NCBI GenBank assembly: GCA_951406725.2
Contig: OX597820.1
Coordinates: 12,276,001-12,340,000 of the forward strand
Reading direction: 5' to 3'
Source: Octopus vulgaris
Lineage: Eukaryota
DNA length: 64,000 nt
Positions 1 to 64,000 of this stretch are shown here, piece after piece. The position numbers and the translations under genes were made by a program. Below the pieces are notes generated by a model that saw only the letters and a program-made list of their open reading frames with translations, was not told the origin of the DNA and did no database searches. Positions within the stretch are counted from its first letter, which is position 1, and each line of letters begins with the position of its first letter.

Positions 1-71
1 ACGTTTTTTGTAGGATGCGGTAACATTTTGTAGGATATGTGGTGTTTTGTTTTTATTGCTTAAGTATTCAA

Positions 72-111
<40 letters not shown>

Positions 112-305
112 GGTAGAATTATAAAAAGAAAGTTCTGGGTCAGTATAATATATTTGAAAAAAATGAGTAGAGATGTTTTTTTTATAGGATAATATTTACT
201 TTAATAATAAAGCTTCACCTACTGTAAACATTATTATTAAAATAAAAAATATCCCTGTAAAAGCCATATTTACTCATGTTTTCAAATACATACATACAGT
301 ATGTA

Positions 306-1049
306 CAGGATGCGGTGGATAAACTGTAGTCTAAATTACGTAAAAATGAAAATAACACTGACATTTAATTTTAACAGATATATTAACCAAAATTACATAA
401 AAATATCTTGAAATACTAATGAGTAAATATATTCAATAAAATTCCCATAAGCTTCAACTGCGGCCTCCATACGACTTCGGAATCGTCTGCAACTCCTCTG
501 GACGGTCTCTTTGCTTAAGTTGGTGAATGCTGCCATAATCATTACCTTCAGTTCATCTTTGGAGTTACAAAAAGTTATGTTGGTCTCTCGCTAAAACTGC
601 GACCCACACATAATAATCAAAGAGGGTGCAGTCTGGGGAGTTAGGTGGTCAAATGTGAGGGGTAATATGGTCGCAGATATTGTCTGACAGCTATGACTGC
701 TATCTTCTGCTTGTGTGGAATGGTGCAGAGTCCTGTTGTTAGGTATAGTGTCTTCCAGCACCCACCCTCTTGACCCAGGGCAGCACTGTCTCTTCCAGTC
801 ATTTCATGTAGGCCTCCGTGTTGAGTCTGAGGCCGTGTGAGAAGATGAATGGAAGTATAACGTCAGAGGAAGATGAATGGAGGCATAACGTCAGAGGAAG
901 ATGAATGGAGGCATAGCGTCAGAGGACTGTTTTTCTCACAGACGGTTCCCAACTAACCCTGCGATACTGTGTATTCAACAAAATGCAAAAGAATGCACCT
1001 GCGCGAAATTAGAAATATAAAATGGTGGCAAATTACCAATAGCACACTG
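306..1049 (-). mobile_element. Internally deleted Tc1/mariner transposon, maT (DD37D)-like
   Basis: Minus strand reads QQDSAPFHTSRR and (W)PPNSPDCTLFDYYVW, the catalytic motifs of maT-type transposases. Imperfect TIRs (CAGGATGCGGTGGATAAACTG at the left; the right end reads CAGTGTGCTATTGGTAATTTG on the minus strand) are flanked by TA. Homologous to 38747-39630. Confidence 0.85.
841..925. repeat. Three tandem copies of a ~28-bp unit inside the maT element
   Basis: GAAGATGAATGGARGYATARCGTCAGAG occurs three times. The second maT copy has one related unit. Confidence 0.9.
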
Positions 1050-1894
1050 TATGTGTGTGTGTGTGTGTGCTGTGTGTGTGTGTATAAGATTCAGAGATCG
1101 AGGCGTAGGAAGAAAGTTAGCTTCAAGCAATCCGTAGTAAATATAAAACACAATTTTTTATTGAGACGGAAGGTTGCGCATTTTTTCGTATCGAAATACG
1201 ATAAACTGAAAAAAAGTTCTTTTTATATTTCACGACAGGCGACCAGGGTTGCTGGGTATGCGAATAAGAATAAAAGAGTTAAGGAATGGAGTAGATAAGA
1301 CCCGGGCTACATATGTTTCATAGCGAACGGAACCTCGGAAGCGGTAAATATCCAAGCGGGATATATATCGTAGGCTACTATTTAAGTCAAGGATATCTTG
1401 ATTAACTGAAAATTTACATTGTCACAAAGAGGTACACATTAACACATGGAATATATATATATATGCACACACACACATATATGTATATATATATATATAT
1501 ACTCCAAACTCACAGACACCCACACACGCACACACACACATACACACACACACGGACACACACACAGATACACACACAGACACACAGACACACCTCCACA
1601 AAACGATCATAAAAAGTTGAAATAATTCTTAAACCCCAAAAAGCATTTGAACATTAAACACACACACTCTCTCACAATGATAAAAGGAAATAAATTTATG
1701 GCATCCCCCCCCCGCCACCACACACTCAGTGACACTGTGAAGTGGTCAAAGCTGAAATTCCTCTTTTCTTCTTTTTTTCCTAAGGCCTTAGAACCCGCTT
1801 GGAGTCAATATTCTGTCCAGCAGACCAAAAAAATTGTTTTCTTCTTCTTCCCTCTCTCTTCCCCTCTTTCTCTTTAGCACTTATCCCAGATACA

Positions 1895-1934
<40 letters not shown>

Positions 1935-2073
1935 TACATGTTCTCTCTCTCACTTTCTCCTCATCTATCATCCTCTTTTACTGTCTTATATTCCTCCCCA
2001 CCACTACAAAACTCTATAAAATGATCAAAATTCCTCAAACAGGAACTTAGTTTGATTTGAAAACCCCACTAGA

Positions 2074-2207
2074 ATGGGAGAAAGCGCTAATGATCTAAGT
2101 GATATGATATATATATAAAAAATGTAATATATAAATAAATATGGGAGAAAGCGCTAATGATCTAAGTGATATGATATATATATAAAAAATGTAATATATA
2201 AATAAAT
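2074..2207. repeat. 67-bp tandem duplication
   Basis: ATGGGAGAAAGCGCTAATGATCTAAGTGATATG...ATAAATAAAT starts at 2074 and again at 2141. Confidence 0.9.
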
Positions 2208-2479
2208 ATCTGTAAATATAAACCATCCGATCGTCTGAGTACCTCATTTCTTCTAATATATATATATATATATATATACGTGCATGTAGGTACGAATGTC
2301 TTTGTACACACAAACATCGGACATCATTTTGTGCATTCTTTTAATGATATAAAAATGAAATAAAAATGAATATTCGTCCTAGTGTGTCTGTGAACACCAA
2401 CACTAATGCTTAAGAGCAGAACTATAAGAACAAGATACAATGAGAACAAGAATGAAAACATGAATAAAAACAACGGAAA

Positions 2480-2646
2480 CAACGATGATCGCGCTGCTAG
2501 GGACCACGATGATGATGTCGATGACGATGATGAGGATGATGATGATGACGATTATGTCTATGACGACGATGATAAAGTTTACATTAACAATGCCGCTAGA
2601 GTTAATGGAGAGATAGCAGCAACGGCAGTTGTAGCTGGAGTAACAT

Positions 2647-2704
<58 letters not shown>

Positions 2705-2730
2705 CAGTAGTTGTTGTAGTAGTAGTAGTA
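2480..2730. repeat. (GAT/GAC)n and (AGT)n trinucleotide microsatellites
   Basis: Directly visible runs; they account for the poly-D and poly-S/T/L ORFs here. Confidence 0.9.
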
Positions 2731-2759
2731 AACCTAACATACACATGAAAATGATATGA

Positions 2760-3180
2760 GAACAATCCAATTCTTCCTTCCTCTTACGTCTTCTTGCGAA
2801 CATAACAAATGCCGATTTTTTTCGTCTGTGTAATTCTGGTTGCAGTGACGTTGCAAGCACCTGTTTGTTATTTTACGAAGACTTTTATTCCAGCTATCTT
2901 GAGTTCTGTGTTTGTTAGGCTTTGTCTTTCTCACAAGTTCCGTCATTTCTCTATCACACGCGCTAAAACCCCTACAGCAGATTGTTGGTTGAGCGCAATC
3001 GGGACAGTTGTTTGTTCCCCTCCTCAGTAAAATAGAGAATCGTCTTGCCAGATATTTTTCATTAGTGAAAGACATAAATATCTTTATGTATTCATTAGAT
3101 TAAGTTTTCTCCCTTTTAATGTTTCTCTTAGTCCTACAGCCCTTAGCATACACATAAACTATTTCAATCTCGTTAGGTCT
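2760..3180 (-). mobile_element. Decayed Tc1-like transposase N-terminal (HTH) fragment
   Basis: Frameshifted minus-strand peptides IVYVYAKG, ELVRK, ELKIAGIKV, RCLQRH, RRKK and MFARR follow the order of the Tc1 DNA-binding region. No TIR was identified. Confidence 0.4.
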
Positions 3181-3916
3181 CTTCTGTACAAAGCAATTAG
3201 TGTCAATTGAACACTGTATTATATTAGATTATTAACTTTGCAGAAAGTAAAGGAAGTATAAGCAAGTATGTACTTAATGTATTTCTTTACGATGAAGGCT
3301 TTATCGCGCATAGTTCATTAGTAGTGTGAGGGATGAAGAGATACACACAAGGCGAGCAAGAAGTTAGGGAGCGGGGTTAGTCGATTACATCGATGCCATT
3401 TCTTGACTAGAACCTAATTCCTTAATTAGCACTTTTAAGGCTAGAACTTTCAAGGAGTGCTGGTTATTCGCTACCACAAACACCAGTATTTGATTAGTAC
3501 TTCATATTACCGATATCAGAAGAATTAAAAGCGGAGTCGACGTCCATTTAATTTGTACTCAGAACATAAGATGCAGGAAGAAATATACACGATAATTTTT
3601 TCAACAGACAAAATTACCTGTTTGAGCAGTTCACAGATTTTCTCCTGCACTTACTGCCTTAGTCCTGCTTAATATTAAATTACATCTGGAGTCCAGGATT
3701 CCACTGTTAGGTTACCAGAGAACGTTTCGATATATGTATACATTTATTATATTCGTGTATGTATACAATATACGCACACAAAAACACATGTATGTATATA
3801 TGCATATATATATATTGTTGGAAATGGATTAGGTAGCGTTGAATAAAATTATTATATAAATAATGTATATATATATATGCATATATACATACATGTATGT
3901 TCATACATACATATAT

Positions 3917-4067
3917 ATATATATGTATATAGATATGCATATATGGGTAGAGGACGTCACAAAACGCAAACAACATGAAATACGAAAATAAAGTTGGGTA
4001 CGTATTTCATGTTGTTTACGTTTTTGACGTCCTGTACCCATATATGTATATCTATATACATATATAT
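3917..4067. repeat. Inverted repeat, ~65-bp arms with a 16-bp spacer; possibly tail-to-tail PLE terminal-repeat ends
   Basis: CATATATGGGTAGAGGACGTCACAAAACGCAAACAACATGAAATACG is the near-perfect reverse complement of CGTATTTCATGTTGTTTACGTTTTTGACGTCCTGTACCCATATATG. The PLE origin is inference only. Confidence 0.8.
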
Positions 4068-4098
4068 GTATGTACATATGTGTATGCATATATGCATA

Positions 4099-4165
<67 letters not shown>

Positions 4166-5142
4166 CATATATATACATACATATATCCTGCAGGACAAAA
4201 ATTGCTAACAATGCTATATATTTGCATAGGAGTTAAATGTATTCTCTCTATTGTTCCGCTATAAATTGGAATTCTTTTCTTTCTCTTATTATCAGGTAAC
4301 AGCAAAGGAATATCAAGTGAAAAGAAAACGAAACACAAATCACCACCACAAAGAAGTTCAATATCAGTGCAAACCAAAGCAATACCAATATAAAACGAAC
4401 CAAGCTAGATTAAAGTCAATCAAAACAAACCAGATATATTTGACAAAATTTCTGTATAAGGATACTTTACTGTTAGCGGCTTTGATGTCTTCCCTCAGTG
4501 GATATTACGGGATTTTCAGCGCTTATCCTTATATGGAAGCAGGTTAGTTCTCGATATTTTAATATCTTTGTTTAGTCGAATTTACATTTTATCTGCATTT
4601 GTTCTACAAATTCATTTTCAACATCAATATATACATAAACAAGGAATTGTGCTTATAGTTTTCTATCTGCAACTTTGTATTTGTAACATTCTGACAATTT
4701 ATTAAATGTACAATTTATATACATTTAACTATAATACGGGGAAATAATATTATAAGCAATTTGACAAATATCTACGTCATCCATTTGGAACTGTTGTCCA
4801 TTACATTTACGTAATAGGCTTTGTTGCAGAAATGAAGACGGCTTTTTTGTTGTTATTGAAATCACATTGCTTTGCTTATTAACATTATTTTCTAAAGATA
4901 ATTTTGCAATTATTAATGACACAATGATGCACAAATTCATAAGCAAATGCACGCACACGCGCACAGACACACACATATATGTACATATGTTTTATATACA
5001 CACATATATATTAAATATTGTAATAAATAATATAATATTGCATAACAGTATTATACATATATATGTATATTTTCAAAATGTAATTACATGTGAATCGTTG
5101 GAGATTTTCTTCCTCAGTCTTACACTCTATTGGTCTTTCCTT

Positions 5143-5176
5143 TTTCCGAAGAAGAGCGTCTGCTCGAAACGTTAAA
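5143..5176 (+). ncRNA. Minimal type I hammerhead-ribozyme-like motif (CCGAAGA core) in a solo PLE terminal-repeat remnant (~5090-5280)
   Basis: TTT-CCGAAGA-A-GAGC-GTCT-GCTC-GAAA-CG-TT-AAA, the same layout as the motif in the PLE 3' end at 61438-61475. Confidence 0.65.
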
Positions 5177-5296
5177 CCGTCTTTCTTTCCTCCTCTGAGC
5201 GTCTGTTAATACTTTACATGTACCCATGTATCATGTCCTCGCGTTGTTGTGTTTTTTGTGTTTGTTCTTCTTTTTGGGATTAACTCTCTCTCTCTC

Positions 5297-5346
<50 letters not shown>

Positions 5347-5385
5347 GAAAGAGAGAAAGTGGTAGGAAGAGTTTACCGACAAATT

Positions 5386-5681
5386 ACTCCGTCGGTTACG
5401 ACGACGAGGGTCACAGCTGATACGACCAACGGAACAGACAGCTTGCTCGTGAAATTAACGTGCTAGCGGCTGAGCACTCCACAGACACGTGTACCTTTAA
5501 CGCCATTCTCAGGGAGAGTCAGCGCGACACAGAGTGTGACAAAGCTAGCCCTTTGAAATACAGGTACTACTGGAGCAACGTGAAATAAAGTGTCTTGCTC
5601 AAAGACACAACGCGTCGCCGGGAATTGAACTCATGGTCTTACGATTGTGAGCCGAATGCCCTAACCACTAACCCACAAGCC
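5386..5681 (-). mobile_element. tRNA-derived SINE with a CORE-like body and the same tail as 31106-31492
   Basis: Minus strand has an A-box-like TAGTGG, a B box GAGTTCAATTCCC and CORE-like GTGTCTTTGAGCAAGACACTTTATTTCAC. The tail runs GTACCTGTATTTCAAAGGG...GTCGTAACCGACGGAGT. Confidence 0.8.
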
Positions 5682-5899
5682 ATATATGCACATGTAATCA
5701 GAGGTAAAAATTCGTCATTGAATCAGAAAACTGTCAAAATATTTCAAATGTTACTATTACCCACTCTCTCTCCTTGTATAATATGTACGTTCATATACAC
5801 ATACAAACATAAACACATATATGCATATATATACATGTATATATGTGTGTATGTATACCTTGAAGTTCCAAATAAATACTTCATTTACTATGGTTAAAA

Positions 5900-6420
5900 C
5901 TGATCCGAAGCCAGGCGGTCCTCATCCATAACAAAACAGTCTACTGCATCTCCAACATTTTCTGCCTCATGAATCACCCCCTCTACATTAACCTAACCCT
6001 GCAACGTGCTATACTGCGAGCACTGCGAATCAACAAATCCGATCCCTCTATTTCCTCTCTACCCCGTACCATCTGTAAAGGCGACTGTAAATCTACGTAA
6101 CCTACTCAACCGTAGCTCTTTTCCTTCCCATCGTATCCAGTCCAGATCACTCTTTTGACACGGATCGGTGCAAAATCTGTCTTTTCTTCTTCAACACTAT
6201 TCTACCCACAATATACAACAGTCACTCTTTCTATAAAATCGATTGATTCCCTTTCATAACTACAAATCTCGTTTACCCTTCAAAATTCTGACTCCGAAAT
6301 TTCATATACATCAAACATTCTAGACGTCTCTTGAATGAATTCACTGAACTTCCGGGAAGTATCTGGACTCGTAATGACTCCTCTGTTGCATGCCTTTCTG
6401 CTCTGTACATCTCTACATGT
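5900..6420 (+). pseudogene. Decayed Neptune-type PLE linker + GIY-YIG fragment
   Basis: Frameshifted translation LQRAILRALR..SDPS..NLRNLLNRSSFP..RCKIC..TNLVY..YIKHSRRL..FTE..NDSSVA aligns by eye to LQRTILRAFR..SDPS..NLRDLLVHSSFP..RCRTC..SNIIY..YIGQTGRRL..FAE..NDTPVS of the 62-63.5 kb ORF. Confidence 0.8.
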
Positions 6421-7145
6421 TCGGTGAAACTCTATACCATTATTTCCCAGACTCATGCATCCAATGCAAAGATACGCTCACGTTCAATCCTCAAATATTC
6501 ATGTTATCACGCACACCTTCACAGCCATACTCATATTCATCCATGTACATATATAACCATACTCACACAAACGCACTACAGACCTGTACGCATGCGTATA
6601 TATGTGTGTATGTGCGTGCGTGCGTGCTTGTGTGGGTCTGTGTGTATATATTTGCAAAGAAAAATGAGATTTAATTCATACCACGATCAAATGGTTATTA
6701 TTAATTATTTGAAACAATATAACAAATAGTATAACTTGTCTAGTATTACTTTCAGTCTTGTGACAAGCAAGACTTAGCTGTGCTCTAAGTCATAGACTTG
6801 TATCAAAGAAGACAGTTTAATACAAGCTGGCCCTTGGTGGCTTCTTTAAAGACAAACTCTGTGGGAAGTCTATTCTGTGGGAAGTCCACTCTGTTGCAAC
6901 CTTTCTGGTCAGGCTGGCTTCTCTTGAGAACAATCTTTTCTTAGTGGTAAAACCATAGGTGGTCTACTTCTAGCGTAATGGATGTCCACTTAGTGGTCAT
7001 ATCGCTTCTATGTATGTAATATAATTTTTCTGAATCTTCATGTTTTTCAATATGCCAGGCCACTGGTTTTGAATTGATATTAATCAAATTAATATTCAAT
7101 TTTTCATCCTTATTATTTTAAATAATATATATATATATATTATTT

Positions 7146-7287
<142 letters not shown>

Positions 7288-7290
7288 TGT

Positions 7291-7554
7291 GGAGGCGGTT
7301 TCGATTCCCAGACCGGGCGTTGTGAGTCTTTATTGAGCGAAAACACCTAAAGCTCAACGAGGCTCCGGCACGGGGTGGTGGCGATCCCTGCTGTACTCTT
7401 TCGCCGCAACTTTCTCCCACTCTTCCTTCTGCTGACCTGCTCGCTTAGCCAGCGGGGTGGCGTCATTTGAAGGCTAAAACAATGCGAAGCGCATTGTGAC
7501 CAGCAATGTGTAGCAACATCTGATAGCCTGGTCGGTCACGATGATCACGGTGAT
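7291..7554 (+). mobile_element. tRNA-derived SINE (OR-type head, tail type 2), head partly deleted
   Basis: B box GGTTTCGATTCCC, body TTTATTGAGCGAAAACACCTAAAGCTC, tail ...GGTCGGTCACG-TGATCACG-TGATA. Homologous to 17829-18132. Confidence 0.85.
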
Positions 7555-8588
7555 ATATATATATGTAGATGTGCTTATCTGAATGTTTGTGTCTGAATTC
7601 AATATTTCTCTTTTGCAGTATTCGAAGAAAATTGATACTTATAAAATATTTATAGCTTGTATTAAAACAGACTTTCTTAAAAATTTCAATGGATTCTTAT
7701 TTTGTTTTATTATATAATTAGACAATGCAACATTGAATAATTGTATGGAAGAAACTTCTGTGTCTCACCTATATTGTTAGATACACTTATATAATACAAC
7801 TAATACAATTTACATTAGTATTCTGACGTAAAAGATATATTTCAACCACCACCAATGTAGTTAAGAGAGAATTTGTTCTGATTTCCTGACAACGAAAACT
7901 TATTTATTACCTTAATTTGTATACGCTTTATTTTCACGTTGGTGAACATTATAGAAGAATGTCTATGGGAAAAAATTATTTTTATTTCTAGTGAGACACT
8001 AATAAAGTATCTTTAATAGGTTATAAGAGATAAGAAAAATATATATCTTACTGAATGTCATTATATTTTTATATTTAGGGTTTATCACTTTTTTATTTTC
8101 TGATTTAATATGTCATTGTTCGGTTTATGGAGAATATAACAACAATAAAATTTAGTAAATGCATGTCTTTCGTCCATTCGGAATCTATAAAATGAAGTAC
8201 CAGTCAGGTACTGAGTCGACATAAGCGACTATTCGCCTCTCCTTAAATTGCTTGCCTTATACCAAAATTTGAAAGAATTATTATTATCATTAGGTGGGTG
8301 AGGGCGAAAGAGATTGCTTAGTGGACAAGGTTGAAAGGAATGAGGACAGATACATTTTTGCTGGGTAAAGCTCTCATTGGCTTCTTCAAGTTTCACTTGA
8401 AAAGGAAATTGAAGTAGAGGAAAGTGCTGTTCTCGAGTGAGGCTTATTGAAAGGTGGGTGAAAGTTGCGGAAATGGTAACAGCGGTGGTACCTCTCTAAG
8501 TGTAGACTTGTGAGTCGGAGAGAAGGAATTGGAGAGGGTACTTCCTCCTGTGGTTTCTGGGAAATCTCGGTCAGAGGGATTGCTCGAT

Positions 8589-8719
8589 TATCAACAGAGA
8601 ACAAGCACGTTGATATCCATTGCATCCAGCTGATGCTAAAGCATCTATTTGCAGCAACCAAAACGTGAAGGACGTAACAATGGATGTTATAAGTTTCATA
8701 GAGGGGGCCTGTCATGATA
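8589..8719. repeat. 131-bp local direct duplication, copy 1
   Basis: Matches 9964-10094 with only about two substitutions. Confidence 0.9.
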
Positions 8720-8841
8720 CTTTCTTTCACTTTTTAATTTAATTTTTTATTATATCATTATATGTAAACACTCACAAATTATGTCTGTCTATGTATGTAT
8801 ATATGTGTGTGTGCATAAATATATATACATATATATCTGAA

Positions 8842-8900
<59 letters not shown>

Positions 8901-8903
<3 letters not shown>

Positions 8904-9166
8904 TGCATGCCGTCAATGTGACACATGGCTATGATGCTCCCCCACTACTTCTGCTCGTGATCAGAGATGCACATATCGTCAGCCACTAAGAGACATGCTC
9001 AACTAGTTAAGGTCATCCAACTGATAAGCAAATCTGTGATATTGAGCAGAATATTTGTTGTTAGCCCATCTTTTATACCAAGACAAAACATGTACATGAT
9101 AACACTTCCAATCTGTTAAGATCAGAAGCCACGAGAGCCACTGCCTGGTACTGTATCATGGCATTT
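8901..9166 (-). mobile_element. Internally deleted copy of the non-autonomous (TAA)n-associated element at 55994-56551
   Basis: Both ends match the 56-kb copy. About 280 bp are missing at an ACAC microhomology. Adjoined by (TTC)n(TTA)n(TAG)n. Confidence 0.85.
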
Positions 9167-9197
<31 letters not shown>

Positions 9198-9213
9198 TTA
9201 TTATTATTATTAT

Positions 9214-9251
<38 letters not shown>

Positions 9252-9253
9252 TT

Positions 9254-9568
9254 AAATTCCGCGGAGGTCGACTTTGTCTTGCATCCTTCCGGATTCGATG
9301 AATTGAGTATCAGTGAAAAACTGGGGTCGATATAATCGACTTAATCGTTTGTCTGCCCTTGTTTGTCCTCTCTGTGTTTAGCCCCTTGTGGGTAATAAAG
9401 AAATAGGTATTTCGTTTGCCGCTACATTCTGCATTCAAATTCTGATGAGGTCGACCTTGCCTTTCATCCTTTCGGGGTCGATAAATTAAGTACCAGTGAA
9501 ACACTGGGGTCGATGTAATCGACTCATCCCCTCCCACCAAATGGTTGCTCTGTGGCAAAATTTGTAAA

Positions 9569-9610
<42 letters not shown>

Positions 9611-9795
9611 CATCATCATCATTATTAAATTCCGCCGAGGTCGACTTTGCCTGTCATCCATTCGGAGTCGATAAATTAAGTACCAGTCGATAAATTAAGT
9701 ACCAGATAAATTAAGTACTGGCGTCGATCGTATTGACTATGCCTTTCCCCAAAATTTCAGGCCTTGTGCCTGTAGTTGAAAGTATTATTATTATT
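9254..9795 (+). mobile_element. Cluster of Meta-like SINE units (head-to-tail dimer plus a further copy)
   Basis: Repeated GAGGTCGACTTTGCCTTTCATCCTTTCGGGGTCGATAAATTAAGTACCAG core, a dimer junction AAAGAAATA|GGTATTTCG and an internal triplication of GATAAATTAAGTAC. Confidence 0.85.
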
Positions 9796-9963
9796 AAGGT
9801 GGCAAACTAAATGTTTAGCGGTATTTCATCCGTCCTTACGTTCTGAGTTCAAATTCAGCTACTTCTACGTTAATTTCACGAGTAAACTATTCCGTTGATC
9901 AGACCATCAGGGAAAATCATCGACGTAACCGACCAAGTTACAGTATATTAATCAGGTAGAGAA

Positions 9964-10094
9964 TATCAACATAGAACAAGCACGTTGATATCCATTGCAT
10001 CCAGCTGATGCTAAAGCATCTATGTGCAGCAACCAAAACGTGAAGGACGTAACAATGGATGTTATAAGTTTCATAGAGGGGGCCTGTCATGATA
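9964..10094. repeat. 131-bp local direct duplication, copy 2
   Basis: Matches 8589-8719. The downstream TGTGTGTGCATAAATATATATACATATATATCTGAATAT is also shared. Confidence 0.9.
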
Positions 10095-10206
10095 GAATTT
10101 TGCATGTGGGCTTATATATATGTATACACGTATATATGTACGTGTATGTATATATGTGTGTGTGCATAAATATATATACATATATATCTGAATATATATA
10201 TATATA

Positions 10207-10277
<71 letters not shown>

Positions 10278-10709
10278 CATACATACATACACTATGCATA
10301 TAAGTGTTTTAAAACAAAGCAATCTAATGCTAACTTTTATTTGCATTCTGTACGATTTTAACTTGAACCAGACATAATCAATAAGCCACTGTTACCTATT
10401 TAAAATGTTTGATAATACTCTTTATTCATGATTATAATATATTAAAATAAGAAATACGCTTTTTTTTGCTAAATTAGAGACTGTAGATATTAAATTTGTA
10501 GCTACTGATAGTAAATTAACCTAAAACGGACGTTGGATTTTGATAAAATAAATGGAAATCTTGCATTTAAGTGTGACATATTGTAGCAAATGTTATAAAA
10601 TCGGTGATAGTGTTATCAAATTGTTACATAAATGTGACAAGAAATAATACTATTTAATACAACCAAATTTTTAAGTCGCTGGTCTATAATTAATTTTGGT
10701 TTCAAATAG

Positions 10710-11055
10710 GGTGGCGAGCTGGAAGAGTAGTTAGTACGCCGGGCAAAATGTTTAACATCATTTCATCCGTTCCTAAATTCTGAGTTCAAATTCCACTGTG
10801 GTCCACTTTACTTTTCGTCCTCCGGAATTTCTGGCTTTGTGCCAAAATTTGAAATCAATATTAGTTTCCAAGTTTGGTACAAGGTCTGCAGTTTTAGGGG
10901 AAGGGGTAAGTCGATGACATCAACTCGACTGGTACTTATTTCTATCGATCTCGAAAGAGTGAAAAGCAAAGTGACCTCGACAGAATTTTATTATCTTACT
11001 GATATGAAACATTTTGCCAGGCGTGCAAACGATTCCGCCAGCTCTCCGCCTTCAT
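10710..11055. mobile_element. Two decayed Meta-like SINEs, tail to tail
   Basis: Head GGTGGCGAGCTGG...GAGTTCAAATTCC on the plus strand and the reverse head ...GCCAGCTCTCCGCC at the right end. Confidence 0.7.
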
Positions 11056-11486
11056 AAAAATTAAAATAAATATCGACACGCCCCTGACAAAATTCTCTAG
11101 TTAGTTGTTTATGAAATATCCTTAGCGGTGGAAGGAGAATATTTAATATACTTCACGTCTGTATATCTTTGCATGTATATGAGATTATACTAATTTATTG
11201 TTTTTGTTTTTGTATTCGGAACGGTATATCTTTATCATGAAGCATTATACATTGTATTTAGAAATATAACTATTAAACTTCTAGTTTTTAAACCGGTAGA
11301 GCTCTCCTGGTGTATACATAAGATGCGTGTACTTGTTCTGATGAATGAATCAATAAGATACTGCAGTGGTTGACATAAAAAGGACCTTACTACTTCACTA
11401 TTGATAACGTGTCAGGAAGGTCTAGGTAGAAGAGATATATAATTAGCTAGTAAAATAAATCATTATATTAAAAATAAAGTAAGTAG

Positions 11487-11525
<39 letters not shown>

Positions 11526-14500
11526 AAGAGTTATAGAGAAATAGAAAGGAAAAAAGAGAAAGAAATAGTATGAAATTGCATAACAGTTTGCGATTCAGAT
11601 GCTATGGAGCGTTGCTGAGACTTTGCCTTTGTAAATCATTAAGATAACCTGACTTTGGTCTGGGTATGACATTAAACTGTATCCAGTGGCAATGCTCCTT
11701 CGAGTCACCACTTAATCACCTTTACTCATAATTCCTCTTTGTCCGTTAGTGGTAATACATACCAGAGCCACACTCATTGGTTAGGTATCAGATGGTTCCG
11801 GGACTAAGGCATTCATTAATCGTAGAAGAGCTGACCTCTAGTAATTTGTCACACAAGACCACTAATGTGTTGACACGCCCTGATGTCAAGTGAACCAGGT
11901 TCCATGCCTAAGGGTTAAGTAGATCAGTGTATGAGCTCGAGGGGACAGTAGAGTAGCATCTTAAACTGTAAATAAAGTTGTAAACATCAAAGGAGAGCTA
12001 CTGCTGATATGGACACTGACAATAATATTTCTGTGTGCAGAGGGGAATATGATATGGATGTTGATATGGGTGCTGGCAAGGAAATTTGTGCATGGAGAGA
12101 GAGGGGGGTAGAGACGAAACGCCGTTTCCTTGAAAAGAATAGTAATTGTAACTTTATACCGTTGAAAGAAACAAAATCCTCATTTCTCATTCAAGGACGC
12201 TCTCAAAGTTTTGTTCTTGGAGGTAGTTCAGGTCTGACGTAAGGTTCCATTTTGATGGCACATTTGTCCGGAAGGTTACAAGGAAATGAATGATAGCACA
12301 ATTTATATAGAAAGAAAGAGTTGTAAGAGTGACGACAAACAACTCGTTAATATAGAGAAGGAGGAGTATGAAAAACAAATGAATTTCTTATCACCTCATA
12401 ATTTAGAGACAAACTTGTCAACAAACTTTGAAATATAACATTCAAACAGGAAATTTCAAATACAAGATAGAAGTAACGAATGAAGCCCATCGGCGAACTA
12501 AAAGATTCTTATGCTAGACACAGTCGAAATCATTGATGATATCAAGTGCATTGTCATTTATTTCGTAGAATTTCCCAGAGGCAAGTGTGCGAATATATAA
12601 CAAGTATTCTTTTTTTTAATTCTGTTTAACTATTTGCTTTCTACTAATATTTGCAGGCAAATAGTAACATTTAGTTGTTGTTGTTGTTCCTGTATATGTA
12701 TAAATAATTATTTATATTATAAATCTTGCTCATTCTTAGACATCGCTGCCTTACTTGCCGTTTCTGTCACTTTCATTTTTTAAAATCTTTTATTCTCCAA
12801 TCTCATTTAAACAAGTTTTACTATAATTATGATTGTATTTCTCCCCCAAAGAAGGGCTCTACACAAAACATTAGCTTTTATCCCTTCTAGCACATGAATA
12901 TAAGGAGGTTTTTGAATATTTTGTCAAAGCTAATCACTTTTTGTAACTTGGACAGAAGCATTTTCTTTACATTTGAATTGGTTAATTCCTTTGACTCAAC
13001 AATTTTCTTTGACAATCAGTTCTAGTTTAAGAAGGCTTTCTGCCTCCTTTCAATACTAACAAGAATAATTTGCATCAATAACATATTATTGATATCTGAA
13101 TTCCCAATTTTTGTCCTTTTATTAAGTTTATTTTCCTGATATTGTATTATGGGGCATATGTTATTTTCCCCCACCTACAACCGAAAAGCTTCGAAAGTAA
13201 ATCATAAACCCGTGTGTGTATGCACACGTGTGCAAACATGTGAATTTATGTTTGTGAGCATGCGAGTATGCATACACAGATATGCATGATCTTGTGTAAA
13301 TATTAACACAAATGTGTTGCACAAATACTTGCATACATTTCATTGATCCGAAATGTTCAATCTAGCAATATATTTTGTGTACACTAAGAATTAAAGTAAC
13401 AATAATTTCGCCCGAAATAGAATCTTTAGCATGCAGCACAAGTAATATTAACTGTGATAAAGAAAAGGCGAAACCAAGTATGAAAACATTAACAATATTA
13501 TCATGAAAGAAAAAATACCTTTACAATAGATGAATTTAATAATGCTGTTGTCGGTGATAAATTAATGAAAGCTTCGTCAGTTGCAGCACGAACCGCCTCC
13601 CCTTCAAAGAAAAGAAAAAGAAACAAGAAATTACCACTATAGTAAATCTTGTAGAAAATACTTTCAAAATCAAACGCATGATAGCGATTTTACCGACTTC
13701 CACAAAATATCAATAATTTTAAAAACACCAATTCCAAAAAGATATATTATAAGATTTTATAAGAAACGAATAGAACGAAATGTTGGTCCTTGAACCTCAT
13801 GCTCCTATGTAGCGGATGCCAACTACCATTGAGGGAATAGCGTTAGTTGTGTGTTTCATTCAGTGTATTTCATTTCTAAAAAGTGAATAAAATAAAATTA
13901 GGCAAAATACAATAGTAAACTTATTTGTTTGAACGAAGGCAGAATTTAAATTATAAGCATACATAACAACGAAAATATCCGTTTACATAAAGAAACTCTG
14001 ATACACCGGTACGTGTTCAAATGAAAATACGTCCTTAAAAATGCATGTGCTTACGCGCGAGCGTGTGCAAATTAATATGAGATTGCGAAAGTATAACAAT
14101 TTTTCCTAGAGAATTGAGAGCAAAATATAAAACCAATAGAATTTGTTCTTGTGACGTTTGAAGAATATGCAATTGAAAATGGGAAGATTGAAAAATGAAT
14201 AAAATCATTATATTTAAAGAATTTTTCTTCACTAATTATATTTTTATGCATGCTTTACTTGTTTCATTGCATGATATGCGCCAACCATAGCAGTAATGTG
14301 TACCTCGATTTCGTGCAATATGTACTTTGTTTAGTAGGAGGAGGTGCTTTCTTGATATTGGAATTACGTAACACGCAAGCAAATTCTACTAGTGCTACTG
14401 GCACTCTTTTCTGTATATGTGTCAGTCCTTTGGATTTTGGTCATATATGTGTTAGCAACTTTTTCTTATCCTTCGTAAGGTACCTATTATCACGTGAATT

Positions 14501-15099
14501 GATTCTCTTTTCATTTCCCGCGTCCTGGTTTCGAGAAATATATATTTGTACAATATCAACATTTCCATTAAGATAAATTATAATCTCTTGAATCGTCAGA
14601 GAATTGCAATACGATAGTTGGTACGGCTAATTTAAGGCCTATGTTGATATAGTACCAGTCCAGAAGAATAGACTTGCGCAAATGTTAGAACATTTCACAA
14701 AATGTCTGGATGTGTTTGTTCTGACTGTTGGGAGTTAGGCTGTGAGGACATTAATGCCAGATCCTATAAACCTCGCCTATATTTTGAAAGGTCTCAGTGG
14801 TGTGGAGAGGGGCGATTTAATAAGCGGGCAAGTACTGACATTCCATGAAACATCTTCACCAAATCTACATCCCGGAAAAGACCTTTCCAGATGGAGTTAC
14901 AGACCCTTTTGGGACTGGTATTTTTATGGGGATGCATTACTTTTCCTGGTGTCTGTTGGGACTGGTTTGTTGGGTCTGGAATTTTCATAAGAATACATTA
15001 GTTTCTTGGTAATCCTTCACAATAATATTCTGTCAATTAATAGAAATCTTCCTGCCAATATGGATTGTTACATCTCAGAATATAGTTATTGCAACAGAC

Positions 15100-15830
15100 T
15101 CTCAGTCTTTTTCTAACTCGCATTTATGCCACCTTATTGCTGTTGGTATTTCACAATGTTGACATACTTGTCTATAGAAATTCTTACTTTCTCAAGCGAA
15201 TGGATAAATTAAATAAATTCTCTTTTGGCTAAAGTAAAATATATGGCTCTTCCTTCTTAACATCAAAATATTCTATGTTCCTTAATGTAATCGCATTGCA
15301 TTGCTTTGGTCGTTACAAGTGATAATATTCTGATTCCGTAGCGCAAGTAAAAATACTTCAGTATCAGTCTTGTGCTTGTTAGCAAGTGTTGATATTTCTC
15401 ATTATCTTTTTAAAGCCCTGCTTGATTTTTATTCAAGCATTGATAGTACTTGCATCTTTCTCGTCATCATTTTGGCATGGTTTGCTGTAGCTCTAATTTT
15501 TAGCCTTTTCTCAATTACTATTGATTACTATTTTCTTCTCAAGTGTAAGTTATTTCTGTCTCTGTTGTATATTTGTCGAATTCCTTGAAGGTGGAAAACC
15601 AGTGTTTTTTGCTTCAACCAGATTTTCTGTAATTTATTCTCTTGAACTCTTTATCTCACAGTTCATCTCAAATGTTTGCTCTTTGATTGTACCCTTCGCT
15701 TCCATTTAGACCCAAACCGTATTGTTTGATTATGTCGTCTTACCATTGTCTTGGAGGTTTTCCAACCCGTCTCTTTCCATTCCTTGGATACCACTTGACA
15801 GCTTCACGGTTCCATCAGCTCCGTGAGCTT
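15100..15830 (-). mobile_element. Decayed RTE-clade LINE 3' fragment
   Basis: Minus strand reads WNREAVKWYPRNGKRRVGKPPRQW*DDIIK, the typical RTE ORF C-terminal motif. The left boundary is uncertain. Confidence 0.55.
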
Positions 15831-17439
15831 TGAGACTCTCAGAATTCGTGGTAAATACAATCTTTCATTCTTAGCATAATTACTATATTAATTCAGCATC
15901 CGATTGGTAATATCACACGCGAACATACATACACGGTTGTGTGTGTGTGTGAGAGTATTTCTATGTCTTACATATTACTGGGATGGTTCGAATATTGATT
16001 TCGGCTACCTCATCTCCTTTTGTCGTTTCAAAGCACCGTTTGAAGTATTAATGTGTTGCATAGATATTCATTTCCACACTTTTCTTTCATGTACATGTAT
16101 GTTGCACTCCGACTTTCTCATTGATTCCTAAGTATTCTTAAGTTTCTATTTCGTTTAATTCTTTTGTCTCAGTTACTTAACTAGCATGCTATTAGTGTTC
16201 GTAATTGATTTCCATTTCTTCAACGCTGTATCGGCGCATTTTCCTTATCCGAAACGCATGACAAGTCCTCTAATTACATCCTAATACTGTCTGTAACATT
16301 ATTTCTGCTTGTTTATCATCTGAAGTGAATAAACTGAAGTCGTTTGCACACAAAGAATGATTGATTTTTCTTTCATAAAATTTCGATTCGAGTCCATTCT
16401 AGTTAAAGAAATTATATACATCTAGTATTGATGCATAAATATACAAAAATTGAAACTCACAATAATTGACATTGTTATAAACCTTTGCACCGATACACAT
16501 AAAAGATAATGTCAAACTAAATTAAGGGTCAAAATTTATTTCTGAAGTCTCGTTAATTAAATTGGAAAGCTTTATATGGATATGAGAGGAATTCTATATG
16601 CATATTTTACTGCTACGCTCTGTCGAAAAACCAAACTACAACAATGTGCTTTTATTAAATTAGGGGAGAAAATAACCCAGAAGACCCACAAAATAACCCT
16701 CAGTGCTGTGCTCCAACGGATTAGCTTCCTTAAATATATACATTTTTAAAAACACAAATTAGCAGAAATCAAGAGTGACAATGAGAAGAAATAAACATAA
16801 ATAAAAAATAAAAGTATTGAGAATGCAAAAGATGAAAATAAATTTAACGTTCGCAAAACAAAGTAAACATGACAATACGACCCGGCGTTACATTATCTAC
16901 AGAATATTGCCCAATAAAAATATAGGTAAAAAACATGAGAAAAACTGAAGAATATGAATTTCTGAAAGTAGAATGTTCAATATTCTCCATCCAGTGAAAT
17001 TTAAATACAATTTAATGAATGTAGGCTTATACGTGAGCCACTTCAGGTTTGATGATCCGATAACGCAGTGATCAAACAGGCTTTTATAGCGTAACGTGCA
17101 CAATTCGGCAATCGCTTAGTCCCGAATGAAATGTTGACGAGCAGAAAATACTAAGTAAAGTTTTAAGGGATAGAGCGATAATTTCGGTATTGGAATATAA
17201 TCTCATAACCCCTTAACATTCAGGTTATTCTGTCAGTTGTAATGCTTGTGAAAATATTTTTAATGTTGAGTGCGCACAACTATGAGTGCTATACCCATTT
17301 GGAAAAGTCGATTGGGAGAAAGTCTAAAGGGCGTTAAAATGTTTGTCTAATCCAGTGAGGTGGGAGGCATTGTTCAGTTCAACAACAGAAACTTTGTAAT
17401 CGTCTGTGATCTCAAGTGTATAAGATCACTGTATTTCTT

Positions 17440-17760
17440 TAATATAGTACCGATGTGTGTTCATTCAGTTACACAGAGCCTTCTTTTTAAACTTGCTAAT
17501 GCATGGCCTAGATCTGGTAACGTTGCTCTAATTAATGATGTGTGGTATACTGCTGTATTTCAGGTTCTATATAAGCTTGCTAGTATTGTGTTTTTCTTCA
17601 ATGTGCCTGAAGGAATACTGATGGCTGTCATATCTGTGTTTGAAATCAGTTTTCTACTGTTGAACATATCTTTTATATCAGGGAAGTGTTTACCTGTCAG
17701 GGCCGTGTACCTAAATTAATAACATTCAACAAGAAAGGTGCGGCGAACCATGCAACTTTC
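17440..17760 (-). pseudogene. Decayed PLE GIY-YIG C-terminal fragment from a second, non-Neptune lineage
   Basis: Minus strand reads TDFKHRYDSHQYSFRHIEEKHNT-SKLI*NLKYSSIPHIIN*S..RSRP..RLCVTE, matching the PLE pattern FKxRYxxHxxSF...LSKxIWxLK...IxW...CxLCxxE. Confidence 0.7.
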
Positions 17761-17769
17761 CTAGTTTCT

Positions 17770-17811
<42 letters not shown>

Positions 17812-17828
17812 GTATCATATATATATAT

Positions 17829-18130
17829 ATCACGTGATCACGTGACCGACCAGACCATCAGATGTTGCTACACATCGCTGGTCACAATGCGTTCGCATTG
17901 TTTTAGCCTTCGAATGACGCCTCCCCACAGGCTAAGCGAGCAGGCCAACAGAAAAAAGAGTGAGAGAAAGAGTGGTGAAAGAGTACACCAGGGATCACCA
18001 CCCCCTGCCGGAGCCTTGTGGAGCTTTTAGGTGTTTCGCTCAATAAACACACACAACGCCCGGTCTGGGAATCGAAACCGCGATCCTACGACTGCGAGGC
18101 CGCTGCCTTAACCACTGGGCCATTGCACCT

Positions 18131-18132
<2 letters not shown>
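17829..18132 (-). mobile_element. Full-length tRNA-derived SINE (OR-type head, tail type 2)
   Basis: A box TGGCCCAGTGG and B box GGTTTCGATTCCC; the tail ends CACGTGATCACGTGAT. Lies between (CA)n and (TA)n. Confidence 0.9.
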
Positions 18133-18177
<45 letters not shown>

Positions 18178-19092
18178 TATGTATATATGCACGTACGTAT
18201 GTTTGTGTATGTGTCTGCGTATGTGCGTATGAGTGTGGGTATCGATGGGTATGGAATCTCTTGTATTATGTTTGTGAGTGCGTGTGTGAGTGTATGTGTG
18301 TGTAGTGATCGATCGCTATGCATTGAAAAATCAACTTCCAGGCAGGGAATGAAAAAAAGAAACAAAGCTAATAAAATAAAATGGGGGAAAGCAGGAATAG
18401 GTAGAAAATATGAGAAATATGCCAGAATGGCTGAAAAAAAGAATTGTGTAAAGCGTATACACGTGAGAGTCAAATTGCAAATAAAAAAGATGGGAAAGTA
18501 TAAAAAAATAATATAAATTCAAGGAAATATGAACAAAATACGAAAGAAAATGATGAAAATGAAAACGAACATACACTGACTAAAAAATATAATGTCAAAC
18601 TTGAAAAATGAGGAGATAGAAGTGTGATATAATGTATTTTAAAATAATTTTCTTGAAGGAAAAGACATAAAATCGATAAATTGGCACATTAGAACAGGAA
18701 TAAAGTAGGAAGGAAAAGAAGGTTTTGTAAAATTTAGGAATATTTTGACAAAGTTAAATGTAGTCAAAAAGATTATAGAAAAAGAGATAAAGTGTATAAA
18801 GAGAATTGATGGACAGACAGAATTCACAAGCTTTGCATGAGAATTACCAGTCTATATGAAGAACAAAATGATGAGGAAATAAAAAGAGAAGCATGGAGAT
18901 AATTTCTGACAATGGATGATATAAAGCTAGATAGAGATACCAAATATGTGTATTAGTTTGTATTTGTGCGAATTTTATTGTGTAAAATAACAGCGGCTAA
19001 AATATTAGTGAATGCACAGTTGAAAATAGAATTGAAAATTTCAGATTAAAAGTTTAGAGTATAAAGCTGATGTCCATACAAAATTTGGAAGG

Positions 19093-19126
<34 letters not shown>

Positions 19127-19402
19127 GAAAGAGAAAGAGAGAGAGAGAACGAGAGAGAGAGAGAGTAGCAGAGAGAACGTAGGAGATAATAGAAAAAGAA
19201 AGAGTCTGTTTGTGGTTATTAGTGTGTATGTGTTCATATGCGTCTGTTTATGTAAATAAATAATTGAGAGGAGAAAACAGCAAATAATAACTGAGGAAAA
19301 AAACCTCTGGAATAATAGAAAGATGGGTAAAAGAAAAGATATATATATATATATATATACGTACACACAAACACATACACATGCTCAACACACACACACA
19401 CA

Positions 19403-19445
<43 letters not shown>

Positions 19446-20844
19446 CACAAAGGAGAGTGTTGAAAGGTATAACGAAAAATAGTGAAGTATATACTGACAG
19501 ATGGAGATACATAATGATGAAAAAATTTATACGCTAAGAGAGGAAAAGGAAAAAAAAAAGGTGAAAGAAATCGTGGAAAAAATAATACTCATCTTACGGA
19601 AACAAGATTATTTGGGGGAGAAAACAATAAAAAATGACAATTCGATGAATAGAATATTTTAAGGAGATACGAATTGGAAAAAAATGCCAGAGAAAGTTGA
19701 AATAAATAAAATAAATGATGAGCATAAAAATAAAGAGTAAACAGAGTAGAAGTTAAAATGGGAAATAATATATAGCATACAAAAAATTGAATTGGAAAAA
19801 AGGGGAAAATCACGATAAAAGAAGGGCAAAAAGCTATGAAGTACAAAAGAAGAAAAGTATGTTGGCAACAGTATTTTAATGAGATGGAAAATTCGGAAGT
19901 GGTTAAAGCCTATAACGTAAGAAGAAGAAAGAGCAAGTATTTTAATTCCGTTGATAACAATCGAAGATATCAGATAGTAATGAAGATATACAGAAGAGAA
20001 GAGAGGTAGATTGAGTGGAGTGGTGAAAAGGGGAGAGAGAGGGAGGGAGAAAGAGAAGAAGGAAGGAACGAGAAAGAAAGAAAACTGATATGATAGCATG
20101 CTTATGATTAAGAGTGTTTTGCGGAGTAGTGGTCCAGAGAATTCAATAAATGAATCTAGAAAGAATACTGCTCGACTAAAAGGTAAAAAAAAAAAGACGG
20201 CAAAAATACAAGATGCAAATGATTGGTCGCAAACCACAGAAAGAGGAAATGAGTGTAAGGGGAAAATCAGAGACAGAAGCCTGTGATATACAGTAAAGAT
20301 ATGAAAGTAAAGCGGTTGCTCACTGTAGAAAAGAGAATACGCTTCTTTGTCATGCTAAAAGCGAGAGTGGGAAACTTTAAAAAAATTATCATTAAACTGG
20401 GAAACAGAAAATAAATAAGAAACATAAAGTGAATATATAAATACGTTGACGGAACTACTCACACACACATGCTGATGCATACATGTATATACTTATGTGT
20501 GACAATACATGCGCATTTATTGAGTGTATGTACATGCTACTGACTAATCCGATGCTACTATAATGCAATACAAGATAGAAAAGTGTAGGCGTAGGGAAAG
20601 CAGTGATCAAAGTACTACAGGAAATTCTATAAATTTCCGGGGATAAGTGATTGGTAAGTTTATAACGTAAAAGCAAAGATCCACCAGGACAATATATGAA
20701 CTGAAAAGAGCATGGTTATATACCTATCTATTCTATATGTGCAACCATAGATTGATTGTGTATGTACGTATATATATATATATATATATACATGGAGACA
20801 ATATAAATTGTCAAATTTTGCCCGAACACCTTGTATGTATATGT

Positions 20845-20914
<70 letters not shown>

Positions 20915-21479
20915 GTATATGTATACACACACACACATATATATGATTGTGTGTTTGTGTTTCTGTGTGGCGGAATGGTTTCTGATTTAGTAACAGGGTC
21001 TGTAATTTTAACGAGAATGGTTAGTCAAAAACTCCGACTCAATTACTTGTGTAGTAGTTTATTAACCCAGGGAGGACCACAAGTGGATTTGAACTCAGCG
21101 CTATTTCAAACCAGAACGCAAAGGCTGAATATATTAAGATATACTATACTATACTATAATATAATATGATATAATATAATATTGATAGTACTTGTGCTGA
21201 GGTGAGGAAGTGTTCGTAGAGTAAAAAAGAAAATATTTGTCAATGGTAATGCTACTTCTAAATTGTGATTAAATATAGAGAAAATGATATGCTTTTCATT
21301 TTATTTATTTGTATTACTGTTGTGGTTATCTAGTAATAACTTGTCTGCGTACCACCAATTAGCTAATTCCTTCTGTAGCCAAAATTCTAGATAGTCTGGG
21401 TGATACATTTCAAGCAAGTCTTTTTTTAATGTATCTAGAATGGATGTATAACTTGCGTCATTAAGATCACATTTTCTAT

Positions 21480-22290
21480 CCATCTTCTCTTGTAAGGAAC
21501 AGAAATATGTGTTCTCGCACATGGTCAATTTGAAGCCCCCGAAGATTTTAACATTAGTATTCTCCACGACTTTTTGTGGTTTGTGGTCATGCCATTTGAC
21601 CACGCCAATAAGACGACTTTTCTGACACAGTCCTAGACGGGTGATCCTAGCTACATTATCATGTCTGAGTTTATATTAAGTTTGTTTTCCTTCTGTACAC
21701 CCTGATGTTTCATGGAAGATCGACTCGTCCTATTCATACCACAATCTAAATTTTTCTAATACACCTTATTTACACCTAATTTTCTGCATCCAGTTCGTGC
21801 GAAGAGCTTGAACCTTAGCTGCAAAAATAAAATATCAAAATCCTTTAGTAGCCACCTCCAAGATTTAATATTATCTCAACTTCATTCCTGGCTTTTAATT
21901 GTTTTCCAGTGTTTCTTTGTCTCTCAGAGTAAGCTGAGAATATTATCTGCTACTCCACACATACTTGGTGTCTTTTGTTTAAATCCAAGAATGATGTATC
22001 AAACCGAAAGCTTCACGATAATCCATCCACACTATATTTAGTCTTACTCGACACCTCTTACATTTTCTCATTACAATCATTCCAAAAAGTAGTTCACCGT
22101 TTTGTATTATTTTTCCTTTTCTACATCATTTTGTTAGTCAATAAAGAGATTCCTTATTTCCAAATGGATGTATACTTTTTCGCTATAACATCCGGGAAAG
22201 ATCCCTTAGATAGGTCCTTAATTGAAATTTCATTACTCTTTCCAATATCATTCAAAAAATTTATGTAACACAGGATGTTAATCATTCAGG
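21480..22290 (-). mobile_element. Decayed, internally deleted R4/Dong-clade LINE (RT and RLE region)
   Basis: Minus strand reads LNIVWMDYREAFGLIHHSWI..CGVADNIL (RT), then SGC..YKLRHDNVARI and WHDHKPQKVVENTNVKI (after the CCHC motif). Confidence 0.8.
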
Positions 22291-23129
22291 AATACTTCAA
22301 CTTTTCGTGCATTCATATGTTTTTCTCTGGAAGGGGTGCGTTCTCCCGGTCATTAATTCTCGTTGCTGTCAGCACCTGTTAGGTGGGGGACAGGACATCA
22401 ACCTTAACAGGGGACCTCAGCGTTATCTTGTGAATCTTTATATAGCTTACAAACTTATACAAAATCCTCTAAATTTTACTATAGATTAAATTTTTAAACA
22501 AATTCTCATCTTAATCAATTTGAAGATTATATATAATTGTAAGGTATAAAGTATAAAAATCTGATTGCTCTACTACCTGTTTATCACATTTTCTGGTCGT
22601 TGATGGCTCGAAGTATTTTTCCGAGAAATCTCGCTTGCTACTACGTATTTATCATTCGTTGAAAATTTACGTTCATTTTTCTTGCACCGAAGAGTTATTC
22701 GATTAATATTTTTTGAAAAATTAAAGCATGGATAAAGTTTAAACAATTTTTATGTAAAAGACGTTAATTTGCCGAAATTTTTTCTTCATGTACAACAGTC
22801 GTAAATAAAATTTTACTTTAATCATATCTCAGTAACGAAGTAAATATTTGAACAAATATAGAATTTGTATATTCCAGCTGTTTTTGTGGAATGTGCCAGT
22901 CTGGCCCGAGATTAAGCCGAAACAGCAACTTTCTAAGACAAGTAGAACACCTGCCAATTGTTAATCATTTCTACTTTAGATCAATGTCGCTATTCATATA
23001 AATAAATGTGCTAAATTCTTCATTCTCAAAGTTCTCTTGCGTGTCTTCGAAGATATTTTTCTGTTATATTGCTCTAATTGATTCAATTTTGTTTCAAAAG
23101 CATTTGAACCATTTTCTGAATTACCATCT

Positions 23130-25500
23130 CTGTGTTAGTTATTATTTGGTCAAGATAAAGAGGTATACAATAAGTAAACGTTGGTTAACATTGGCATTCT
23201 TCTTTCTATGTAAGAATATTTTACCATTATAGAATTTTGTACAAACGATCAGCTCGTAATTTTAACAAACTGTATGAGGCAATCAGATGTTCCCAATCAG
23301 AATGTTATGACATGCATAGAATTCTGCTGATCATCTTTGATGAATTTTGTTCACTTTTAATATGTGGAGAATCTGTACATAATTTTGTGAGTAGTCTGAT
23401 ATTCGTTTTATTACCTCATACTGTTCTGCCAGTACATTAGGACATATGCCATTATGAAAATAATCAAGGTTCTCATTAGTTGTCACTAGCTTGCAAAAGA
23501 CAATAAAGGTGTGAACGCGTCAGATATAGCAAGTTCAAACTGGTTGTTCAAAAAGTTTTCAGGAACACAAAATACCTATTTACGAATGAAAACACTAAAA
23601 CTTCTGCGATCCACATCAAATTGATGTCTTTGACACTATTTTTTTTTTCAATCCTCAGTTAGAAATTTAGCTCTGTTCTATCGATTTAAGTAAGCAATGC
23701 TTCTTTTCAACCTGCTAGTAGCAGTTTCTTTATTAACCACTTGACTGCTTTGAGAAAAACCTGAACTTCTTGCGTAATGTCTGCTAATTGTAATGCTACC
23801 AGTTTGAAGCCTGTGCTGAAAAGAAAAATATAAAGAAAATTTGCTGTAAAGCGTATTGTCTACGGCAGTTATAAATTTCCCTAAGATTTCAGCTTGGTTT
23901 ACGTTACTTTGTTGTGACTAGGTAGCTGATGTTTTCCATGAGACCAGAACACGAGATATGTTAAGAATTTAATTCATTTCACTCGCAAACCTTGTAGGAG
24001 TTGCGTTAAATAAGATGAAGATATTGTTACAATTTGCTCCAGCACTGAGTGTTTTTCGTGTTGGCGACTGAAAAAAAGAATGTAGGCAATTGCACCAACT
24101 TTTGCACTCATATGCTGAATTTTTTAGTCTAACTTGCAGTTATTTTTGAATGCAAGCAACTACTGCACTTACTGATTTAGGCAATCTGATGGAAGTTTAA
24201 AATGAGATTTGCAGTCGAGCCAGTCTAGTTTAGTTTATACAGTAGCTTGTAAACATTAACATTTGAAAACCTGGATGGATGTAATACATTTCTAAATCTC
24301 TCAGAGAGATCTATGCACTAGTTACACGATAAAGTGACAGTATATTGTCAACTTAATGTGACAGTCTCATGAAAGGGAAGAATGTTACTGTTATTTAGCC
24401 CTATGAAACACCGTTTCCTGTTTGACTTGACACATTTCCTGTCAAGTCCTTACGTTTTCAAAGTGGAGACAAGCACCTCCACCCAGCAAAGCCAGCATCC
24501 AAGAGTAGTTTCAGAGTCATTGCTCATCATCAGTCTGGAGTAGCACGGCTTGCTAGCTGTCGATGCCTATCCGCCTCTGAAAACATATACGTTTCAAGTG
24601 AAATAAATCACTGACTTTTGAAAATATTATTTCTATTTTCAAAAATCAGTGAATGCTACTCCAGACTGATGAGCAATGACACTGAAACTAATCTCCGAGT
24701 GCTGGCTTTGCTGGGTGGAGATGCTTGTCTCCACTTTGAAAACATGAGAACACAGGAAATGTGTCATGTCCAACAGGAAACGGTGTTTCCTAGGTCTGAA
24801 TAACAGTAGCATTCTTCCCTTTCATAGGACTGTCACATTAAGTTGAGAACATACTATAACTCTACAGGACGGATGTGTTGGAATTCGAATCTAGCATCTT
24901 CATATAAACGGAAGGTTTATTAGTGAAAGTCTTCTGCATTTCAGAAGCTAGTATCCTGGATAACCACTGTGTGGTAAGCATGAGTATCGAGGCATCATTG
25001 ATTCATCCTTTCACTAATTATGTCATAAAGTTGTTTGTTTGTATTCCGCGCTGTGTGCAAAAATAGATCTTTAGATGCATTTTCAATTTCATTTAAAGAA
25101 AATATTAACTTTGTTTTCACATGTATTTCATGTATAATATGCTATATGTGGTTGCTTAAAAACTGCTTCCCTATACCTTGTATCCTGTTCTGTGTAAATG
25201 GTAAGTGTCGGTTGATACATTACGGCATGGTGTTTCAGTATCGTCGCTGCAAGAAGGGATATTTTAAGATATTGCATTCTCTCCGTTGCATTTTATTATC
25301 TGATTCACACTGGTACACCACTAGGTGAATTTTCTGCGACATACTCCATCAAAACAATTTTTGCATTCACTCTTATATTCTTTGCTGCTGATAAATTATA
25401 ATTAATTTATGCCTCTGACCTTTCGGGTCTGATAGATTATAGTACAACTTCCAAAATTAAAAACACAAATATTAACAGTTTTTTCTGCATAGAGTCGTGG
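23130..25500 (-). mobile_element. Highly decayed hAT-like transposase, interrupted by the fold-back at 24333-24861
   Basis: Minus-strand peptides TRYREAV..NH..HE, NDASILMLTTQWLSRILASEM and C-terminal SRILCMS*HSDWEHLIASYSLLK..MPML resemble the hAT dimerization motif (HSAxxERxxS). Many stops; no TIR found. Confidence 0.5.
24333..24861. repeat. Fold-back of two ~210-bp head-to-head arms (24333-24545, 24654-24861), each with a decayed hammerhead-like motif; probable inverted PLE terminal repeats
   Basis: The arms are reverse complements over their full length. The right arm has GCTACTCCAGA-CTGATGA-GCAATGACACT-GAAAC-TAATC-TCCGAGTGC. The spacer has its own hairpin at 24609-24651. Confidence 0.85.
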
Positions 25501-25945
25501 GCAGACACATTTGCTGAATTTATCTTTTGCTTAGTTTTATAAAAGTGTACGACATTATCTCTTAGCTACAGCATTAGCAACAATGTCGCTGGAATAAGAA
25601 TAACTGAATTTATGGGATGAGACAGCAGAAAAGAAATCTGAACTTCAACAGAAAACATGAATATAAAATATCACATCAATGACCTAATCTTTCGACATTT
25701 ATTAACAAATAGATGTTTATCTAATATGTGTTACGCTTTGCACATTGTTTGAGTGAATTAAGCATTACATCATATAAATAAATAAATAAATATATATATA
25801 TATATATATATATTTATACACCCACGCACATACACACACACACACATATAACCAAACATCTCTCACTATTTATCTATCGATATATATGTACGTGTGTGTT
25901 TGTGTGTGTTTGTGGGCGTGCCTGTGTGTGTAATTAACAGTCCGG

Positions 25946-25978
<33 letters not shown>

Positions 25979-26109
25979 CGTATATATAATTATATATATA
26001 TATATATATACGTATCAGAGGTGGATTCACAAACTAGTGTAGCTCATTCAGCGGTGGTGCCCCAGCATGGCCGCGGCCTTCGGGCTAAAACATTTTTAAG
26101 GATTTAAGG

Positions 26110-26166
<57 letters not shown>

Positions 26167-26902
26167 CACAAATCTATCTATCTATCTCATATATATATAT
26201 TTATATATATATATAAACTGTATTCTACATTAAGTCTAGCATATTAAGAATATATTTTAATATCTTAACAGATTTTTCAAGATTACCAAGTGGAATAATG
26301 GAATTCGCCTCCAGTTTGTTTTAGTCCAAAATGGCGACGAACACTATTTCTACATGTGATCGGCTCCAAAAATGTTAAAGATATTAAGATATTTCTTAAC
26401 ATGTAACCAATGATAGCCTTAATACAAAGTAAAGAATCTTTATCCACTAGCGCAGCGTTGAGCACTCATTCTTTGTTTAACATTTATGTTTGTGTGTGTG
26501 TGCGTGTGTGTGACTGTATATATATATGCGTAATGTTTTAGAATGCTTAAACACACCGAATACCAATACAGTATTTTTGAACATGTAAACGTTGACTCAG
26601 TAGATGTTCTATCACATTATCTGAATGAGAGAAAAGAAGTAAAAGATCGGAATATTAGAAATATCTAGAAAGGACTTACAGACAGACATATAACATGAGA
26701 AATGAGATATACGCTATAAGACATTATCTGTACTTAACCTATTATATCTCGATAATCTCAGATTCATGCTATGTATTCTGTTATGTTTGAATATTAATAA
26801 ATGATTGATTTCATTGGATTATTTCACATACCATCGTGATTTCGCTTTTTGTAGTAAAATTGCTTATAGTGCATTCGCATTATATATGTACGTATGTGTG
26901 TA

Positions 26903-26956
<54 letters not shown>

Positions 26957-27221
26957 TATATATATATATATAGATAGATAGATATAGATATACATATAAA
27001 TCTTTAATCGTTAAATCTTTAAAATGTTTCAGCTTCAAGGGTGCGGTCATGCTGGGGCACCTTCGTTGAGAATGCTAACCATTATTTGAAACCTCCTCTA
27101 ATATGTGCCATTTGGTCAATGACGGAGTTTGACGCCGTTGCATTCATCCGTGTTTCCTGCCCTAGTGGTGGCTCATATGGTACCCTTGACAGGAAGAGAT
27201 CAGTTTTGTTTTAAAGACACT

Positions 27222-27747
27222 TACAAGGTGTGTAGCGTGTGATCGTCGCATTGACCATGACAGAGAAAGTTGAGCAGAGAATCTGCATCAAATTTTGCCA
27301 AAAACTTGATGATACCTGCTCAGCGTCCAACGCAAAGTTTTCAAAAAGGTTTTCATTGTTCTCGACACAATCAAGATCTTGTGCAACTGAAACCCCAATG
27401 TCTTTTTGGTCAGCTGAAAGCAGTTTTGTCACAAGCTTGGCAGACCCGCGTCTCATACTCAAATCTTCAGTGATAATGGACTGAATCATCACTAATCTGC
27501 ACATCCTCTGATACAATTTCTCTCCATACAATTTCTGCAACTTACTCTGTCATGGTCAATTCAACGATCACACGCTACACACCTTTCTTCCAAGCACTGC
27601 AGCAAACAGTGAAAGTGAGCTAGAATGTTAACATTTATTGCATATGCACAGCAGAGGTTAACGTCACTCCTTATCAAGCGGCTTTACTGTGCGTGCTTTT
27701 GCTTCGTTACTATGGCAACAGTCCGGATACTTATTGATCAGACCTTG
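27222..27747 (-). mobile_element. Mariner-derived non-autonomous element, truncated on the left
   Basis: Peptides MTEKVEQRICIKFCQKLD and IQSIITEDLSMRRGSAKLVTKLL (mariner HTH and WVPxxL-type linker). The TIR ...CAGTCCGGATACTTATTGATCAGACCTTG ends at TA. Confidence 0.85.
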
Positions 27748-28014
27748 TATAAATATATATAAATATGAGTGTGTATGAATATCTGTATATCTCTTCTTTG
27801 TTTCAATAATTAGACCGGGGCCCTTGCTGAGGCACTGGATTGATGAATTTCAGTCGAACAAGACAACCCTAGTACTTAATTTTTTAAAGCCCCGTACTTA
27901 TTCTACCAGTCTCTGCCGACCCACCTAAGCTTCGGTACGTAAACAAACCAAACACAGACACACTCATACACATACATATATATGTATATACATGTCTGTG
28001 CGCATGTGTTTATG

Positions 28015-28086
<72 letters not shown>

Positions 28087-28094
28087 TATATATG

Positions 28095-28941
28095 CTAGGT
28101 CTGATCAATAAGTATCCGGACTGTTGCCGTAGTAACGAAGCTAAAGCACTCAGAGTGAAGGCGCATGGCAAAGAGTGACCCTGACCTATGCTCTGCATGC
28201 GCACTAACTGTTAACAGTCTAGTTCACTTCGTCTGTTTGCAGCAGTGCTTGGAAGGAAGGTGTGTAGCATGTGATTGTCGCATTGACCATGGCAGAGAAA
28301 GCTGTATTGCAATACCTGCTCAGAAGTCTACGCAAAGTTGCAGAAAGTGTGTAGAGAGTATGAGCCCCACAAACGTGTACGACTGGTTCAGACGTCTGCA
28401 AGCTGGCCGAAAATTCGATATTGATGAACGATCTAGGAGAGTCGTAACCAGCAGAACTGAGATAAACATCGCAGATGTGCGTGAAACTGTGAGGGGGATT
28501 TGTTGAAACCCCATCCGCGAGTTATCAGAGGATACGCAGATTAGTGACGGTTCAGTCCCTTATCACTGAAGATTTGTGTCAAAACCGCTTTCAGCTGACC
28601 AAAAACTGCGGTTTTCAGTTGCACAAGATCTTGATTGTGTCAAGACGGATGAAAATTTTTGAAAACTTTACGTACGCCTCTGAGCAGGTATCATCAAGCT
28701 TTTGGCAAAACTTAATGCAGATTCTTTGCTCAACTTTCTCTGTCATCGTCAATGCGATGATCACACACTACACACCTTCCTTCCAAGAACTGCTGTAAAC
28801 AGCAGAAGTGAGCTAGAGCGTTAGAACCTAGTGTGCATGTACAGTAGAGCTTAACGTCAATTTGTACCGAGCAGCTTTACTCTGCGTGCTTTAGCTTCGT
28901 TACTATTGCAACTGTCCTGATACTTGTTGATCTGATCACTT
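28095..28941 (+). mobile_element. Mariner-derived non-autonomous element with long TIRs that include the transposase start
   Basis: TIR CTAGGTCTGATCAATAAGTATCCGGACTGTTGCC with its reverse complement at the right end. Internal VYDWFRRLQAGR..DERS..TSRTEINIADV is mariner HTH sequence. Confidence 0.85.
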
Positions 28942-29013
28942 ATATGTATGTGATATAGGTAGATAGATAGATAGATATATAGATAGATAGCTAGATAAAC
29001 CGAAAGATAGATG

Positions 29014-29077
<64 letters not shown>

Positions 29078-29379
29078 TACATGCAAACACGTACAAGTTG
29101 GAGAAATTAGTATTCGAATATCAAAGTAGAAGTAATTTATTGACGCTGAAAATATTTCAGAAACTTTTACTCAGAGACCCTTGTACCCTATCATCAAATT
29201 CCGGTTAGTATTTAGGTGAATACTATGGTTTAAGTGTAATTATAAGTGTATGTAAACGGTAGTTCATCTTTTTGTCTTTTATCCGTTGCTGGTTGCACCT
29301 GGAGGCTGAGGCCTTACTGGGGCAATATCTTTTACTGCGACCAGGTTTCTTTTCTGTACTGTTTTGGGAGAAGTAGGTA

Positions 29380-29900
29380 GTCCAACGGAGCTCCTCTTCT
29401 TTGTGTTTCCTACCTGGACGTGTTTTCATCTGGTATCTGAAATAATAATTTGCTCAGACACTCTTTGAAGACCTTCACATCTTTTCGGACATTTCTGAGG
29501 TTGATTTGCAGAATGTTGAATAGTTGTGGAAACTTGAAACTGGGCCCTTATTCTAGATCAAGCGGACGGAACGTTCGGTACTATGCAGTACCGTCCAGTT
29601 CGGTGGTTAGTAAGTTGAGACCTAGACCTTCTAGGATCTTCCATATGTATATCACTGCATATTTTTTAACGCTTTCTATCGTCTGTTGCATCGAGTCAAT
29701 CTTCTTTCTATAGTAGTGCTGGGTTGCATCAAGTTTCGCCACCAGTTTGATAGTCTGCGGTGACCACAGTTGGGAATAGAAATCTGGACACCTGAGAACG
29801 AAAGTTCTCCAAAGCAGTAGCATGGCATCCTTTTTCCTAGTCCTGAATGATCTCAGAATCCATTCACCTACTTACCTGCTCGATGCTGTCATCTTTCTAA
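29380..29900 (-). mobile_element. CR1/L2-group LINE 3' fragment
   Basis: Minus strand reads LRSFRTRKKDAMLLLWRTFVL..DFYSQLWSP..KYAVIYIWKILEGL..FKFPQLFNIL. Confidence 0.75.
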
Positions 29901-31105
29901 TATGCACACGGAATGTGAATATTATAATGATTATTATTTGGTACCTTCTCTGATAAACGTTCAAAAGCTGAATACACGGGGCAATATTGTTCAAAATAAC
30001 ATGAATCTAGTGAATAAAAAGCGATTGACTGCAACGGAAAGTGATTTAAAACTGGATAAATTATCTATGCTCATGGTAATAGACATAGAAAAATCAGCAA
30101 ATGATAAAATCACTTTTAGAAAGAAAGCGGGGAAGAAAAATGCTGTAAGCGGTAAAAATTGAAATTTGTATTAAAGAAGAATACAAGAGAGAATGCGCAT
30201 CACAAAAAATTATTATTATTATTATTATTATTATCTGCTCCGTTTAATATATTTTCAATATCTCTGTCAACTCATTATTATTTAGAATATATTGTTTAAT
30301 TATTTTCTTTTATTCTGATATTGCCAACTATTTGTATTTCTCAATTTACATGTCACTTCTACAGAGAGAAATAGAAACCACGCCACAAACACCACCCCTT
30401 TCTTTCCCTTTAATTGTTGCGTGGAAACCTGCATAGTTTTTGCTTAGATTGGACGTCCTACTGTAAAAGTGAACCATTATATATATATTAAAATTTAAAG
30501 GTAAAAAACAAAACCACATCAATAACGCAGAAATAAGAGCTGCAACGGAAATCAATTGCATTAATGCAATAATACTTCATTGCAATTCCATGTTTTGTCT
30601 ATTTTTTTACCTCTTCATCATCTCCAAAATTCGATTCCCTTCCTGTTGGTGTTTTCTCTTCCACCATGCTTCTTCCTCTATCAAAATCATTAAATTCAAC
30701 TAAAAATCCATTTTATTTTCAAATATAAAACATTTTTCTAGTCGTAGTATTTTGTTGTGGCAAGAATAATGAAAATAATAAATCCCAATAATATCTCAAT
30801 GATTAAAAACTAACATCTCAATAACATCTGAAAGTAACGAAAGTAACGAAATGCCTATTAATGTTACAGATCATGTTCCGTTTGGAAAATTATTCTTTTT
30901 GTTTTGTAGCTGAAAAAAAAAACCAACAAAAAACACCGAGATGGGAAAATTAAAAATTAAAAGGAATAAAGGAAAATAATTGCTATTTACCAAGCCATTG
31001 ATATCAAAGAATCTAAAGCAAACGGCAGTGAAAATAACGTGTTTCGAATGATGAGCTGAACTTCTATTATATTGAGTTGCCTGCAATGTGATAATGGAGA
31101 CAGTT

Positions 31106-31492
31106 GGAGGCGCAATGGCCCAGTGGTTAGGGCAGCGGACTCGCGGTCGGAGGAACACGGTTTCGATTCCCAGACCGGCCATTGTGAGTGTTTATTGAGC
31201 GAAAACACCTAAAGCTCCACGAGGCTCCGGCAGGCGTTGGTGGTGAACCCTGCTGTACTCTTTCACCACAACTTTCTCTCACTCTTTCTTCCTGTTTCTC
31301 TTGTACCTGTATTTCAAAGGGCCAGCCTTGTCACATTCTGTGTGTCACGCTGAATCTCCTCGAGAACTACGTTAAGGGTACACGTGTCTGTGGAGTGCTC
31401 AGCCACTTGCACGTTAATATAACGAGCAAGCTGTTCCGTTGATTGTATCAGCTGGGACCCTCATCGTCGCAACCGACGGAGTGCTCCTACAT
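31106..31492 (+). mobile_element. Full-length tRNA-derived SINE (OR-type head, tail type 1) with a target-site duplication
   Basis: A and B boxes present. TAATGGAGACAGTT (31092-31105) and TAATGGAGGCAGTT (31493-31506) flank the element. Confidence 0.9.
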
Positions 31493-32291
31493 TAATGGAG
31501 GCAGTTGTTATTGGAACGGTGATTTCAGTAGGATGATAATAATAGTGCTTGCAGTTCAATAGCGATGTTATTAACAAGAACTGAAGTAGTTTTATGATAA
31601 CGAAGAGAGCTCATGTGAACTAGGGAACCGAAAACTTTTGACAGCCAAAGCAAAAACTATGGAGTTAAAGATCGTAGTGTTGTTGTGTCCCACGACACCA
31701 AACATCTTGCCAGGAATAAGGTATTTAATAATACAATATCTATATGGATCTTCTGTTTCTAAAGACAATAATTTGCGAATTAGGGAGATTTGAATTGCTT
31801 CCAAGCAGACCAAAGGTGAGTATAGCTACTTCATCATTGGCTGCTAACAATTTTAAAATGAATCAAACGAAAATAGAAAAAGGAAATTTTCGTTTTTATC
31901 TTAATTTCATTTTCTAAAATATTTACATGTATAACAAGCACAGAAATAGTTATGTGGTTAATAAGTTCGCTTCCCACGTATAGGGTTAGCAAATATTTTC
32001 TAATATAGTCCCAAGTTGATCAATATATTGTGAGTGGAATTTAGTGAAAAGAAACTATTCAACAGCCCGTTATATAAGTACAAGCTTATATGTAGTGCAT
32101 TATTCTTTTAAGGGCATGAACTTAGTTATTTATGACCTAATTTGCTTTGAGTTGCTCCCTTTAAAATAATTAGCTTTACATTTCTCAAAGTTTCTAAATT
32201 CATATGCGAACGTATCTATCTATTTATCTCTCTATGTATCTATACACGCGCGCGCATACCTATAGATATATATCATTAATAGGCTCGAGAG

Positions 32292-32348
<57 letters not shown>

Positions 32349-32429
32349 TGTATATATATATATATATATATATAAATATATATGCATGTATATATAATCA
32401 TATATATAAGTATATATATATAATAATTT

Positions 32430-32684
32430 TTTGGCGTAATAAGATGAAAAACCAAGGCTTTATAGATATTAGAGCATTTATTGATAGAAGGTCTTAAGTC
32501 CTTAGTTTTGGAGAGGAGGAGTAAGAGGAAAGTCTTTTGTGAAGGAATAGGTGTGTCCTTAAGAGAGATGCCAAGGAATTGTTAATCCATTAGTGAAGTT
32601 TTACCTGGGATAAGTGCTTATATTAGCGAGAAGTTGAGGTTATAAGAGATAATGGTATCATTGAGACCCAAAGGTGTCAGGTAA

Positions 32685-32688
<4 letters not shown>
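32430..32688 (-). mobile_element. PLE 3'-end relic between (TA)n tracts
   Basis: Minus strand reads RYLTPLGLN, compared with RSYTPFGLN at the end of the Neptune endonuclease domain; a pyrimidine-rich UTR follows. Confidence 0.45.
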
Positions 32689-32776
<88 letters not shown>

Positions 32777-33324
32777 AAACATACAAAATGGAAAATTAGC
32801 CAATAGGAAAAACGTAGAACGTTGAAAGAAGTACTGGGGTGTCATGACTAAATACGTGGCTCCTGCATATTAAAAACAGTTAAATAATCGAAATTTGTAA
32901 AAAGAAATAATACATTTCATCCAATTAGCGCGAAAACTTCTTTCTCGGCCCATATTTTCCTATCTTTTTTTTTTTTGTGGCTTATGTGAAATAAAAAAAG
33001 AAACACGGAATCTGTCCCAATCTTATCGTTTATATCGAAACAAGTATGTCATATGCTGATTTTGAATATAGATATATGATCAAACATTGCAGAAAAAAAA
33101 AGAGACGTGATTGATTAAGTATACCCTAATATTTGCTTCACATTAATTTTGTCGATCTAGATTAGTGAAAAGTTGACATATCCGAGATTCGAACACCTTA
33201 TTTGTTCAAGGTATTTTAGCAATCTACCGATCCCGTTAATCCACCACTAGTATGTTTTACATATCTCAGGTATAGAAATCGTCTTTTGCATTGCTTATAT
33301 ATCTTTCAATATGTATGTCTATTA

Positions 33325-33515
33325 AGGTGGTGAGCTGGTGGAATAGTTATATGACGACGTTTAGTACGTCTTTACGTTGTGAGTTCAAATTGCACCGAAG
33401 TCGACTCTGTGCTCCTCCATCCGTTTTGGAGGTGTCGATAAAACAGGTACTAGTAGAGCACTGGGGTTGAGTAACCGACTTACTCCCTCCCCGAAATTGC
33501 TGGCCTTGTGCCAGT
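33325..33515 (+). mobile_element. Decayed Meta-like SINE
   Basis: Head GGTGGTGAGCTGG, B box GAGTTCAAAT, core GTCGATAAAACAGGTAC, tail GCTGGCCTTGTGCC. Confidence 0.7.
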
Positions 33516-33960
33516 AGCACTATCTTACAAATTATCTATATTTGAATATAGATGAGAAACTACTCAAATTTATAAAGATAAATAATATCAACGCATTTGT
33601 TCTTTAATTGACTAACGCAACCTGAAACCAAAATTTCTAATATGCATGTTATCTATTTTCAGTTATATTAGTAATAAAAAGAAATTATTTCCTCCAGATA
33701 TTAAATATAATTATGAATGAGAAAATGTTAAGCAATCTACATTCGGTGTTTCTTGTGTGATGGAGGTGACTTTTGTGTATTATAGAATAGCTTCAATGTT
33801 GTGCGACTGATTAAGGACGTATGTCATTGAATTCATAAAAGGCGTATACCGTACAGAGATGGTGCACAAAGACAGTGCGTTATGCACAACAGAAAAAATA
33901 CAAATACATAAATAAATAAATATATCTCAACAATTTTGCAGAATATTTAAATACAATACC

Positions 33961-34203
33961 TATTTCTTTACTACCCACAAGGGGCTAAACACAGAGAGGA
34001 CAAACAAGGACAAACAAGGACAGACAAACAGCTTAAGTCGATTATTTCGACTCCAGTGTGTAACTGGTACTTAATTTACCGACTCCGAAAGGATGAAAGG
34101 CAAAGTGGACCTCGGCGGAATTTGAACTCAGAACGTAACGGCAGACGAAATACGGCTACGCATTTCGCCCGGCGTGCTAACGTTTCTGCCAGTTCGCCGC
34201 CTC
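33961..34203 (-). mobile_element. Full-length Meta-like SINE with a 14-bp TSD
   Basis: Complete head-core-tail structure. ATTTAAATACAATA occurs at 33945-33958 and 34207-34220. Confidence 0.9.
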
Positions 34204-34940
34204 TTAATTTAAATACAATATCGTTAATGTTCTGGGAATGCCACTTCGATAAATAATTTCTGAAATACTGGAACCATATATCTTCTCCTAATACATTGGA
34301 TAACCACTGAAATATTTACGAGGAACAATCATTCTCTCTATTTCCTTCTTTAGTTGAAACCCTTAATGAGTATCCCTGTACTTCCACATTTTCATCGCTT
34401 TTTAACTCACAATGCCAAACTTTATCATATAATGTATACATTGACTCTAAGTTTTGTAGTCTTATACTTTATCACTAGTTCTTTTTTAATTTTCTCTTGT
34501 GCTATATCAGTATACTTCAACACTATTAGTCAAATATATTTTAGTAGTTTCCCAAAGGGAACTACTCGCACCTAACGGTCACTTTCAAAATTTGTGTTAT
34601 ACACTTGAAATTATACACCTTGATATTGTACTTGATATGCGATACCAGATGTTTGAGAGTCAATGCATAACTATTAATTACACTTGCCCGGTATTCTGGA
34701 CGTTCGAAAGACTGTTGTTTTGTGGTCTGATGACTTTTCAGACTTCAGTAGAGAGTATAGTTGCATTAGCACGCGCGCGCACGCACACACAGAGACACAG
34801 ACACACATACACACACACACAAACACATACACACACAAACACACACACAAACACACACACACACACACACACACAGAATTGCAACCACACGTGGGTCCTG
34901 GCGATTTTCCTTCTCTTTCTTTGGACGTTTCCCTTTCTCA

Positions 34941-34973
34941 TTTCCGACGGAGAACAATGCTCAAAACGTTAAA
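34941..34973 (+). ncRNA. Degenerate hammerhead-like motif in a PLE terminal-repeat remnant (~34890-35010)
   Basis: TTT-CCGACGG-A-GAAC-AAT-GCTC-AAAA-CG-TT-AAA is homologous to 5143-5176. Several core positions are mutated, so it is probably inactive. Confidence 0.5.
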
Positions 34974-35091
34974 AACTCTCCCCTTTCACCGAGCGTCAAG
35001 CATAAAATATACTGTTGCATAAAATATTAAAATCTGCATGTAGGTATACACACACACATAAAAGCCCACCAAAAACTAGGCGTATATATAC

Positions 35092-35650
35092 TGGTTTCAA
35101 ATTTTGACACAAGGCCAGCATATACAGGGAATGAGGTAAGCATATCCCCTGTATATGCTGGCATTATTACCCACAAGGGGCTAAACATAGAAGGGACAAA
35201 CAAGGAAAGTCAAACAGATTAAGTCAATTACATCGACCTCAGTGAGTAACTGGTACTTAATTTATCGACCCCGAAAGGATGAAAGACAAAGTCGACCTCG
35301 GCGGAATTTAAATTCAGAAGGTAACGGCAGACGAAATACGTATTTCTTTATTACCCACAAGGGGCTAAACACAGAGGGGACAAACAAGGACAGACATAGG
35401 TATTAATTCGATTACATCGACCCCAGTGCGTAAATGGTACTTAATTTATCGACCCCGAAAGGATGAAAGGCAAAGTCGACCTCGGCGGAATTTGAACTCA
35501 CAACGTAACGCAGACGAAATACGGCTACGCATTTCGCCCGGCGTGCTAACTGTTCTGCCAGCACGCCGCCTTGTAAGTCGGTTATATCGACCGCAGTGCT
35601 CGACTGGTGCTTATTTTATCGACTTGGAAAGGATGAAAGGTAAAAATCGA
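35092..35650 (-). mobile_element. Meta-like SINE dimer nested in an older Meta-like SINE
   Basis: Two tandem units (35165-35571) with the junction GAAATACG|TATTTC. The host SINE is split at GTAAG, which occurs on both sides. Confidence 0.85.
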
Positions 35651-35937
35651 TGCTTTACGTTGTTGCTGTTTAACCTCAAATCAGTCTTAATCGGGAAGAC
35701 CTGTCATTAAATTCCTTGCAACTGACCCACGACATACTTCTTCAGTCATGCAGTAACGCAACCTACAGGTTTTAATGCATTTCGTTTTCAAAAGCAATAG
35801 CATGTGATTTATAGAAATGTGGCGACTGTATAGAAGATACCTTCGTTGAGTGCAGAAATCAACTGTGGAAGTGTGAGATGTATAGCATTCTTTTGTGTGT
35901 TTCGGCGTGTGTGCGTATAAATAATTTCCAGTTTCAC

Positions 35938-36352
35938 AGGCGAAGGATTGGGTGTGTGGTAAGTAGCTTGCTTACCAATCACATGCTCCCGGGTTCAGTC
36001 CCATTGCATGGAACCTTGGGCAAGTGTCTTCTACTATAGCCTCGGGCTGAACAAAGCCTTGTGAGTGGATTTGGTAAACGGAAACTAGAAGAAGCCCGTC
36101 GTATATATATATATATGTATGTATGTATGTGTGTGTGTATATGTTTGTGTGTCTGTTTGTCCCCCAGCATCGCTTGACAACCGATGCTGGTGTGTTTACG
36201 TCCCCGTAACGTAGCGGTTCGGCAAAAGAGACCGATAGAATAAGTACTAGGCTTACAAAGAATAAGCTCTGGTGTCGATTTGCTCGACTATAAAGGCGGT
36301 GCTTCAGCATGGCAGCAGTCAAATGACTGAAACGAGTAAAAGAATAAAAGAG
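35938..36352 (+). mobile_element. CORE-type SINE (OR2-like) with an internal (TA)/(TG) microsatellite
   Basis: B box GGGTTCAGTCCC, CORE-like ACCTTGGGCAAGTGTCTT, tail GGCGGTGCTTCAGCATGGC..GACTGAAAC..TAAAAGA. Confidence 0.9.
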
Positions 36353-37216
36353 TTTATGAGGGGCTAAGGTATGATTCTGGCTGTAACATTGAGTTCTTTT
36401 GATTCGATGATAGCAACAAATATATTGTCACTTTAGGGGCTGTTGATGGTGTAGAATTTATATTTCATCAAGGCTGCAAGTGGTTCTGCAAATAGTTTTT
36501 ATTTGGCATTTGTTATATTATTTGATTTTCTCATAAAGGTTAGTAATTATATTAGGTTTCAATGTCCTTCTGCCCTAGTTATTAGATATATGTGAAAAAG
36601 CTAGATAGCATGTCTTTGAACATTTAAAAAGAATGCAAACAAGTTTCATTCTATTCCAATTTATAAGGTTGCTGGGAACTTTGAACTAATGCACTCGCGT
36701 GCAGTTAAATAAACACATAGACACACACACACACACGCGCGCATAGACGCACAAACATACTAACAGCATGACAGTTTAAAAACATATAATTTATGTCATA
36801 TTTATTTAATTAATGAATTTAATCAATAACTGACAAGGCATCTCAGAAGCATCATATCATGACCCTTAGCCTAGAGAATAGACAAAAATAGATCACCAAT
36901 ACTAGAGAGAAGAAATAAATGAAAAAGATGTACAGATGACGGACATTTTAATGTTTCCTTTGTTAAATCATTTTCCGTTGTAGTGTCTCAGAATTGGATG
37001 GTTGTGCATTCGAACAATTAATTCTACAATGTTTCCGGAAAGTCCCCAGAAGAGCATAAACGTGCTTCCATGCGACCTCCTCGTGCGAATATAGTTTAAA
37101 TAAATATATCCCATTCAAATCTAGCAAAGTCATTGCTCATTTATCTTTTTCAATGTCTGATGCATTTTATACATTGACAGATCCAACTGAATTTGTGGCA
37201 GATTAAAGTTCAGTAG

Positions 37217-37376
37217 GCACAGGCCTGGCTGAGTGGCAAGAAGTTTGTTTCCTAGTCACATGGTTCCGGGTTCAGTCCCACTGCGTGGAACTTTGGCAAT
37301 TGCCATATACTTTAGCCTTAGGTCGACCAAAGCCTTGTGAGAGGATTTGGTAGACGGAGAATATAAACAGCCCGTC

Positions 37377-37379
<3 letters not shown>
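37217..37379 (+). mobile_element. 5' half of the CORE-type SINE
   Basis: Head and CORE-like body end at CCCGTCG, followed by (TA)n. Confidence 0.8.
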
Positions 37380-37436
<57 letters not shown>

Positions 37437-37439
37437 ATA

Positions 37440-37675
37440 CTTTATTTTAAGCAGCAGAAAATTCAACAAATTCTGTTATGAGTTTCTCGTTCGTTATCAG
37501 ACAGTTTTTGCTAGAATTCTAGCAAAAACTGTCTGATGAACGGCAACGAGAAACTCAGAGTAACAGATTTTGTTGAATTTTCTGCTGCTTAAAATAAAGC
37601 ATATTACTCTACCACTGGTATTTGAGTACTCTTTTTTCCACCTTGTTTCACATTTATGTGTTTACTCCGGTCTAT
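37440..37675. repeat. Spacerless palindrome (37440-37599) centred on GAATTC; probable inverted PLE terminal repeat, with the right arm extending to ~37675
   Basis: ...CAGACAGTTTTTGCTAGAA|TTCTAGCAAAAACTGTCTG...; the ~80-bp arms are reverse-complementary with a few small indels. Confidence 0.9.
37529..37566 (+). ncRNA. Minimal type I hammerhead-ribozyme-like motif with canonical core
   Basis: Stem I CTGT/ACAG, core CTGATGA, short stem II (CG-GCAA-CG), GAAA, stem III ACTC-A-GAGT, predicted cleavage after GUA. The stem II closing pair is imperfect. Confidence 0.7.
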
Positions 37676-37946
37676 TTATATATATATATATATATACATG
37701 TATGTATGTATGTATGTATGTATGTAGGTATGTATGTATGTATGTATGTTTCTGCAGCTCTTGGTGGTCCAAATCGGATATGCAATCTATGTGGGTGTCT
37801 TTTCAGAACATTATCTGGTCTAAAAAGCCACATCAGATGCCATAATGGTTCTAAGGTGTAGGTACAGGAGGTGGTCAAACTCTGCATAAGGAGTAGACAT
37901 CCATCAAATGTTTTTATGTATGTATGTATGTATGTATGTATGTATG

Positions 37947-37977
<31 letters not shown>

Positions 37978-38588
37978 GTACGTACGTATGTATACATGCA
38001 TGTACGTTTGTATGCATGTATATACATATATGTGTTTGTATCTGGGTGCGTATGCATGTGTGTGCGTCTGTTTAAAGTGGTGTAAGTGTTTTATATATTA
38101 ATAAAAAAAAAAGTAGTAGAAATTTTAGATTATTATTTATTTAGCGCCTTCATCTCGTTTCTGAAAATATTTGCAAATGATGTTTTTACAGAAATGTTTT
38201 ACCTTTTATATATGTATGAGTTAGTCGAAAAAATCTGGAGTTGAATAGGAAAGAGAACGTTCGTTTGTTGATATGAATGTATGTGTGTGTGTGTGTGTAT
38301 ATATATATGTGCATATATGTGTGTAATGCGTGTGTCCGTTTGTGTGTGTATGTGTGTGGTGAATTTTTGGCGGGTTGTTTAGAGGGAAGAAAAGAGAAAA
38401 CAAAAGACAAAAGAAAGAAAAGGGAAAGAAAGACAGGAAGAAAAAAAGAGAGGAAGGTATCTTTTTCTGAGATGGTTGAAATTGTAATGTATTCTTATGG
38501 TGATGTACGCAGCTGTAAAAAAAAACGGTCTTTCTCTGGGATGGGTGAAATTCAAGATATCAGCTTTTAGTCATTGTATCGTCAGTCG

Positions 38589-38675
<87 letters not shown>

Positions 38676-38746
38676 TTTAAACACGAATATAAAATATACG
38701 TTTATATAATACATATGATGCATTATGTAACGTATGTACACACATA

Positions 38747-39630
38747 CACGTTGCGGTGAATAAAGTGTCATCTAAATAACGCAAATATGAAAATAACTCT
38801 TGGTATCTACTTTTAACAGATATATTTAGCAAAATTTCATAAAAAATATCTTGAAATACTAAAGAGTAAATGTATTTAATAAAATCGCCATTGGCTTCAG
38901 TCACGGCCTCCAGACGACTTTGGAATCTCCTGCATCTTCTCTGGACAGTCTCCTTGTTAAAGTTCGTGAATGCTGCCATAATCCTTGCTTTCAGTTCATT
39001 TTTGGTGTTACACAAAGTTTTGTTGGTCTCTCGATCAACTGCGCTTCACACATAATAACGAAGGGGGTTGCAGTCTGGGGAGTTAGGTGGCCAGATGTTA
39101 GAGGTGATGTGGTCGCAGAAATTGTCTGACATCCACGACTGGGTCCTCCTCCTTGTGTGGCCTGGTGCAGAGTCCTGTTGTCAGGGTCCTTCAGTAGCCA
39201 CGTTCTTGACCCAGGCCAGCACTATCTCCTCCAGACACTTCATGTAGGCCTCCGTGTCGATTCTGAGGCCGTGTGGGAAGATGAATAGAGGTATAACGAC
39301 GCCATCACTAGTGATCACTCCAAACACCATGATGTTGACTGGATGTTTTATCTTTATCACTCTCGGTACATGTCCTCAGATTGCGCTGTCCTCAAATTTA
39401 CACCCGAACACTCTGAAATACACATATTGGAGGTATCGGTGCGAATGTCAAGAAGTACAGCATGTCGTCACCAAATGTCTGGTAGAATGGATTGCGTCGT
39501 GGTGCTGATTTCCTCACAGACAGTGCCCAACTGACCCTACTACACTGTATAGTCTCCAAATCAACACAAACAATGCGCATGCGCGAAATCAAAGATAAAA
39601 ACTTTTCGACAATTTACCCATCGTATCCTG
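38747..39630 (-). mobile_element. Internally deleted maT (DD37D)-like transposon, copy 2
   Basis: Minus strand reads QQDSAPGHTRRR, WPPNSPDCNP and NTKNELKARIMAAFTNFNKETVQRRCRRFQSRLEAV. TIRs are CACGTTGCGGTGAATAAAGTGTC and (minus strand) CAGGATACGATGGGTAAATTGTC. Confidence 0.9.
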
Positions 39631-39704
39631 CGTATACATCCATCCATCAATCCACACATGTATATATATCTTATATACACTTATACATTCATTGTATATA
39701 TTTG

Positions 39705-39752
<48 letters not shown>

Positions 39753-40489
39753 CATACATCTATATGTATGTATCTATGCATGAATGTATGTATATATGTG
39801 TGTATATTACATACCAGCAAAATGTTTTGAGTGTTAATGGAGGATTGAAAAAATGATTCACAATAGACTTACGCTACTATGGTTGCAGTCACGTCTATAA
39901 TCTGAGAAAGAAATCTAAAACACCCAAATCGGATTTAAAATACAAATATACGCTTGCTCAAATGTCGATTAATCTCACACAAATATGATATGCTTGAAAA
40001 GGAACATAAGTGAGTATTCAAGCACTCGCATTTGATTATCTCTCTCATAAATCACGTGTAATTCCAATCACATTTTTCGCAGAAGCTAGTCAAGTACAGT
40101 ACTTGCATGAATTAACTATATAAAATAAAGTCCAGAAGTTGTTAAAATTCAGTGAGTTGCCAAGTATATTATCCTTGCTATAAATATTGCCCAATTCGTC
40201 ACTGTCTAGTTATATGATTTATTTTAAATTTCTTTCTTTTTTCCTTTTTTCTCATTCTAATCAAGCCTCTAAAAAATTCCCCACACACATATACACACAC
40301 ATACATACACACATGCACATACACACATGCACATACACACACATAGATTCAAAATAACAAAAGAACATTATCTTCCCCATTCAACTCCTGATTCTTTTCG
40401 ACTAAAACCATAATGAAAGCGAAATGAAAGCGCTAAATAAACAATTATACGAAATTTCCTTTTACTTAATATCTACGTATCTGTCTGCT

Positions 40490-40494
40490 GTCTG

Positions 40495-40569
<75 letters not shown>

Positions 40570-40700
40570 GCCTGTCTGTCTGTCTGTTTATCTACCTACC
40601 TACCTACCTACCTACCTACCTACCTACCTACCTACCTACCTACCTACCTACCTACCTACCTATCTATCTATCTATCGATCGATCGATCGATAGATAGATA
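40490..40700. repeat. Compound tetranucleotide microsatellite (TCTA)n(TCTG)n(CCTA)n(GATA)n
   Basis: Directly visible; one of dozens of (TA)n, (CA)n, (GA)n, (TATG)n and (GATA)n tracts in the window. Confidence 0.95.
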
Positions 40701-43700
40701 AAAATATAAATTTTTACTTGCATGGTCTCTAATAATGCATTAATGTCTTCTGTCCCTCTCCCTCTTCCTCTCTCCCCTCTCTCCCTCCCCATCTCTCTCC
40801 TTCCCATCTCTCTCCTTCCCCACTCCCTCCCCCGTCTCCCACCCCCTCTCTCTATATATAGATAGATAGAGAAAGAGGGTGAGAGAGAGAGATCACAAAA
40901 GACGGCGTTATTCATGAATAATGATAGTAATTTCATTTGAATTTTGTGTGTGCTTGTTGCTGGGTGTTTATTGAGAAAAGTATGATATAACTAGAGATTA
41001 TGTTACATAACCTGACTTCTACACTCGAGTGAATTTTCAGAATAGAATCAATGAAAATGTAGCAACCGCAATGTGCCGTTCTAATCTAGATCATCCCACT
41101 TATGCTATTGACGCAAAGGTGGTTACGTTTTTAAGTGTCTTTCATAAGCTATGTAACACAAGTTAAGAGCCACATGAATAGGTTAATGTGTCTTAACTTG
41201 TGTTCGTTATATTGATATCAATATTTCTTTTTAATGCTTAGTATACTTAAGCATACAAAAGTCATGTATTCAATTTCCAACCATTTTGCTTTATATTCTA
41301 ACCAAGATTGATTTTTTCCGCTATGATTTTCGAAAAATGTAGACACTGTTAAAACTAAATGCTTAGTAATAATCCTTTCTACTCTAGGTACAAGGTCCAT
41401 TGAATCCTAATAATATCGACAGGGAAAAAACAATGTTATTTTTGTAAATGTATATTCATTCATTGATAACTATTTCTCGCATAACTTGTTCTTCATTATA
41501 GTTACATATACTAATTTTTAGTCTTATTTTTCATTTGATGTCTCATTTGTTTAGTAGAAGTTGCGTGGGATACTATTACTAGAAGTTCAAGAAGTACATT
41601 TATAATATATAACTGTATGTTTTGCTCTAATAAATTAGCATTATAGAAAGAAAGAAATTATACCATTCACGAGCGTTATTTTAAAATCTTGCATTCAAAA
41701 AGAACTTATATAATTAGTACCTACAGTCAGACCTGAAAAGAGATATGGGTTGTTTATTTGGCATAGCCCCAAGATTTTGAGAAGGGATTTTTTCTGCCCT
41801 CTGTTACAGGTAAGAAGGGACTCTTGGGTGAAGAATTAACTTTTTAACGAATTGTTCCATTTTAAGTTTCTTCTGTTTCTTGTATGTAAATTATGCCCCC
41901 TATGTGTGTGCTTGGCATAAATCACACATTACTTAAAGACTACGTTAAAACGTGTTCCTACATTTTATATCTTGCCTGGATTCATTAACAGTTGAAATCA
42001 GCTTTTACATACTCTTCTCAGGCCTGACTTCAGAGCTCAACGCCTTTATTGCTTTGGTCAATATATCAACCATTTAAGGTGAGGAGAAAATGTAGTACAT
42101 CGCAAGCGAAAAAACAACAAAACTTTTCATCGTGTCTTTTACCTTTTGGGACTGAAGTTTCCCCCCCAGTCCATTCCGTCATAGGTCATGCCAGTGTCAC
42201 ATGGTATAAACTCTGATGTAAACAATCTTGGTCTTATCTCTGAGACTGTTTTTACATTAATGATCGTCTTGGTGCAATCTCTAAAAAAAAAAAAACACAC
42301 TGTTTACAGTTGACACTAATTTTGCTTTTTCATTAACCTTTCGTACACATGACTCATCCAAACATATCAAAACATCTTGCATGAGTTGAGAGAATAGGGT
42401 ATCCACTATGCATTATTCGGCATGCTAGAAATTGCACCTAAATCCCTAATTGACTAATAAGGAAATTTGAATAATAATCTTTCCAACACATTCTGATTAG
42501 TTAGTATTCTAAAATTTAAGAATATGTTTGTTGATGAAGTGCTATTAAAATTCATAAACGTATCTCAGTCTATAGAAGATGAAGAAAATAAATTATGTGA
42601 GGAAACAATTCCTACTTCTTGATAGAAGATGGCAATTATCGTCAATTAACATTTTGTGAAATTTTCTAGAGAACACATTTGATAATTAACTTACCAATAT
42701 TACAAGTTAACAGTAATTTCAAATAGTTATGTTGAAATAGAATATTAAAATAAAGAGGTTCAATTTAGTTAGGAAACTACAAAAATATAGAAAACGAGAA
42801 CGGTCTATTGTACCAAACATTTAAACTTTTAAATTTACAAAACATCAAAATATACTATTGTTGCTATGTACATAAATATATAAGGAGTAACACATACATG
42901 CATACAAATATGAACAGTTAGCATTTTTGAATTTCTATTATCTTTCTGATTCTCACAATAAACTTGAAATGGTACTATAAGATATTCGATGCGCAAAATT
43001 ACATACAAACTAAATTTCGTGACAAAGGAACATGCTCAATTATATTGAGCTCTGAATATTATTGGTAGCTATATTATCGACCAAGAGGCGATACAAAATC
43101 AGTTATGATAAGAATTGTGTTGCAGCTAAGTAAACAGCTTAAATATATAAAAATATATAGTAATACTGATAAAAATATCAAGTTTCATTGGTGCCAAGGC
43201 TATGTGGTTAGGAAATTCTTTTGATAACTATATCGTGTACAATCCTGCTGTCCCAGAAAGACTTAATAAAGACTTGTGAATAAATTTCGCTGATGGGAAC
43301 TGTGTCACATCCTATTTGTGTTTCCATGTGATCGATTACCCAGCTCCACACCACTACTCTAAGCATTTCCGTGTTTGAATTAAGGCTTGGTTTTTCAGTG
43401 AGAAGATAATCGTCTTTGTAAAATATGTATGCAGTGTTGTTAAATGTTGACTGATACTACTCTAGTTTTAGAGTATTAAGCAATTTTCCTACGATGTGTT
43501 TATATCATATTAATAATGTTTAGCTCAGTTCATTTTATTATGGTTATTGGTATAATTAAATTCAATCAGTTATAGCAAATATAAATTCAAAAAAATTCCC
43601 CTTTGTAATCGAATTCCCGCGTACTACTTATCACTCAGGTAGTCTTGCTACAATATCGAATATAGTCCCTCTGTTATTATAACCGCATTTCTGCTTTAGA

Positions 43701-44028
43701 GTAATTCATCTGGTCAACTGTTCGAACGAGGATTAATGAATCTTAGTTTAGCTTAGTTTCCAGCCCCGCTTATTCCCCACTGAGCAAGAGAGGATGAGAG
43801 GTCTGCCATCGCAGTTGCAAACCCTAACAGATGTCTGCTCCCATGTAGATCCATATCTGCCAGGTCCTCTACCACAGTTCTCGATCACGTCTCTAAACAC
43901 TTCAAGATTTAGTTGGGAACTGGGTTCCAGAAAGAAGGGGAAGAGAGAGGAAGGTTCTCAATGGTCTATTCATGTACAAGTGTAGAACGTAGTCGAACAT
44001 TTTCGTTCATGTTTGGTGGAAAATGTTA

Positions 44029-44190
44029 GGTGCAGGAATGCATGTGTGGTAAGTGACTTGCTTATCAACCACATGGTTCCGGGTTCGGTCCCACTGCGTG
44101 GAACCTTGAGCAAGTGTTTTCTACTATAGCCTCGGGCCGACTAAAGCCTTTTGATTGGATTTGGTAGACGGAAACTGAAAGAAGCCCGTC

Positions 44191-44241
<51 letters not shown>

Positions 44242-44480
44242 CATACATTTGTATTTATGCATGTATGTATGTATGTATATGTTTGAGTGTCTGTGTTTGT
44301 CCCCGCTTTCATCGTTTGGCAACCAATGTTGGTGTGTTTACGTCCCTGTAACATAGCGGTTCGGCAAAATTGACCGATACAATAAGTACTAGGCTTACAA
44401 AGAATAAGTCCTTTGGTCGATTTGTTCGACTAAAGGCGGTGCTTCAGCACTGAAACAAGTAAAAGAATAAAAGAAAAAGA
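44029..44480 (+). mobile_element. CORE-type SINE (OR2-like)
   Basis: Same head, core, internal microsatellite and tail as 35938-36352. Confidence 0.9.
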
Positions 44481-45260
44481 ATATTAATGAATAACTGCAG
44501 AGATGATTTATTTGTCTGTATTAACCTTTTGAACTCTAACCCAGACAATTATTGAAGGGAAACGCAGCAAGTTGTTTGGTAGCACTGAGAACAAAAATAA
44601 CTGCATTGTATTTATATTTATATTCAACATGCCTCGTTACGAATTAAAATCACGGTGCATGAAATATATTAGCAATGTACTGAGTTGAATCCATATCTTC
44701 TAACACCTATCTCCCGAAAACATCAGTCCGGTGCCTGCTCGAAAGAAAATAGCGCTGAAATGTAAAATCTGTCTTTGAGAAATGAAATCTGAACACCTAG
44801 TTCAAGTTTGCCACAGATTGAATTACTTCAGTGCAGCATTCTGTCGAATATCATGACCTTGATAAATAAACATACTGTTGACTATTTACTGTGGATACAA
44901 ATGAAAAATATTCCAGTAAGGTTTATTGCAAAACTAAACATCTAATATTAATAAATTTGGTTTCTTTCGACACTTGGTTGAAGATGCTGTTTTCTAAACA
45001 AATGGATATGAAATATATAATCTACAATATTTCTTTTTTGACTCTGAAAAACTCAAAAACCACCTGCTGCAATAAAGATATATCTCTTAAGCGAAGCCGA
45101 GTAAAATGTTGCAGCTTGTAGAATTTTTATGATACACAAAAGTGTTCCTTAGAGCCACTTGTTTTATGAATCGTAAAACGAATTAGGACTACCAAACAAG
45201 CATAAAGAACATACGGAATGGGGTTAAGTCTACTACATCGACTCCAGTACTTCACTGGTA

Positions 45261-46800
45261 TTATTACTTTTACCTTAGCGAAGGCGGAGGTATTGTTTAC
45301 AGTCGTGTTTATTTGTTTGTTAGTTAGTACGTGGACAATATATCTCAAGAACTGCTGGATGGATTCGGATGAAACGTCCAGGGATATTTAGCCTTGTGTC
45401 TGGCACAAACTGATTAGTTTTTGTGATCGATCCCGTACATGGATTCTGTATTATTTTCCGTTTTTTTTTTACTTAATTTTTGAGAGCGGTTGGGTTCATT
45501 TTATAGTATTTTCGTTTGTGGGAGTAATCGAGTTTATTTCAGATATTCTCAGTTTAAAAATCATCTCTGGCACCGTCGAGAGTACGTTGGTGTTGTCGTT
45601 AGTGTTGTATATGAGTCAGTTGAGTTTGATGCGTGTACGCTCCATGTGACTACTGTTATTGTTAAACTGTTATATTACTAAATTGCTGGATTTAATGTTG
45701 CCTGGAATTGTTTGATTTTTGTTATCTGAATTTTTGTTTTTCTTCTCCATTTATGAGTGAAGTTGTAAATAATATTGTTATGGAGGGTAAACCAGTACAA
45801 GCGGACAGTTACGCTGCGTTGACTGGTAAAGGTCTAACAGCAGATAAACCTGCAAGTTAGAGAAATTATATTGGAAGAAACAGACTTCAGGAAGTATAAC
45901 GAACTATTGAGAAAGGAGGGAGACAGCCTGAGGTTGACGCCTCCTAAGGAAGTCGTAGAAAAAAAACCCAGAGAAGAACCATATTATATAGAACGCTGAA
46001 TATTGAAGCGGAAAAAGTGGAAATCGCAGCAGTGGAGGCGGTTGAGGAGTGTTTGAGAAAGGTTAAGGTTTCAACGACGTACTACACCAGAGGAAAAAAG
46101 TACAGAACAGTGGATAGGAAGAGAAGGGGAAATGAAAGAGAGATGATAGCAACACAGAATGAGAGGCAGACAGAGATAGAAATGCCAGCGACAGAGGAGG
46201 GGATTTGTGAGGAGAGAAGGAGAGTGACACCAAAAAGGAAAAACCAGAGACCAATGGTGCAATACACAAAAAGTGTAGAGATAGAGAAAAAGATTGCGAA
46301 GATGAAAAACGTTATAAGAGAGAAATTAGCGGTCAAAGAGAATGATGAAGGCTGGAAAGCTGTTTTGCTGGAAAAAGAAAGATGAGATAGATTGAAGGGG
46401 CTGTTTGGGGAAAGGATAGAGATGACAAGGATAGAGATTTGTTACGATGAATTGCTGCCGGCGGTGGCCTTCGAAGATTTAATGGAGTATATTTTATAAA
46501 TTGTGGCTTTGTGTGAATCTAATAAAAAAAAGAAGAAAACTAGCAGATACAAGAGTGATATTGAACTGTTTATAAATCTTCATTTAAAAACAGTAAAATG
46601 GAACTGCCTGCTTATGGCATTCCATCCTCATTTTTCATTATATACATAATTCATTCGATATGTATTTTTATGTACCCCATTGTATTGGGGTTTTTTTCTG
46701 TTTTTGTGTTGTCCCTTCTTTATAGAGGCCTTGTGCCTAATAAAAGAAACCAGGACGTTGACATTGTCTTGGCGGAGGTTTGCGCTCTCTGAGTGCTTTT
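45261..46800 (+). mobile_element. Helentron-associated non-autonomous element (DINE-1/HINE type) carrying a nested insert
   Basis: 5' TTATTAC..CCTT-AGCG-AAGGCGGAGGT hairpin, then a (TTTG)n tract. The 3' end has the subterminal repeat GGCGGAGGT, a GCGCTC-TCT-GAGTGC stem-loop and a T run. It interrupts a minus-strand Meta-like SINE (45215-45260 and 46815-46895). Confidence 0.8.
45598..46751 (+). mobile_element. Internally deleted LINE derivative (L1/Tx1-like 5' UTR, ORF1 start and 3' tail)
   Basis: ORF1-like start MEGKPVQADSYAALTGK, a Lys/Glu-rich broken frame and a tail ending CCTTGTGCCTAATAAAAGAAA. Flanked by decayed 17-bp direct repeats AGTACGTTGGTGTTGTC and AGGACGTTGACATTGTC. The clade call is tentative. 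Confidence 0.5.
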
Positions 46801-48319
46801 GTTTTTATTTAAATAGAACTAACAGCGTAAGGACGACCGAAACGCAGCTAAGCATGTTGCCCGGCCTGCCAACGATTCTGCCAGCTCACCGTCTTATCCC
46901 TCTTCGTAATAATTCCCAGGATTTTAGGTCATATTCTTATATTTTAATATATAGATTTCTGTTGTTTGAAGATAACTTTGGTAGCATACTCCAGCCTGTC
47001 GTTGCATCCTTAGTAATTTTCCAGGTTTCACCAATGTCGGATATGTTTCAATACTGGCAAGTGTTTTAATGCAATGCAGTTGCATATGCATTTAAAGTGG
47101 CCTCAGATATATAACATAGTCTAATATGCATTCGTGCAACGTCTTTTTCAGAATAGTGTTTGTTACTCTACAAATCTAATGCGTGAACCATACTTGAATG
47201 TCTCTCACATATCAAGGACTATTTCATTTCCTAAATCACATAGAACCACACACACACACACGCATACACACACAAACACATACACACACACATATTGCCA
47301 ATTGATGCATTAAAAAAACCCAAATCTACTTACTGATTGGCAACAATTCACTCATTTACACTTTACAACGAATATCCGACAAATACATGACTCACTCTAT
47401 ATTTTCTTTTCACTTCTATACCCTTAACTATTATTGCAAGTGTTTCTGCTTCAATAAGCTACCATTTTGCATACCAGTTTTACTTCACCCATCCAATCGA
47501 TTAACCTACCTATTGTTCTCTCTTCACTCTTCTGTCGTAATTTGTGAATCCTACTGTAAATACGTTACATAAAATTTTTCCCTCGATGTCAGTTCTATAA
47601 AAATCCTCTCATTATCCTCTTCTTTCACTCAATGCTGAAGTGCATAACACACCTGTTTCTCCTGTATGGTAGTGTTCCAAATGCTATGGGTACTTATTTG
47701 TATTCGAATCTGACCGAGTAAATCTTTAAAAAAAAATCATACCATCCAAATAACTTTGAATGATATTCAATACCGGCTACCGACATAAATTTTATTGCTT
47801 TTAAGTATATTAATATTTTTGCTGGAAAAAGAAAGAGGAGATAGATTGAAGGTGTTTGTTTGGGGAAAGGATACAGGCGTGTAATCAAGTAATGGTAGGT
47901 GTTAGTAGAATATAAAAACAGATCAAAACTCTGAAAATGTCGAAGTAGTTCAATGAAAATATATGGTATACATGTAAGATATGTAAATATATCTGGATAA
48001 GATGGGTCGCAATGTTTTCAGCTCCGCTTTATAGCTTGAGCAATTTAATGTATGGATACTTTTCAAAGTAACTTCGTATCATTTTGAAATGATCTAGCAT
48101 TAATAAAAATAACGAATAGTAAAATGACTGCTATGAATCAGATGCGATGGCAGCTTTCAAACTTTTGCGCCTCAATTCTTGTCTCAATTAGAGCTTCCTT
48201 TTCTAGAAAACTGCATTTGTGAAATTCCTTCCTTTAAAAGCACTAACATCGAACATCCTGGAATGTTCGATGGAACTAGCAAGGTCACCGCTTGCTTTAT
48301 TATGTAACTCTAGATACCG

Positions 48320-48515
48320 ATTTCAAATGTTTGCACAATGCCAGCCAGTTCGGGGGAGGGGTGCTAGTCGATTACCTCAGTGCTCAGCTGGTACTTATTT
48401 TATCCCTACCGAAAGGATGAAAGGTAATGACAACCTCGGCGGAATTTGAACTCAGAACGTAAAGACGGACGAAATGCCCCTAATAATGTTGTCCGTCGTG
48501 CCAACGATTCTGGAG
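48320..48515 (-). mobile_element. Decayed Meta-like SINE
   Basis: Contains CTGGTACTTATTTTATC..GAAAGGATGAAAGG..ACCTCGGCGGAATTTGAACTCAGAACG. Confidence 0.8.
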
Positions 48516-48586
48516 ATATTATGAACGATGTTACTCTTGTAGTTGTCACTGTTGATGTCACTATTACTATAGGCGGGAGGTTGTGA

Positions 48587-48818
48587 AGGCGGCGAGCTGG
48601 CAGAAACGTTAGCACGCCGGGCGAAATACGTAGCCGTATTTCGTCTGCCGTTACGTTGTGAGTTCAAATTCCGCCGAGGTCGACTTTGCCTTTCATCCTA
48701 TCAGGGTCGATAAAATAAGTACCAGTTACGCACTGGAGTCGATGTAATCGACTTAATCCGTTTGTCTGTCCTTGTTTGTCCCCTCTGTGTTTATCCCCTG
48801 GTGGGCAATAAAGAAACA
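48587..48818 (+). mobile_element. Full-length Meta-like SINE with a 16-bp TSD
   Basis: TATAGGCGGGAGGTTG (48568-48583) and TATAGTCGGGAGGTTG (48819-48834) flank a complete copy. Confidence 0.9.
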
Positions 48819-48877
48819 TATAGTCGGGAGGTTGCCTCCCCTGCTAATAGCATTACTGCTGCTGCTCTTATTATTAA

Positions 48878-49246
48878 CTAGCAGTATCGCCCGGCGTTGC
48901 TCGGGTTTGTAAGGGAAATAACTATAAAGAATTTTTAGAGAGTTATAGCCAAAAAATAGAAAAAAATGGAAAAAAAATTATGAGAGTTAAAAAGGTCGAG
49001 TGGCGTCCCCTAGACAGTCTGTGGTTTGTGTTTCTGATTCTCGACCCCATGTCGAATTTATCGATTTTTTTCAGAACTGGGGGAACTTTTCAAAATTTTC
49101 GCTGCGTTAGTTTTGAATTATGACATTGGGCTATGTGTGTGTCAAGTTTCATCAGAATCGGTTGAAAGCCATGGTCAGGGTGAGGGTACAACCTGACAGA
49201 CACACAGACACACACACAGACAAACTGCCGTTTATATATAGAGAGA
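48878..49246 (-). mobile_element. Non-autonomous Helitron
   Basis: Minus strand starts A|TCTCTCTATATATAAA and ends with the hairpin CCCGAGCAACGCCGGG then CTAG|T. No TSD. Confidence 0.85.
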
Positions 49247-49717
49247 TGTTTCTGCTTTGAAGCTGCTAATGTTTATGATTTTACTATTAATCATGGTGTT
49301 GCTATAACGTGATTACTATTATCTTTGTTTCCTCAAACTGTTACTTTCTTCATCCTACGTTTCTTCTCACTATTGCCATGATCTTATTTTTACTGCTGCT
49401 CCTGCTGATATCCTTGTTACGTTTACTATTTGCAGTGGATTGGAACTAGATTTTGTTGTCATTTTGCCATTCCCAGTTCACACACTAGCGTACTCTGATG
49501 TAATTATGCAGTTTTGTTTTGTATTGCTTGAAAGTCAACTATTACAAAGAAAATGTCTTCTTCCAACTGGAAAAGAATTAGAGTAGACATTTTTTTTCTT
49601 CTTAACTACATCGCCATTTCAATTCAAAAATTAAAAAAGGCTGTCACGAACATATAATTCAAACATTTCATACAACAAACAAAAACAAAAAATAAACTAA
49701 CAGCAAATAAGATAAGT

Positions 49718-49876
49718 GCAGGAGTCGCTTTATGGTAAGTAGCTTGCTTACCAACCACAAGGTACCGGGTTCGGTCTCACAGCGTGGCACTTTAGGCAAA
49801 TATCTCCCACTATAGCCTCGGGCCAAGCAAAGCCTTGTGAGTGGATTTGATAGACGGAAACAGAAAGAAACCTGTC

Positions 49877-49921
<45 letters not shown>

Positions 49922-49965
49922 TTTGTGTTCTTGTATTTGTTCCCCCACCATCGCTTGACAACCGA
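49718..49965 (+). mobile_element. CORE-type SINE, 3'-truncated
   Basis: Head, core and internal (TA)n are present; it ends near CATCGCTTGACAACCGA. Confidence 0.8.
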
Positions 49966-50167
49966 ATAAAAGAAGAAACATGCGTACATATTTTTTCACT
50001 TGTATTTCGCTGCCAAAGAGCCAAGAAATGTAATAATCATTTGTATAGTCACGTAGTTAAAAAAACACAACTTTGTATTTAAATAAGTACTTAAAAGAGA
50101 CTTATTTTAGCAATGCCGAAATAAGGAAAAGTAGTTTTGATCGAAGCTATGATTCAATAGCCATAGA

Positions 50168-50382
50168 GGCGACGAGCTGGTAGAATCGTTAGCAAGCCGG
50201 GCAAAAAGCATAGTGCTATTTCGCTCATCTTGACGTTATGAGTTCAAATTCTGCCGAGGTTGACTTTGCCTTTCCTCCTTTCGAAGTCAATAAAATAAGT
50301 ACCAGTTGAGCGCTGTGGTCACTGAAAGCGAGGTAACCTCTTTCCCGAAACTGCTGGTCTTGATGTCAAAATTTGAAATCAG
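50168..50382 (+). mobile_element. Meta-like SINE (older variant tail)
   Basis: Contains GGCGACGAGCTGG..GAGTTCAAATTC..GACTTTGCCTTTC..AAATAAGTACCAG..AAATTTGAAA. Confidence 0.8.
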
Positions 50383-50814
50383 TATACTAATATATATATA
50401 TACAAGTCCACACAACGTGGTGACGACCTTATATTAGACCATCGACAGCAGTACACAATTGTTATTATATCTGTGGGAAAGAATTTTACCTCGGAATGCA
50501 AAAAAAATATAACGCAATACTGCAAAGCATTTTGACTGTCACTCTAAAGTATCTATCACTCTGCACCTTGTAATAAAGTTAACCGTAATTATGATGTTTT
50601 CCCGGATAGTTTAGATTTATCATTGGCAGCAGAGAAATAATATGAACCCATCTGTTTATTGATCGATTTTCTTGTGTTCTTAAAAAGGTCATTGTATGTG
50701 CAGTGCTAGTCTCACCTTCAAAGGAGTCACGCACAGGCTGGTTTTTGCCTGGATAAACTCAATTACTTTCAGTGAGATGATAGTGTTTAAAATATATGAA
50801 TTTTAGATTTAATA

Positions 50815-51390
50815 TTCTTTTCTACTCTAGACACAGGGCCCGGGGGAGGGGGCCAGTCGATTAGATCGATCACAGTACGCAACTGGTTCTTAATTTATCG
50901 GACCCGAAAAGATGAATGGCAAAATCGACCTCGGTTCAATTTGAACCCCGAACGTAAAGTCAGGCGAAATACTCATTGCTTTACTAACCACAAGGGGCTA
51001 AACACAGAGAGATCAAACAAGGACAGACAAACGGATTAAGTCGATATTATCGACTCCAGTGCATACCTGGTACTTATATAATCAATCCCAAAAGGATGAA
51101 AGGCAAAGTCGACCTCGGCGGAATTTGAACTCAGAACGTAACGGCAGACGAAATACTTATTTCTTCACTAGACACGAGGGGCTAAACACAGAGAGAACAA
51201 ACAAGGACAGACAAACGGATTAAGTCGATTATATCGACCCTAGTGCGTAACTGGTACTTATTTAATCGACCCCGAATGGATGAAAGGCAAAGTCGACCTC
51301 GGTGGAATTTGAACTCAGAACGTAACGGCAGACGAAATACTGCTAAGCATTTCGCCCGGCGTGCTAACGTTTCTGCCAGCTCGCCGCCTT
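50815..51390 (-). mobile_element. Meta-like SINE head-to-tail trimer
   Basis: One head at the right end and three core repeats, with junctions at CGAAATAC (~50970 and ~51155). Confidence 0.85.
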
Positions 51391-51681
51391 ATTTTACATT
51401 TAATATTGATAGGAGAGGAATAATACGTCACACAGCCTGAAGAGTTTGACAGCTGAGGAATTTCAATGCAAAAAGAATCAGGCCATTTTACAGCATATTC
51501 GTAGGCTCTGTATCATTACTGCTCGCTCTTACTCTGAATTAATTCATTTAACAAGATATATTTTTATTAACACAATTTTCAGCCGCTTGACTGCATGAAT
51601 AGTATTAATTAAATCAACTTTTATAGCTTCTCTCTTTTTCCCCTCTCTCTCGTTTCCCCCTCTCTCTTCTCTTTCTCCCCC

Positions 51682-51832
<151 letters not shown>

Positions 51833-52396
51833 CACATCTCTGAACTTCTATGTACTTCTACACTTCTGGCAATGGATGTTTTTTTTATCTGAATGTATGA
51901 TACACAAAAGCAAAGCGTCCTCATCAAATGAAATATAATTGTACACATAAAATTTTCTATATAGATAATACATATATACATATTTAGAGTCATTTGCATT
52001 TGAGAGTAGTGCGTATACGAAGCATGTATCATTTACTGAATTGAAGGAAGATACAGATGATGTGAAGTGTCAGGTCCCTGAAAAAGTTTATAATGTGCGC
52101 ACACAATAGTGTTTAATTCATTGATTAGGGACTTTAGAAAATTTAACTTCACGTTTAAAATTGTGCTTTGAATATGTAATCGAACACGGACTTGCTTTGA
52201 ACATGCATTGAACATGACACTGCAGATAAAAATGTAGCATTTAACAAGGTTATTCTCCTATATCTAACTGGTGGAAAATAGCTCTTTACATATAATTCTA
52301 CCAATTTTGTTACGTTCAAATCTGTGGTGCTATTTACAGCTAAATTTATTTTATATATTCTTCTTTATTATAACTTAATAATCATTTCTTATATAT

Positions 52397-52900
52397 ATTT
52401 CTTTACTACCCACAAGGGGCTAAACACAGAGGACACAAACAAGGACAGACAGACAGATTAAGTCGATTACATCGACCCCAGTGCGTAACTGGTACTTAAT
52501 TTATCGACCTCGAAAGGATGAAAGGCAAAGTCGACCTCGGCGGAATTTGAACTGAGAACGTAACGGCAGACATTCTTTTATTCTTTTACTTGTTTCCAGT
52601 CATTTGGCTGCGGCCATGCCGGAGCACCGCCTCAATTGGTTGAGCTTAAACAACCAGCTGTTATTATTAATATATTTATATTTATTAAAGCGGTGAACTG
52701 GTAGAATCGTTAGTAAACCAGGTAAAATGTTTAGCAGCATTTTGTCCGTCTTTCTGAGTTCAAATAGCGCCGAGGCCGATCATGCCGTCCCTCTTTTCGG
52801 TGTGGTTAAAATAAACCAAGATTGAGCACTGGGGGTCAATGAAATCAACATACCCCTTCCTCCGAACTTGCCGGCCTCATGCCAAAATTTGAAACCAATA
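52397..52900. mobile_element. SINE cluster: Meta-like (minus, 52397-52572), CORE-SINE tail (minus, 52573-52632), Meta-like (plus, 52690-52900)
   Basis: Direct similarity to the other copies in this window. Confidence 0.8.
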
Positions 52901-53288
52901 TAATTATATTCAATAGTGAGTGTGAATGGCTGACACAGTAGAAACAGCTTAAATATTCTGTTACGTTGAATCGTGTCCTTTTACAGGCTGCGTGTTTAAA
53001 TCTTACAGAAGTCAACTCCTCACTTTCATCGTTCTAGAATCAATGAAACTTGTAGCTCTGAAGTATTGGAAGTAAACCGATTCGACTACTCCTTCCCACA
53101 AAATATGTAATAATCTTATGTGTAATCGAAGAAAAATGTTAGATATATCAGGCAATGTACTTGAAGGCATTCGCGTGGATCAGTTGTGAAAGTGAGAAAT
53201 ACATTCGTGTCTGGTACTTTGTTAACCGGAATTCAAAAGAAGTAGATAGCTTGAAATATGGAAGACGAATTAGAAATCACTGTGAACT

Positions 53289-53359
<71 letters not shown>

Positions 53360-53608
53360 TAGAAATAGAGATAGATAGAGAGAGAGAAAGAGGAGGAGAA
53401 TACTATTTCAATTTTCAAAACAGTGGCCCATTGAAAAAGGGCAATAAACGCTACATTCTTTCGAACATATAGAAAAACTAAGATTTTTAAGATTTCATTA
53501 TTCATTATGAACAGAGGACTGACTTGGACATACATAATTGGACATACATAATTACATATATACATACACACATACGTACAAACATTTTTTCATACATACA
53601 CACATACG

Positions 53609-53639
<31 letters not shown>

Positions 53640-53869
53640 GTATCTGTGTATGAATGTATTGTGCATGATTGCATGTATGCCTGACTGTCTGTCTGTCTGT
53701 CTGTATGTATGTATGTATAAATGTATGTATGTATATAATTTGACTTGTTCGACTTTCAATTTTTTATAGTATAGTAAAATTATATTGTTAAATAATTTGC
53801 CGCTGGCAGTCTTTGAGTTTGCTTCCCATTAACCAAAAATAATTTCAATAAATCTGAATTTTATTACAT

Positions 53870-54205
53870 AATGAATCATGATATATCATTATGATGTCTA
53901 GAAGTGTTTTGCATTTTTTCCCCTGTATTTCGTATATCCGCTCTGAAGAATTTAGATAATTACTATGAAATAATCTCTCTTATACCATAAAATGTATTCC
54001 AAGACAATCTTAACAAGAGGAGCTTTGTTTTATAGACGTATTGTCATAGCTCGAGTAATTATCTTAGTAGGATTGTCTTTGAATATACGTTTATGATATA
54101 TGAGAGATTATTGTATGGTAATTATCTAAATCTCTAAGAAAATTTAATGATATCAGAAATATAGAGAATAGGTAAAACTGTTCTAGACAACATAGTGATT
54201 CATCA
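53870..54205. repeat. AT-rich imperfect fold-back (MITE-like)
   Basis: ATTTAGATAATTACTATGAAATAATCTCTCTTATACCATAAAATGTATTCCAAGACAATC pairs with GATTGTCTTTGAATATACGTTTATGATATATGAGAGATTATTGTATGGTAATTATCTAAAT. The outer arms ATGAATCA..GTCTAGAA also pair. Confidence 0.75.
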
Positions 54206-54402
54206 TAATTTACGGTGTAACTCTGTAACAAAATTCGAAGATATACCATTTAAAGTGTGTATGTGAGATTCTTGTGGATGATACTACAATGTGAATTGAG
54301 GAATGTAACGCTTGAGGAGGATAATAACCAATACTTTTAGACTTTAATAACCTGATGTGAATGCAAGAAGCTCTTGTATGGATCTTAGTGCGTTACTACC
54401 AG

Positions 54403-54645
54403 CGGCGAGCTGGTAGAAATGTTTGCACTCCGGACAAATGCTTAGCAACATTTCGTCTGTCTTTTTGTTTTAAGTTGAAATGTTGCTGCGGTCGACTTAC
54501 ATTGCCTTTCATCCCTTTGGAGACGAGATCGACTTCATATGCCTTTAACTATTTCGGAATCGATGAAATAAGTACTTCGTTTGATGAAATCGACCAGCCT
54601 CCCCCAAGAAAATTTCGGGCCTTGTGCTTATTGTAGTAGAAATTA
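54403..54645 (+). mobile_element. Decayed Meta-like SINE
   Basis: Head GCGGCGAGCTGG, core TTGCCTTTCATCCCTTTGG, tail AAATTTCGGGCCTTGTGC. Confidence 0.7.
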
Positions 54646-54659
54646 TTATAATTATAAGT

Positions 54660-55969
54660 ATTGTTGTTATTCTGAAAGACTCTCGATAATTCTTAATTAC
54701 CGATTATTCTTTACTTGAAAGCAGTCAATAACAAATCACCAAACGTTTCAAGTAGTGCCTTCTCCTGTGACTCAAAGAGACAATACTCTCTTTAGAATGC
54801 GAGCTGTACCTACAACGCTGTTTTCTGGATCACCTCAAGCCTGATAGCAGCTCCAATATTCTTGATATGGTTTTCAAAAAAGCTCTTGGAAACTGCTCCT
54901 AATGCTCCAGTTACCACCGGTATCATCATTATTTTCCTCATGCCCCATAACTTTCCTATCTCGTCCCATAGTGGCTAGTATTTCTCAATCTTTTCTGTTT
55001 GCTTACCTTTCACCTTCGAATCGCCTGGTATTGCAACATCTAATATCTTTGCTTCTTTTTCATCTTTATGGATGATCACAATATCTGGCCGTCTCGCCTA
55101 TGTGACTTGGTTGCACTGCATGTTAAAATCCCAGATTATTTTGTAATGTTCGTTTTCCGTTACTCCCTCTGGCTTGTATTCATACCATTGTTCGGCTCTC
55201 TCGAGGTTTGCTTTACCGCAGAACAGCCAGTGGACATATCTGGCTATATTGTGTCTCCTTTTGCATTCGCGTTGTGCAAGCTTACATCACTCACTAACAA
55301 TATGGCTTATACTTTCTCCTTTCTCATAGTACATCCTACACTGTGGCGAATCAGCGTTTTAAGCAATGTGATATTTGGAGTAGTTTCTTCTGAGAGCTTG
55401 TTCTTGAGCGCTGCACATTAATGCCTCAGTGGGCCATTTTAAGTCTCCTTTCTGCAGCTATTGCCAGGTTCTATTTCAATCAATCTCATCTTTATTCTTC
55501 AAGAACTGAGTATGCATTATCTTGTCCTCCCAAATCTTCTTCATCTGCTCTCTCTGATATTTCTTAAAGTGTGTTGGATCGACTTCTTTGTTCACTTTTA
55601 AGGTTCCCTGCATTTTCACTGCTTCAATCCTTTCTTGTTTACTCCCCTTGACATACCAAACCAGACTACTTTCCTCTTTCCTTACACAACTTTCACAATC
55701 CCCCTCCTCCTTTCCTCTTTACATACACGCTTGACAAATCACTCTTGGGGTGTAGTTCCTTGTTAATTGTCATTAATTTACGTGTTCTTTGGTCTATTGT
55801 AATTCATGCTTCTTCAAAGATACTATTCCTGCCTCATATCTCATCAAAGTAACTGCCCACGTGTTAGTTGCTCTAAACTTGTAACGGCCATTTAGGTTCG
55901 ATTGGAGCACAAGCCGAGTTCTCAAATACTCTTTCCTGTACATTTCTTTCATCTTGTGTTCATTCATCT
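54660..55969 (-). mobile_element. R4/Dong-clade LINE 3' portion (thumb, CCHC, PD-(D/E)xK endonuclease), pseudogenised
   Basis: Minus strand reads MKEMYRKEYLR..LNGR..NTWAV..LHPKSD..ESISHIVS..WYEYKPEGVTENEHYKIIWDF..RRPDIVII..ILDVAIPGD..EKIEKY..IPVVTGALG..IQKTAL.GTARIL. Confidence 0.9.
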
Positions 55970-55993
55970 ATTATTATTATTATTATTATTATT

Positions 55994-56547
55994 GAGTGAG
56001 AGAGCAGTTCATGCCATCAAAGTGACACTGGGGTAAAATATACGAAGCCCAATATACCCATCATGACTACCCGTCTGATAAAGGTACACCAGGCACATGC
56101 ATCACAACCATATGTGCGCGACATGGTGATCTCATATCAAGATAAACAGCACATGACCTTGCAAGTGGGGCCCAGTTAGAATTTTCTTCAGGTTGAGTAT
56201 CCCATCCCGCTCAAACGGTCCCTGAATAAGGGTTGTTTAAGGATGTTGAAAGAACCACCCATGTTTCCAGAGGTGAACTATTCAAACCCCAAAGAATCCC
56301 TCTCAACACATTGCTATGATGCTCCCCCACTACTTCTGCTCGTGATCAGAGATGCACATATCGTCAGCCACTAAGGGACATGCTCAACTGGTTAAGGTCA
56401 AACAACTGACAAGCAAATCTGTGGTATTGAGCAGAATATTTGCTGTAGCCCATCTTTTATACCAAGACAAAACAATGTACATGATAACACTTCCAATCAG
56501 TTAAGATCAGAAGCCATGAGAGCCACTGCCTGGTACTGCATCAGGGC

Positions 56548-56551
<4 letters not shown>
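55994..56551 (-). mobile_element. ~560-bp non-coding element flanked by (TAA)n on both sides; putative non-autonomous R4/Dong partner
   Basis: Sharp boundaries in (ATT)n tracts, a second (deleted) copy at 8901-9166, no ORF and no tRNA boxes seen. Strand is inferred from the neighbouring LINEs. Confidence 0.7.
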
Positions 56552-56639
<88 letters not shown>

Positions 56640-56677
56640 TATTATTATTATTATTTTTATTATTATTATTATTATTA

Positions 56678-56737
<60 letters not shown>
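56552..56737. repeat. (ATT)n microsatellite
   Basis: About 185 bp of ATT repeats with phase slips. Confidence 0.95.
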
Positions 56738-56739
56738 GT

Positions 56740-57145
56740 TTTTGTTTTTATTATTACATGTTTGTCTTATGCTTTGCATTTGGATAAGTTGAATCCAAGT
56801 CTCATTCAGAGACAACAAGTAGGAAGTTTATATTGGTGTTATGTCTAGGGTGTCATATATTTAGTTTTGCACATAGTATTGCTCTCGAGAATGTTTAAGA
56901 AAACATCAGAAAACTATTAGTTTGTGTTAAAATTTGCGATTACATAGACAGAGGATATGGGCAGTTCTGATGAGCACTATCTTTTGAATTTCTACCATTT
57001 TGGGGTTTCCTGGTATCGAGCTAGGTAGGAATCAGCCCCTTTTGCTATCATTCCTATGACAACAGGTATTATTTTAGTCTTGAGGTTCCACATTTTGCCA
57101 ATTTCAATTTCAAGATCTTTATACTTTCTCAGCTTTTTGGTATTT
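56740..57145 (-). mobile_element. R4/Dong-clade LINE extreme 3' end (second family)
   Basis: Minus strand reads KLRKYKDLEIEIGKMWNLKTKIIPVVIG..PGNPKMVEIQKIVLIRTAHIL; the 3' UTR runs into (TAA)n. Confidence 0.85.
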
Positions 57146-58122
57146 AATCAGATAGCTGAACATCATAGCTTTTGATTTTCCATTATGGATATTGGGCGTA
57201 ATCGCGTTTATTAACTGCAAAATTACAAATGCACCCAAAGAAAATATTTTCCTCAAACTGTAATATATTATGGTTTTTCCCTATGCCTAAGCATAACCTT
57301 AGTTTTATTCAACTTTAGAAAGATTTTCAAATATAAATTAATCTCATACATCTTTGATAGATAAAGTCAGACCTTTATTTGAATAGTTGGAGTATGAGCA
57401 TGTGGCATCAAACTTAACAAGTGCACATTGCGCTTTAGGTGACAGTGCAATTCGCAGTTCTGATTTTGACGGGTGATAAACCTTAAATACCCTAATAACA
57501 TGAAAGTCAGGTTGTTGATTTAGCAGTGCTATGTCGCGCTATATTTTTATAACTATATTGTGATATCTACACCAGTTGTTTTCAAATCCCTTGTCGTTAA
57601 AGAGGACAGTTCTGCTATCAGATATCTAAGCTGTATTTAGATGAAGCCAGTGGGCGAAGTTTAAAGAGAAGTATTGAAGAATAGTGTCATCAAGATTTTA
57701 CATAACAACAGTTAGATTTTGTAGCAAAATACGTGTTAATGTGTAGAAGGAATTGCCTATTAATCAGAAACTTAGTGTCATGATTCTGTTTGAAGTGCTA
57801 TAATAATAATAATGATTAATAGCTCTAGTTCAAACCTTGCTCATATATGTCTTCTCCACTCATATTCTCTATTGAGGACGAAGCGTCATCCTTATTAATG
57901 GCCATATTGAGATTGACAATCATACTTAAATATTTAACGACTATCATTTGATAATGAATATCATTTGACCTGACTTGACCATGTTTATAATATCACATAA
58001 ATAGTTTCTGACACGATATATGACAAAAAAACCCACCCATTATACTGTTGTAAACTATTCGGGTAAGGTAGCTTTTTAACATTCAAAAGTAGATTAAGTT
58101 TACTACCAGTTTATATTAATTA

Positions 58123-58521
58123 CTAGCAGTATCGCCCGGCGTTGCTCGGGTTTGTAAGGGAAATAACTATATAAGCATTTTTAGAGATGTAAAGTATAAT
58201 AGCCATCTCAATATGGCAAACCACAAAGGGGGGGGTGTTACTGTAGCTTTTTACGTTCTGAGATTTAATAATACATTTTTAAAGAGTTACTTCCCTTATA
58301 TAATAGCAAAAAAATGCATTAAAAATGGGAAAAATTGATGGTAAATTTTTTTAAAATCGTAGACTCATCGTAGACGCGCGCTAATACCCAGAAGGGCTCG
58401 ATATGAATCACGACTATAAGATACCCGGTTTTGGTTAAACTGCATCGCAAAATGTGGGAGTAGTTAGGAATCTAAATCGTAGGAGACAGACAGCACACAA
58501 CCTCACTTTTATATATAAAGA
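58123..58521 (-). mobile_element. Non-autonomous Helitron
   Basis: Minus strand starts A|TCTTTATATATAAAAG and has the same 3' hairpin and CTAG|T end as 48878-49246. Confidence 0.85.
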
Positions 58522-59514
58522 TTACGGTGTAATGTATATTCACGACGCGTAAAATTGTATCCTAACAATATTTTGTAAATGTTTCTTTTTTTCACACTCC
58601 ACATCTCACTTGTGATTGGCAGACATTTTACTTTCAACCACCAAATATAATTAATTATTTTTATAATTCTAAAGAGTAATAATTTCTTCAAGTTGATGCA
58701 AAATATTTTATTTTATTGGTCATGTTCTCAAAAGTTATACTAGACCACATTTTGGCATCGATTTCTATATGTCACGTATTTATAGCACCGATGCATTTGG
58801 GAAACACTCTTAAAACAAAACTAGTTTGATTTGTAAAAGAACGTGGTTATTTCTACTTAATTCTTTACCACAGTTGAGCTGTGAGTGTACATATTTTGCA
58901 ATTTTCTACCCTCTTCTCATTAATTCTTTTCCCAGGAATGTAGCAAGCTGACGATAATTTAATAATTAGAACAACTATTTTTCCTTTAAACAATAGACCC
59001 CAAAATAATACTATTTATCGTTGTGGATCTCTGTTTAGAAACAAAAGTCACTTGATTCTTTTTCTCGGTTCTCTTGTACGTGGTTAACATACAAAACAGA
59101 ATTTACTGTTATATGAACTATTGCATATGCGAAGAATAGGTTTACATTCTCCCCGGGAGGATTCAAGCTAGCATAAATATTATCGATAATCTTATCATTT
59201 GAAATAATCTAAATCCAACAAATCTATAAATCCTTGCACAGTAATGTGAACAGCTAATCGAATATTGCGCTATACTACTTTTGTTTCATGAAATTATATT
59301 CCATCATTACTTCCTACAACAAATCCCGTTGCAAAGATAGTTGTATTGTTTATTTGTATTGTATACTGAAATGTATTATGCTATTTCCAGCAGTTTCCTG
59401 AAATGCGAGAAGAAAAGATAATTCTGTTATCAATGTTGCGTCACTAAAGCGTGACATTTCGATTCTATGTTATCTTTTGTTACAAATAGCGTCACATTGA
59501 GCATACAAACCTCA

Positions 59515-60105
59515 GAAACTGTCAGAAAGTTTAAATACCCAGCATGAAGGATACACGACAGAAATCTTCAACGGCAGTGCTCACAAAACTTAAGCCAATC
59601 TGGAAAAGTGAGAATATTAGGATATTAGGCTCTCCACAGAATTCAGAGAGATGCGATCATTTCTGGTTCCTATGTTTCTGTATAACCGCGAGGCTTGGAA
59701 ATTAACAGTGGAACTGGAAAAAAATAAGCGCAATGGAAATGCGATGCTACAGACGGCTCCTAGTTATCTAGTACAAAGAATACGTAACAAATAACAAATA
59801 AAGGATGAAAACAACCCTGGTTATTCGACCACACAATGGTCTGCTGACACTTGCAAAGGCACAAAAGCTGAAATGGTATGGCCATGTCACCAGAAGGTCC
59901 GGCCTAGCAATGAAAATCCTGCGAGGCGCAGTGAAAGGTGGACGAAAGCAAGCCAGGCCAAGACAAAAAGAGCTTGTAACATCAAACAGTGGACAGACCT
60001 CAATTTCAGCGACTCACAGAGGGTAACAGAAACCTGAAAGAAGTGGCGAAATCTGGTTGTGATGTCATCAGCGAATGTCCCAACGACCACACAGTACAGG
60101 GATAG
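59515..60105 (+). mobile_element. RTE-clade LINE 3' fragment
   Basis: Reads ETVRKFKY..LTKLKPIWKS..FLYNREAWKL..AMEMRCYRRLL..LKWYGHVTRRSGLAMKILRGAVKGGRKQARP. Confidence 0.85.
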
Positions 60106-60432
60106 GTTAAGATGGGATTAATATAAGTTAATTTTCTGATAATCTTTCCTTTAAGTTAAGACACACGTTGAAATTAGTTACGAATTATGGCGTAATAGTA
60201 AGGAAATTAAATGTGTCTTATTGGTGAAATAGATTAAAGGTGGGATTTAATTATTCTTTATCATTGGAAAGTACAATATGAAATTGAAAAGAAGACAAAC
60301 ACTTAAAACATGTACAATCAGAACAAAAACATGGAGTGTAGACTTTCTGTCTATGTATGTATGTATGTATGTATGTATGTATGTATGTATGTATGTATGT
60401 ATGTATGTATGTATGCATGTATGTATGTATGT

Positions 60433-60815
60433 TGTAAGAGGCTTACCTACCAACCACATATGTTTCCGGGTTCAGTCCCACTGCGTGGCATCTTGGGCAA
60501 GTGTCTTCTACTATAGCCTCGGGCCGACCAAAGCCTTATGAGTGGATTTGGTAGACGGAAACTGAAAGAAGCCCGTCGTATATATGTATATGTATATATA
60601 TGTGTGTGTTTGTGTGTCTGTGTTTGTCTCCCCAACATCGCTTGACAACCGATGCTTGTGTGTTTACGTCCCCGTAACTTAGCAGTTCGGCAAAATAAAC
60701 CGATAGAATAAGTACTAGGCTTACAAAGAATAAGTCCTGGGGTCAATTTCCCCGACTAAAGGCGGTGCTCCAGCATGGTCGCAATCAAATGACTGAAAAA
60801 ATAAGAGTTAAAGAG
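60433..60815 (+). mobile_element. CORE-type SINE (OR2-like)
   Basis: Near-complete copy of the family. Confidence 0.9.
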
Positions 60816-60839
60816 TACAATAGTATGTATGCATGTATA

Positions 60840-61258
60840 GGCGCAGGAGTGGCTGTGTGGTAAGTAGCTTGCTAACCAACCACATGGTTGCGGGTTCAGT
60901 CCCACTGCGTGGCATCTTGGGCAAGTGTCTTCTGCTATAGCCCCGGGCCGACCAATGCCTTGTGAGTGGATTTGGTAGACGGAAACTGAAAGAAGCCTGT
61001 CGTATATATGTATGTATATATATGTGTGTGTGTGTGTTTGTGTGTCTGTGTTTGTCCCCCTAGCATTGCTTGACAACCGATGCTGGTGTGTCTACGTCCC
61101 CGCCACTTAGCGGTTCGGCAAAAGAGACCGATAGAATAAGTACTGGGCTTACAAAGAATAAGTTCCGGGGTCGATTTGATCGACTAAAGGCGGTGCTCCA
61201 GCATGGCCGCAGTCAAATGACTGAAACAAGTAAAAGAGTAAAGAGTAAGAGTAAGAGT
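60840..61258 (+). mobile_element. CORE-type SINE (OR2-like), full length
   Basis: Runs from the head GGCGCAGGAGTGGCTGTGTGG to a (AAGAGT)n tail. Confidence 0.9.
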
Positions 61259-61295
61259 ATGTTTGTATGTATGTATATATCGATATATATGTGTT

Positions 61296-61340
<45 letters not shown>

Positions 61341-61437
61341 CGGGAAGCTTTATGAAAATAGACAAAAGACGAAGGCAGGTGGAAAACAAACAAACAATTG
61401 TATTAGTATGGCGCTCAGGAAATATAAATAAAACAAG

Positions 61438-61475
61438 TCTTTAACGTTTCGAGCCTACGCTCTTCAACAGAAAGA
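61438..61475 (-). ncRNA. Minimal type I hammerhead ribozyme motif (CUGUUGA core variant) in the PLE 3' terminal repeat
   Basis: Minus strand reads TCTTT-CTGTTGA-A-GAGC-GTAG-GCTC-GAAA-CG-TT-AAAGA: 5-bp stem I, 4-bp stem II, loopless palindromic stem III (ACGT) and predicted cleavage after GUU. Confidence 0.8.
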
Positions 61476-61607
61476 TACACAGAGAGAAAAAAAACACAGA
61501 AAGGAGAGAAAAAAATGCGTGCAGTAACTAACGAATCAACATGGCGATCTGATTTCGGCCAGAGGTCAAAGATCAAACATGAGACGCGAGAGCGAAATAA
61601 GGGGAGA

Positions 61608-61995
61608 TAATAGGGTTGATAATAGGGTTGATAATAGGGTTGAATGACCAGCTATTAGTGCGTAGGAGGGGTCTGGACGTGTGTATGTATAGGGTTGGTG
61701 TATGTATTAGTATGTATTAGTATGTATAAGGGTGTGTGTGTGTGTGTGTGTATGAGAGAGTATTAGTGCGTAGGATAGTCTGGACGTGCGTATGTATGGG
61801 GTTGGTGTATGTATTAGTATGTATTAGTATGTATTAGTACGTATTAGTATGTATAAGTGTGTGTGTGTATGAGAGAGTATAAGTGCGTATGAGGGGTCTG
61901 GACGTGTGTATGTATAGGGTTGGTGTATGTATTAGTATGTATTAGTATGTATTAGTACGTATTAGTATGTATTAGTTGGTGTATGTATTAGTATG
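61608..61995. repeat. Nested tandem repeats in the PLE 3' UTR
   Basis: ATAGGGTTGATA three times, then three ~110-bp units starting TAGTGCGTA..GTCTGGACGTG with variable numbers of a TATGTATTAG decamer. Confidence 0.9.
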
Positions 61996-62000
61996 GCACA

Positions 62001-63572
62001 TCATATATGATGTGATGTGTAAAGTCGTGTGGTGTAGTGAGGAGAAGAGGGGGGAAGGGGAGAAGAGGGGGGAGGGGGGAATAAGAGGGGGAGGAGAGGG
62101 GGAAGATGAGAGGATGGGGGAGAGAGAGGAGGGGGAGAAGGAAGGGGAGGAGGGGGAGGAAGGAGGAAAGAGGGAGAGGGAGAGAGAGAAGGGGAGTGAG
62201 GGAGCAGAGGGAAGGGGAAGAGGGAAGGAGGGAGGGAGAAAGAGGGAAGAAGGGAAGGGGAGTAGGGGTGAAAGGATGAAGGACTGAAGAGGTAGGGGTC
62301 GGGGGAAAGGATAGGTGAGGAGGGGGAGGGGGTTAGATGAGGAGGGGGAGAGTTGAGACCAAATGGCGTATAAGAGCGAAGAGAGAAGATTAATTCCTGT
62401 TCACGGCGCAAACGGGAATCCGGATGGCCTCTGTGTAAGGACAAACCGAACACAGATAGGTGTTGCAAGGAGTGACCGGTGGAGCGGAAATGGCGTGAGA
62501 CCGGTGTGTCGTTCGCAAGGTGGATGTCACGAAGGTGTTCCGCGAACCGGTCAGCCAAGCGGCGTCCCGTTTGTCCGATGTACAAGGAATTGCAGAGAGA
62601 GCAAGAGACGCAATAGATAATATTGCTGGAGGTGCAGGTGAAGGAGTGGATGATGGGATAGGGTCGATGGTGGGTGCTAGTGAGGCGGGTGGTGTTGGAG
62701 AGGTAAGGGCAAGTGCGGCAACGTGGGCGGGAGCAGGGGAACGAGCCGGGTTGGGAGGTAGGGTCAGGGAAGGAGCTATGGACCAAAAGGTCTCGAAGGT
62801 TGTGGGCTCGTTTGAAAGAGGGGAGGGGTCGGTCAGGGAAGAGGTGTGAAGTGGACGGGTCGGACTGGAGATGACGGAAAGCTCGAAGAATGGTGCGTTG
62901 GAGACGTAGGGTCGTGGGGTGGTAAGTGAGGGGAAAAGGGAGGCGGGAGACTACAGGGCGGGTTCGGGGAGAGAGAGCAGATACACGGTCCACGGACCGT
63001 GCTCTGGCAAGGGCGGTGTGGATAGTGGTGAGGGGGTATCCACGTAGGGTGAAGTGGTGAGCCATACGTTGAGACTGAGTCTCAAAGTCATGGTCGTCAC
63101 TACAGAGCCTACGTAGACGGAGGAATTGGGAATAGGGGATGGAAAGCTTGGTGTGTTCTGGGTGGGAGGAAGAGAAGTTGAGGTATGTGTGTGAGTCTGT
63201 GTGTTTGTAGTGAATGGAGGTGGTAAGAGTGGAGTGAAGAATGCTAACCGAAATGTCGAGGAAGGAGACAGAGGTGTTGGAGATAGTGGAAGTGAAGTGG
63301 AGGGCTGGATGGAAAGATTGGACGAAAGAGAGGAAGGAATCTAGATGTTCACGGGAGAGTGAGGTGGCACCGATAATGTCGTCAATGTAACGACCATATA
63401 GTTCAGGAGTGGGACCAGTGAAATTAGAGAATATTTGGGCCTCAACATAGCCAACGAACAGGTTCGCATAGTTGGGGCCAATTCGCGTTCCCATGGCCAC
63501 TCCCGAGACCTGATGGTAGAACTCGCCCGCGAACGAGAAGCAGTTCAGAGTAAGGACAAGTTCGGCCAGACG
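62001..63572 (-). CDS. PLE polyprotein fragment: reverse transcriptase C-half, Cys linker and GIY-YIG endonuclease (no native start)
   Basis: The frame is open from RLAELVLTLNCFSFAGEFYHQVSGVAMGTRIGPNYANLF through RYIDD, FLD, CSRPRCRTC, FTCTSSNIIYCVSCSLC..YIGQTGRRLADRFAEH and REQELI..PFGLN. The last ~115 codons are Pro/Ser low complexity. Confidence 0.9.
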   Translation of the reverse strand, partial: RLAELVLTLNCFSFAGEFYHQVSGVAMGTRIGPNYANLFVGYVEAQIFSNFTGPTPELYGRYIDDIIGATSLSREHLDSFLSFVQSFHPALHFTSTISNTSVSFLDISVSILHSTLTTSIHYKHTDSHTYLNFSSSHPEHTKLSIPYSQFLRLRRLCSDDHDFETQSQRMAHHFTLRGYPLTTIHTALARARSVDRVSALSPRTRPVVSRLPFPLTYHPTTLRLQRTILRAFRHLQSDPSTSHLFPDRPLPSFKRAHNLRDLLVHSSFPDPTSQPGSFPCSRPRCRTCPYLSNTTRLTSTHHRPYPIIHSFTCTSSNIIYCVSCSLCNSLYIGQTGRRLADRFAEHLRDIHLANDTPVSRHFRSTGHSLQHLSVFGLSLHRGHPDSRLRREQELIFSLRSYTPFGLNSPPPHLTPSPSSPILSPDPYLFSPSSFHPYSPSLLPSFSLPPSLFPFPLLPHSPSLSPSPSFLLPPPPPLPSPPPLSPPSSHLPPLLPLLFPPPPSSPLPPSSPHYTTRLYTSHHI

Positions 63573-64000
63573 TATGTATGAAAGGGAGGGAAAACTACAA
63601 ATATTAGTACACTTTTCAAGACAGGATTGTCATGGGGAACTTTGCACTAAGTTAAATGAACGATAAATTGCGCCCCCGTAGTTTCTTTTGGGTCAGAACA
63701 GAATTGAAAAAACGAGAGAATGGCGTTGGCAGATTTTATTTGTATCATGTACATCCTTGTCATTGAGTATCTCTGTAGATTTTAATCAAGCAGAGCTGCT
63801 GTAGATATAATCATCTCTATTAGAGACACAGCGGCTAAAAAAATTTAGGGAGGTGTTTTAGTTAATTACATCAATCTCGCACCTCATCAGGTACGTATTT
63901 CAATGTAAAACAAAGTTAATTACGGCGGAATTTCAACTATCCGCGTGTCTCTGTCTACCTTCTATTTATACATGTATACTCACACACACACACACACACT

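What the first reader, a model, noticed from the sequence alone, without database searches (positions are those of the whole stretch)
61438..61475. Young PLE carries a minimal hammerhead with a non-canonical CUGUUGA core
All helices are perfect (TCTTT/AAAGA, GAGC/GCTC, palindromic ACGT stem III that implies dimeric folding, as known for PLE minimal hammerheads), yet the normally conserved A6 is U. The adjoining ORF has no stops or frameshifts through the RT and endonuclease, so the variant may be the functional family state rather than decay. With the CCGA variants this suggests a lineage of PLE ribozymes with relaxed cores, or motifs kept for protein recognition rather than catalysis.
Basis: partly seen in the sequence, partly recalled or inferred. 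Interest (0 to 1): 0.75.

Follow-up and report, generated by a model that had tools for sequence, protein, structure and literature searches.

The report
Retroelement hammerhead with family-wide A6U core
A large family of jumping genes in this animal genome carries a small hammerhead RNA motif in which one normally fixed core letter is changed (A to U) in nearly every copy while the rest of the motif has been kept through six subfamilies, so it is likely a slow but working self-cutting variant, though cutting is untested.

Summary
Observation confirmed. Window 61475-61438 (minus strand) is a minimal type I hammerhead with a CUGUUGA core, about 525 bases behind the ORF of a Neptune/Nematis-type Penelope-like element (PLE). 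U6 is the family state: 4,948 exact copies against 12 with A6. In copies picked by flank only, 77 of 79 have U6. Across six subfamilies only 3 of 38 motif columns change (N7, H17, one outer stem base) against 52 of 110 flank columns (p 5e-6). N7 and H17 are the positions a hammerhead leaves free. A sister lineage (8,364 matches, mostly CCGA) shows one compensatory stem I pair. Full-length elements carry two U6 motifs 4.5 kb apart, so a dimer is possible. Corrections: this copy is 5'-truncated and lacks RT motif A; position 6 was mixed (U 80, C 12, A 7, G 1) in the oldest subfamily, so U6 looks tolerated rather than proven selected. No sign of cleavage was found in insertion ends. Published A6 changes lower activity. 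Best reading: a slow, probably protein-assisted dimeric ribozyme (0.5); main rival: a non-cutting fold kept for protein binding (0.33). New variant of a known kind.

The parts
61438..61475 (-). Minimal type I hammerhead motif, core CUGUUGA (A6U), extra A after A9, 4-bp stem II, palindromic ACGU in place of stem III
61467..61467 (-). U6, the non-canonical core base
61442..61443 (-). Predicted cleavage site after GUU (U17 = 61443); inferred from hammerhead numbering, not observed
   Evidence: no junction excess
62001..63576 (-). 5'-truncated PLE ORF (residues 554 onward of a 1,076-aa protein): RT motifs B and C, CxxxxCxxC linker, GIY-YIG endonuclease, proline-rich tail
61476..62000 (-). 3' untranslated region with short tandem repeats; also found as the 5' pseudo-LTR of full-length copies
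61340..61437 (-). About 100-base tail behind the motif up to the element's 3' end; holds a GAGCG (61416-61412) kept in both sister lineages
61300..61339 (.). (TA)n run at the 3' junction, the usual target of this family
5141..5178 (+). Copy of the sister-lineage motif with CCGAAGA core (U4C, A6) and the same stem II

Best explanation
The 38 bases are a minimal type I hammerhead motif in the pseudo-LTR of a Penelope-like retroelement whose lineage carries U instead of A at core position 6, and it likely still cuts slowly after GUH, as a predicted dimer of the two motif copies in a tandem transcript and probably with help from the element's protein. Shown: the anatomy, the family-wide U6, conservation of the motif through six subfamilies, and two same-strand motifs about 4.5 kb apart in full-length elements. 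Inferred: the two ACGU palindromes pair to form stem III; the lone motif folds back into a closed hairpin in which U6 pairs with A15.1; PLE protein binding opens it; cleavage would trim element RNA out of read-through transcripts but is not needed for most insertions.
For: U6 4,948 versus A6 12 exact copies; 20,236 matches with positions 6-7 free, of which 362 are CTGA; 77 of 79 whole motifs among 94 flank-picked copies have U6. Six flank-defined subfamilies (105 of 113 copies assigned): 3 of 38 motif columns differ against 52 of 110 gap-free flank columns, Fisher p 5e-6, while the adjoining endonuclease of old copies is only about 57-74% identical to the young protein. The two core positions that change are N7 (U, G, A, C) and H17 (A, U); G17 occurs in only 91 copies spread over all N7 states. 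Contigs of runs labelled organisms C and D vary at the same places and not at U6. L219, L224 and L225 have two U6 motifs 4.47-4.53 kb apart. A natural A6C hammerhead cleaves slowly (PMC3088659) and at about 0.3/min in Mn2+ (PMC7151607). A PLE hammerhead cleaved only when PLE protein was added (PMC11167929); min-HHRs cleave weakly and only as multimers (PMC4209133).
Against: No cleavage was observed. In a full mutational scan of another hammerhead all single and double changes in the CUGA turn except the C3-G8 swap had low activity (PMC9901934, passages; the A6U value itself not seen). The monomer is predicted to close into a hairpin (pairing probability 0.98 for this copy; core open 0.016), and predicted two-strand folds were not the hammerhead dimer. 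5' junctions do not pile up at the cut site: 11 there against 8 at a control TA site among 46 loci read from the first 100 rows (p 0.65). Catalytic mutants of the anole PLE hammerhead did not affect insertion in vitro. A protein that binds the hammerhead fold could conserve the same positions.
Confidence: 0.5

Rival explanations
1. The motif no longer cuts. It is kept as a structural or protein-binding signal of the PLE RNA (hammerhead-like fold or the closed hairpin), and the two sister lineages each lost a catalytic-pocket base (A6U, U4C) because chemistry is no longer selected.
For: Two abundant sister lineages each depart from CUGA. Position 6 is mixed in the oldest subfamily: U 80, C 12, A 7, G 1 of the first 100 of 616, against 8 of 294 changes at six non-CpG sites (p 1e-7). 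Cleavage was dispensable for insertion in vitro; Naiads thrive without canonical motifs (PMC8557442). No junction excess. The loop GUAG is also invariant among subfamily majorities, which catalysis alone does not require.
Against: G8, G12, C3, G5, A9, A13, A14, A15.1 and U16.1 never change between subfamilies, while N7 and H17 change in the way catalysis allows and no G17 subfamily exists. A6C and U4C variants with residual activity are in print.
Confidence: 0.33
2. U6 is positively selected as a lock: it pairs with A15.1 (with U4-G16.2 and G5-C15.2) to hide the dimerisation palindrome, so that cutting occurs only when protein, a partner motif or a different metal ion opens it.
For: Probability of the U6-A15.1 pair is 0.95-0.98 in the youngest subfamilies and 0.4-0.6 in older ones; with A6 that pair is lost and the neighbouring G5-C15.2 pair is 0.12 or less in most sequences listed. 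The cost of opening the core rises to 2.5 kcal/mol in the youngest form. U6 stays fixed after the oldest subfamily (74 copies in S2-S6: 73 U, 1 G).
Against: Closed monomer hairpins are also predicted for the CCGACGA lineage (3.4 kcal/mol) and the canonical CUGAUGA family (0.95 kcal/mol) in another register, so they are not special to U6. About half of flank columns also stayed unchanged, so fixity of one site proves nothing. Energies are model values.
Confidence: 0.12
3. The motif is dead and merely hitchhikes with a successful element, or the U is a private mutation.
For: A6 changes are deleterious in vitro.
Against: U6 is in 4,948 exact copies and the motif is far more conserved than its flanks.
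Confidence: 0.05

Closest known systems
Minimal type I hammerheads (min-HHR) of metazoan PLE pseudo-LTRs (PMC4209133; main text parts 1-2 of 4 and supplement parts 1-2 of 3 read)
   Same: Position in the pLTR; short stem I; extra base between A9 and G10.1; G10.1-C11.1; palindromic C-G at 15.2/16.2 with no loop; non-G at 17; thousands of lone truncated copies.
   Different: All rows of their Fig. S3 (56 by its legend) have A6; their only core variant is U3-A8. Their descriptor fixed the catalytic boxes, so it could not have found U6.
A6C hammerhead of phage Bcep176 (PMC3088659 section 8; PMC7151607 parts 1-2 of 4 read)
   Same: Natural pyrimidine at position 6.
   Different: One phage sequence, C not U, shown active with Mn2+ preference; here a whole retroelement lineage, minimal dimer-type fold, activity untested.
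PAc hammerhead of the green anole Poseidon element (PMC11167929; passages and section 3 part 2 read)
   Same: PLE pLTR hammerhead; model for protein-assisted cleavage.
   Different: Poseidon clade, motif overlaps the start codon; here a Neptune/Nematis-type element with the motif about 760 bases upstream of the start codon in full-length copies.
Neptune/Nematis-type EN+ Penelope-like elements (PMC8557442; passages read)
   Same: C-terminal GIY-YIG, CX2-5CxxC linker, DKG motif, pseudo-LTR tandem layout, (TA)n targets.
   Different: Neptune versus Nematis was not resolved; no tree against reference elements was built.

Membership tests
Minimal type I hammerhead of PLEs | Stems I and II close a three-way junction, extra base after A9, G10.1-C11.1 pair | tested here: met
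   one compensatory stem I pair between sister lineages, stem II invariant
Minimal type I hammerhead of PLEs | Consensus core CUGANGA ... GAAA ... UH | tested here: not met
   Position 6 is U in the family; all other core positions match
Minimal type I hammerhead of PLEs | Palindromic 15.1-16.1 stretch allowing a dimer, with a second copy in the same unit | tested here: met
   ACGU invariant among subfamilies; two motifs in 3 of 20 long loci flanking the ORF and a 5' motif in a fourth. The window copy itself is alone
Minimal type I hammerhead of PLEs | Located in the pseudo-LTR of a PLE | tested here: met
Hammerhead ribozyme (catalytic) | Site-specific self-cleavage after NUH | not testable with these tools
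   Only contigs, no raw RNA reads; junction test negative and insensitive
Hammerhead ribozyme (Rfam) | Match to an Rfam hammerhead model | tested here: not met
   No hammerhead match at E<=1 in the window; the CCGA motif at 5146 was missed too, so the models may be blind to minimal forms
EN+ Penelope-like element, Neptune/Nematis type | Single ORF with RT, CX2-5CxxC linker and C-terminal GIY-YIG | tested here: met
   L229: 1,076-aa open ORF, RVT_1 E 1e-7, GIY-YIG weak (E 0.088), DKG at 374, linker at 834, YIG at 885
EN+ Penelope-like element, Neptune/Nematis type | Placement in the clade by RT phylogeny | not tested
   No labelled reference set at hand; homologue search gave unnamed RT proteins

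The most novel reading that the evidence does not exclude
U6 hammerheads are a recurring, working class of self-locked ribozymes of Penelope-like elements: U6 pairs with A15.1 to shut the lone motif, PLE protein or a partner motif unlocks it, and the class has arisen in more than one lineage (a second, unrelated family with CUGUUGA and a covarying 6-7-bp stem II is in metagenome contigs L312-L353) but is invisible to CUGANGA-based searches.
Probability: 0.2. Interest if true: 0.75.

Novelty: new variant of a known kind. Interest (0 to 1): 0.5.

Why it matters
What PLE hammerheads do is open: their in vitro activity is low and one tested motif was dispensable for insertion. Here a lineage of about 19,000 copies (94 of the first 100 of 20,236 matches) spread through six subfamilies with a change at a core base regarded as nearly fixed, next to a sister lineage with U4C and an unrelated canonical family in the same genome. 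That gives a natural three-way comparison: if U6 cuts, the natural hammerhead core is wider than descriptors assume and counts of PLE hammerheads are too low; if it does not, selection keeps the fold for something other than cutting.

Tried and rejected
Private mutation: rejected. A6 copies as a hidden active subfamily: the A6 copies picked by search scatter among U6 subfamilies on a flank-only tree (28 changes for 42 rows; that set was enriched for A6 by design, support rough). C6 or A6 clades in the oldest subfamily: not resolved (49 rows, star-like tree; C6 clustering 8 of 500 shuffles, A6 137 of 500). Idea that U4C and A6U strengthen the same alternative helix: rejected, CCGAAGA gives 0.08 in that register. 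Genomic footprint of cleavage: none (11 versus 8), confounded by TA microhomology, no positive control run on the canonical family. Sequencing runs: no RNA holder listed on record, contigs only, no information on ends. Rfam: no match. Pfam on the whole window frame: nothing at 1e-3, weak RT and GIY-YIG when trimmed. Metagenome scan: 0 of 46 hits passed a strict test of 3 contiguous pairs in both stems, and none matched the Neptune-type protein by tblastn; the pattern forced AAA after H17, which limits stem I. Literature: ten searches listed no report of a natural A6U hammerhead; the two papers holding 'A6U' and 'hammerhead' concern other RNAs by their titles and were not opened. Not held: PMC5785218 (small PLE hammerhead variants that cleave as dimers), PMC5850863 (Terminons), PMC3334697, PMC4008931; the first two could already describe position-6 variants. 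Supplement search of PMC8557442 showed 4 of 50 occurrences, none in a hammerhead.

Full report
Observation. The minus strand at 61475-61438 reads stem I TCTTT, core CTGTTGA, an extra A, stem II GAGC-GTAG-GCTC, GAAA, CGT, T, AAAGA. The predicted cut lies between 61443 and 61442. Rfam finds no hammerhead in the window. The genome is 2.8 Gb; I recognise the SINE next to the element as octopus-like from memory, not from a call.

The element. The motif lies about 525 bases behind an open frame (62001-63629) and about 100 bases before the element's 3' end at a (TA)n run. Twenty loci around the best RT matches gave near full-length copies. [quoted passage not shown] The window copy matches it from residue 554 at 98.9% and lacks RT motif A, so it is a young but non-autonomous truncated copy. 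L219, L224 and L225 carry the same U6 motif in both pseudo-LTRs, 4.47-4.53 kb apart on one strand; no canonical partner is built into the unit.

U6 is the family state. The exact 32-mer occurs 4,948 times with U6 and 12 times with A6. With positions 6, 7 and the loop free there are 20,236 matches; 362 have CTGA. Of the first 100 listed, 94 have U6, 4 A6 and 2 C6 (counted by eye). To avoid selecting on the motif I picked copies by a downstream flank pattern (18,659 matches), took the first 100 places and fetched 98 of them. The script recovered 94 copies; 79 hold a whole motif and 15 are truncated, gapped or decayed. Of the 79, 77 have U6, one A and one G, the same background as other core sites, while N7 is U 32, A 24, C 15, G 8 and position 17 is A 64, U 14, C 1. 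Contigs from four runs, two labelled as other organisms (C, D), vary within the motif at N7, H17 and one loop base only (5% threshold).

Selection on the motif after the change. Of 113 copies, 105 fell into six subfamilies defined by my own flank rules. Subfamily majorities differ at 3 of 38 motif columns (N7, H17, the outer stem I base) and at 52 of 110 gap-free flank columns, Fisher p 5e-6 (the upstream flank is low-complexity and aligns noisily; the downstream flank alone gives 53 of 107 with gaps). Some of these copies came from motif-based searches, but the flank-picked set shows the same picture. Endonuclease fragments next to old copies are about 57-74% identical to the young protein. 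G17, which hammerheads do not cleave after (established knowledge), occurs in 91 scattered copies. So the fold and every other core base were kept after A6 was lost.

History of position 6. In the oldest subfamily the first 100 of 616 matches have U 80, C 12, A 7, G 1 (by eye), more variable than six non-CpG motif sites (8 of 294; p 1e-7). A tree did not resolve C6 or A6 clades. The simplest reading is that constraint at position 6 relaxed early and U-bearing sources founded later subfamilies. Fixity of U6 since then is not proof of selection for U, since half of the flank columns also stayed put.

Sister and other families. A sister lineage shares stem II and parts of the 3' tail but has A6 with C4: 8,364 matches, 80 of the first 100 CCGA. 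Between the lineages one stem I pair switches C-G to G-C (8 versus 6 of 14 chosen rows, one event). An unrelated canonical CUGAUGA family with different stems makes up most of 7,964 further matches (control 56). In metagenome contigs 46 exact hits to a U6 pattern included three repeated low-GC families with 6-7-bp stems II. One, six loci, shows two compensatory changes in stem II and a bulged stem I. L353 and L321 have a GIY-YIG fragment within 1.5 kb, on the opposite strand. These are leads for independent origins, not proof; most other hits look like chance.

Folding. The lone motif is predicted to form a hairpin in which U4, G5, U6 and U7 pair with G16.2, C15.2, A15.1 and A14; probability 0.98 here, 0.4-0.6 with other N7, and mostly 0.12 or less with A6. 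The CCGACGA and canonical families close in another register, so a closed monomer is common to these motifs.

Cleavage evidence. None. Among 46 loci read by eye from the first 100 rows of a junction search, 11 start within a base or two of the cut site and 8 at the loop's TA, not different. Only contigs were served. The anole PLE study also saw no read ends at an active motif, so these tests are weak.

Literature. PMC4209133 defines min-HHRs; all Fig. S3 rows have A6 and the descriptor fixed the core. A6C is natural in phage Bcep176, slow in Mg2+ and about 0.3/min in Mn2+. A mutational scan found low activity for changes in the CUGA turn. The anole PLE motif cleaves only with protein and is dispensable for insertion in vitro. 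Also seen: passages of PMC6765202, PMC7229834 and PMC11014351 and part 1 of 5 of bioRxiv 10.64898/2026.07.22.740005. Ten searches listed no natural A6U report, but two key papers were not held, so novelty is provisional. An earlier AI note in this scan describes a fixed A6U core in another genome; it is unchecked and not independent support.

Verdict. A real, family-wide, conserved A6U variant of the PLE minimal hammerhead. It works like a min-HHR by anatomy and conservation pattern but fails the consensus at position 6, and catalysis is untested. Slow protein-assisted dimeric ribozyme 0.5; non-cutting signal 0.33; selected lock 0.12; dead 0.05. New variant of a known kind, interest 0.5.

Noticed in passing
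window 61412-61416 (-); L231-L260: A GAGCG 20-35 bases behind the cut site is kept in both sister lineages and repeats the 5' strand of stem II, so it could compete for GCUC; predicted probability 0.03-1.0 depending on copy. No equivalent seen in the canonical family.
   Followed up: partly
window 5141-5178 (+); G000 genome-wide: Sister lineage with U4C core: 8,364 matches, mostly CCGACGA with a 3-base loop, stem I swapped to GUUU/AAAC. Another copy lies just beyond the window end (L090:2906-2944).
   Followed up: partly
L121-L149: Abundant canonical min-HHR family (CUGAUGA, stems GACAC/GUGUU and GGCUG/CAGCC), a natural control; its ORF was not sought.
   Followed up: partly
L291-L302: Twelve of the first 100 copies of the oldest subfamily have CUGCUGA, the A6C core known from phage Bcep176.
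   Followed up: partly
L312, L318, L323, L324, L333, L346, L353; L319, L332, L343; L320, L321, L326, L352: Three repeated families in metagenome contigs with CUGUNGA cores and long stems II; two loci have a GIY-YIG fragment nearby on the opposite strand.
   Followed up: partly
window 62001-62345 (-): The ORF runs on through a variable C/T-rich stretch as a proline-rich tail; its frame and end differ between copies.
   Followed up: no
window about 61479-61484 and 61398-61403 (-): A possible distal helix UGUAU/AUACA encloses the motif in the predicted fold of young copies; not tested for covariation.
   Followed up: no
window 24430-24764, 37456-37583, 40823-40893: Long inverted repeats that score weakly against plant miRNA models, all below gathering score; probably MITE-like or inverted insertions.
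   Followed up: no
window about 60845-61240: A tRNA-like SINE lies directly beyond the (TA)n target of the element; family identity recalled as octopus-like, not tested.
   Followed up: no
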